24,481 nt of DNA, taken from Caedimonas varicaedens. Its GTDB lineage: Bacteria; Pseudomonadota; Alphaproteobacteria; Caedimonadales; Caedimonadaceae. Shown here in pieces: positions 1 through 24,481 of this stretch (the stretch's first letter is position 1; the number at the start of each line of letters is the position of its first letter). Below the pieces are notes generated by a model that worked only from the letters and a program-made list of their open reading frames with translations, did not search any database and was not told the DNA's origin. The translations under genes were made by a program, and so were the position numbers. The DNA is taken from contig BBVC01000015.1 of the NCBI GenBank assembly GCA_001192655.1, positions 1 to 24,481 of the forward strand. The letters are read 5' to 3'.

Positions 1-580
1 TTTCCGATAAAGTATGGTCTTTTTCTCTTAGTTCAGTTTTTGCCTGCCCAAGATTCTGGTCACATTCCTGCAATTCAATCATTATATTTTCATGAATTTT
101 CAAATGTTTAGGAATATAATTTACATATAAAAAACTAAAAAAACTATCTACCTTCTCCGAAGAAAGAATTGTACGTAATGTCGTATACATTAAAGGTATA
201 AACTTTTCAGAAAGAGAATTATCTTCAAAATAATGCGCAAAATGAGTTATTGGATTCTTAAAGTATTCACCTAATTTAGCGTTGTTATCCTTCACTAAAT
301 ATTCAAACAGTGCTGGTCGGTTTGTTGTTAGGGCAAAAAATGTAGAGTATTCTTTAGCATTTGCCTTATGAGTAAGCTCTGTAGACTCAGTGTTTAAAAA
401 TCTCTTATAAACTTTAAATTGAGTATTTTTTTTAACTTCTAAATAATTGATAATGTCCTGATCGGGTATCATTTTATTTAACACTCGCTGCTTATATTCG
501 TGGGTTAGTTCTTCTACACTCGTAGAAAAACACGGAGATGACGTAAAGACAAATAAAAGAGCTAAGAGATACTTTTTCAT
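1..580 (-). CDS. hypothetical protein with signal peptide, N-terminal part only (ORF continues past the left edge)
   Basis: Hand translation of the minus strand from ATG 580..578 (MKKYLLALLFVFTSSPCFSTSVEELTHEYKQRVLNKM...) stays open for 193 codons to position 1. A GAGGA Shine-Dalgarno lies about 8 nt upstream. The N-terminus is hydrophobic and signal-like. It is absent from the ORF track only because there is no stop in the window. No family recognised. Confidence 0.6.
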   Translation of the reverse strand, partial: MKKYLLALLFVFTSSPCFSTSVEELTHEYKQRVLNKMIPDQDIINYLEVKKNTQFKVYKRFLNTESTELTHKANAKEYSTFFALTTNRPALFEYLVKDNNAKLGEYFKNPITHFAHYFEDNSLSEKFIPLMYTTLRTILSSEKVDSFFSFLYVNYIPKHLKIHENIMIELQECDQNLGQAKTELREKDHTLSE

Positions 581-921
581 GGGAAGATCCTCATAAATCT
601 ATAGTAAAGCTGCGTACTCTCTAAAATAGAATATTAAGCAGTATAAACGTTTACCCTATAGCAATTTTTCCTGAATTTGTCAATTAAATTTGACAGCCTT
701 AAAAAATAAAAGAATCAATATCATAGATAGAAATCAAATATCGTTTAGTGGCTCTGGTCAAGATGGACAGTCCAGTCTAAGACATTGAATATATTTCAAA
801 CATATTTTAGAATTGAGAAATGGAAATATTTTAATGACTGCATGGTATAAAAATTCCATATATATCGTATTTATAGAATACATATGTAGATTGATTATCA
901 CATACTGTTATTCCTGTTGTT

Positions 922-957
922 GCGGGGATCCAAAATTCTTCTCTAGATCCCGCTTTT
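922..957 (+). terminator. GC-rich hairpin followed by TTTT on the plus strand, 65 nt beyond the clpB stop
   Basis: GCGGGGATC (922-930), a 15-nt loop, GATCCCGC (946-953, one bulge), then TTTT (954-957). On the minus strand (the clpB sense) the same hairpin is followed by AACAACAGG, with no U-tract. The orientation and function are therefore ambiguous. Confidence 0.25.
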
Positions 958-1022
958 GCAGGGATGACAAGATACAGAGAGTTTTCGGTTTTGTATGCCT
1001 ATTTTTTGACCTTTCATCAAGA

Positions 1023-3590
1023 TCAGCAAGATAAGATCAGTTCTCCTTCTTTTGCGGTAACGCTAATCCTATCCTGAACTTTCCCTTCAAGAATCAGGGA
1101 TGCCAAAGGATTTTGAAGTTCCCGCTGAATGACTCTTCTCAGAGGACGAGCGCCATAAACAGGGTCATAGCCTTTCTGGGCAAGCCATTCTTTTCCCGCG
1201 TCATCTACTGTCAAGTGTATACGTCTTTCTTCGAGAAGCCTTTCAAGACGTGCGAGCTGAATTTGTACAATGCTTTTCATATCGTCAAGGACAAGACGAT
1301 TAAATAACAGGATTTCATCAATACGGTTGAGAAATTCAGGACGAAAAGCCAACCGCACGACATCCATCACTTGTTCACGTGCCGCTTCGGCAAGCTGTCC
1401 TGCCTCAAGTCCGGCCAAAAACTCACTCCCTAGATTGGACGTCATAATAATAACCGTATTAGTAAAATCGACTGTCCTACCCTGGCCATCTGTCAGACGC
1501 CCATCATCAAGCACCTGCAACAGAATATTAAAAACATCTGGATGGGCTTTTTCTATTTCATCAAACAGGATCACCTGATAGGGACGACGACGTACAGCCT
1601 CTGTCAAGCTTCCACCCTCTTCATACCCCACATAGCCAGGAGGCGCACCAATAAGACGAGACACTGCATGTTTTTCCATATATTCTGACATATCAATTCG
1701 AACAAGTGCCGCTTCATCATTGAACAAAAATTCAGCCAACGCCTTAGTCAATTCTGTCTTGCCAACGCCAGTGGGACCTAAAAACAGAAAAGATCCAATA
1801 GGGCGATTTTGATCCTGTAAGCCTGCACGCGCTCGCCGCACAGCATCACTGATAGCCGAAATCGCTACATCCTGCCCCACAACGCGCTGATGCAGAAAAC
1901 TTTCCATGTGCAGAAGTTTTTCCTTTTCCCCTTCCAACATCTTGTCCACAGGAACACCTGTCCAACGTGAGACAATTGCAGCAATATCATCATCGGTCAC
2001 TTCTTCACGCAGCATGGTTTGCGCGCTACTTTCTTCAGCGCTTGTCAGTTTCTTTTCCAGATCAGGGATAACACTATAGGCCAGCTCTCCCGCACGGGTC
2101 AGGTTCCCCTGGCGTTGGGCAATATCAAGCTCGTTCCGCGCGTGATCCAGTTGTTCCTTAATTTTTTGCACATGGGTCAGTTTGTCTTTTTCAGCACGCC
2201 AGGCTTCTGTCAGGGTATTGGATTTTTGTTCAAGAGCGTTTAACTCTTTTTCTAATTCAGCAAGTCTTTTTTGTGAATCAGGATCGCTTTCACGCTTCAA
2301 TGCTTCCCGTTCAATTTTGAGCTGGATAATTTTACGATCCAGTTCATCAATTTCTTCCGGTTTTGAATCCACTTCCATGCGCAAACGACTTGCGGCTTCA
2401 TCAACCAGATCAATAGCCTTATCAGGAAGGAAACGATCTGAAATATAACGATGAGAAAGCGTTGCGGCAGCAACAATGGCACTGTCTGTGATCCGAACGC
2501 CATGATGGAGTTCATATTTTTCTTTCAGTCCACGAAGAATAGAAATCGTATCGCTGACACTGGGCTCAGCCACAAAAACAGACTGGAAGCGACGCGCTAA
2601 TGCGGCATCTTTCTCGATATACTTCCGATATTCATTCAGGGTCGTGGCGCCGACACAGTGTAATTCTCCCCGAGCAAGAGCGGGTTTCAGCATATTGGAC
2701 GCATCCATAGCGCCATCTGCCCTTCCTGCGCCTACCAGCGTATGCAACTCATCAATAAAAAGGATGATCTCACCAGCTGCCGCATCAATTTCCTGCAGAA
2801 CAGCCTTTAAGCGCTCTTCAAATTCTCCCCGAAATTTGGCTCCGGCGATCAGGGCGCCCAAATCAAGCGCCATCAGGCGTTTATCCTTAAGAGATTCAGG
2901 AACGTCTTCCTTGATAATTCGCTGGGCCAGCCCTTCAATAATAGCGGTTTTACCCACTCCTGGTTCTCCGATAAGAACAGGGTTGTTCTTTGTACGACGA
3001 GAAAGAACCTGAATTGTGCGGCGGATTTCTTCATCTCGACCAATAACAGGGTCAAGTTTGCCTTCACGGGCAAGGGCTGTCACATCCCGCGCATACTTTC
3101 TCAAGGCATCATAAGACTCTTCAGCCGTTGCAGAGTCTGCTTTCCGTCCTTTTCGCATTTCGGCAATAGCACCAGAAAGTTTTTGCGGCGTTATATCCGC
3201 TGATTTCAGAATGCGACCTGCTTCATTTTGAGCCACAGCCAGCATTGCCTGTAAAAGGCGTTCCACTGTAACAAAGCTGTCACCTTCTTCTTGAGTCATT
3301 TTTTCAGCTTGTTCAAAAACGCGCGCTGTTTCAGGAGCCATATAGATTTGTCCCGCACCTTCTCCTTCTACTTTAGGAAGTTTGTCCAGCGCCTTAACGG
3401 TTGCTGTCTTTATGGCATCCAGGGAAATCCCCATGCTTTCCAGCAAACGAGGAGCGGGACCGTGTTCATCTTCGATCATGGCATGTAAAAGGTGTTCAGG
3501 CGTAAAACGTTGATGTCCACGCGCGAGCGCCGTCATCTGGGCGTTTTGCAGAATCTCTTTTGTCTTTTCACTGTATTTGTTTAAATCCAT
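1023..3590 (-). CDS. clpB: ClpB disaggregase (AAA+ chaperone, two NBDs plus coiled-coil middle domain)
   Basis: The 855-aa ORF is near colinear with E. coli ClpB as recalled. Shared blocks include [10 protein letters not shown] (Walker A1), ILFIDELHT, the long M-domain, [10 protein letters not shown] (Walker A2), [32 protein letters not shown] and GARPLRR. Confidence 0.97.
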
Positions 3591-3652
3591 TTTTAGACTC
3601 GAAAAAAAGAAAATTTTGACTTACACTCTTTCTAACAGAAAATGATAAATAA

Positions 3653-5605
3653 TTGAATAGGGCTATGGTTTTAAAGTCTGCGAATATTTCACTAAAGCGC
3701 GCATTGCCTGATAATGATCCCTGGGCTGTTGTGCGACATTTTCTTTTTGGCCATCCTTTGAGAACCTCTTCCCAGGAAAAAGAAAGTTTAGGATTCTTTC
3801 TGGGACTCCCTATTTTGGCTATTGATGCGCTTTCTTCAGTGGCCTACGCGACTGAGGAAATTTTGATTGCCTTGTCTGTTGCCGGTACAAGTCTTTATGG
3901 GTTATCTATCCCTATTGCCATCGCCATTGTGATTCTGCTGACGTCTGTTATTGCTTCTTATACTCAAACAGTACAGGCCTATCCTGATGGGGGGGGCGCC
4001 TATACCATTGCCAAAAACCATTTAGGGTCTACGGCTTCTCTTGTTGCCGCTTCTTCTTTATTGATCGATTATATCCTCACTGTTTCTGTTTCTGTAACGG
4101 CAGGCGTTCGGGCGATTACTTCTTCGTATCCCTCTCTTTTAGATAAAAGCACCAGTTTATGCGTGTTGGGAATTCTTTCCCTGGCCTGGATCAATTTAAG
4201 AGGCATTCGTGAATCAGCCAAATTTGTGATGCCCTTTGTGTATGCTTTTATCGCTTGTATGCTGATGATTGGTGGTCTGGGTCTGTCAATTCCTTCACCT
4301 CAGGAAATAGGTCAGAGTGCGCCTGTTGCTTCTTCTGCTTCTCTCACCACACACTTGCTAGACCTGGCTATGATTCCCATTATTCTGCGAGCGTTTGCAG
4401 GGGGTTGTACAGCAATGACAGGAGTTGAAGCTATTGCCAATGCCGGCTCTATCCTGCGCAGACCTCATGCCGTCGTAGCACAGCGTATTTTACTTGCCCT
4501 GGGTCTTCTTTTGGGCATGATGTTTTTAAGTATCACAATCACTGCTTATCGTCTCAACCTCACGCCTCTTGAGAACGAAAGTCTGCTTTCTCAAGTCATC
4601 CGGGCTTTGTGGGGGGGTGGTTTTATTCATAACGCTACTCAAATCCTAATTGCCCTGATTCTTTTCTTAGCAGCCAATACAGCTTTCGCAGATGCTCCTC
4701 GCTTGAGCGCTATGCTTGCTCGTGATGGATGGTTCCCCAAACAGCTTTACATTATTGGAGATCGCCTTGTCTTCTCAAAAGGGATCCTTTTTCTTGCGCT
4801 TTTAGCGTCCCTGCTAGTGATCGTTTTTCGGGGTCAGGTGCATGCCCTGATCCCTTTGTATGCCATCGGGGTTTTCTCGGCCTTTACGCTTTCCCAGGCA
4901 GGTATGGTTCTGTATTGGCGGAATTGTTGGAGAACGGGCGGTAATCATCGGGGATCTTTTATTATTAAAGGAATGGTCAATGGTTTTGGCGCTTTTATGA
5001 CAGGTCTTGCCCTCATGGTCACTTTCGAAGCAAAATTTGCAGAGGGGGCTTTCCTGATTCTGATTGCTGTCCCTCTTATCATCCTATTTTGCCTATGGAT
5101 CAAGCGTCATTATACAGCAACGACAGAGCAGCTGGATGTCAGCAACAGTTTTATCTCTTCGCGCATACGAACCTTTGCACATAGTCAGGAACGTCCCATC
5201 ATTGTACCCATTTCGCGTTTGCATCGGGGAGCCGTTGAGGCGATTGCCTTTGCCCGGGAAATGTCTCGAGATGTGCGGATCGTGATTGTTGATATTGAAC
5301 GTTATAATGCACAGCAGACAATTATTGATGTTGAAGCGCTTCAGTGGGATTTAAAAATTATTGTTCTGTCTTCACCTTATCGTTCTATCATTCGTCCTAT
5401 CATTGATTATATTCATAGCGTCGACAAGGAATCCAAAAAGCTGGCGGTCTTGGTTTTGCCTGAAACAGTTCCTGTTCATTGGTGGGAAAATATTTTACAC
5501 AATAAAACTTCTGAAACCATTGTCAAAGCCTTGTCCTGGAGTGAAACAATCGAAAGTCAGGCAAGGATTATTATCAATGTGCCTTACTACCTTGAGAAAA
5601 ACTGA
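3653..5605 (+). CDS. APC-superfamily permease with C-terminal cytoplasmic domain, KimA/YdaO-like (probable K+/H+ symporter)
   Basis: The 650-aa ORF has about 12 TM segments. Blocks recalled from B. subtilis KimA: GHPLRT..E.L...L..L.IDALSSVAYATEEIL, AYPDGGGAYTIAKNHLG, LLIDYILTVSVSVTAG, LRAFAGGCTAMTGVEAIANA, LAANTAFADAPRL, GDRLVFSKGI, LIPLYAIGVF..FTLSQAGM, KRHYTATTEQL and WWENILHN. The track start 3653 is TTG; ATG at 3665 is an equally plausible start. Confidence 0.8.
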   Translation: MNRAMVLKSANISLKRALPDNDPWAVVRHFLFGHPLRTSSQEKESLGFFLGLPILAIDALSSVAYATEEILIALSVAGTSLYGLSIPIAIAIVILLTSVIASYTQTVQAYPDGGGAYTIAKNHLGSTASLVAASSLLIDYILTVSVSVTAGVRAITSSYPSLLDKSTSLCVLGILSLAWINLRGIRESAKFVMPFVYAFIACMLMIGGLGLSIPSPQEIGQSAPVASSASLTTHLLDLAMIPIILRAFAGGCTAMTGVEAIANAGSILRRPHAVVAQRILLALGLLLGMMFLSITITAYRLNLTPLENESLLSQVIRALWGGGFIHNATQILIALILFLAANTAFADAPRLSAMLARDGWFPKQLYIIGDRLVFSKGILFLALLASLLVIVFRGQVHALIPLYAIGVFSAFTLSQAGMVLYWRNCWRTGGNHRGSFIIKGMVNGFGAFMTGLALMVTFEAKFAEGAFLILIAVPLIILFCLWIKRHYTATTEQLDVSNSFISSRIRTFAHSQERPIIVPISRLHRGAVEAIAFAREMSRDVRIVIVDIERYNAQQTIIDVEALQWDLKIIVLSSPYRSIIRPIIDYIHSVDKESKKLAVLVLPETVPVHWWENILHNKTSETIVKALSWSETIESQARIIINVPYYLEKN

Positions 5606-5623
5606 AACGTCGGAGAGATCTTC

Positions 5624-7588
5624 ATGTCAGAGCCGAAACTTTATCCAATACACAATCACCTCAAGGGAAAAACTTTTTTTACCGCCGAAAAATATCAACG
5701 CTTTTATAATGAATCCATAGAGAATCCCGAAGCTTTCTGGGCAAAAGAAGCATGCCGTTTAGATTGGATGCAGCCTTTCACAAAAGTTAAAAATACTTCT
5801 TATCACAAGGAAGATTTTCATATCCGTTGGTATGAAGATGGGACTTTGAATGCTTGCTATAATTGTGTTGATCGTCATCTCAAAGACAAGGGAGATCAGG
5901 TGGCGATTTTTTGGGAAGGAGATAATCCCGAAGATTCCCGTACTATAACGTATAAAGAGCTTCATCAGGAAATTTCCAAATTTGCGAATGTGTTGAGAAT
6001 GCACGATGTTCATAAGGGAGATCGCGTGACAATTTATTTGCCCATGATTCCGGAAGCAATTATAGCAATTCTTGCCTGTGCACGGATTGGAGCGATCCAT
6101 TCAGTAGTTTTCGCCGGTTTTTCTGCCGAATCGCTGGAAGGACGGATTTTTGATTGCGACTCCCACTTTCTTGTCACTGCCGACGAAGGCGTAAGAGGTG
6201 GAAAAAAAATTCCTCTCAAGAAAAATGTAGAAGAAGCCTTGCAAGGAAAAGCTGCCCACATCCTCAAAAAGATGATAGTCGTCAAAAGGACAGGCGGCGA
6301 TATTCCCTGGCAGGAGAAAAGAGATTTCTGGTATCATGAAGAAATGGATAAAGTCGCCATTGACTGCCCTTTGGAAGAAATGGGAGCGGAAGATCCTCTT
6401 TTTATTCTCTATACCTCAGGCTCTACAGGAAAGCCAAAGGGCGTTCTGCATACAACAGGTGGCTATCTGGTTTATGCGGCGCTCACACATCAATATGTTT
6501 TTGACTATCATCCCGGCGATATTTATTGGTGTACAGCAGACATAGGCTGGGTGACGGGACACACTTATTCCATCTATGGCCCTCTGGCAAATGGCGCCAC
6601 AATTGTTCTCTTTGAAGGCGTTCCCCAATATCCGGATGCATCACGCTTTTGGAAAATTGTTGATAAATATAAGGTCACGATATTTTATACGGCACCCACC
6701 GTCATAAGGTCTCTCATGCGGGAAGGAACAGATTTTGTGCAGAAAACTTCCCGCGCGTCCTTGCGAATATTGGGCAGTGTAGGAGAGCCCATTAATCCAG
6801 AAGCCTGGGAGTGGTATTATGACAATGTGGGAAACGGCCGTTGCCCTATTATGGATACATGGTGGCAAACAGAAACAGGTGGTATTCTTATTTCTGCCCT
6901 GCCTGGTGTTACTCCTCTAAAACCTGGTTCTGCAACGTTTCCTCTTTTTGGTGTTAAACCTGCTCTTGTTAATCATAAAGGCCAGATTATAGAAAATAAT
7001 AGTGAAGCCGAAGGAAATCTTGTGTTACTTGATTCCTGGCCAGGACAAATGCGCACTGTCTATGGAGATCAAGAACGCTTTATCAAGACTTATTTTACAG
7101 ATTTTCCGGGCATGTACTTCTCCGGAGATGGCGCCCGACGGGATAAAGAAGGAAACTATTGGATCACAGGTCGCGTTGATGACGTCATCAACGTTTCAGG
7201 ACATCGCCTGGGAACAGCAGAAGTGGAAAGCGCGCTTGATGCCCATCCCAAAGTTGTGGAAAGCGCCGTTGTAGGATTCCCCCATGATATCAAGGGTCAA
7301 GGCATTTACGCCTTTGTGACACTTCATAAAAAGGAACCCCCCTCTGAGTCTTTGAGAAAAGAACTGATAGACCTTGTGCGCAGAAAAATTGGGGCGATTG
7401 CAACTCCTGATAGGATTCAGTGGGCGTCGGGGCTTCCCAAAACCCGCTCAGGAAAAATCATGCGTCGTATTTTAAGAAAGATCGCAGCTAATGAGCTGGA
7501 AACTCTGGGAGACATCTCCACGCTTGCCGATCCCCTGGTTGTGGACGATCTTGTGAAAAATCATAAATATACAGTGTCAGCACCTTAA
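5624..7588 (+). CDS. acs: acetyl-CoA synthetase (AMP-forming)
   Basis: The 654-aa ORF carries the AMP-binding motif [11 protein letters not shown]. It also has WWQTETGG, the C-terminal [18 protein letters not shown] with the regulatory Lys, and a GGAGAG Shine-Dalgarno before ATG 5624. Confidence 0.97.
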
Positions 7589-7709
7589 CTCACTACTAAA
7601 ATTGACGATACTGGTAGGTTTTTTTGGAAAAAACGATATTGGTAAAATAAATAAGGGACACGAATAAAGTCTCTACGTGCCCCTGATAAATATTCAACTC
7701 AAGTTGAGA

Positions 7710-8780
7710 TTACTTTGAAAAATTATTCATCAAGATATGCATGTTTTCAAAGAACTTTGAAGTCTTCTCCTTCAATTGAGCTAGAGAAGATTCCAGATTT
7801 TCTTTCATTTGATGAAGGCTTTGTATTTCCTCTTGAGCAGAAGCGACCGAGTCCTCATACAATGATTGCGCTTCTCTAATTTTCTCATCTTTTTTATTTA
7901 TCTCTTTTTCCATATTTTCATGGACCTGTGCTGTCTCTTTTAGTTTTTCCTCGAGTTTAACCTTCTCTTCTTCTTGAGAAGCTTTGTCTTTCAGTATTTG
8001 TGCATACTTATTAAAGAAAAATGCTTTCATCTCTTTTTTTGAAGAAAATTCTGGCAGTTCTGAATCGGGTAAAAGCTCTTTAAGTCGTTGAGCCCATTTA
8101 GTTTCTTCTAAATCTATCCCAAAAAGGTGCCGAAGTTTCTTCTCTTCCTTTGAATTAATAGATCCATATCGAAGATCTTCTCCCATAAGAATACTTTTTG
8201 GGATCACATAAGAAAATTCTTTTTCTGACAAAGAATTCAAAACATGCATGATGCCAAGCCTATTTAACAGCATATAAAGTGCGTTTGCTCTTGCATCATC
8301 AGTCCATTCACCATCTTTGAATTTCTCTCTAAAATGATGATCAATTGTAATTGCTCCGTCAGAAATATCTGAAATGTCAAATTGCCTATCATTGTCTTTA
8401 TTGATCATTTTGTTAAATAAAGTCTGTGGCCACACTTTCTCACCTTCACAATAACGCAAATCCCCTACAGTAATACCAAGCAGTGTTATTTCTCGATCTA
8501 GATCTAACTTTTGTACATAAGCTCCATATCGGCTCTCCATTAAAACTGAATACAACATTTTAGCCTTTTTATTTTCTTCAGCAGCATTATTCACTACCAG
8601 CTGATTATAGGTGAAAGTGACAGGGTCTTCATCAGGTCCCGTAAATAAGGGCGGCACACTAGAAGTATACGTGTACAATTTTTTTGTACCTTCATTTTCC
8701 CCTTCAAGCTGAGTGGATGCACAAACACTACTCGTAAGCAATAATGTACTGATGACAAAACGCAAAAATAACGACTGCAT
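7710..8780 (-). CDS. hypothetical secreted protein: signal peptide, globular domain, C-terminal Glu/Lys-rich coiled coil
   Basis: The 356-aa ORF begins MQSLFLRFVISTLLLTSSVCAS (signal-like). The last ~110 aa (KASQEEEKVKLEEKLKETAQVHENMEKEINKKDEKIREAQSLYED...LAQLKEKT) are heptad-like. The gene is visibly AT-richer than its neighbours. No family recognised. Confidence 0.7.
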   Translation of the reverse strand: MQSLFLRFVISTLLLTSSVCASTQLEGENEGTKKLYTYTSSVPPLFTGPDEDPVTFTYNQLVVNNAAEENKKAKMLYSVLMESRYGAYVQKLDLDREITLLGITVGDLRYCEGEKVWPQTLFNKMINKDNDRQFDISDISDGAITIDHHFREKFKDGEWTDDARANALYMLLNRLGIMHVLNSLSEKEFSYVIPKSILMGEDLRYGSINSKEEKKLRHLFGIDLEETKWAQRLKELLPDSELPEFSSKKEMKAFFFNKYAQILKDKASQEEEKVKLEEKLKETAQVHENMEKEINKKDEKIREAQSLYEDSVASAQEEIQSLHQMKENLESSLAQLKEKTSKFFENMHILMNNFSK

Positions 8781-8916
8781 GATAACTACCTTTCTTCTAA
8801 AATATTTTTTATCTCAAACTAAAGAATATATTTTTTCTTTTCTGTCAATGGCTTATATCAGTATTTTTTCACTTCGTAACTCCCTAAAAAACGTCAAACA
8901 ATTAAGATACCTTTAT

Positions 8917-9240
8917 TTACTCTTTTATCATTTGCTGCACAGCTTCTTTATCGAAATATTCCAATTCTTTCTTCAGTTGGTATGCACTAAAGACAATATT
9001 GTTCTTCGCCAGTTCTCGAGTAGCGTAGTCAAGAAGATTTTGAGAGGAAGGATCATCGAGATAACTTAACATCAATTTATAAGCAAGAGATTCTGTTTGC
9101 GCCTCATCATATCCCAATTGTTCTGCTACCCATAAACCAAAAAGACGATTGCGACGCGCAATAACCTTGAATTTTTTCAATTCATTATGTTGAAATTTAT
9201 CTTCTATAACTTTCTCGCGTACGGTAAAGCCCGTTACCAT
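8917..9240 (-). CDS. DUF1476 family protein, F1-ATPase inhibitor zeta-subunit-like
   Basis: The 107-aa ORF has REKVIEDKFQHNELKKFKVIARRNRLFGLWVAEQLG. This matches the recalled Paracoccus zeta subunit pattern (RE...E.KF.H..E..FK..ARRNRL.G.W.A..LG). A GGGAG Shine-Dalgarno is present. Confidence 0.75.
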   Translation of the reverse strand: MVTGFTVREKVIEDKFQHNELKKFKVIARRNRLFGLWVAEQLGYDEAQTESLAYKLMLSYLDDPSSQNLLDYATRELAKNNIVFSAYQLKKELEYFDKEAVQQMIKE

Positions 9241-9267
9241 TTAGATGCTCCCTGTATCTTATCATGA

Positions 9268-9303
9268 TTGACAAGTCTTTATAATTTAGTATAGCGCTAT
9301 ACT
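9268..9303 (+). promoter_or_regulatory. candidate sigma70-type promoter for bolA-grxD, overlapped by a perfect 16-bp palindrome (possible operator)
   Basis: TTGACA at 9268-9273, a 16-nt spacer, then TATAGC at 9290-9295. AGTATAGCGCTATACT at 9288-9303 is its own reverse complement. The site lies in the 109-bp divergent intergenic region between the zeta-like gene and bolA. Confidence 0.35.
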
Positions 9304-9349
9304 TTAGAGTATGCGTCTGGACGATTTATCCTAAGGGTATAGTAATAAA

Positions 9350-9589
9350 ATGGCAATGAAATGTGAAGAGATTGAAAAACTGCTTAAGGATCATTTTTGC
9401 GATGCCAGTATCGTCATTGAAGACCTGGCAGGAGATGGAGATCACTATCGAGCCATCATCACTTCAGAATCTTTTAGGGGAAAGTCCCGTATTGAGCAGC
9501 ACAAAATGGTTTATGCCGCCCTTCAGGGAAAAATGGGAAGCACTCTTCACGCTCTTTCTCTTGTTACACAGGCGCCAGGAAACAATTAA
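9350..9589 (+). CDS. bolA: BolA family protein
   Basis: The 79-aa ORF has the BolA-like pattern ...IEDLAGDGDHYRAIITSESFRGKSRIEQHKMVYAAL......LHALSLVT. It sits immediately upstream of a monothiol glutaredoxin, the conserved BolA-Grx partner arrangement. Confidence 0.85.
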   Translation: MAMKCEEIEKLLKDHFCDASIVIEDLAGDGDHYRAIITSESFRGKSRIEQHKMVYAALQGKMGSTLHALSLVTQAPGNN

Positions 9590-9600
9590 GGAATAAAAAA

Positions 9601-9951
9601 ATGTCTTCAAATCCTATCCATGAGAAAATCTCCTGCGAAATCCAGAATCACCTTGTCGTTCTGTATATGAAAGGAACAAAAACAGCGCCTATGTGCGGAT
9701 TTTCCAGTTTTGTTGCTCAGACACTTAATCGATTGGGAATAGAGTATCATGATGTCAATGTTCTGGAAGATGAGGAAATACGCCAGGGAATCAAAGAATA
9801 CAGCGACTGGCCAACTATTCCACAACTGTACATCAAGGGCGAATTTATCGGTGGTGCAGATATCGTACGGGATATAGTCAAATCTGGCGAGTTTATAGAA
9901 TTATTACAAAAGAAAGAGATCCCTTTTAAAATAGAGAATCAGAGCTTTTAG
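9601..9951 (+). CDS. grxD: monothiol glutaredoxin (Grx4 family, CGFS active site)
   Basis: The 116-aa ORF contains VVLYMKGTKTAPMCGFS, WPTIPQLYIKGEFIGGADI. Confidence 0.95.
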   Translation: MSSNPIHEKISCEIQNHLVVLYMKGTKTAPMCGFSSFVAQTLNRLGIEYHDVNVLEDEEIRQGIKEYSDWPTIPQLYIKGEFIGGADIVRDIVKSGEFIELLQKKEIPFKIENQSF

Positions 9952-9954
9952 CCT

Positions 9955-10818
9955 ATGACGAGCTCTGCTCTCTTGCCTTTATGTGTTGATCTGGATGGCA
10001 CACTTATTCGCACAGATGTTTTGTCAGAAGCCCTTCTTGTTTATCTTAAAAAATCTCCCTGGAAAATATTCCATATCCTTTGGTGGTTCAGTCAGGGACG
10101 CGCCATGCTGAAGAAAAAAATCGCTGATGAAATTGATCTTGATATGTCGTTAATGCCCGTCAATCAGCAAATCGTTGATCTTGTCCTAAAATACAAGGCA
10201 AAGGGACACAAGATTTATTTAGTGACAGCCGCGCCTCAAAAATACGGACAGGCCGCCGCCACATATTTTGGATTTTTTGATGAAGTACTAACCAGCAACT
10301 CTTATATAAATCTTCGCTCAACTCACAAAGCAAAAGCTCTTATCGAACGGTTTGGTGAACAGCAATATATTTACGCGGGAAATTCTGTCCATGACTTGCC
10401 TGTGTGGGCGCATTCTTCTGAAATTATTGCGATTAACACGCCTCGAAAAGTTCTTGAAAAAGCATCTGTCATGAAAAAAAAAATGCACATTATGCACGAA
10501 GGGCTGACTGGGTGGACGGGATTGTTTCAGATCACCCATCCTTTTCATTGGATCCTTAATTTTGTCATTGTTCTTTCTGCCTTCTTTTTTGTTCACAAGG
10601 ACTTAAACAATGTTTTACCCGCTTTTATCGGTTTCAGTTTTTTAACGTCAGGCGTTTATATTTTGACAGACCTGTTCAGTATAAACCAGAATCGCCAATA
10701 TCTCTCGAAAAGCAAGAAACTTGTCGCATCAGGCAGCATTCCCATAGGCTCTGCAATACGATTCTCTCTTACGCTCATTATACTTGGCGTCGTCATCAGT
10801 TTATCCCTCATTTATTAG
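9955..10818 (+). CDS. HAD-IB-type phosphatase domain fused to the first ~100 aa of a UbiA-type prenyltransferase; 3'-truncated and probably non-functional
   Basis: The N-terminus LCVDLDGTLIRTD is HAD motif I. From about aa 190 there are TM helices. The region YILTDLFSINQNRQYLSKSKKLVASG aligns with the UbiA motif Y.LNDL.D...DR.HP.K..RP.A.G, but most Asp/Arg/Pro positions are replaced. The ORF ends after ~3 TM helices, and its TAG (10816-10818) is the first three bases of the IS terminal repeat. Confidence 0.6.
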   Translation: MTSSALLPLCVDLDGTLIRTDVLSEALLVYLKKSPWKIFHILWWFSQGRAMLKKKIADEIDLDMSLMPVNQQIVDLVLKYKAKGHKIYLVTAAPQKYGQAAATYFGFFDEVLTSNSYINLRSTHKAKALIERFGEQQYIYAGNSVHDLPVWAHSSEIIAINTPRKVLEKASVMKKKMHIMHEGLTGWTGLFQITHPFHWILNFVIVLSAFFFVHKDLNNVLPAFIGFSFLTSGVYILTDLFSINQNRQYLSKSKKLVASGSIPIGSAIRFSLTLIILGVVISLSLIY

Positions 10819-11330
10819 ACTTCTTTCGAAACTCAAAATAAGAGTTCAAAATTATAAATACCTGCTATTAAGTTGAACCTTAGAGCGAATCGTTTGCGTC
10901 TATTTCTGTATCGGTCAAAACGCTTATATCAGGGTGAATCCGAGTTTTTGACTCTTTAAACAAACGAAAATGTAGCCAGGTAAAGCAAAGACCGTATGCT
11001 TAACGTATCCTCAAACCCATTTCACGATCTTATAGGCTGTACTTTCACTGATTCCATAACTTTGACTAATATGAAAATACGTCCGATACTCTCTCAAGTA
11101 TTCCAACGCCCTTAACAACATATCTTCAATACAAAGCTTATTATTTCTGCCCTTTTTCTTCAGTTACTGGGCGTTAGTTAAAATCTCTACCATTTTATCA
11201 AATGTGGCATGTTTAATACCGGTTAAACGCCTGAATTTTTCTTCTGCTAATAATTGCGTCTCATGATGCCTCTGTAAAAGCATCACCCTACATAAAATTT
11301 ATCTAAAATTCTAGTTTCGAAAGAAGTCTA
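10816..11330 (-). mobile_element. degraded, internally deleted IS element (IS5-family / Harbinger-like HTH_Tnp_4-type transposase remnant)
   Basis: It is bounded by TAGACTTCTTTCGAAACT (10816-10833) and its reverse complement (11313-11330). Minus-strand translation gives MLLQRHHETQLLAEEKFRRLTGIKHATFDKMVEILTNAQ*LKKKGRNNKLCIEDMLLRALEYLREYRTYFHISQSYGISESTAYKIVKWV*GYVKHTVFALPG...TLI*AF*PIQK*. That is a recognisable transposase N-terminus with several in-frame stops and no DDE domain. TTAT flanks both ends (10812-10815, 11331-11334), a possible 4-bp target duplication. Confidence 0.75.
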
Positions 11331-11402
11331 TTATTATGAGAAGGGCTATTTTGTAAAGCTTGACTTTTTAACTGAGCATACCCATTTATATGACAGATAG
11401 GC

Positions 11403-12932
11403 ATGGAGTGTTGGATATTGGTTGTTAAAAATAAAATACGAGCCTTTATTTTAGGGGCGCTTATACTTTCATTTCTCAATGAAATAAACGCTTCTGATCT
11501 CGAAGAATACAAGTCTCAAGCAAAAAACGCTTCCGTTATCGTATATGGAAAATCACAAGATGGTGAGACGTATGTTTTACTAGCCCATGATAGAAGAGGA
11601 TTTTGGACTCCACCGGGCGGAAAAAGAGAAGCCAACCAATCAATTTTAGATACCGCAGCAGCAGAACTTTATGAAGAAACTGCCGCTTTTGATCTTTTTA
11701 ATCCCTCTAGAATAAAGCCTCTTTTGAAAAAACAACCGTTAAAAAGCGTTTTTAAATATAACGGACATACCGATTTATTTGCATTAAATATTGGGGATCA
11801 AATCGATCAATGTAAAAATATATCTCATAATTATAAAGAACGAGTTAAAGGAAAAAAGCACTCTTTTGATGAAATGAATAACTGGAAACTCTGCAAGGCA
11901 AATGATCTATTTAATTCACTTAAAGCGCATCCTCATACAGTAAACCAAGATACAATCCTTAATAAAATTGGTAAGTTGCCAAAATACGTTTTTAATAGTC
12001 TTTGGAGTTTTTACAATAACGGCTCTTTAGAAAATTTGATGAAAACGTCAACTATTTTATTAAGTCAAAAACAACAGAAGCAAAAAGAGCAAGAGATTGA
12101 TGCCTTTCTTTCTTCCCCGGAACGTCAGGCAATGCTCCGCAAAAATCAGAAAGAATTCTTCAAGCATCAACCAGAAGATTTTTTTGGGAAGCAACCAAAA
12201 AAGAAACAGACCCAAATAAAAGCGCCAGTAGCGCAGAAAGCAAAAACCTCTGCGCAGAAGAAAGCAGATGATGCAGCGCGTCAGTTAGCTGCGCAGAAGA
12301 AGAAAGCAGATGATGCGGCACGTCAGTTAGCTGCGCAGAAGAAGAAAGCAGATGATGCGGTACGTCAGTCCCACTTAGTCGCACAGCAGAAGAAAGCAGA
12401 TGATGCGGTACGTCAGTCCCACTTAGTCGCACAGCAGAAGAAAGCAGATGATGCGGTACGTCAGTCTCACTTAGTCGCACAGCAGAAGAAAGCAGATGAT
12501 GCGGTACGTCAGTCCCACTTAGTCGCACAGCAGAAGAAAGCAGATGATGCGGTACGTCAGTCTCACTTAGTCGCACAGCAGAAGAAAGCAGATGATGCAG
12601 CGCGTCAGTTAGCTGCGCAGAAGAAGAAAGTAGATGATGAAGTGCGCCAGAAGCAGGCTCAATTAGCTCAATTAGCCACACAGAAGAAGAAAGCCCAGGC
12701 AGTAGCAGCGCAGAGAGCAGCGGCACAAAAGGCAAGAACATTGAAGGCAGCTGCACTGAAGAAAGCCCAGGCAGTAGCAGCGCAGAGAGCAGCGGCACAA
12801 AAGGCAAGAACATTGAAGGCAGCTGCACTGAAGAAAGCCCAGGCAGTAGCGGCACAGAGGAAGGCAAAAGCATTGAAGAAAGCCCAGGCAGTAGCGGCAC
12901 AGAGGAAGGCAAAAGCATTGAAGAAAGCATAA
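11403..12932 (+). CDS. signal-peptide protein with a Nudix-hydrolase-like domain and a long C-terminal Lys/Ala/Gln/Asp tandem-repeat region
   Basis: The 509-aa ORF has N-terminal KNKIRAFILGALILSFLNEINA/SD (signal-like). PPGGKREANQSILDTAAAELYEETAA fits the Nudix box GX5EX7REUXEEXGU, except R->A and the last G->A. From about aa 284 to the C-terminus there are two families of in-frame tandem repeats. Confidence 0.8.
   Translation: MECWILVVKNKIRAFILGALILSFLNEINASDLEEYKSQAKNASVIVYGKSQDGETYVLLAHDRRGFWTPPGGKREANQSILDTAAAELYEETAAFDLFNPSRIKPLLKKQPLKSVFKYNGHTDLFALNIGDQIDQCKNISHNYKERVKGKKHSFDEMNNWKLCKANDLFNSLKAHPHTVNQDTILNKIGKLPKYVFNSLWSFYNNGSLENLMKTSTILLSQKQQKQKEQEIDAFLSSPERQAMLRKNQKEFFKHQPEDFFGKQPKKKQTQIKAPVAQKAKTSAQKKADDAARQLAAQKKKADDAARQLAAQKKKADDAVRQSHLVAQQKKADDAVRQSHLVAQQKKADDAVRQSHLVAQQKKADDAVRQSHLVAQQKKADDAVRQSHLVAQQKKADDAARQLAAQKKKVDDEVRQKQAQLAQLATQKKKAQAVAAQRAAAQKARTLKAAALKKAQAVAAQRAAAQKARTLKAAALKKAQAVAAQRKAKALKKAQAVAAQRKAKALKKA
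12252..12677 (+). repeat. in-frame tandem repeat family 1 (nine units; 39/42/48/63 bp)
   Basis: Units start at 12252, 12291, 12333, 12381, 12429, 12477, 12525, 12573 and 12615. The five 48-bp units (12333-12572) encode AQ(K/Q)KKADDAVRQSHLV; the four from 12381 onward differ only by a synonymous TCC/TCT, while the first (12333) also differs in its first three codons. The 42-bp variants encode AQKKKADDAARQLA. Confidence 0.95.
12687..12920 (+). repeat. in-frame tandem repeat family 2 (2 x 72 bp, then 2 x 45 bp)
   Basis: 12687-12758 and 12759-12830 encode KKAQAVAAQRAAAQKARTLKAAAL. 12831-12875 and 12876-12920 encode KKAQAVAAQRKAKAL. Within each pair the copies are identical by eye. Confidence 0.95.
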
Positions 12933-13027
12933 ATGAAGCGGGGCCGCACACCGCCAAAAGCAGGCTTGTCTAGCTTGAACGTTTAGTCAAATATTTTATG
13001 AACTATAAAACATCCAACCAAGTATAT

Positions 13028-13314
13028 AATAGACTTCTTTCGAAACTCATAACAGGATTTCAAAATTATTGCTGATCGGTATAGAAATAGACACAAACGC
13101 TTTGCTCTAAGATTCAACTTATAGCTCTTTTCATAATAGTCCAGACTAATGTAAATACCTGATCTATGATTCTTTTCCCAAGAACATGAATTTGAATTCT
13201 ATAGGAGAAGTTTTAAATCAATGCGCCTAAGAGTTCAGACTATTATGAAAAGGGCTATAATATCAATTATCTATAATTTTGAAATCCTGTTATGAGTTTC
13301 GAAAGAAGTCTATT
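13028..13314. mobile_element. non-coding MITE-like element related to the IS at 10816-11330
   Basis: It has perfect 42-bp terminal inverted repeats: AATAGACTTCTTTCGAAACTCATAACAGGATTTCAAAATTAT at 13028-13069 and its reverse complement at 13273-13314. These share the 18-nt terminus of the IS. 13074-13125 resembles the inverted 10864-10916. An inner 21-bp inverted repeat lies at 13121-13141 / 13238-13258 with one mismatch. There is no ORF. Confidence 0.8.
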
Positions 13315-13342
13315 GAATTCGAGAGGTGCTCCAGAGAAGACA

Positions 13343-14611
13343 TCAAGCCGCTGCCTTGACACCAAGGCGTTGACAAAGTTTTTCATAAGACATCAGATGT
13401 TGCACAGGCCCCACCGCAGTAAGAGTCGGAGTCCCTGAAAAGATTCGGGTCGCCAGCTTTGCAATATCCTGTTCTTCAACAGCATCAATACGGTCAATAA
13501 TCTCGGATGAATCCAGGGGACGACCATAAACCATCATTTGGAAAGCCAGTTGTCGACAACGTGAAGATGTGCTTTCAAGCGCCATCAAGAGTGAGGCTTT
13601 AAGTTGATTCCTGGATCTTGAAATTTCTTTCTCGGTAAGCGTTGAAGATACCTTGAGAAGTTCATCACAAACAACCGGTAAAAGGTCTTGTGCTTCTTTT
13701 GGTCCCGCGCTGGTATAAATACCGAAAGTACCAGTGTCTAGTGCAGAGGAAGAAAAACTATGAACGCCATAGGCAAGCCCTCTTTTTTCTCGAATCTCCT
13801 GGAAAAGGCGAGAAGACATCCCTCCCCCTAAAATAGTTGCAAGCATAGAAGCTGTATAATAATCAGGGCTATTCAGATCAATTCCTTGGAAACCCAAAAC
13901 TAGGTGAACTTGTTCAAGATTTTTTTGAAGTGTAAAGTAACCACCTGTATAACGTGCAGGCTCTCCAGAGCGTGTAGTTTCAGAGGCCAACAAGCTGAAT
14001 TGGTTTTCCATCATAGAGACAAGTTGCTGATGGTCAACTTTTCCTGCCGCCGCAAAAATCATATTTTTAGCGCTATAATTTTTCGTCATGTATGTTTTTA
14101 TTTGCTCACGGCTGAGCTTTGAGACCACATCTGCTCTACCGGTAATGGGACGTCCAAAGGGCTGATCAGAATAGGCCGTTTCTTGAAAACAATCAAAAGT
14201 CAAATCATCAGGTGCATCCTGAACCTGACTGATTTCCTGCAAAATGACCGCACGTTCGCGCTCCAACTCTTCCTCGCGAAAAACAGAAAACTGCAAAATA
14301 TCTGCAAGAATAGAGAGAGCCAACGGCTTATTATGCAGAATACGTGCATAATAAGCCGTTGATTCCCGCGAAGTGTAGGCATTCAAATGCCCCCCTACAG
14401 CTTCAATTTTTTCAGCTATTTCCTGTGCTGTCTGAGTAGCCGTTCCCCGAAAAGCCATGTGTTCAAGCATATGGGAAATACCATTAATTTCTTTTGTTTC
14501 ATGACGAGAGCCAACACTGACCCATAACCCCAATGCGACTGTTTCTACGCTATCAAAATAATCCGTTACAATCGTTAAACCATTCGAAAGCGTTGATAAT
14601 TGAATCGTCAT
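13343..14611 (-). CDS. M16 family zinc peptidase (mitochondrial-processing-peptidase-like)
   Basis: The 422-aa ORF has the inverted zinc motif HxxEH in GISHMLEHMAFRGT. It has the two-domain M16 layout typical of alphaproteobacterial MPP-like proteases. Confidence 0.9.
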   Translation of the reverse strand: MTIQLSTLSNGLTIVTDYFDSVETVALGLWVSVGSRHETKEINGISHMLEHMAFRGTATQTAQEIAEKIEAVGGHLNAYTSRESTAYYARILHNKPLALSILADILQFSVFREEELERERAVILQEISQVQDAPDDLTFDCFQETAYSDQPFGRPITGRADVVSKLSREQIKTYMTKNYSAKNMIFAAAGKVDHQQLVSMMENQFSLLASETTRSGEPARYTGGYFTLQKNLEQVHLVLGFQGIDLNSPDYYTASMLATILGGGMSSRLFQEIREKRGLAYGVHSFSSSALDTGTFGIYTSAGPKEAQDLLPVVCDELLKVSSTLTEKEISRSRNQLKASLLMALESTSSRCRQLAFQMMVYGRPLDSSEIIDRIDAVEEQDIAKLATRIFSGTPTLTAVGPVQHLMSYEKLCQRLGVKAAA

Positions 14612-14632
14612 GTTGCAATACCCATTAAAAAA

Positions 14633-15358
14633 TTAAAATGTTCCTCGTTGTCGTCGTATGTAAAGGATATAAACTATTCCTAGTAACAACGCCAGAACAT
14701 ACCAAGTTATGGCATATTGAAGGTGAAAATTTCGTAAAGAGAGAGAAAACGTTGCAGGAATAGGAAAAGGTGATTTGTCCAATGGCTCCGTCTGAACAAT
14801 GTAAAAAGGAAGAAGTGTATTCATGTGAAAATGCGAGGCAATTTCCCCGGGATAAAGCGCATAGATTTCTTTTTCCTCATAGAGATTTTGAGGTGTCATA
14901 AAATTTCTATCGCTATGTAAGCGAATATATCCTTCGATAGAAAAGGCTCCAGATAACTTTCCAGGAGAATAAGGTTCTGTAAATGGAACCCACCCACGAT
15001 CAATCAAAATCCTTGAACCATTGGCCAACTGAAGAGGAACGATAAGATGATAACCCAACTTGCCCTCATGGGTTCGCCCCTGAAGTTTAAGCGCCCAATC
15101 ATCGACAAAAACACCTGTGACCCTTATTCTTCGGAATTCAAGATCGCTGAGCTTAAAGGAGCGAACGTTATCGATTTTTTCAGGGGGTAGCGCGAAACGG
15201 GTTTCCAGTAAACTAAGGAGGTTTTGCTTCCAGTGCAAACGATAAATTTGCCATGTTCCCAGAGATAAAAGCAGGACAATTCCAGAGAAAGTAATAAGGG
15301 TTGGCCATTGCAGGAAAATAAGGGAACCCTGCTTCCTCACGAAGCTGAACCCCACCAA
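14633..15358 (-). CDS. SURF1 family cytochrome oxidase biogenesis protein
   Basis: The 241-aa ORF has N-terminal TM + LGTWQIYRLHWKQNLL (SURF1 signature), a C-terminal TM with YAITWYVLAL, and sits directly downstream of ctaE. The track start is TTG and overlaps the ctaE 3' end by 22 nt; the exact start is uncertain (GTG at 15355 is possible). Confidence 0.85.
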   Translation of the reverse strand: MVGFSFVRKQGSLIFLQWPTLITFSGIVLLLSLGTWQIYRLHWKQNLLSLLETRFALPPEKIDNVRSFKLSDLEFRRIRVTGVFVDDWALKLQGRTHEGKLGYHLIVPLQLANGSRILIDRGWVPFTEPYSPGKLSGAFSIEGYIRLHSDRNFMTPQNLYEEKEIYALYPGEIASHFHMNTLLPFYIVQTEPLDKSPFPIPATFSLSLRNFHLQYAITWYVLALLLGIVYILYIRRQRGTF

Positions 15359-16125
15359 TAAATGCTAATGAATAAAAAGAGCCATACAACATCGACAAAG
15401 TGCCAATACCAGGCCGCCGCTTCAAAACCAAAATGATCATCAGGCGTGAAATGACCCAGCCGCGTCCGAAAATAACACACAACCAGAAAGACCGCCCCCA
15501 CGAAAACATGGAACCCATGAAATCCCGTCGCCATATAAAAAGTTGAAGGATAGATTCCCCCCTTAAAAGCAAAGCTGGCATGAGCATATTCATACATCTG
15601 CACCCCTAAAAAGGCAAACCCCAGAAAGATTGTAAACAAAAGTTTTTGTTTCATATCTTCATAATCACCTTCAAGCAAAGAATGATGAGCCCACGTAATG
15701 GTCGTTCCCGACAGCAGCAGCAAAAGCGTATTTAAATAGGGCAAATCGAAAGGATCAAGAGTATGCACTCCCTTAGGCGGCCACACATTTCCCATAGCCT
15801 CTGTCGGTGCCAAACTTGCATTGAAATAAGCCCAAAAAAAAGCCCCGAAAAACATGACTTCCGAGGCTATGAACAACGCCATACCATAACGAAACCCGTG
15901 GCGAACTTCAGGAGTATGTTCTGATTTAGCTTCCCTGATCACGTCACGCCACCAACCAATAAGCGTAACCAAAAAAAGACTGGCTCCTGCAAAAAGAACA
16001 ATGGCACTGTGTTGACGTATAAAAAGGATTGTTCCTATAACCAAAAGGAAAGCAGACATCGATCCAATAGCCGGCCAGGGACTTGGACTGACCAGATGAT
16101 AGGGATGGTGTTTAGCCTCCTTCAT
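15337..16125 (-). CDS. ctaE: cytochrome c oxidase subunit III
   Basis: The 262-aa ORF has HPYHLVSPSPWP at the N-terminus, 7 TM helices, FGFEAAAWYWHFVDVVWLFLF near the C-terminus. Confidence 0.95.
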   Translation of the reverse strand: MKEAKHHPYHLVSPSPWPAIGSMSAFLLVIGTILFIRQHSAIVLFAGASLFLVTLIGWWRDVIREAKSEHTPEVRHGFRYGMALFIASEVMFFGAFFWAYFNASLAPTEAMGNVWPPKGVHTLDPFDLPYLNTLLLLLSGTTITWAHHSLLEGDYEDMKQKLLFTIFLGFAFLGVQMYEYAHASFAFKGGIYPSTFYMATGFHGFHVFVGAVFLVVCYFRTRLGHFTPDDHFGFEAAAWYWHFVDVVWLFLFISIYWWGSAS

Positions 16126-16137
16126 TTCTACCTCATT

Positions 16138-17946
16138 TTATCGTTTTTCTGTCGACCACCAATTCGAGAAATAAAGCCCCACATCTGGGTTTATATCAGG
16201 ATGGCCGAATTTATTCCAATATGCCAGATAAATTTTATTGGTGTGGTAAAGGGGGATCGTGTAATAACCCCACAACAAGGCACGATCAAGAGCGTGAATT
16301 GCTGTCGTTAAACCGGCGCGATCCCGAGCTGCGACAAGCTTCTCGCAGAGGGCGTCAATGGCTACTGACTTAATCCCGGGCGCATTTCGGTTGCCGGGTT
16401 CGTCAGCTCCTTTGCTTCCCCAATAATACTGTTGCTCAGTTCCAGGCGACATCGTATGTCCCCATAGCCAAATGGTCATATCATAATCGTAATCCCGTAT
16501 ACGATTTTCAAACTGTGCGGAGTCAAGTGTGCGGATCGTCGCGCTAATCCCCAAATGTTTCAGGTTACGCAGGAAAGAGAGGGCAATTTTCTCATCATCA
16601 GCACGATAAAGCAGAATTTCAAATTTAAAGGGCTTTCCTGTTTTTTGATGCGTCAACACCCCTTTCTTAATCACCCATCCGGCTTCTTTCAAAAGCTCGG
16701 TTGCTTTTTTAAGATTATCACGCATTTGATTTTGGCTTCCTCCCACAGGAAGATGGAATTCTGTCTGAAAAAGTTCAGGAGGCAATTCATTTTTATAAAG
16801 AGCAAGTAATGCCAGCTCTTCGCCCTGAGGCAGCCCGTGACAAGCAAGAGTTGTGTTCGCAAAATAGCTTTCTGTCCGCTTATAGGAATTTTTAAAGAGG
16901 GTTCTATTAAGCCATTCAAAATCAAACGCGTAGGTCAGAGCCTGACGCACACGAGGGTCTGCAAAGAAATCTCTCCGTGTATTAAAAACGAATCCCTTCA
17001 TTCCCACAGGACGTGCATGTTCATATTCTACTTTTATCACACGCCCATCTTTAGCCGCAGCAAAATCGTATTCTTTTGGTTCTTGTTCAGATCTCACATC
17101 CACTTGACCTACTTTAAAGGCTTCGAATTCCACTTTCCCATTACGATAATATTCGAAGTGAATCTCATCAAAGTTAAAGCGTCCCCGATTGACAGGCAGA
17201 TTTGCGCCCCAATAATCCGGACGACGTTTGTAGCGAATGGAATGGCCAGGCTTAACTTCGGCAATAGTATAAGGTCCTGATCCCAGAATTGGTTCCATCG
17301 TTAACTTTTCAAAATCTCTACCTTCCAGAGCATGCTTGGGCAAAACAGTCATGAGGGCAAGCAACATTGGCGCTTCCGGATCATAGCCTCCTTCGCTTTG
17401 TGGTTTAAATACAAACTTCACCGCACGCTCTGAAAGCTTTTCTACACGCTCAACCTTTGAATAATAGAGCTGTAAATTAGGGGGGCCTTTTTCTTTAAGC
17501 GTTTTATGTGAAAAAATAACATCCTCAGCCGTGATGGGTTGACCGTCTGCCCATTTGGCCTGGGGATTAAGATTAAAAATGATTGAAGAACGATCGGGTG
17601 CCATTTCTGCCGTCTCAGCAATCATTCCATACAACGAGAAAGGCTCATCTGCCGCCCGCGACATCAAGTGTTCATAAACCAGGCGCTCGCTATAAAGGCT
17701 CAGTCCTGCGGGTGGCGTTCCCTTAAGGACAAAAGGGTTAAGCGTATTATAGGTACCTACAACAGGAAATTTAATTTTTCCCCCTTTTGGAGCATCAGGG
17801 TTGACATAATCAAAATGTTTAAAGTCTTTGGGATACTTCAAATCCCCATGCATTGAAATCCCATGCGTCCCTTCAGCCCTGCATTCAAAACAATACAAAA
17901 ATGTCAGAACTAGAAAAGAGAGCAAGAAAAAGATTTTTTTCATCAT
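16138..17946 (-). CDS. ABC-transporter family-5 periplasmic solute-binding protein, YejA-like (peptide/microcin-type)
   Basis: The large ORF has SBP_bac_5-like sequence throughout. The likely start is the ATGATG at 17946 (MMKKIFFLLSFLVLTFLYCFECRAEG, a signal peptide), rather than the track start 17994. No permease or ATPase genes are adjacent. Confidence 0.8.
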   Translation of the reverse strand: MMKKIFFLLSFLVLTFLYCFECRAEGTHGISMHGDLKYPKDFKHFDYVNPDAPKGGKIKFPVVGTYNTLNPFVLKGTPPAGLSLYSERLVYEHLMSRAADEPFSLYGMIAETAEMAPDRSSIIFNLNPQAKWADGQPITAEDVIFSHKTLKEKGPPNLQLYYSKVERVEKLSERAVKFVFKPQSEGGYDPEAPMLLALMTVLPKHALEGRDFEKLTMEPILGSGPYTIAEVKPGHSIRYKRRPDYWGANLPVNRGRFNFDEIHFEYYRNGKVEFEAFKVGQVDVRSEQEPKEYDFAAAKDGRVIKVEYEHARPVGMKGFVFNTRRDFFADPRVRQALTYAFDFEWLNRTLFKNSYKRTESYFANTTLACHGLPQGEELALLALYKNELPPELFQTEFHLPVGGSQNQMRDNLKKATELLKEAGWVIKKGVLTHQKTGKPFKFEILLYRADDEKIALSFLRNLKHLGISATIRTLDSAQFENRIRDYDYDMTIWLWGHTMSPGTEQQYYWGSKGADEPGNRNAPGIKSVAIDALCEKLVAARDRAGLTTAIHALDRALLWGYYTIPLYHTNKIYLAYWNKFGHPDINPDVGLYFSNWWSTEKR

Positions 17947-18161
17947 GATTTTCCAATTGATAAGGTGGACAATATGTAACGATGTGTCAGACATACAAAA
18001 AATTTCTCTCCTAGGTCAAGTCCTATCCATCTGATGGATGTTACTTTGATGAATTTATAAACATTCTATTTTTCTTTTGAAAATATTTCTAAAACTCCTT
18101 AAAGTTATAATAATTGCTCAATAGATATTTATTAAAATTAAATAAAAAACAGGGGACGAGC

Positions 18162-19700
18162 TTGAAAAAAAATATTAACTGCCTTCTGCTCGTCCTCTTT
18201 TTTTTCCTCTCTTTTCTTCCCCTGGCACAAGGCAAGGAATTAAAACAGAATGTCTTGCGTGGGGGATGGTACCTTTGGGATCCCTATCAATTCATTGAAA
18301 AAGGTCAAGGATATACTCAATTAAACGGTTTGGATATCAATTTGGAGAGAGCCATTGCGAAGCATGCCGGCTATGAAATTCACTTCGAACAAGTGGCATG
18401 GAAACAACATCTCGCCGATCTTGCGGCGGGAACGCGAGATATTGCTGCCGGCGCTACCTACACTCCTCAACGTGAAAAATTTGCTTATTTTTCAGAACCC
18501 TACCGGGAAGAAAGCAACAGCCTGTTTACTCTTAAGCAATCTACAAAAAAACTTATATTTTCGAATGCTGATGAGTTCCTTGAAAAAGTCAAAAATACAA
18601 AATTCAAGTTGGGTGTTGTTGATGGATACGTGTATGTCGATCCCAAAATAAATGCTTTTATCGCTAATCCCGAAAATCGCCCCCAAATCTTTCCTGTCGA
18701 TAATACTTACGATAACCTTGAAAAACTATCAAACGGAGAAATTGATGGATTCCTCGCAGACCGCATTGACGGAGCAACAGCCTCCTGGCGTTCAAATTAC
18801 CGTGAAAAAATCACTGAGCAAGTCATTGGCAGCGTCCCGATTCATCTTATGTTCAGCAAAAAAACAATGACACCTGAAATTGTTGCCGCCTTCAATAAAG
18901 CCATACAACAGGTCAAAAGTTCAGGTGAATACGATTCAATCGTACGTTCTTATCTGTTCCCTATCCTCTTGATGCAAACTATAGATCGTGATTGGTTCAC
19001 TGTCATTGATATCATTGGAACAGTTGCCTTTGCCATCTCAGGGTTGATTATTGCCTATCGTGAACGGGCGAGTTTCTTTAAGGCAACACTTTTGGCAGCT
19101 CTTCCGGCAGTAGGCGGTGGAATAATTCGCGACCTCATTGCCGGACGCAGTCCCATAGGAGTTTTAAGAACACCTATCTATATCATTGCTATTCTTTTAA
19201 CGATTTTAGTCGCTTATATTCTGATTCACTTAGGTGCGTTGTTTTTTTCCCGTCTACAGAAAAAAATAGCGAAACAAGTTATCGTGCCACAACATGCAAA
19301 AAAGTTGAGCTTATTTATTGATATTTTTGATGCTTTGGGATTGGCCGCTTTTACCGTTATTGGCGTCACGGTGGCTTTTTCGTCCAAAAGTGACCCTCTA
19401 TGGTTGTGGGGACCCATTTTTGCGGTTATTACAGGCGTGGGGGGTGGTATTGCCCGCGATTTGCTTCGAGATGACGGCATTATCTGGGCACTGAAAGGAG
19501 AATTCTACGCTGAGGTTCCCTTTATCTGGGGAATGTTGCTGACTTCCTACCTTGTGCTGGATAAAAGATATTCTTCCCCTGAAGTTATTTTTTATGCTGT
19601 TGTTTTTACCTTGATAGGGGGGTTTCTGACCCGCTTGCTCATTATTTGGTTCCAGATAAAACCACCCTATTTCCGGCCAATCATCGAAGAAAATAAATAG
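18162..19700 (+). CDS. fusion protein: signal peptide + family-3 (amino-acid-type) solute-binding domain + TRIC/UPF0126 (YadS/YicG-like) 7-TM channel-like domain
   Basis: One uninterrupted ORF. The N-terminal half has SBP_bac_3 features (GLDINLERAIAKHAGYEIHFEQVAWKQHLADLAAGTRDIAAGATYTPQREKFAYFSEPY, KLGVVDGYVY, GEIDGFLADRIDG). The C-terminal ~240 aa have the two UPF0126 repeats with Gly-rich motifs AVGGGIIRDLIAG and GVGGGIARDLLRDD. The preferred start is TTG 18162 (LKKNINCLLLVLFFFLSFLPLAQG) with GGGGA 5 nt upstream; the track start is TTG 18114. Confidence 0.8.
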   Translation: MKKNINCLLLVLFFFLSFLPLAQGKELKQNVLRGGWYLWDPYQFIEKGQGYTQLNGLDINLERAIAKHAGYEIHFEQVAWKQHLADLAAGTRDIAAGATYTPQREKFAYFSEPYREESNSLFTLKQSTKKLIFSNADEFLEKVKNTKFKLGVVDGYVYVDPKINAFIANPENRPQIFPVDNTYDNLEKLSNGEIDGFLADRIDGATASWRSNYREKITEQVIGSVPIHLMFSKKTMTPEIVAAFNKAIQQVKSSGEYDSIVRSYLFPILLMQTIDRDWFTVIDIIGTVAFAISGLIIAYRERASFFKATLLAALPAVGGGIIRDLIAGRSPIGVLRTPIYIIAILLTILVAYILIHLGALFFSRLQKKIAKQVIVPQHAKKLSLFIDIFDALGLAAFTVIGVTVAFSSKSDPLWLWGPIFAVITGVGGGIARDLLRDDGIIWALKGEFYAEVPFIWGMLLTSYLVLDKRYSSPEVIFYAVVFTLIGGFLTRLLIIWFQIKPPYFRPIIEENK

Positions 19701-19743
19701 AATCACATAGAATATTCTCGCAAGAGCTTATTCCAAAGCCAAA

Positions 19744-20514
19744 TTAAATTCCCAAAACGTCCTGCATTGTGTAAACGCCCGGCTTTTTGTCTTCCAGCCA
19801 GAATGCAGCCTTGAGGGCTCCTTTCGCAAAGACTTCCCGATTGAGAGCACGATGAGAAAGCGTCAGAGTTTCTTCATCAGATATAAAAAATACTTGATGA
19901 TCACCTGCAATATTGCCACCTCGCAAAACTGCAAATCCAATTTCATCCTTGAAACGAGGCGAACTGCGATGTGTTCGATCAAAACAGGCATTTCCGCTAA
20001 AAGGAATATTTCTCCCCTTTGCGGCTGCGTTTCCCAAGGCAAGTGCTGTTCCTGAAGGAGCATCGGTCTTATAACGATGATGCGCTTCCAAAACTTCAAT
20101 ATCAAAACTTGTATCAAGAATTGCAGCCATCTGTTCTGTCAGCTTGGTCATAAGCGCCAACCCAAGGCTCATGTTAGGCGCATAGACAATGGGGATATGC
20201 TTTCCTGCTTCTTTTATCAAACAGCGATGGGCATCAATAAGCCCTGTGGTTCCTATAACCATTGGTTTTTTTAATTCCATTGCCGATTCAAGGTGATCCT
20301 GCAATGCCTCAGGTTTTGTAAAATCAATGACGATGTCCGAATGACTAAAAACTTTCTGAATATGAGTTGTGATCGGTATATCTGGCAAATCAAGCCCCGT
20401 ACATTTCTGATAATGAATGCCAACAACCGACAATTGAGCTTCTGAATTTTCTAAAACCTTTTGGATAACAAGTCGCCCCATGCGTCCCGCTCCCCCTAAT
20501 ACGCCGATCTTCAT
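19744..20514 (-). CDS. dapB: 4-hydroxy-tetrahydrodipicolinate reductase
   Basis: MKIGVLGGAGRMGR is the Rossmann N-terminus. The EAHHRYKTDAPSGTA motif is present. ATG at 20514 is preceded by GGAGG 8 nt upstream; the 5-codon TTG extension in the track is unlikely. Confidence 0.93.
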   Translation of the reverse strand: MKIGVLGGAGRMGRLVIQKVLENSEAQLSVVGIHYQKCTGLDLPDIPITTHIQKVFSHSDIVIDFTKPEALQDHLESAMELKKPMVIGTTGLIDAHRCLIKEAGKHIPIVYAPNMSLGLALMTKLTEQMAAILDTSFDIEVLEAHHRYKTDAPSGTALALGNAAAKGRNIPFSGNACFDRTHRSSPRFKDEIGFAVLRGGNIAGDHQVFFISDEETLTLSHRALNREVFAKGALKAAFWLEDKKPGVYTMQDVLGI

Positions 20515-20625
20515 ACCCTTTACCTCCAAAAGTTTTTTTTAAAATTACAGGGTGTCCGTCAATAGGTCAACCAATTGAATCACTTTTAGCATCTACGACA
20601 AGTTTTAATATAACAAGAATCAGAC

Positions 20626-20653
20626 TTGACGTTTATGCTAAAATCGCTAAGGT
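20626..20653 (+). promoter_or_regulatory. candidate promoter for the tRNA(CAU) gene
   Basis: TTGACG at 20626-20631, a 16-nt spacer, TAAGGT at 20648-20653, ending 10 nt before the tRNA 5' end. This is a pattern match only. Confidence 0.3.
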
Positions 20654-20663
20654 TCAGCCTGTG

Positions 20664-20740
20664 GGGCCTGTAGTTCAGTTGGTTAGAACGCACCGCTCAT
20701 AACGGTGTTGTCGCAGGTTCGAGTCCTGCCGGGCCCACCA
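20664..20740 (+). tRNA. tRNA with CAU anticodon (elongator tRNA-Met, or tRNA-Ile2 if lysidine-modified); CCA encoded
   Basis: Hand-folded cloverleaf: acceptor GGGCCTG/CGGGCCC, D stem GTTC/GAAC, anticodon stem CACCG/CGGTG with loop CTCATAA, 5-nt variable loop, T stem GCAGG/CCTGC with TTCGAGT, discriminator A, CCA. Position 1-72 is paired and the anticodon stem lacks the GGG/CCC run, so it is not an initiator. Confidence 0.9.
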
Positions 20741-20804
20741 ACATACTATTTTTTAATCTGTTGAAATACTGTAGCATTTTACATATTTTTAAAAAGAGAG
20801 ATTC

Positions 20805-21422
20805 ATGGGGAACTTATCCAAACAACTATTTTTGTGTTTATTATTTATTTTATGTAACCAAACTTTAGTCAAAGCGGGAGATATAGAACGTCTACAGAAA
20901 ATGCTGGATACACAAAAACGTTCTAATCCCCTGGATCTTCCCAATCATGATTTCCGCGCTCAATCCTTTGATGCTCAAGAGACGCTATCTTTTGTGAACT
21001 CAAATTTTCAAAATGGTAATTTCTCAGGAACTGTTGATAATCCCAAACGGATTAACAATATTGATTTTTCAGAATGTAACCTTGGAAATGCGAATTTTTC
21101 TTATTGTATCATTACGCATTGCAAATTTAACGATGCTCAATTAAAAGGCGTTAAATTTGAGGGATCAACAATAAAATTTACCTCTTTTCGCAGAGCTATT
21201 ATGCCTGAAGCAAATTTAAATCTCACCCAGCAAGAATCTGTGGGTTATGACGAAGCCAATATTACCTGTTCAACATGGGCAGGTGCTGATCTATTTCGCG
21301 TCAGTTTTACACGCACAGATGAACGAGGGATGGATAAGACAGACTTAAAAGAAAGAGACTGTTCTCATGAATACGCAGTGACAACAGGATTGTTTGATTC
21401 TTTCAGTTGTAAGAAAAAATAA
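20805..21422 (+). CDS. pentapeptide-repeat protein with N-terminal signal peptide
   Basis: The 205-aa ORF begins MGNLSKQLFLCLLFILCNQTLVKA/GD. The centre, NFQNGNFSGT...IDFSECNLGNANFSYCIITHCKFNDAQLKGVKFEGSTIKFTSFRRAIMPEANLNL...ANITCSTWAGADLFRVSFTRTD, shows the 5-residue A(D/N)LXX periodicity. Confidence 0.8.
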   Translation: MGNLSKQLFLCLLFILCNQTLVKAGDIERLQKMLDTQKRSNPLDLPNHDFRAQSFDAQETLSFVNSNFQNGNFSGTVDNPKRINNIDFSECNLGNANFSYCIITHCKFNDAQLKGVKFEGSTIKFTSFRRAIMPEANLNLTQQESVGYDEANITCSTWAGADLFRVSFTRTDERGMDKTDLKERDCSHEYAVTTGLFDSFSCKKK

Positions 21423-21447
21423 AAGTTCCGAAAAAGAGAGGAACAAA

Positions 21448-22269
21448 GTGCCTGAATTGCCTGAAGTAGAAATTGTTTGTCGCGAAATGCGACAAGCTCT
21501 TTTAACGCAAACAATTCAAAAAGTAGAGGTAAGAGAACGTCGTCTGAGATTTCTCATCCCTCCTGCCTTTGAGAAAAATCTTGAACATTTAACAATTTCC
21601 TCTCTTCAGCGTCGCGCCAAATATATTCTTGTGGGGTTTCAGGGAACTTCTGATACACTCGTGATTCACTTAGGAATGTCCGGACGTATTTCTCTTCTTT
21701 CTTCTGCTGAGTCTACCTTATGCCATAAACACGAACATGTTATTTTTACCTTCACGTCAGGAAAAGAAATGCGTTTTTTTGATCCGCGCCGTTTTGGGTC
21801 AATGGTTCTGATGACAACGCCAACATCTCTTTTCCATAAAATAGGTCCTGAACCCTTGTCTGAGGACTTTAGTGTAATTACGTTAAAAGACAGCCTTTTA
21901 AACAAAAAAAGTTCGATTAAATCAGCGCTTCTCAATCAGCATATAATCGCCGGACTTGGAAATATTTATGTTTCCGAGGCGCTGCACAAAGCACAGATTC
22001 ATCCCGAACGATTGGCAAAAGATTTAAATCTCTATGAATGCGATGCTTTGGTTTCAGCGATTAAAAAAATCTTGCAAAGGGCTATTGCTGCAGGAGGTTC
22101 TACTTTGCGAGATCATCAACGTACCAACGGAGAAGCTGGCTCTTTTCAAAAACAGTTCGCCGTCTATAATCAGGAAGGAAAGAATTGTCCGAACTGTCAG
22201 GAAAGTGTGATTGAGCGCATCCTTCAGGCTAACCGATCGACTTACTTTTGTAAAAAATGCCAGCACTAG
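21448..22269 (+). CDS. mutM: formamidopyrimidine-DNA glycosylase
   Basis: GTG 21448 gives (M)PELPEVE. Fpg needs Pro as the residue after the initiator Met, and GAGAGG lies 6 nt upstream. The H2TH region and C-terminal zinc finger CPNC...CKKCQ are present. The track start 21394 would bury the catalytic Pro. Confidence 0.93.
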   Translation: MPELPEVEIVCREMRQALLTQTIQKVEVRERRLRFLIPPAFEKNLEHLTISSLQRRAKYILVGFQGTSDTLVIHLGMSGRISLLSSAESTLCHKHEHVIFTFTSGKEMRFFDPRRFGSMVLMTTPTSLFHKIGPEPLSEDFSVITLKDSLLNKKSSIKSALLNQHIIAGLGNIYVSEALHKAQIHPERLAKDLNLYECDALVSAIKKILQRAIAAGGSTLRDHQRTNGEAGSFQKQFAVYNQEGKNCPNCQESVIERILQANRSTYFCKKCQH

Positions 22270-22314
22270 AAAGCAGGGAAGGTATTTCCAAATTTTGGAA
22301 AAAAAGGTATAAGC

Positions 22315-22342
22315 TTGCGCTTAAATGTAATTCAGGTATAAA
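22315..22342 (+). promoter_or_regulatory. candidate promoter for tRNA-Arg
   Basis: TTGCGC at 22315-22320, a 16-nt spacer, TATAAA at 22337-22342, ending 16 nt before the tRNA 5' end. This is a pattern match only. Confidence 0.3.
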
Positions 22343-22358
22343 AAAGTATTCATTACAG

Positions 22359-22435
22359 GCGCCCGTAGCTCAGCTGGATAGAGCGTTGCCCTCCGGAGGC
22401 AAAGGCCAGGGGTTCGAATCCCTTCGGGCGCGCCA
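22359..22435 (+). tRNA. tRNA-Arg (anticodon CCG), CCA encoded
   Basis: Hand-folded: acceptor GCGCCCG/CGGGCGC, D stem GCTC/GAGC, anticodon stem TTGCC/GGCAA with loop CTCCGGA, T stem AGGGG/CCCTT with TTCGAAT, discriminator G, CCA. Confidence 0.92.
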
Positions 22436-22559
22436 TTCTAAAGCTTAGATTTTCTATAAGAACAGCGCCTATGTCATGGATATAAAAGAAAACAGGAGTA
22501 ATGCATCATCGCCTGCTGCCAGCAGAATAAACATACATGAACGGCAACTGTTAATTTGG

Positions 22560-22888
22560 CTAAAATCTGAATAAGGGTGTGTTGGTTTGTCTGTGGCATT
22601 TTCCCAAAAAACTCAGCTTCAATTTGACGATAGGCACCAAGGTGTGGATGAGCGCTTTACCCTTATTCGTAAGAGATGCGTTTTTAGCGCGCGTATCAGT
22701 TTCGTGTTCTACGCGTCTCACCAGTTCCAGTGCTACGAGCTTCTCCAGAGATTTAGACACTGTCATCTTATCAAGCTTAGACTAGTTGACGATGAGATTT
22801 TGGGATGAGGTTATTTCTCTTTTTGAGAGGGCTCTTTGCAGGCTTGTTGGGACTGAACCCTAGAAATCACAGAATAGTTTATCCTCAT
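22560..22888 (-). pseudogene. decayed MarR-family transcriptional regulator
   Basis: The 68-aa ORF (22560-22766) is only the recognition helix and wing of a MarR wHTH (TVSKSLEKLVALELVRRVEHETDTRAKNASLTNKGKAL). The same frame continues upstream as ...VPTSLQRALSKREITSSQNLIVN*SKLDKM, so an in-frame TAG lies inside the HTH. A further TAG lies upstream, and the only ATG (22888) is in another frame. Both the N- and C-terminal regions are shorter than a normal MarR. Confidence 0.55.
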
Positions 22889-23043
22889 AAGAGATAATTT
22901 GAAATTACCGATGGGTTTCGGTCATTTAATTGCCATTATATATAAAGTTATAAATAGTAAAATATTTTATATATACACTAATAATTAATAAATGAAGTAT
23001 AATATTAAATAATAGTGTGGTCTATTTATTTTTGGAGGCAGAA

Positions 23044-24481
23044 ATGGCTCAATCTGTAATTACAATTAAAGATTCTCTGGGAAACATGATTGCTTCGGGT
23101 ACTTCTACAGCAGATTTGATATTAAGCCTTAAAGGCAACAATGCCGTTTTTGGGTTTAGTGGAGATGATATTCTGCTGGCAGGCAATGGTAGTGATTATC
23201 TTTATGGGGGTGCGGGGAATGATATTCTCTATGGCGGCGCCGGAAATGATATTCTCTATGGCGGCGCCGGAAATGATATCCTTTTTGGAGGGGCAGGCTC
23301 TGATCGACTTTATGGCGGATCAGGCAATGACATCCTCAGTGGCGGGAGCAAGGGTGATTTTATAGACCCCGGGATAGGAAATGATCTTGTTGCGGGTGGA
23401 AGCGGCAATGATGTATTTGTCCATAATATCAAAGAGAATATTGGAAGTACGGATTACTATCTCGGAGGCGGCGGGCAGGATACACTTGTCCTGGCTGTGG
23501 ATACAATTGCGCAAGAGAACTTTATTCTCAATAACATTAAACCTGTATTTACAAGCAATTTTGCGGGCACAAGTAAACTGTTCGATTTCTCCTTATACAC
23601 CAGCTTGAGCAGCCCTGTCGGACTTATGGATCTTTCCATCCGGGGATTTAATACCTTACTCGTCAATTTAAACCCTGTTGTCGTCAATGACAGTGGTACG
23701 CTCATTGTGTCACGCGTTAACCCTGTCGCGGATACGCTGAGTCTTAATATTTTGAGCAATGACAGTGATCCCGATAAAAGCAATTCTAATGATATCCTTC
23801 CTGGTGATCATATCGCCGGAAAAGTTTTAGTTGTAGGTGAGATCCAAAATGTCTCTGTTTCTGGTGCAGGAGCTTCTCAAGTTCTTTCTATTAGCGAAGT
23901 TGCTTTTGATCCTTTTATGGGAGAAATGGACAAATTTACCCTTCACACAGCAGCAGGAGATGCGACACTACTGATCAAATCAGACGGCACGGTTACTCTC
24001 AGCACGAATAATGTATTTGATAATATTTTGGGTAATGTGGATATTAATATTCAATACACAGCTGATGACCAGCTGGGAGGTCGTAATAGTGCTACCGCTG
24101 CTCTGCATGTCATTACAGACAGACCGCCTATAGCCCTGGACGACAGCGGTCAAATGAAAGAAGATACGAATACTGTCGCCAAACCCAATCCTCTTTTGGG
24201 AAATATCTTAAGCAATGATAGCGATCCCGATGCGGGAGATGTTTTAAAAGTCATTTCTGTCAAGGGAGTGGCCGGAAACGTGGGCGTGGATGTTGCCGGA
24301 ACTTACGGAATCCTCCACCTCAATATGGATGGAACTTATAAATATACTCTTAACAATAGCTTGCCTTCTGTACAATCTTTGGCAGAAGGACAGCAGGTTC
24401 ATGACATTTTTGCCTATACGATCAGCGATGGCCATGGAGGAACAGCATCAGCCAATCTTGATATGACTGTTATCGGCACGA
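23044..24481 (+). CDS. large RTX (GGxGxD nonapeptide) / VCBS-cadherin-like repeat protein, 5' part only (ORF continues past the right edge)
   Basis: Hand translation from ATG 23044 (GGAGG 5 nt upstream) is open for 479 codons to the window end. It begins MAQSVITIKD. It then has about 9 calcium-binding nonapeptides (GNGSDYLYGGAGNDILYGGAGNDILYGGAGNDILFGGAGSDRLYGGSGNDILSGG...). Two units of VCBS-like type follow (..VVNDSGT...LNILSNDSDPD... and ..ALDDSGQMKEDT...GNILSNDSDPDAGDVLKVISV...GTYKYTLNN...L.EGQQVHDIFAYTISDGHGGTASANLDMTVIG). Confidence 0.85.
   Translation, partial: MAQSVITIKDSLGNMIASGTSTADLILSLKGNNAVFGFSGDDILLAGNGSDYLYGGAGNDILYGGAGNDILYGGAGNDILFGGAGSDRLYGGSGNDILSGGSKGDFIDPGIGNDLVAGGSGNDVFVHNIKENIGSTDYYLGGGGQDTLVLAVDTIAQENFILNNIKPVFTSNFAGTSKLFDFSLYTSLSSPVGLMDLSIRGFNTLLVNLNPVVVNDSGTLIVSRVNPVADTLSLNILSNDSDPDKSNSNDILPGDHIAGKVLVVGEIQNVSVSGAGASQVLSISEVAFDPFMGEMDKFTLHTAAGDATLLIKSDGTVTLSTNNVFDNILGNVDINIQYTADDQLGGRNSATAALHVITDRPPIALDDSGQMKEDTNTVAKPNPLLGNILSNDSDPDAGDVLKVISVKGVAGNVGVDVAGTYGILHLNMDGTYKYTLNNSLPSVQSLAEGQQVHDIFAYTISDGHGGTASANLDMTVIGT
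23229..23282 (+). repeat. perfect 27-bp tandem duplication inside the RTX block
   Basis: AATGATATTCTCTATGGCGGCGCCGGA occurs at 23229-23255 and again at 23256-23282, one nonapeptide unit each. Confidence 0.95.

Follow-up and report, generated by a model that had tools for sequence, protein, structure and literature searches.

Composite transposons such as Tn5, Tn9 and Tn10 consist of two related IS-derived elements that bracket a passenger, with an IS-typical target duplication outside the unit and inner ends that have no matching duplications. The locus described here has the same layout, its two elements being inverted, but differs in that its arms are non-equivalent (an IS remnant and a MITE), neither now encoding a transposase, its cargo is neither a resistance nor a catabolic gene, and it is known from one insertion site and from sequence alone. 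MITE-bounded composite units, recognised by the duplications outside their outermost inverted repeats, are an established class (PMC13367494). The TIME-COMPs, including the integron mobilization unit, resemble our unit in having a miniature non-autonomous arm and direct repeats outside the outermost inverted repeats, from which past transposition is deduced; their arms are mobilised in trans, and some examples also have a nested insertion in one arm, as here (PMC13367494). However, TIME-COMPs are Tn3-family-derived, have 5–6-bp repeats, move replicatively and carry resistance genes on enterobacterial plasmids (PMC13367494), whereas the present unit is IS5-family-derived, chromosomal and flanked by a 3-bp repeat, with only one MITE arm.

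The parent IS of the unit resembles ISCaa3 and other ISL2-group IS5 elements of intracellular bacteria, which have a transposase of ~275 aa, are ~0.9 kb long and commonly occur as decayed copies; in the parts of PMC3196728 drawn on here, no composite unit with cargo is described for ISCaa3. The cargo is comparable to Avr3b, RipN and fungal Nudix effectors (PMC4981494, PMC6637912) in combining a Nudix fold with an export signal, predicted in our case, and the host-associated lifestyle that the mobile elements of this bacterium suggest is a further likeness to Nudix-effector pathogens. It differs from these effectors in having no detectable sequence relationship to them beyond the Nudix box, itself degenerate, and in its Sec-like export signal, in place of type III or RxLR signals.

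The DNA analysed (hereafter the window, 24,481 bp) comes from the chromosome of an uncultured alphaproteobacterium. We read a 2.5-kb block of it, lying between two convergent genes (Table 1), as a composite (compound) transposon inserted as one unit, with a probability of about 0.62. Related IS-derived ends flank a passenger, the block has a target duplication and a matching empty site, and its arms have no duplications of their own. On this reading the unit is a well-documented but ordinary composite transposon.

Table 1. Features of the composite unit and its neighbours, in window coordinates.
Feature	Position	Strand	Description
HAD-family gene	9955–10818	plus	287 aa, intact; degenerate N-terminal piece of UbiA domain
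Left target duplication copy, ATT	10814–10816	none	From comparison of empty and occupied sites
Proposed composite transposon (block)	10817–13311		2.5 kb; between HAD gene and M16 peptidase gene
Element A	10817–11329	minus	Internally deleted, stop-containing remnant of ~910-bp IS5-family IS (ISCaa3-like, ISL2 group)
Lone end of second MITE family (C)	11332–11349	minus	Directly adjoins right end of A
Cargo gene	11403–12932	plus	509 aa; signal-peptide-like N-terminus, Nudix-fold domain (about aa 42–210), repeat tail
Element B	13031–13311	plus	Probable MITE built from ~105 bp of the transposase-C-terminal end of the same IS and a 40-nt inverted copy of this terminus
MITE C in B	13122–13257	none	136 bp; ~21-nt TIRs (ATAGCYCTTTTCATAATAGTC); TA duplications at 13120–13121 and 13258–13259
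Right target duplication copy, ATT	13312–13314	none	From comparison of empty and occupied sites
M16 peptidase gene	13343–14611	minus	Intact, convergent with HAD gene; Pfam Peptidase_M16, Peptidase_M16_C

An empty site, which the original prediction had proposed to look for, was found by sequence in 13 metagenome contigs of the same species (L121–L123, with ~97% DNA identity, and L129–L138). In all 13 the HAD gene is followed 26 bp on by the M16 peptidase gene, and the junction flanks of L129–L138 (10 of the 13 contigs) are identical to those of the window. The empty site reads CCCTCATTTATTGAATTC and the occupied site CATTT-ATT-AGACTTC...GAAGTCT-ATT-GAATTC, so that the block maps as a clean insertion, and the ATT that the empty site has once (TATT at the most) stands on both sides of it. 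Element A, the Nudix gene and element B are absent together from the empty-site strains, where the spacer is intact, and the block thus behaves as one inserted unit. Its predicted distance to the M16 stop codon, 28 bp, holds when counted from the right duplication. The cargo was found at ≥90% identity in two contigs only, the window and L125, both at this site; the proposed search for the Nudix-repeat gene elsewhere with the same ends yielded no second insertion site at this identity.

The neighbouring genes are unharmed. The block had been thought to stand in place of a lost 3′ portion, two-thirds of a HAD-UbiA gene, but it lies in the 26-bp spacer and changed only the HAD stop codon from TGA to TAG, the latter (10816–10818) being made of the last target T and the AG with which the element begins. 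The HAD gene, which matches Pfam HAD and positions 9–293 of 482 of NCBIfam PRK08238, encodes 287 aa in every empty-site contig; in a relative with 80% DNA identity its length is 291 aa. No relative has a full-length gene (~480 aa) at the syntenic site, all being 287–291 aa, an outcome that the original prediction had itself named as counting against replacement. Homologues at 40–51% identity end near the same position, beyond the second membrane helix. The Asp-rich motif of UbiA is degenerate. Judged from these comparisons, the short HAD-‘UbiA’ gene is an old, conserved architecture with no insertion damage. Exact-protein look-ups returned no identical copies of the Nudix, M16 or HAD proteins of the window, and context was taken from homologues.

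The layout of the block was largely as first described. The 18-nt end TAGACTTCTTTCGAAACT occurs exactly four times in the window, at 10816–10833 and 13030–13047 on the plus strand and 11313–11330 and 13295–13312 on the minus strand, with no further matches in the window at ≤3 mismatches (shuffles expect 0). These termini delimit two IS-derived elements, A and B, which bracket a single gene in opposite orientation. Both carry the left-end sequence of the same IS, and they face opposite ways, as their transposase remnants lie on the minus (A) and plus (B) strands; a 49-nt segment inside A (10869–10917) recurs inverted in B (13073–13121) with 86% identity. The outermost ends of the block are of the same end type and form a 61-nt inverted repeat (84% matched), which ranks first among the long inverted repeats of the window, and the only substantial inverted repeats of the 24-kb window are those of the block. 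Promoter, terminator and Rfam scans over the block gave nothing informative, and the plasmid collection gave weak matches to the IS part only.

Element A was correctly recognised as an IS5-family remnant with in-frame stops in a minus-strand transposase, and it also carries internal deletions. The family call was made with the NF033581, HTH_Tnp_4 and DDE_Tnp_4 profiles, and the ISL2-group placement of ISCaa3-like elements is taken from the parts of PMC3196728 drawn on here. The right end of A holds the N-terminal part of the transposase, and tblastn against the full-length copy L079 recovered orfA residues 9–103 with two in-frame stops and orfB residues 21–41 and 98–122. Two full-length relatives, L079 of 911 bp and L035 of 923 bp, have the transposase split into two ORFs (138–139 and 124–126 aa) matching NF033581, PF13613 and PF13359; through these copies the hallmarks of the ISCaa3 type were found, namely a DDE transposase of ~275 aa, an HTH_Tnp_4 N-terminus and an element of 0.8–1.1 kb. 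ISCaa3-like relatives are present in Orientia, Legionella, chlamydiae, Wolbachia, Amoebophilus and Paracaedibacter. The A transposase is 51–64% identical to named full-length transposases (51% for that of ISCaa3) and its orfA is 78% identical to a protein of Candidatus Paracaedibacter acanthamoebae, while the closest orfA-only gene calls are 145 aa long. A master copy with an intact transposase, anticipated in the original prediction, was not found in the collections searched, the best full-length proteins being ≤64% identical; the remaining subfamily members carry deletions or truncations. Matches to orfA at 98–100% identity were rejected as a master copy, since they represent the same 583-bp deleted copy as L127.

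Element B is, as predicted, a short element with perfect TIRs, although its size was overstated (13030–13312 is 283 bp, not 287 bp) and its TIRs extend 40 nt from TAGAC, the 42 bp given earlier counting two flanking target bases. It retains 21 codons of the transposase C-terminus (orfB residues 93–113, plus strand) and comprises a ~145-bp MITE-like core interrupted by the nested 136-bp putative MITE C. The core is clearly IS-derived, with mismatched flanks, and no second copy was found in the collections searched. Membership in the 139–167-bp MITEs of other phyla was rejected, as only the 18-nt ends are common to them and B. The insertion of MITE C is marked by its TA duplication and by an inverted repeat at 13112–13141/13238–13267; excising it with one TA restores the IS sequence, joining TAT directly to TAAGTTGAA, and the left ends of A, L125 and L079 all align colinearly with B once 13122–13259 is taken out. 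MITE C has one lone end elsewhere, beside A, and no parent IS was found for it. The pattern ATAGCYCTTYTCATAATA occurs three times in the window, all within the block, against 0.12 expected. In L125 the match of the lone end to C ends reaches 20 nt, right up to the end of A. No counterpart of the lone end lies across A, which is what one would expect had the left flank of A remained at a donor site.

The original prediction would have been weakened had the arms belonged to a very abundant MITE. A metagenome scan with the 40-nt TIR found two further subfamily loci, both degraded, and none elsewhere in the window; within these data the elements are not copies of an abundant MITE spread at random. 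The 18-nt end itself is widespread, with at least 120 loci across many phyla in the genome collection, on which both the IS family and the duplication rule are based; the matches listed are all from other organisms, and no donor site was found among them. IS5-family elements usually duplicate 2–3 bp of their target. A 3-bp A-N-T duplication is also seen at further copies of this IS and of its MITEs, such as AAT on both sides of the L127/L139 copy, with identical flanking triplets in eight of 15 paired copies and an agreeing central base in 11 of 15. On its own such a duplication is hardly informative; here it gains weight through comparison with the empty site. An IS630-like TA duplication at A and B was rejected, since the empty site would then have to be 3 bp longer than observed.

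Independent insertions, with a Nudix gene that was resident or had arrived otherwise and A and B inserting later on each side, would find support in the window, where A has ATT on both sides and this pair could pass for a private duplication. In the L125 allele, however, A is flanked by ATT on the left and ACT on the right. The latter is likely ancestral since it agrees with the MITE-C consensus, so that the ATT/ATT pair of the window is likely a later point change. The flanks of B also differ (AAT and ATT), and since neither element has its own matching duplication, neither inserted here separately. Moreover, the inner sides of the two elements (right of A, left of B) do not border on HAD/M16 spacer DNA, and every empty-site contig lacks the gene together with A and B, as does the relative at 80% identity; relatives carrying the Nudix gene here without the elements, which would have spoken against the original prediction, were not seen. 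We consider independent insertions highly improbable. Hardly credible is an assembly artefact, in which the contig would be a chimera joined via repeated IS ends. IS ends are classic chimera points, the window is one whole contig, and L125 ends within the repeat tail with unrelated sequence. A chimera would not, however, place both outer junctions at the same spacer nucleotide with an exact target duplication and colinear flanks, and L125, an independent assembly from a different sample and assembler, repeats the left junction, A and 1.4 kb of the cargo.

An identical arrangement, with the duplication outside the outer ends, would also result from two steps, where a single IS or MITE inserts at ATT with duplication and is then replaced through a double crossover with incoming or ectopic DNA carrying A, cargo and B. 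A similar route was suggested for units bounded by MITESen1 that occupy positions where other plasmids have a single MITE (PMC13367494). Nevertheless, a single-element allele was seen in none of the 13 sequenced empty sites or two occupied contigs, the usable homology is short (about 40–100 bp) and only 84–90% identical between A-left-type and B-type ends, and an extra event as well as an A-cargo-B donor is required. Integration of a circle by a single crossover would leave direct, equivalent copies and not an inverted IS remnant and MITE. A two-step origin thus seems unlikely, and insertion of the composite transposon as one unit remains our preferred reading. Counting against that reading are the single known insertion site, the lack of any intact transposase close to A among the sequences searched, and a right junction (B to M16) that only the window contig shows.

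We infer that the outer ends of this transposon were moved by a transposase in a single event from a donor locus. A transposase of the ISCaa3-like family, supplied by a then-intact A or by another copy in trans, would have acted on the two outermost ends and inserted them where an A-N-T target had been cut with a stagger, duplicating ATT. The unit would have brought along the Nudix-fold gene, with its predicted Sec signal and fast-evolving repeat tail, and also the MITE-C scrap, A having inserted into C at the donor locus. After insertion, A would have decayed by point mutations and two successive deletions; the L125 allele of A is less deleted, being 167 bp longer than that of the window. This decay would immobilise the unit unless transposase is supplied in trans. 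Neither A itself, with its stops and deletions, nor the collections searched for a source in trans yielded a cognate active transposase, no full-length protein exceeding 64% identity.

The cargo had been described as a Nudix-like protein, in agreement with its match to Pfam NUDIX (29.2 bits against a gathering cut-off of 21.1). A first structure prediction from four sequences was unusable (pLDDT 42) and was kept out of the fold search, whereas the AlphaFold2 model from a 13-sequence input reached a pLDDT of 92.7. The Foldseek PDB matches listed for this model are overwhelmingly Nudix hydrolases (best E 5.6e-6, TM 0.31–0.53 on query length), and according to the predicted structure the cargo is a true Nudix fold. 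The canonical Nudix box GX5EX7REUXEEXGU is degenerate, with Gln79 for the first Glu, Ala87 for Arg and Ala94 for the final Gly, and the core Glu88, Glu91 and Glu92 are invariant in the 13-member alignment. The tail is Lys/Ala/Gln-rich and is encoded by tandem repeats of 48, 72 and 45 nt (12254–12928). The family is very rare, with 12 representatives at E ≤ 1e-10 among 1.84 billion, and its members have signal-peptide-like N-termini. The cargo may be secreted and is probably a host- or envelope-directed factor.

The locus provides a population-level view of a composite transposon before and after insertion, outside a plasmid or antibiotic-resistance setting, which spans the empty site, the duplication, the decay of one arm as recorded by two alleles, the nested MITE and a presumed remnant of the donor site. 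An IS remnant paired with a MITE can evidently place a predicted-secreted, fast-evolving gene in a chromosome without harming its neighbours, and the very small, previously uncharacterised Nudix-fold family that it carries, with signal-peptide-like N-termini, offers candidates for host interaction. It is rather improbable that the unit is also a still-mobilisable, cross-phylum cassette, mobilised in trans, of a secreted Nudix host-interaction factor in protist-associated bacteria. If it were, the exact 18-nt ends common to chlamydiae, legionellae, rickettsiae and others would allow any co-resident ISCaa3-type transposase in a shared host cell to move the cassette, which could shuttle among strains, and possibly species, of protist-associated bacteria.

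The inner flanks of A and B are complementary over 22 nt in the window, which prompted consideration of an intramolecular inversion; this was rejected, as an inversion creates no insertion relative to the empty site and the inner flanks are less complementary in L125 than in the window.

The empty-site contigs were reached via the closest homologues of the HAD protein and come from the same species as the window. Three of them (L121-L123) share ~97% DNA identity with the window, while ten (L129-L138) represent another allele, known from 21 contigs. Each of the 13 contigs read across the site shows the convergent M16 peptidase gene 26 bp beyond the HAD gene, and element A, the Nudix gene and element B are absent from every one. 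The flanks in L129-L138 are identical to those of the window, the empty site reading CCCTCATTTATTGAATTCGAGAGG and the occupied site CCCTCATTT-ATT-AGACTTC ... GAAGTCT-ATT-GAATTCGAGAGG. This comparison shows that the block, 2.5 kb long, was inserted and that 3 bp of target were duplicated (ATT; at most TATT). A TA duplication was excluded, as this would predict a longer empty site. Elsewhere in this insertion sequence (IS) family, flanking triplets fit A-N-T, being identical in eight of the 15 paired copies with both flanks available and matching at the central base in 11, and the related copy on contigs L127/L139 has AAT on both sides.

The original prediction had the block replacing the missing 3' two-thirds of the HAD-UbiA gene, however no such truncation took place, as the HAD protein is 287 aa in every empty-site contig. 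The insertion lies in the HAD/M16 spacer and leaves the length of the HAD protein unchanged; the duplicated T and the AG that begins the element together form a TAG stop codon in place of TGA. A relative at 80% DNA identity encodes 291 aa, and homologues at 40-51% identity (308-322 aa, most of them on long contigs) stop at roughly the same position, past the second membrane helix. The Asp-rich NDxxDxxxD motif of UbiA is degenerate in the window protein (TDLFSINQN). This short HAD plus two-helix architecture (9955-10818 in the window), 287-338 aa in length, is conserved to ~40% identity, full-length HAD-UbiA fusions being ~480 aa; it looks like an old domain loss in which the membrane anchor was kept.

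Features of the inserted block, with positions in the window.
Feature	Position	Content	Location or boundary
Element A	10816-11330	transposase remnants on minus strand	delimited by 18-nt ends
Element B	13030-13312	orfB remnant on plus strand	delimited by 18-nt ends
Cargo ORF	11403-12932		between A and B
MITE C	13122-13257	136 bp, ~21-nt TIRs, TA duplication	nested in B
Lone C end	11332-11349		directly against right end of A

The 18-nt end TAGACTTCTTTCGAAACT occurs exactly four times in the window, twice on the plus strand (10816, 13030) and twice on the minus strand (11313, 13295). No further copies were found in the window, even allowing three mismatches, and none are expected by chance. A stretch of 49 nt in A (10869-10917) is present inverted in B (13073-13121) at 86% identity, and the inverted repeats of the block are the sole substantial ones in the 24-kb window. 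The four ends, A, B and the intervening ORF had been described correctly from the sequence except in small details: B is 283 bp rather than 287 bp, and its perfect TIR is 40 nt rather than 42 nt, two flanking bases having been counted in. The inner ends of A and B, taken with four flanking bases each (11313-11334 and 13026-13047), are perfectly complementary over 22 nt, with one flanking base differing in the second occupied contig, L125; this is probably a product of target preference and chance.

Element B contains a second inverted-repeat pair (13112-13141/13238-13267). Removal of 13122-13257 and one flanking TA leaves a 145-bp element. It is colinear with A, with the L125 copy of A and with the full-length IS relative L079 at their left ends, where the transposase C-terminus lies, and then repeats 40 nt of that end in inverted orientation; B is hence a probable MITE built from one IS end. 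The 18-nt end of the nested element C, a candidate MITE, ATAGCYCTTYTCATAATA, has a third copy beside A and no other in the window (0.12 matches expected). No parent IS of MITE C was identified, and L125 was its only other match among the fetched loci.

Contig L125, from a different metagenome, is a second occupied allele. It shares the left junction with the window and carries the cargo gene, and its A exceeds that of the window by 167 bp. In this contig A is flanked on its right by ACT, and the sequence adjoining A agrees with the MITE-C end over 20 nt, which indicates that the window's ATT at that position is a later point change. The reconstructed ancestral flanks of A are ATT (left) and ACT (right), those of B are AAT and ATT, and a duplicated target is common to the outermost flank pair only. 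On the left side of A there is no partner for the lone C end that abuts its right side, as expected if A sat in a donor copy of C and a unit bounded by the outer ends left it. A would have inserted into a C copy at the donor locus, and the unit would then have departed with only the DNA between its outer ends. These features fit the criteria by which composite units with miniature elements at their ends are judged in the literature to have transposed (PMC13367494). The composite-transposon reading of the original prediction is supported by the 13 empty sites, the outermost ATT duplication and the lack of matching duplications around A and B individually, and a composite-transposon-like insertion, polymorphic in natural populations, is well supported.

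The main alternative is a two-step history, with one element inserting alone at first and later being replaced through recombination. Such a history is possible though less likely; it calls for additional events and for recombination between short, imperfectly matched homologies, and single-element alleles did not turn up among the contigs read. Independent insertion of A and B around a resident gene is contradicted by the empty sites, at which the gene is missing too, and a chimeric assembly by the exact duplication and by L125. Within L125 itself, the contig departs from the Nudix repeat tail at 5364-5483 into 120 bp of unrelated DNA with a hairpin (GATACTCCCCGCAGCAGAGCTACGGGGTATC), absent from the window; either the strain has a further insertion here or the assembly joined unrelated DNA within the repeats.

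Among the matches listed from a collection of species-representative genomes, the exact 18-nt end was found at at least 120 loci, in chlamydiae, Legionella, Rickettsiales, Wolbachia, Francisellaceae and others. In two full-length relatives (L079 and L035) paired ends 911-923 bp apart enclose two overlapping ORFs (138-139 and 124-126 aa) which match NCBIfam NF033581 (IS5 family) and Pfam HTH_Tnp_4 and DDE_Tnp_4/DDE_Tnp_1. The reconstructed transposase as a query retrieved 273-275-aa "IS5 family transposase" proteins of Chlamydiae, Neochlamydia, Orientia, Legionella anisa, Wolbachia and Holosporales, and an Amoebophilus "ISCaa3 family transposase" (51%); the nearest named orfA is that of Candidatus Paracaedibacter acanthamoebae (78%). 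ISCaa3 is placed in the ISL2 group of the IS5 family, and described as horizontally transferred and common to intracellular bacteria (PMC3196728). By tblastn, A retains on the minus strand orfA residues 9-103, with two in-frame stops, and two short pieces of orfB, whereas B retains orfB codons 93-113 on the plus strand and is therefore inverted relative to A. Several unrelated MITE families, 56-167 bp in size, are bounded by the same 18-nt end as well; they occur in MAGs labelled Rickettsiales, Burkholderiales and Parachlamydiaceae (L015, L016, L028, L037, L040, L046, L051, L065, L077, L096, L101 and L116). Their interiors do not align with B and mostly not with each other, the 139-167-bp MITEs of other phyla having the 18-nt ends alone in common with B. 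The 18-nt ends are far more conserved than the enzyme, identity among transposases of the parent IS family being just ~50-65%.

The catalytic core of the transposase is deleted from A, and the unit is now immobilised by decay of this IS arm. No active partner was found: the protein collection contained no full-length transposase above 64% identity, and of the two other copies of the TIR subfamily in the metagenome collection one has been reduced by deletion to 583 bp (L127, same locus as L139) and the other is a truncated end (L128). The 583-bp copy has an intact orfA (145 aa) and an AAT duplication, and is adjoined by IS6/IS240-family transposase remnants (L127/L139, L140); the 31-kb contig L139 also encodes the T6SS protein TssG. 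The unit was seen at one site only, and the cargo at ≥90% identity on just two contigs, compared with >30 conspecific contigs carrying the HAD allele cluster.

The cargo encodes a protein of 509 aa with a signal-peptide-like N-terminus, read from the sequence (basic n-region, 12-residue hydrophobic core, INA|S), a Pfam NUDIX domain and a Lys/Ala/Gln-rich tail of 48-, 72- and 45-nt tandem repeats. A word-indexed search of 5.8 billion clusters returned only three homologues, and an exhaustive HMMER scan of 1.84 billion representatives 12 at E ≤ 1e-10. Nearly all have signal-peptide-like N-termini, with unrelated, often repetitive C-terminal tails. AlphaFold2 with 13 sequences gave a pLDDT of 92.7, and the Foldseek PDB matches listed were almost all Nudix enzymes, including CoA pyrophosphatase, Ap4A hydrolase, NUDT16, Dcp2 and DIPP, at modest TM-scores (0.31-0.53). 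In the Nudix box the three core glutamates are kept, whereas the first Glu, the Arg and the final Gly are no longer present, hence catalytic activity is uncertain. A homologue at 57% identity has other chromosomal neighbours, an EamA gene on one side and citrate synthase on the other, and lacks IS ends around it, and its MAG also encodes a 61%-identical HAD homologue, suggesting that the cargo family is native to the bacterial lineage and was mobilised at this locus. Secreted Nudix effectors are known from plant pathogens (PMC4981494, PMC6637912), and by analogy the cargo may have a comparable effector role. The interest of the unit lies in the clarity of the evidence and the unusual cargo, the mechanism being of an already known kind.

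The F1-ATPase inhibitor zeta subunit of alphaproteobacteria (PF07345) is encoded in the window, and a related HAD protein carries the label Alphaproteobacteria; the bearer of the unit is plausibly a Holosporales-like alphaproteobacterium associated with protists. A second strain-variable, possibly secreted, gene lies 2 kb from the insertion (7710-8780, minus strand, variable especially at 8118-8658). Its product has a signal-peptide-like N-terminus, is coiled-coil-like and without a Pfam match, and measures 356 aa in the window, 380 aa in L129 and, through a 541-bp deletion, 155 aa in L121 and L123.

Follow-up and report, generated by a model that had tools for sequence, protein, structure and literature searches.

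Cva_00349 of Caedimonas varicaedens (GAO97712.1, annotated as 'hypothetical protein') is an ORF of 509 aa at positions 11403-12932 on the plus strand of the window, that is, of the whole analysed stretch of 24,481 nucleotides. The reading that we favour, with a probability of roughly 0.45, is that it encodes a Sec-exported, probably active Nudix protein of a rare subfamily, which most likely serves as a host-interaction factor of an intracellular symbiont. Caedimonas is an obligate intracellular symbiont of Paramecium with unidentified effectors, and the effectors of Holosporales symbionts, including the killer toxin of Caedimonas and its antidote, are essentially unknown (PMC11909080). Cva_00349 is a concrete candidate: a predicted exported enzyme with a conserved active site. 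The descriptive elements of a preliminary description of this gene, made from the sequence, were all confirmed. The pattern is more than chance, as the domain recurs with 55-57% identity in a second genome and belongs to a family of 13 members.

The leader and predicted export

Residues 1-30 (11403-11492, plus strand) form a candidate Sec-type signal peptide with predicted cleavage between INA30 and SD. The n-region is basic, with a net charge of +2 or +3. The core, AFILGALILSFL, consists of 12 uncharged residues with a mean Kyte-Doolittle value of 2.68, and there is a single -3/-1 site, INA/SDL. A crude rule, asking for a basic n-region, a hydrophobic core of 7-15 residues and small residues at -3/-1, accepted this N-terminus as a Sec/SPase-I leader. 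Applied to other proteins of the window, it rejected all eight leaderless proteins, accepted both solute-binding proteins and flagged membrane proteins through their cores of 18-19 residues. The N-terminus had been called signal-peptide-like in the preliminary description, which left room for an anchor; by the rule, the N-terminus is predicted to behave as a cleavable Sec leader, not as a membrane anchor. TTG at 11418, with GGAG upstream at 11405-11408, could be an alternative start, and either start keeps the leader.

Judging by the alignment, the leader is a family trait. Ten of the 13 aligned members have it; in P0024 an extra N-terminal region separates leader and domain, and in the others the domain follows at once. 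The MAG ortholog P0002, 55-57% identical to Cva_00349, has a leader conserved in its upstream frame; its start is out of frame, and with this mended it would be the eleventh leader-bearing member. Of the giant-virus-like relatives, P0035 and P0036 show no leader, and P0038 has only a hydrophobic first strand without a cleavage site. From the sequence rules and the conservation of the leader in the family we infer export across the inner membrane.

The Nudix domain and its subfamily

On the combined evidence of Pfam, AF2 and Foldseek, residues 31-222 (11493-12068, plus strand) adopt a Nudix fold with extra C-terminal helices. Pfam PF00293 matches residues 42-174 with 29.2 bits (gathering score 21.1; E 1e-6). 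In the AF2 model made with the 13-sequence family alignment the domain has pLDDT 95.1 and pTM 0.90. Foldseek against the PDB retrieved 107 chains at E<=1e-3, and among the matches listed all are Nudix-fold structures, led by Dcp2, NUDT16, CoA pyrophosphatase, Ap4A hydrolases and DIPP1/2. The preliminary assignment of residues 40-200 to this fold is thus upheld by profile, model and structure search alike.

The Nudix box region, GGKREANQSILDTAAAELYEETAA (residues 72-95), is a variant one and reads G-x5-Q79-x7-A87-E88-L-Y-E91-E92-T-A94-A95 over G73-A95 (11619-11687, plus strand). It departs from the full consensus GX5EX7REUXEEXGU by Gln79 instead of Glu, Ala87 instead of Arg, Ala94 instead of Gly and Ala95 instead of a bulky aliphatic residue. 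The changes to Ala87 and Ala94 and the retained EE pair had been noted in the preliminary description, which overlooked a third deviation, Gln79 at the Glu of GX5E. The variant ELY/FEE[TS]AA occurs in 12 of the 13 aligned members, and one keeps the Gly.

The catalytic glutamates E88, E91 and E92, equivalent to E53, E56 and E57 of MutT, occur in Cva_00349 and do not vary across the 13 aligned sequences. The complete set of residues invariant among members 29-55% identical is E88, E91, E92, T123, R147, E157 and W161. Glu157 (11871-11873, plus strand; alignment A5) is acidic, lies outside the box and has an equivalent in the giant-virus-like relatives P0035, P0036 and P0038; it might serve as the fourth metal ligand or as the general base. 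Since the three catalytic glutamates and the four other residues are invariant, catalytic activity is probably retained. Reduced or lost activity is possible, as three canonical box positions (Gln79, Ala87, Ala94) are changed.

An NCBIfam scan produced only sub-threshold matches to YtkD (23.5 bits vs 154) and NudB (17.3 vs 103), and no RppH-type match. As a lead only, inspection by eye showed none of three specificity motifs, namely SQPWPFPxS, the CoA NuCoA motif and a Pro or Tyr some 16 residues downstream of the box.

The Cva_00349 group is a real, new, previously undescribed and rare Nudix subfamily. A set of 15 billion proteins holds about 13 clusters of it, each a metagenome singleton. 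Scans of GTDB species representatives and metagenomes with the family patterns returned only the MAG ortholog and the SDBT01 contig, and a further word-indexed search with the family profile gave no additional members. The PF00293 cut-off was passed by six of the eight other members scanned; P0002 scored 19.9, just below it, and P0024 gave no match. The tails show no relationship from member to member: that of the MAG ortholog consists of nucleoporin-like FG repeats, other members have a different C-domain or 57-aa repeats, and the short members P0031-P0033 have no tail. In the aligned sequences the conserved unit is the leader with the Nudix domain only, so that two parts of the three-part architecture of the preliminary description are family features and the third, the tail, is not.

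Outside the family, whole-domain relatives are giant-virus or giant-virus-like Nudix proteins. The best whole-domain structural matches, in BFVD, are giant-virus proteins with TM 0.59-0.71 and E from about 1e-9 to 4e-8, for example Bodo saltans virus A0A2H4UVA4, Marseillevirus LCMAC202 A0A481YY75 and B457L of PBCV NY2A. The signal-less giant-virus-like sequence relatives match HMM positions 5-173 of 186, and the contig of P0036 carries eIF-1A, Ras, mRNA-capping and RFC genes. The giant-virus type and the family have in common PGG, EL[YF]EET and the downstream invariant Glu; unlike the family, the viral-like relatives have no repeat tails and do not retain W161. Decapping of mRNA is established for at least one giant-virus Nudix enzyme (PMC8478210). 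Mimivirus L375 is the characterised decapping example of the giant-virus Nudix hydrolases. Giant-virus relatives had not been foreseen in the preliminary description.

The family profile also matches DIPPs, RppH, Dcp2 and ASFV g5R (E 0.005 for g5R). The top solved structures are those of Dcp2, NUDT16 (X29) and DIPP (NUDT3/4), represented by 5kq4 (E 1.6e-5), 3mgm, 2q9p and 7nnj, with TM 0.4-0.6 and identity 13-20%, too loose for substrate transfer; Dcp2 and NUDT16/X29 lead the PDB matches at TM of only 0.4-0.5. Neither a Dcp2 regulatory domain nor Box B was recognised.

The repeat tail and the mobile insert

The domain is followed by a Q/K/E-rich linker of low AF2 confidence (residues 223-279; 12069-12239, plus strand) and a basic tail (residues 280-509) with pI 10.8 and 57 K+R vs 19 D+E. 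Residues 233-509 contain 74 A, 51 K and 44 Q among 277. TRF and a repeat search found two tandem arrays on the plus strand, one of nine units of 42 and 48 nt (AQKKKADDAARQLA / AQQKKADDAVRQSHLV) at 12254-12657, the other of units of 72 and 45 nt (KKAQAVAAQRAAAQKARTLKAAAL / KKAQAVAAQRKAKAL) at 12686-12928. All units are multiples of 3 nt. The tail is predicted by AF2 as two long helices, with the helix 382-508 mostly at pLDDT 75-91; this comes from the full-length single-sequence model, in which the domain itself has pLDDT <50, and only the helical call is usable.

The basic, helical, A/K/Q-rich repeat tail of about 230 residues is thus as first described. Its supposed likeness to TolA linkers or histone H1 found no profile support: Pfam gave no family at E<=0.1 on residues 233-509 and no domain on the tails of eight family members and of Cva_00349, and NCBIfam on the Cva_00349 tail gave only YjdP at E 2.3, which is chance level. 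The TolA, histone H1 and YjdP readings were dropped, the likeness being in composition only.

Comparison of occupied and empty sites places the gene on an insert of about 2.5 kb (10817-13311), made of an IS remnant, the Nudix gene and a MITE, and flanked by target-site duplications ATT at 10814-10816 and 13312-13314. Element A (10816-11330, minus strand) is a degraded IS with transposase fragments and both TIRs (TAGACTTCTTTCGAAACT; 10816-10833 on the plus and 11313-11330 on the minus strand). Its minus-strand ORF 11011-11121 matches HTH_Tnp_4 (PF13613, E 5e-12), and the L002 copy keeps a 102-aa DDE_Tnp_4 ORF. Relative to L009, L002 and L010, element A of the window has a 177-bp deletion at 10906/7. 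Element B (13030-13312) is a 283-bp MITE-like derivative of the same IS with 55-nt inverted arms (inverted repeat I2, 91% complementarity) and TIR matches at 13030-13047 (plus) and 13295-13312 (minus). Four TIR copies were observed and none expected. The TIRs, transposase remnants, 3-bp ATT duplication and empty site mark the region as an IS-bounded insert of IS5 type (DDE_Tnp_4).

The empty site, ...CATTT[ATT]GAATTC..., is found in L011-L014, which are about 97% identical to the window in both flanks, and there the HAD and M16-peptidase genes are 26 bp apart. The insert is present in L002, L009 and the window, whereas the L010 sequence breaks off within the IS remnant of the insert. As to a pseudogene, a doubt raised in the preliminary description, all strains that carry the Nudix gene have an intact copy, and the domain is identical in three strains. 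Residues 1-243 are identical between strains, with three synonymous and no non-synonymous changes, a contrast resting on these three changes. Six amino-acid differences precede the divergence of the arrays, all at residues 244-299, outside the Nudix domain. The unit composition of the 42/48-nt array differs in L009 and L002, and the 72/45-nt array has five 24-aa units in L009 vs two in the window; the total length is 509 aa in both strains with differing arrays.

The non-repeat part of the gene has GC 0.34 vs 0.416 for the window. Both this AT-richness and the IS remnants on either side agree with the preliminary description, which had proposed an accessory gene. On the site comparison, Cva_00349 is an accessory, IS-associated gene, which a part of the Caedimonas strains gained with an IS-bounded insert. 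The empty site, the TIRs with the duplication, the low GC, the unrelated tails and the arrays differing between strains give it an accessory, host-interaction flavour. A tblastn search of the Nudix domain against annotated plasmids and phages gave no match, and so there is no evidence for a plasmid- or phage-borne gene. Strains with and without the insert exist in nature and differ by only 3%, which makes them well suited for comparison.

Possible functions

In the favoured reading, the 30-residue leader would carry the protein across the inner membrane and be cleaved after Ala30. The mature Nudix domain of 190 residues would bind a divalent metal via Glu88, Glu91, Glu92 and Glu157, and, outside the bacterial cytoplasm, cleave a pyrophosphate bond in a substrate of the nucleoside-diphosphate-X or a related kind. 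The tail, with its basic helical repeats, may be a variable module that tethers or targets the protein to a polyanionic partner, for example nucleic acid, membrane or envelope. The enzyme would act on a pyrophosphate-containing molecule from the host. Judging by the structural neighbours, candidate substrates are RNA 5' caps or other NDP-X (Dcp2, NUDT16 and giant-virus proteins) or inositol pyrophosphates (DIPP).

Nudix effectors with signal peptides are well documented for eukaryotic pathogens, some of them being hydrolases of inositol pyrophosphates, which supports the effector reading. In Avr3b of Phytophthora, and in MoNUDIX and CtNUDIX of Magnaporthe and Colletotrichum, a secretory signal peptide is followed by a Nudix domain, as in Cva_00349, and their users live in or on a eukaryotic host; the fungal effectors hydrolyse inositol pyrophosphates. 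However, their signal peptides are of the eukaryotic ER type, with RXLR in oomycetes, whereas that of Cva_00349 is a bacterial Sec leader. The likeness is architectural only, with no protein of this type among the 30 matches of an exhaustive family profile search.

Other precedents named in the preliminary description do not carry over. Bartonella IalA, Rickettsia InvA and Legionella NudA are, like RppH, Nudix ApnA and RNA pyrophosphohydrolases historically tied to invasion phenotypes. They are cytosolic proteins of RppH type with a canonical box and no leader, unlike Cva_00349 with its leader and variant box. Hpx26/RipN of Ralstonia and XCV0537 of Xanthomonas, both bacterial Nudix proteins, reach the eukaryotic host by T3SS and have no Sec leader; no relationship of Cva_00349 to them was detected, and RipN/Hpx26 is secreted by type III, not by Sec (PMC4981494). 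A limited literature search for periplasmic or signal-peptide bacterial Nudix proteins found no relevant precedent.

It counts against the effector reading that a Sec leader only delivers to the periplasm, and that substrates of the type VI system of Holosporineae would normally have no Sec leader. Within the window no outer-membrane route is evident. Type VI is the secretion system thought to be typical of Holosporineae (PMC11909080). All the same, Cva_00349 is a reasonable and credible candidate for an effector acting on host molecules.

A less likely but serious explanation is a periplasmic enzyme of nucleotide or cofactor salvage. After Sec export it would stay in the periplasm and split host-derived NAD(H), ADP-ribose, FAD, CoA, NDP-sugars or dinucleoside polyphosphates into smaller parts for uptake by transporters of the inner membrane, by a logic analogous to that of NadN or UshA; the helical tail would be a TolA-like spacer or envelope tether. 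The presence of a Sec leader with an SPase-I site as the only secretion signal favours a periplasmic location. The tail-less members P0031-P0033, with P0031 among ordinary housekeeping genes (only its contig was looked at of the three), agree with this, and on these grounds the family as a whole may consist of periplasmic enzymes rather than effectors. The A/K/Q/D-rich long helices resemble periplasm-spanning helical domains, the constancy of 509 aa despite differing arrays would fit a length constraint, and Holosporales depend heavily on host metabolites (PMC11909080). On the other hand, the gene is dispensable, being missing in sister strains 97% identical in the flanks, which would be unexpected for a core metabolic step. 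The tails are unrelated between members, and the TolA likeness is unsupported by profiles. The nearest whole-domain relatives are giant-virus proteins acting in the eukaryotic cytoplasm, and the insert carries no transporter or salvage gene.

A bolder form of the effector reading is rather improbable. Cva_00349 would leave the bacterium by lysis, in vesicles or by an unrecognised route through the outer membrane, and act in Paramecium as the bacterial equivalent of the decapping-type Nudix enzymes of giant viruses and eukaryotes, removing mRNA caps or destroying a pyrophosphate signal of the host, for example PP-InsP. Interchangeable tails would pick different host compartments: the basic helices of Caedimonas would direct it to nucleic acid or the nucleus, and in the MAG ortholog the nucleoporin-like FG repeats would have the targeting role. 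If this were true, giant viruses and protist endosymbionts would have a catalytic module in common, and there would be a candidate gene for those traits of host manipulation that vary between Caedimonas strains.

It is distinctly improbable that the protein is a catalytically impaired Nudix-fold module, an exported adaptor or surface protein binding a nucleotide-like ligand or a protein. Nudix folds that bind without hydrolysing are known from TIRR (NUDT16L1) and, in some species, from TRPM2 NUDT9-H; the TIRR and TRPM2 Nudix domains are among the PDB fold matches of Cva_00349, and three canonical box residues are altered. However, the invariance of the three metal-binding glutamates and of the fourth acidic residue would be unexpected if catalysis were lost, and two members, P0032 and P0033, each keep the fully canonical Glu...Arg pair, found nowhere else in the family.

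A cytosolic housekeeping Nudix protein with a mis-called start, or a decaying functionless hitch-hiker with a tail grown by in-frame repeat expansion, is highly improbable: the gene is accessory and adjoins degraded IS copies, its repeat units keep the frame through slippage and the start of the MAG ortholog is disrupted, but no start codon lies in frame after the leader and ahead of the first beta-strand, family members share the leader, three strains have an identical domain and no copy of it is broken, the family invariants argue for selection, and NCBIfam equivalogs of housekeeping Nudix enzymes score far below their cut-offs.

A rare Nudix subfamily with Sec leaders and giant-viral nearest full-length relatives would add a case of gene exchange between viruses and bacteria in shared protist hosts. 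If the substrate is RNA caps or inositol pyrophosphates, a strategy of poxviruses, giant viruses and plant-pathogenic fungi would extend to bacterial endosymbionts; a periplasmic salvage enzyme would be a modest addition to Nudix diversity.

An antisense ORF of 265 aa (12160-12957) was rejected as a repeat artefact. A sigma-70 scan upstream of Cva_00349 gave no convincing promoter by its criteria. By eye, TTGACT is seen at 11360-11365, followed by an AT-rich stretch; we note it as a lead only.

An IS-borne gene and its empty sites

Cva_00349 (GAO97712.1; 11403..12932, plus strand, 509 aa), encoded on the 24,481-bp contig that makes up the window, is recorded as a hypothetical protein and bears the UniRef name 'Nudix hydrolase domain-containing protein'. 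Caedimonas varicaedens, a Holosporales symbiont, gives its Paramecium host the killer trait; macronuclear forms also belong to this lineage, and neither its effectors nor its toxin have been identified (PMC11909080). The genes upstream (ClpB, amino-acid permease, Acs, ATPase inhibitor zeta, BolA, Grx, HAD protein) and downstream (M16 peptidase, SURF1, COX3, solute-binding protein) are ordinary alphaproteobacterial ones. The preliminary description of the gene was accurate overall, and the feature is real; its non-repeat part is AT-rich as described, the Nudix-domain part having a GC content of 0.34 and the window as a whole one of 0.416.

The window contains exactly four copies of the 18-nt sequence TAGACTTCTTTCGAAACT, where 0 would be expected, and they form two inverted pairs. 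Element A (10816-11330) contains transposase fragments, including HTH_Tnp_4 (E 5e-12), and element B (13030-13312), a MITE-like derivative, has inverted arms of 55 nt. The window copy of element A has lost 177 bp relative to those of three other contigs (L009, L002, L010), and the L002 copy still holds a 102-aa DDE_Tnp_4 ORF. Contigs whose HAD protein shares 90% or more identity with that of the window were compared. L009 (101 kb) and L002 carry the IS and the Nudix gene as the window does, and L010 stops within the IS remnant. In L011-L014, representing 21 contigs, the M16 peptidase gene follows the HAD gene after 26 bp, and there is no insert. The flanks are about 97% identical to the window in both classes. 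The empty site reads CATTT[ATT]GAATTC, and the occupied site CATTT[ATT]AGACTTC... on the left and ...GAAGTCT[ATT]GAATTC on the right; comparison of the junctions thus yields an insert of about 2.5 kb, delimited by the outermost inverted repeats and flanked by a direct duplication of 3 bp. Cva_00349 is an IS-borne accessory gene with IS-mediated presence/absence polymorphism, elements A and B and the natural empty sites bearing out the earlier suggestion of an accessory gene between IS remnants.

ATT borders element A on both sides (10814-10816, 11331-11333) and element B on the right (13312-13314), and AAT stands to the left of B (13027-13029). The inner ATT after element A fits both of two histories, and the insert would be consistent with either: movement as a composite transposon, or IS-IS recombination joining the gene and element B to a resident IS. 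The HAD stop codon is TGA in empty-site strains and TAG in the window (10816-10818), where it spans the left junction (last T of the duplication plus the first two insert bases); the protein length, 287 aa, is unaffected.

Two other genes upstream also vary. The acetyl-CoA synthetase gene is split (306 + 345 aa) in insert-bearing L009 (3670-5633) and L010 (1112-3075) and unbroken (654 aa) in the window (5624-7588) and the empty-site strains. An orphan ORF of 356 aa (7710-8780, minus strand; GC about 0.34), 2.6 kb upstream of the Nudix gene, has a Sec-type leader (…LLLTSSVCA|STQ), an E/K-rich, coiled-coil-like C-terminus and no match in Pfam. Strains differ in its length: L009 has 341 aa, the window and L010 have 356 aa, and L011-L013 have 380 aa. 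It appears to be a second variable, unknown protein, predicted to be exported, near the Nudix gene.

Nudix domain and leader

Pfam PF00293 matches Cva_00349 with 29.2 bits (gathering score 21.1). Sequence searches of the PDB matched many Nudix enzymes around the box only, with a best E of about 1e-6. The AlphaFold2 model of residues 31-222, built with a 13-sequence family alignment, has pLDDT 95.1 and pTM 0.90. Foldseek matched it to 107 PDB chains at E<=1e-3; all of the matches listed have the Nudix fold, and those at the top (S. pombe Dcp2, human NUDT16, CoA pyrophosphatase, Ap4A hydrolases, DIPP1/2) reach TM values of only 0.4-0.6. Profile and predicted fold thus place the protein in the Nudix superfamily, as had been proposed.

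The box, G73-x5-Q79-x7-A87-E88-L-Y-E91-E92-T-A94-A95, departs from the full Nudix consensus. The replacements of Arg (A87) and Gly (A94) by Ala, with the EE pair kept (E91, E92), had been recognised earlier; a third change, of the first Glu to Gln (Q79), had been missed. Positions E88, E91, E92, L59, P71, G72, G73, L89, A95, F99, T123, R147, E157 and W161 are invariant in the alignment (full-length number = alignment number + 30). Invariance of the acidic residues in members only 29-55% identical argues that catalysis is retained; the hydrolase activity and the substrate of Cva_00349 are inferred. The box Arg is kept only in the metagenomic members P0032 and P0033, which alone also keep the box Glu, the other 11 of 13 having neither. 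This would fit loss of a paired interaction, but is only suggestive, because these two are probably sister sequences.

Leaders were called with a crude purpose-written rule, checked on proteins encoded in the window. All eight controls without an expected leader (ClpB, Acs, zeta, Grx, DapB, Fpg, HAD, M16) were negative, both solute-binding proteins were accepted, and SURF1 and COX3 were flagged with transmembrane-like cores of 18-19 residues. Residues 1-30 of Cva_00349 comprise a basic n-region and a 12-residue uncharged core AFILGALILSFL (mean Kyte-Doolittle 2.68), with a single site meeting the -3/-1 rule, INA|SDL. The short core argues for a cleaved leader, not an anchor, and the signal-peptide-like N-terminus described earlier stands. 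An alternative start, TTG at 11418 with GGAG upstream at 9-nt spacing, would give an even more canonical leader (MVVKNKIR...). The leader is unavoidable, since no in-frame start codon lies between it and the first beta-strand. The protein would be exported and cleaved at 30|31.

A Sec-type leader is present in 10 of the 13 members (the window protein, P0024, P0026-P0033) and absent from P0025 and P0037. In P0024 it precedes an additional N-terminal region of about 300 aa; in P0028 the site, GFA|A, was read by eye, the rule itself finding none. The remaining member, P0002, an ortholog of 55-57% identity from an NCBI MAG, has a leader only with a repaired start: the called start leaves it out, and the upstream frame reads KIKRFIILCFFISKIANINA|VELADYDSNAKSA, parallel to KNKIRAFILGALILSFLNEINA|SDLEEYKSQAKNA of Cva_00349. 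In this region (9889-10003 of its contig, L001) there is an in-frame stop just upstream, and the sole ATG, separated by a T7 run (9924-9930), is out of frame by one. The start would reflect an assembly error, a frameshift or a non-canonical start. Its recurrence makes the predicted Sec/SPase-I-type leader a family trait.

A rare family with unrelated tails

A word-indexed search of 5.8 billion clusters returned two homologs. When 1.84 billion representatives were searched exhaustively with a HMMER profile, 30 matches reached E<=1e-3 and 12 reached E<=1e-10; a later profile search added no further members. All ten members checked (P0024-P0033) are singleton clusters from metagenomes; the family is extremely rare. 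The member contigs examined resemble Gram-negative bacterial genomes. No description of this subfamily was found in the open-access literature searched; it is a real, new subfamily within a known superfamily.

Among predicted viral structures, the domain model matched Nudix proteins of Pithovirus, Solivirus, Bodo saltans virus, Fadolivirus, Catovirus, Marseillevirus, PBCV and Clandestinovirus (E 1e-9 to 1e-7, TM up to 0.71 over about 190-210 columns), exceeding any solved structure. The alignments of the signal-less sequence relatives P0035, P0036 and P0038 span positions 5-173 of the 186-position HMM, and those of two giant-virus MAG loci (L021, L028) span 7-145, whereas the alignment of ordinary bacterial and phage Nudix proteins is confined to the box (about 17-72). 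The 54-kb contig of P0036 encodes eIF-1A, a Ras/Arf GTPase, an mRNA-cap methyltransferase-kinase fusion, an RFC subunit and a DEAD helicase, a set typical of giant viruses. The closest whole-domain relatives are giant-virus proteins. One giant-virus Nudix enzyme, Mimivirus L375, decaps mRNA (PMC8478210).

The tail of Cva_00349 is basic, A/K/Q-rich and repetitive (74 Ala, 51 Lys and 44 Gln among the 277 residues 233-509; pI 10.8 with 57 K+R and 19 D+E in residues 280-509). Its DNA consists of 42/48-nt (12254-12657) and 72/45-nt (12686-12928) units, all multiples of three. The single-sequence AlphaFold2 model, usable for the tail helices only, predicts helices at 280-370 and 382-508 (block-mean pLDDT 53-91, mostly >70), in agreement with the roughly 230 residues of basic helical repeats described earlier. 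The likeness to TolA linkers or histone H1 is one of composition, without profile support, and any function of the tail is putative. An antisense ORF of 265 aa (12160-12957, minus strand), wholly inside the tandem repeats, is a stop-free-repeat artefact and no gene.

Over residues 1-243 the window, L009 and L002 encode the same amino acids: 3 codon changes are synonymous and 0 non-synonymous (5 and 5 in the adjacent HAD gene), counts too small for statistics. Amino-acid differences appear from the linker onwards, and the repeats are arranged differently: 5 x 16, 2 x 24 and 2 x 15 aa in the window; 1 x 16, 5 x 24 and 1 x 15 aa, without the VDDEVRQKQAQLAQLATQ segment, in L009. Both proteins (L009 9626-11155) nevertheless have exactly 509 aa, which is either a coincidence or a sign that the length of the helical tail is constrained. 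L002 has fewer units, possibly through assembly collapse, because the contig ends within the repeats. The gene is intact in every strain carrying it, which disposes of the earlier proviso that it might be a pseudogene in related strains; in the distant ortholog P0002, however, the start is disrupted.

The tails are unrelated between members, and those scanned have no Pfam match: P0027-P0029 share a region of about 150 aa, P0030 has three 57-aa repeats, P0026 an unrelated tail of about 80 aa, P0031-P0033 none, and P0002 FG-rich 27-aa repeats. Of the architecture noted initially, leader and Nudix domain recur in the family, and the basic repeat tail is not shared. P0002 has an EamA transporter gene on one side and citrate synthase on the other, a context unlike that of the window. 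Its tail (L001 10630-10866; 81-nt x 2.9 tandem repeat) has FG-rich units TTVVTKPATSTSFTGFGNFFAGFGNQQ in an N/Q/S/T-rich background, reminiscent in composition of nucleoporin FG domains, in place of the basic helical tail on the same predicted-exported Nudix domain. The MAG (GCA_050954885.1, JBPBPI010000089.1; L001 and L003) is titled 'Janthinobacterium lividum'; with a locus GC of 0.36 and a small-genome gene set, this label looks doubtful.

Possible roles

With the signal-peptide Nudix effectors known from oomycetes and fungi, Cva_00349 shares no more than its architecture. It differs from bacterial T3SS Nudix effectors in its predicted export route, a Sec leader, and from IalA, InvA, NudA and RppH in predicted location and in family. 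We tentatively favour a role in host interaction (probability about 0.45), because the gene is dispensable and mobile, the tails are modular and fast-changing, and the relatives act in eukaryotic cytoplasm. An effector role is plausible and can be framed more sharply than before; as a candidate effector, the protein would have to pass beyond the periplasm.

The main rival, which we consider rather unlikely, is a periplasmic salvage or envelope enzyme. A Sec leader by itself goes no further than the periplasm, tail-less members occur among ordinary genes, and a helical tail in a protein kept at one total length would serve well as a spacer in the periplasm; the features that lead us to host interaction weigh on the other side. 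A non-catalytic binding module is improbable, and a functionless or mis-started gene slightly more so, because the glutamates are invariant and the leader is conserved.

Elsewhere in the window, a pentapeptide-repeat protein (20805-21422, plus strand; PF13599/PF00805) has a Sec-type leader (…CNQTLVKA|GDI), which suggests that it is exported. In the final 2 kb or so (22436-24481) the ORFs do not exceed 108 aa and the GC skew is locally strong (+0.30 at 23001-23500); the stretch may represent degraded gene remnants.

Follow-up and report, generated by a model that had tools for sequence, protein, structure and literature searches.

A solute-binding domain fused to a TRIC/UPF0126 membrane domain: a widespread bacterial protein family that may take up or sense a small amino acid

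The fusion gene and its product

The window, a stretch of 24,481 nucleotides of the Caedimonas varicaedens contig BBVC01000015.1, carries on its forward strand one gene that joins a periplasmic solute-binding protein to a membrane protein of the TRIC/UPF0126 type (Table 1). A single open frame runs from 18114 to 19700 (528 amino acids counted from a TTG codon), and within it positions 18162-19700 form an uninterrupted reading frame of 512 amino acids. The TTG at 18162 is the likelier start because the Shine-Dalgarno-like hexamer, the length of a nearly identical homologue and a classical signal peptide all fit. Database protein P0001, which is 98% identical at 100% coverage, also has 512 amino acids, and the signal peptide that would result is MKKNINCLLLVLFFFLSFLPLAQG, with predicted cleavage after LAQG and a mature protein beginning with KE. 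The gene is monocistronic: it is divergent from an upstream SBP_bac_5 gene and convergent with dapB. A weak sigma-70-like site lies upstream at 18077-18105, of a kind that is no commoner here than in shuffled sequence.

From the N-terminus the product consists of the signal peptide, a family-3 solute-binding domain (SBP_bac_3), a helical linker of 21 residues and a two-repeat TRIC/UPF0126 domain. An earlier sequence-only reading had described just this, one frame with a signal peptide and two complete domains, and had proposed profile searches as a check. The ORF listing and Pfam agree with it, both domains scoring far above their gathering scores: SBP_bac_3 (PF00497) is matched with E 3e-23 (82.4 bits against a cut-off of 26.4) and Gly_transporter/UPF0126 (PF03458) in two stretches with E 5.6e-29 (100.3 bits against 23.5). 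In addition, the NCBIfam model PRK10578 (YicG/YadS-type) matches residues 298-520 of the 528-residue frame. The junction (about 18927-18990) contains no stop or frameshift, as that reading had also stated, and the same junction recurs in 119 independent full-length homologues.

Table 1. Positions of the fusion gene and of the features of its product in the window
Feature	Residues	Position	Strand	Basis or remark
Shine-Dalgarno-like AGGGGA		18151..18156	+	5 nt before TTG start; direct sequence reading
SBP-TRIC fusion CDS, complete	512 aa + stop	18162..19700	+	ORF, Pfam, NCBIfam, homologue length
Sec-type signal peptide (predicted), ...LAQG/KE	1-24	18162..18233	+	Sequence pattern
Family-3 solute-binding (Venus-flytrap) domain, periplasmic	25-255	18234..18926	+	Pfam, PDB sequence matches, Foldseek
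R104 codon	104	18471..18473	+	Aligned to alpha-carboxylate-binding Arg (HisJ/LAO R77, GlnH R75)
D200 codon	200	18759..18761	+	Aligned to alpha-ammonium-binding Asp (HisJ/LAO D161, GlnH D157)
Helical linker, conserved, motif Y..P.LL.Q	256-276	18927..18989	+	AlphaFold2 helix 256-274; alignment
TRIC/UPF0126 repeat 1 (TM1-TM3), pore Phe F290		18990..19241	+	Pfam first stretch, PDB matches, YadS/YicG alignment
GGGIIRD	318-324	19113-19133	+	Repeat 1
Lys-rich cytoplasmic inter-repeat loop	361-385	19242..19316	+	Alignment; 6 K+R; variable
TRIC/UPF0126 repeat 2 and TM7 (TM4-TM7), pore Phe F397		19317..19661	+	Pfam, PDB matches, alignment
Periplasmic turn PLWLWGP, fusion-specific, TM4-TM5		19395-19415	+	Alignment with YadS/YicG
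GGGIARD	427-433	19440-19460	+	Repeat 2

Two complete domains and a conserved helix between them

The binding domain resembles amino-acid binding proteins both in sequence and in structure. PDB sequence matches include GlnPQ SBD2 (6h30, the best one), AncQR and ArtJ, and Foldseek gives target-normalised TM-scores of 0.78-0.85 against ArtJ, LAO, GlnBP, AncQR and other amino-acid binding proteins. The second-best structural match is the sensor domain of a histidine kinase (3h7m, target-normalised TM-score 0.85), and the ligand-binding cores of the ionotropic glutamate receptors (iGluRs) AvGluR1 (4io2) and GluD2 (2v3u) are found among the matches as well. R104 and D200, which align with the two residues that clamp the amino-acid backbone in characterised relatives, are invariant across the 120 aligned family sequences (the homologues listed), and conservation extends to G97 and T99. 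Where HisJ, LAO and GlnH touch the side chain of their ligand, the family has W36, W39, W80, Y/F156 and Y158. Taken together with the clamp, a pocket filled with Trp and Tyr in this manner suggests an amino-acid-like ligand with small room for a side chain. In paralogues and tandem duplicates the clamp residues are kept while pocket positions 39, 99 and 156 vary, as expected for diverging substrate specificity.

The membrane domain is matched by sequence to the TRIC chains 5h36, 5wuf, 5h35 and 5wuc of the PDB (E 8e-14 to 3e-10), and its BLAST identity to the stand-alone proteins YadS and YicG is 29-30% for both alike, which favours neither the YadS nor the YicG subgroup. With the prokaryotic TRICs (RsTRIC 5h36, SsTRIC 5h35/5wtr, SaTRIC 5wuc, and 5wuf; YadS/YicG) it shares two inverted repeats of three transmembrane helices followed by TM7, the GGGxxRD kink in TM2 and TM5, an in-line Phe in TM1 and TM4, and the N-terminus outside with the C-terminus inside. 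The two Gly-rich motifs had been recognised before and are present as GGGIIRD and GGGIARD; G318, G319, R323, D324, G428, R432 and D433 are invariant in the 120 homologues listed. The in-line pore Phe is a trait of prokaryotic TRICs (PMC5143425). Of the two residues in the fusion, F290 never varies and F397 is conserved to at least 90%; both align with a Phe of YadS, and the pore-lining features D390, E451 and R491 are invariant across phyla.

An AlphaFold2 model of the monomer (mean pLDDT 91.2, pTM 0.82) comprises an alpha/beta domain of two lobes, one helix at residues 256-274 and then seven long helices (277-300, 305-327, 339-366, 375-407, 413-434, 451-466 and 473-496). The predicted loops on the cytoplasmic side hold 12 Lys and Arg residues, those on the periplasmic side 6. 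The sequence-only reading had proposed a seven-helix, N-out topology compatible with a periplasmic binding domain. This is supported by the residue counts, by the seven modelled helices and by the periplasmic N-terminus reported for TRIC (Kasuya et al. 2016, PMC5143425), and a signal peptide with an exported N-terminal domain is likewise consistent with an N-out, C-in orientation. In a Foldseek search with the whole protein no PDB entry spans both domains, and the query-normalised TM-score never exceeds 0.40.

Compared to the prokaryotic TRICs, the fusion has about 250 additional periplasmic residues at its N-terminus (binding domain and linker), a longer cytoplasmic inter-repeat loop and a Trp-containing insertion of two residues (PLWLWGP) in the turn between TM4 and TM5. 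P412 and W416 of this turn are invariant, even among the 21 most distant members of the family. The linker is absent from stand-alone YadS and YicG and leads almost directly to the invariant W278-F279, where TM1 begins. Judged from the alignment, the linker, W278-F279 and the PLWLWGP turn would sit exactly at the places where a docked binding domain is expected.

A widespread family without a conserved partner gene

The fusion is a real and widespread protein family. Both domains are present in all of the 120 homologues listed (41-98% identity), which come from many independent assemblies including several complete genomes. Relatives are encoded in at least 527 species-representative genomes, covering Holosporales, Rickettsiales and other Proteobacteria as well as Verrucomicrobiota, Planctomycetota, Myxococcota and Chloroflexia. 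At a threshold of E<=1e-30 there are about 680 clusters (50% identity), and each of the 150 representative clusters listed either covers both domains or is a shorter sequence that matches the profile in part. Members are frequent among obligate intracellular lineages with reduced genomes, for example Caedimonas, Paracaedimonas/Caedibacter, Holosporales, Rickettsiaceae and Ca. Megaera, and such lineages rely on host amino acids. The architecture is far from rare: it occurs in hundreds of species, and relatives are already automatically annotated as 'TRIC cation channel family protein'. The statement of the sequence-only reading that no characterised SBP-TRIC fusion was known does stand: full-text literature searches turned up neither such a protein nor a paper on the architecture, and a paper on yadS of Shewanella has no bearing on it. 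The novelty is an absence of characterisation, the architecture having been sighted before.

Strong purifying selection acts on the binding domain, the linker and the membrane domain. Mean pairwise identity amounts to 44% for the binding domain, 48% for the linker and 50-51% for the membrane domain, against 10-15% for the weakly conserved signal peptide (15%) and the inter-repeat loop (10%). Similarly, pN is far below pS in the binding domain, linker and membrane domain alike (0.03-0.13 against a saturated pS for the linker). Members of one sub-branch of long proteins carry an additional C-terminal extension of about 195 residues, which gave no significant match in Pfam and PDB sequence searches. 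By fold comparison only, it is a PhoU-like domain of six helices on the cytoplasmic side (TM-score 0.80 to PhoU 4q25). The PhoU fold is otherwise known from transporter regulators and transporter-attached domains.

No conserved partner gene emerged from all-against-all ORF clustering of 79 loci, where the best non-self cluster is present in 8. Among 117 immediate neighbours, 158 Pfam families are represented, each in at most 3 neighbours, and no family is enriched. ABC permease and ATPase are absent from the fusion protein and from the whole window, which extends the earlier remark that none is nearby, and they are no conserved neighbour in the 79 loci either. Since there is neither a conserved neighbour nor an ABC component in the window, the protein must act alone. 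The Pfam families DctQM, TctAB and DctP/TctC are also absent from the fusion protein and its neighbours, and the neighbouring SBP_bac_5 gene of the window is an orphan too. Signalling genes lie directly downstream in 5 loci in all: in L036, L037, L038 and L042, which form one subclade, the fusion gene is translationally coupled to an orthologous dCache_1-adenylate/guanylate cyclase, and in L064 a chemoreceptor gene follows. The glycine-riboswitch connection of some UPF0126 genes is not seen for the fusion. At Rfam gathering thresholds the window yields two tRNAs only, and there is no Rfam match upstream of the fusion gene in 11 diverse loci. Glycine-cleavage genes (GcvH, GcvP and part of GcvT by tblastn) adjoin the fusion in one of 82 loci (L084).

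Uptake, gating or sensing

The most likely role of the SBP-TRIC family is to import a small amino acid, or failing that to sense one, with no ABC machinery involved. With a confidence that stays a little short of even, we favour a self-contained uptake pore that is assisted by its binding domain and would admit glycine or another small amino acid. The exported family-3 domain would rest on the periplasmic face of the membrane domain, itself presumably a trimer, and would be kept there by the short, rigid and conserved helix. It would capture a small alpha-amino acid, with glycine or a close relative as first candidate, and either pass it to the membrane pore or open the pore for it. The ligand would then enter the cell down its own gradient, and neither an ATPase nor a separate permease would be needed. 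Which ligand is bound, which way it is moved and that it passes in place of a cation are inferred.

The uptake reading builds on the glycine-utilisation phenotypes of stand-alone UPF0126 proteins, which are specifically needed for glycine utilisation in 5 bacteria (Price et al., bioRxiv 10.1101/072470); a review from 2025 puts the number of bacteria at 11 (PMC12173739). The proteins concerned (for example SO1319 and PGA1_c00920) have the same PF03458 domain and two-repeat layout. They lack a binding domain, their phenotype is genetic and their likeness to the fused domain is one of family membership. With these phenotypes on one side and the clamp of the binding domain on the other, both domains indicate one substrate class. 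Further support comes from the fact that both domains are complete and co-conserved, that R104 and D200 are invariant and that paralogues vary in the pocket while keeping the clamp. The fusion-specific elements at the expected docking places, the lack of a conserved neighbour or ABC partner, the frequency of the family in intracellular lineages dependent on host amino acids and the transporter-associated, PhoU-like fold of the sub-branch argue in the same direction.

Known uptake systems provide partial precedents. In GlnPQ (Lactococcus/Enterococcus) and OpuA the binding domain is also N-terminal behind a signal peptide and attached by a single covalent connection, and that of GlnPQ is likewise of family 3. 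In the fusion, however, a TRIC pore replaces the BPD_transp_1 permease, there is no ATPase, and the linker is a conserved helix rather than a flexible tether. TRAP and TTT systems share the concept of a periplasmic binding protein that serves a non-ABC membrane transporter, whereas their binding proteins belong to other families (DctP/TctC) and are mostly encoded as polypeptides of their own, the folds in the membrane are unrelated and transport is ion-coupled.

Several points count against uptake. The only biochemistry on prokaryotic TRICs concerns cation conductance and does not include amino-acid transport: it describes a narrow pore, filled with water, that conducts K+, as well as uptake of K+ by E. 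coli (PMC5143425, PMC5477506, PMC5401562). The glycine link is genetic only and stems from stand-alone proteins that are about 30% identical. A pore or uniporter cannot concentrate its substrate, which leaves a high-affinity domain with a less evident advantage than in ABC or TRAP systems. Moreover, the short, rigid and conserved linker is more like the signal linkers of the BvgS type than the flexible tethers of GlnPQ, and neither the missing riboswitch nor the single locus with glycine-cleavage neighbours speaks for glycine.

The main competitor, though less probable, is an amino-acid-gated cation channel, in which closure of the clamshell would open or close the monomeric, K+-conducting TRIC pore. 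The sequence-only reading had offered both a ligand-gated channel and a transporter assisted by its binding domain, and the sequence evidence fits either mechanism. The rigid linker helix, together with the PLWLWGP turn, would provide the coupling, and an external amino acid would change K+ flux or membrane potential. Prokaryotic TRICs do conduct K+ in bilayers and spheroplasts, and a short helical linker as conserved as the domains suits mechanical coupling. The cyclase and chemoreceptor neighbours hint at signalling, and the PhoU-like regulatory domain of the sub-branch is equally compatible with gating. The signalling neighbours, however, are limited to a few of the 79 loci and the 117 other neighbours show no trend. 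The glycine-utilisation phenotypes are hard to derive from K+ conduction alone, and a ligand-gated K+ leak has no evident physiological role in obligate intracellular bacteria.

The parallel drawn in the sequence-only reading to GluR0 and the iGluRs holds only in part. A family-3-like, amino-acid-binding clamshell is indeed joined to a cation-type pore in one polypeptide, but the resemblance is loose. In iGluRs and GluR0 the pore interrupts the binding domain between its halves S1 and S2, which gives two mechanical connections; in the fusion it is appended C-terminally by one helix, offering a single attachment point as in GlnPQ/OpuA-type fusions or BvgS-type sensors, a point against gating. 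The pore folds differ too, a TRIC fold, presumably with one pore per trimer subunit, standing against a tetrameric P-loop K+-channel fold, and the fusion protein has no match to the Pfam domain Lig_chan.

It is improbable that the protein is a membrane-anchored sensor or regulator, with the TRIC domain mainly acting as anchor and transducer to a partner such as the Cache-cyclase and without relevant flux. SBP_bac_3 is a common sensor module of kinases, cyclases and chemoreceptors, in line with the high rank of 3h7m, and the downstream genes of the 5 loci would offer partners. In Venus-flytrap sensors (BvgS-type kinases and SBP_bac_3-GGDEF/kinase fusions) a family-3 domain also continues by a helix into the membrane. 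The fusion nevertheless contains no kinase, cyclase or other output domain, apart from the PhoU-like one in a minority, and its membrane part is a complete pore whose features are highly conserved across phyla, which is unexpected in a mere anchor. Also, a candidate partner is absent at most loci, the window included.

Even less probable is a binding domain that serves an ABC importer encoded elsewhere, with the TRIC domain as a tether in the role of a lipoprotein anchor. Orphan binding proteins do exist, the SBP_bac_5 protein of the window being one, but none of the 79 loci pairs the fusion with an ABC permease or ATPase, a highly conserved pore of 240 residues and seven helices would be an implausibly costly anchor, and the motifs that set the fusion's TRIC domain apart lie in its periplasmic turns, which points to the two domains being in contact. 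An artefact of assembly or gene calling, in which a sequencing error merged two adjacent genes, is effectively refuted, as the architecture is continuous in all 120 homologues listed, from independent assemblies and complete genomes, and the junction itself is conserved under purifying selection.

The role of prokaryotic TRIC/UPF0126 proteins is unsettled between a K+ channel, based on structure and electrophysiology, and a glycine transporter, based on transposon fitness. Because a soluble, screenable ligand domain is fused here, asking whether the ligand passes or gates would address both views directly. If the ligand is transported, the family would represent a third kind of binding-protein-dependent uptake beside ABC and TRAP/TTT, with the whole system in one polypeptide and no ATPase required. 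If the ligand gates cation flux instead, which we regard as rather unlikely, it would be a new family of bacterial ligand-gated channels, in which a clamshell gates the monomeric pore of a TRIC trimer by a single rigid helix. An iGluR-like solution would then have arisen independently on another pore fold, and a physiological signal that gates a prokaryotic TRIC would be known for the first time. The family is prominent in the obligate intracellular symbionts of the Holosporales and Rickettsiales, where nutrient uptake shapes the dependence on the host.

Architecture and distribution of the fusion

The fusion gene lies in one uninterrupted open frame of the ORF listing. Its start is likely the TTG at 18162, a choice favoured by the sequence around it: an AGGGGA hexamer 5 nt upstream, a product length equal to that of the database relative P0001 (98% identity to the 512-aa product and 100% coverage in a protein database search) and a typical predicted signal peptide, MKKNINCLLLVLFFFLSFLPLAQG|KE. 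Pfam finds SBP_bac_3 (PF00497, E 3e-23) followed by Gly_transporter/UPF0126 (PF03458, E 5.6e-29) in two stretches, both well over the curated cut-offs. NCBIfam assigns the N-terminal half to amino-acid ABC binding-protein models and the C-terminal half to PRK10578, a YicG/YadS-type model. Similarly, a PDB sequence search returned GlnPQ SBD2 (6h30), AncCDT-1, AncQR and ArtJ for aa 52-265, and the solved prokaryotic TRIC channels 5h36, 5wuf, 5h35/5wtr and 5wuc for aa 277-505. The sequence-only reading had described signal peptide, binding domain and UPF0126 domain in a single ORF; ORF listing, Pfam, NCBIfam and PDB show that this was correct, and the profile searches it proposed support both domains. 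All sequence-testable defining features of PF03458 and PF00497 are present, making the fusion, as judged from its sequence, a bona fide member of both families.

The protein search yielded at least 551 relatives, and PF00497 and PF03458 are both present in 120 of the 120 matches listed (450-582 aa, 41-98% identity, query coverage 88-100%). With one genome scanned per species, at least 527 loci encoded a relative, the best being a Caedimonas MAG (78% aa identity). These loci include Paracaedimonas/Caedibacter, other Holosporales, Rickettsiaceae, Ca. Megaera and many other Alpha-, Beta- and Gammaproteobacteria, as well as Verrucomicrobiota, Kiritimatiellia, Planctomycetota, Myxococcota, Chloroflexia and Vulcanimicrobiota. 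When 1.84 billion representatives were searched exhaustively with a profile, 683 clusters scored E<=1e-30; each of the best 150 spans both domains or is a shorter sequence matching part of the profile.

Mean pairwise identity is 44% in the binding domain, 48% in the linker and 50-51% in the membrane domain; the variable parts, at 15% and 10%, are the signal peptide and the cytoplasmic loop between the repeats. In comparisons with the two nearest genomic homologues, binding domain, linker and membrane domain all show far fewer non-synonymous differences than synonymous ones, the latter being saturated. The fusion is thus genuine, as had been claimed: the shared architecture of all listed homologues and the conserved, constrained linker rule out, with near certainty, two genes merged by error at the junction.

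Full-text literature searches found no published description of the SBP-TRIC architecture, in line with the earlier statement that no such fusion had been characterised. Database names of family members are automatic (e.g. 'TRIC cation channel family protein', 'transporter substrate-binding domain-containing protein'). Any rarity is contradicted by the spread over several phyla. We rate the fusion as a widespread, conserved and uncharacterised combination of known domains, neither categorically new nor unique to the C. varicaedens genome.

Features of the window and of related loci (L-handles denote loci of other bacteria encoding fusion relatives)
Feature	Location	Strand	Remarks
AA_permease_2	3653-5605	+	650 aa
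NUDIX-domain ORF	11403-12932	+	509 aa
NUDIX ORF repeat	12254-12609		48 nt x 7.7
NUDIX ORF repeat	12686-12859		72 nt x 2.4
NUDIX ORF repeat	12825-12928		45 nt x 2.3
Orphan SBP_bac_5	16138-17994	-	618 aa
Fusion open frame	18114..19700	+
AGGGGA hexamer	18151-18156	+
Fusion gene	18162-19700	+
tRNA-Met (CAT)	20664-20740
Pentapeptide-repeat protein	20805-21422	+	205 aa
Fpg/MutM	21394-22269
tRNA-Arg (CCG)	22359-22435
RTX-type frame	about 23110-23400	+
27-nt repeat	23199-23279		in RTX-type frame
dCache_1-cyclase	L036:4725-6974		~750 aa, orthologous
dCache_1-cyclase	L037:6260-8509		~750 aa, orthologous
dCache_1-cyclase	L038:7425-9722		~750 aa, orthologous
dCache_1-cyclase	L042:7443-9680		~750 aa, orthologous
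HAMP-MCP chemoreceptor	L064:1483-3246
Amino-acid decarboxylase	L057:7457-9010
gcvH	L084:3061-3456	-
Tandem fusion duplicates	L034:4263-7443
Tandem fusion duplicates	L084:3496-6602

Membrane domain and binding pocket

The AlphaFold2 model, built on a 120-sequence alignment (mean pLDDT 91.2, pTM 0.82), consists of a two-lobed alpha/beta domain, a helix (256-274), a two-residue break and seven long helices (277-300, 305-327, 339-366, 375-407, 413-434, 451-466, 473-496). In Foldseek, amino-acid binding proteins and a histidine-kinase sensor domain matched the N-terminal half (target-normalised TM-score 0.78-0.85); no solved PDB structure spans both halves (query-normalised TM-score <= 0.40). RsTRIC and SsTRIC have a periplasmic N-terminus and a cytoplasmic C-terminus (PMC5143425). 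This agrees with the N-out 7-TM topology proposed earlier as suiting a periplasmic binding domain, as do the seven model helices and the count of Lys and Arg (12 in predicted cytoplasmic loops versus 6 in periplasmic ones).

The Gly kinks of TRIC (GGGIIRD and GGGIARD), the in-line phenylalanines F290 and F397, and D390, E451 and R491 are invariant or nearly so in the fusion family; at the sequence level all features shown to matter in prokaryotic TRICs are present. The stand-alone E. coli YadS/YicG share ~30% identity with the fused membrane domain, which differs by a conserved segment ahead of TM1 (Y..P.LL.Q.....WF), an insertion of two residues giving PLWLWGP in the periplasmic TM4-TM5 turn, and a longer Lys-rich cytoplasmic loop. 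P412 and W416 of the PLWLWGP region are invariant, also in the 21 most divergent members. We infer that the pre-TM1 segment and this turn may be the surfaces through which binding domain and pore communicate.

For the binding site, the family was aligned with E. coli HisJ, LAO (ArgT) and GlnH, whose ligand contacts are established. The LAO site mutants D11A, D30A, S70A, S72A and Q122A are among the Foldseek matches of the binding domain.

Ligand-contact positions in E. coli binding proteins and in the fusion family
Role	HisJ/LAO	GlnH	Fusion	Conservation
Alpha-carboxylate binding	R77	R75	R104	invariant
Alpha-ammonium binding	D161	D157	D200	invariant
Backbone/hydroxyl contact	S70	G68	G97	conserved
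Backbone/hydroxyl contact	S72	T70	T99	conserved
Aromatic sandwich	Y14	F13	W39	mostly W
Aromatic sandwich	F52 (L in HisJ)	F50	W80	invariant
Ligand side-chain reading	D11	D10	W36	invariant
Ligand side-chain reading	S/T120		Y/F156	Y or F
Ligand side-chain reading	Q122		Y158	mostly Y

Since the clamp residues are kept and the side-chain positions hold W or Y, the domain appears to combine an amino-acid clamp with a crowded aromatic pocket, and we read its probable ligand as a small amino acid. Glycine-selective iGluR subunits achieve selectivity by steric exclusion with bulky aromatic residues. Alternatively, its aromatic residues may cage a cation of quaternary or delocalised charge, as they do in betaine or ectoine binders. 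Same-genome paralogues (L008/L053, L061/L065) and the tandem duplicates in L034 and L084 keep R104, D200 and W80 and vary at positions 39, 99 and 156, which suggests specificity tuning inside one ligand class. Tandem duplicates occur in these two loci, and Caedibacter sp. 38-128 and isolate SZAS-1 each have two unlinked paralogues.

Gene context and candidate mechanisms

In the window the fusion gene is monocistronic; it converges with dapB and diverges from the gene of an orphan solute-binding protein of family 5 (oligopeptide type). Nowhere in the 24.5 kb is an ABC permease or an importer ATPase encoded, just as had been noted for the surroundings of the fusion gene. Across 79 related loci no conserved neighbour was found: 117 immediate neighbours gave 158 Pfam families, none in more than three neighbours. 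Evidently the protein works without a dedicated partner. Rfam detected no riboswitch upstream of the gene in the window or at 11 diverse loci, leaving the suggested glycine-riboswitch link weak; gcvH, divergently upstream of the tandem pair in L084, is the only glycine-metabolism neighbour among 82 loci.

At four loci (L036, L037, L038, L042) a dCache_1-adenylate/guanylate cyclase is translationally coupled downstream (overlap -3 to +3 nt), with 43-56% identity between lineages and 95% between the closely related MAGs L036 and L037. It is a possible signalling partner in this subclade; the window contains no such gene. Single cases are a chemoreceptor gene 88 nt downstream in a Halothiobacillaceae locus and a PLP-dependent amino-acid decarboxylase gene 2 nt downstream in Marinomonas.

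In transposon fitness data, five bacteria specifically need a stand-alone UPF0126 gene to utilise glycine (preprint 10.1101/072470), hence the Pfam name Gly_transporter; a later review counts eleven (PMC12173739). With an amino-acid-type binder of small pocket, both halves thus indicate the same substrate class. For this reason we tentatively favour, at somewhat under even chances, an uptake pore assisted by the binding domain, with glycine or a comparable small amino acid as substrate. Such an uptake system would be self-contained, with no need for an ATPase. This would fit its enrichment in intracellular bacteria that depend on a host, a setting with abundant substrate that metabolism can trap.

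The main rival, an amino-acid-gated cation channel, is rather unlikely but serious. In its favour, prokaryotic TRICs, trimers with a narrow water-filled pore per protomer, have been shown to conduct K+ and to mediate its uptake in E. coli (PMC5143425, PMC5477506, PMC5401562); the single-helix linker is rigid and conserved, and signalling genes occasionally adjoin the fusion. However, binding domain and pore have only one attachment point, and the glycine phenotypes are hard to explain by K+ flux. The parallel drawn earlier with iGluR/GluR0 is also weakened by this single attachment, by the absence of a Lig_chan pore and by the unsplit binding domain; a functional likeness to GluR0 would exist only if the fusion gates. 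Of the earlier interpretation, architecture, topology and autonomy stand; of its two mechanisms, the channel is the less probable and the transporter the tentatively preferred one. A pure sensor or anchor is improbable, and a role as the tethered binding protein of an ABC system encoded elsewhere very much so.

The defining membrane and ATPase components of ABC and TRAP/TTT systems are absent. If the uptake-pore reading holds, the fusion would resemble GlnPQ/OpuA in its fused binding domain and TRAP in non-ABC, binding-protein-dependent uptake. A one-polypeptide uptake system of this kind or a ligand-gated channel family would either way be new biology, and through the fusion, experiments could address directly what it is that prokaryotic TRIC/UPF0126 proteins carry.

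In 12 of the best 150 representative clusters (P0122, P0123, P0130, P0134, P0140, P0155, P0191, P0205, P0216, P0218, P0220, P0236) the protein measures 689-761 aa, with ~195 extra C-terminal cytoplasmic residues that have no Pfam or PDB sequence match. An AlphaFold2 model from ten long sequences of this sub-branch (pLDDT 90.8, pTM 0.86) has six helices and resembles PhoU 4q25 (TM-score 0.80/0.75), other PhoU entries (1t72, 1sum, 2i0m; 0.65-0.73) and the ALMT1 cytosolic helical domain. The extension is, by this model, a PhoU-like six-helix fold. PhoU-like domains are regulators of transporters or appendages to them. The domain, absent from the fusion protein of the window, fits a regulated transport protein and is equally consistent with uptake pore and gated channel.

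Other genes of the window

The window (GC ~40%) further encodes ClpB, acetyl-CoA synthetase, a HAD hydrolase, M16 peptidase, SURF1, COX3, Fpg and two tRNAs, which flank the gene of an apparently secreted pentapeptide-repeat protein. Its GC content, its genes (COX3, SURF1, M16 peptidase, dapB, clpB) and the 78% aa identity of the fusion to its best genomic match, from a Caedimonas MAG, assign the window to an intracellular alphaproteobacterium of Holosporales/Caedimonas type. An AA_permease_2 (APC-type) protein, long for its family, lies between clpB and the acetyl-CoA synthetase gene, so at least one conventional amino-acid carrier is encoded near the fusion. The NUDIX-domain protein is unusual in its repeat tail: tandem repeats make up the C-terminal half of the ORF and cause a strong local AT skew (0.38). 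Finally, RTX-type nonapeptide repeats (LYGGAGNDI three times, then more GGxGxD units) mark an open frame that probably continues past 24481 and likely belongs to a large, secreted repeat protein that binds calcium.
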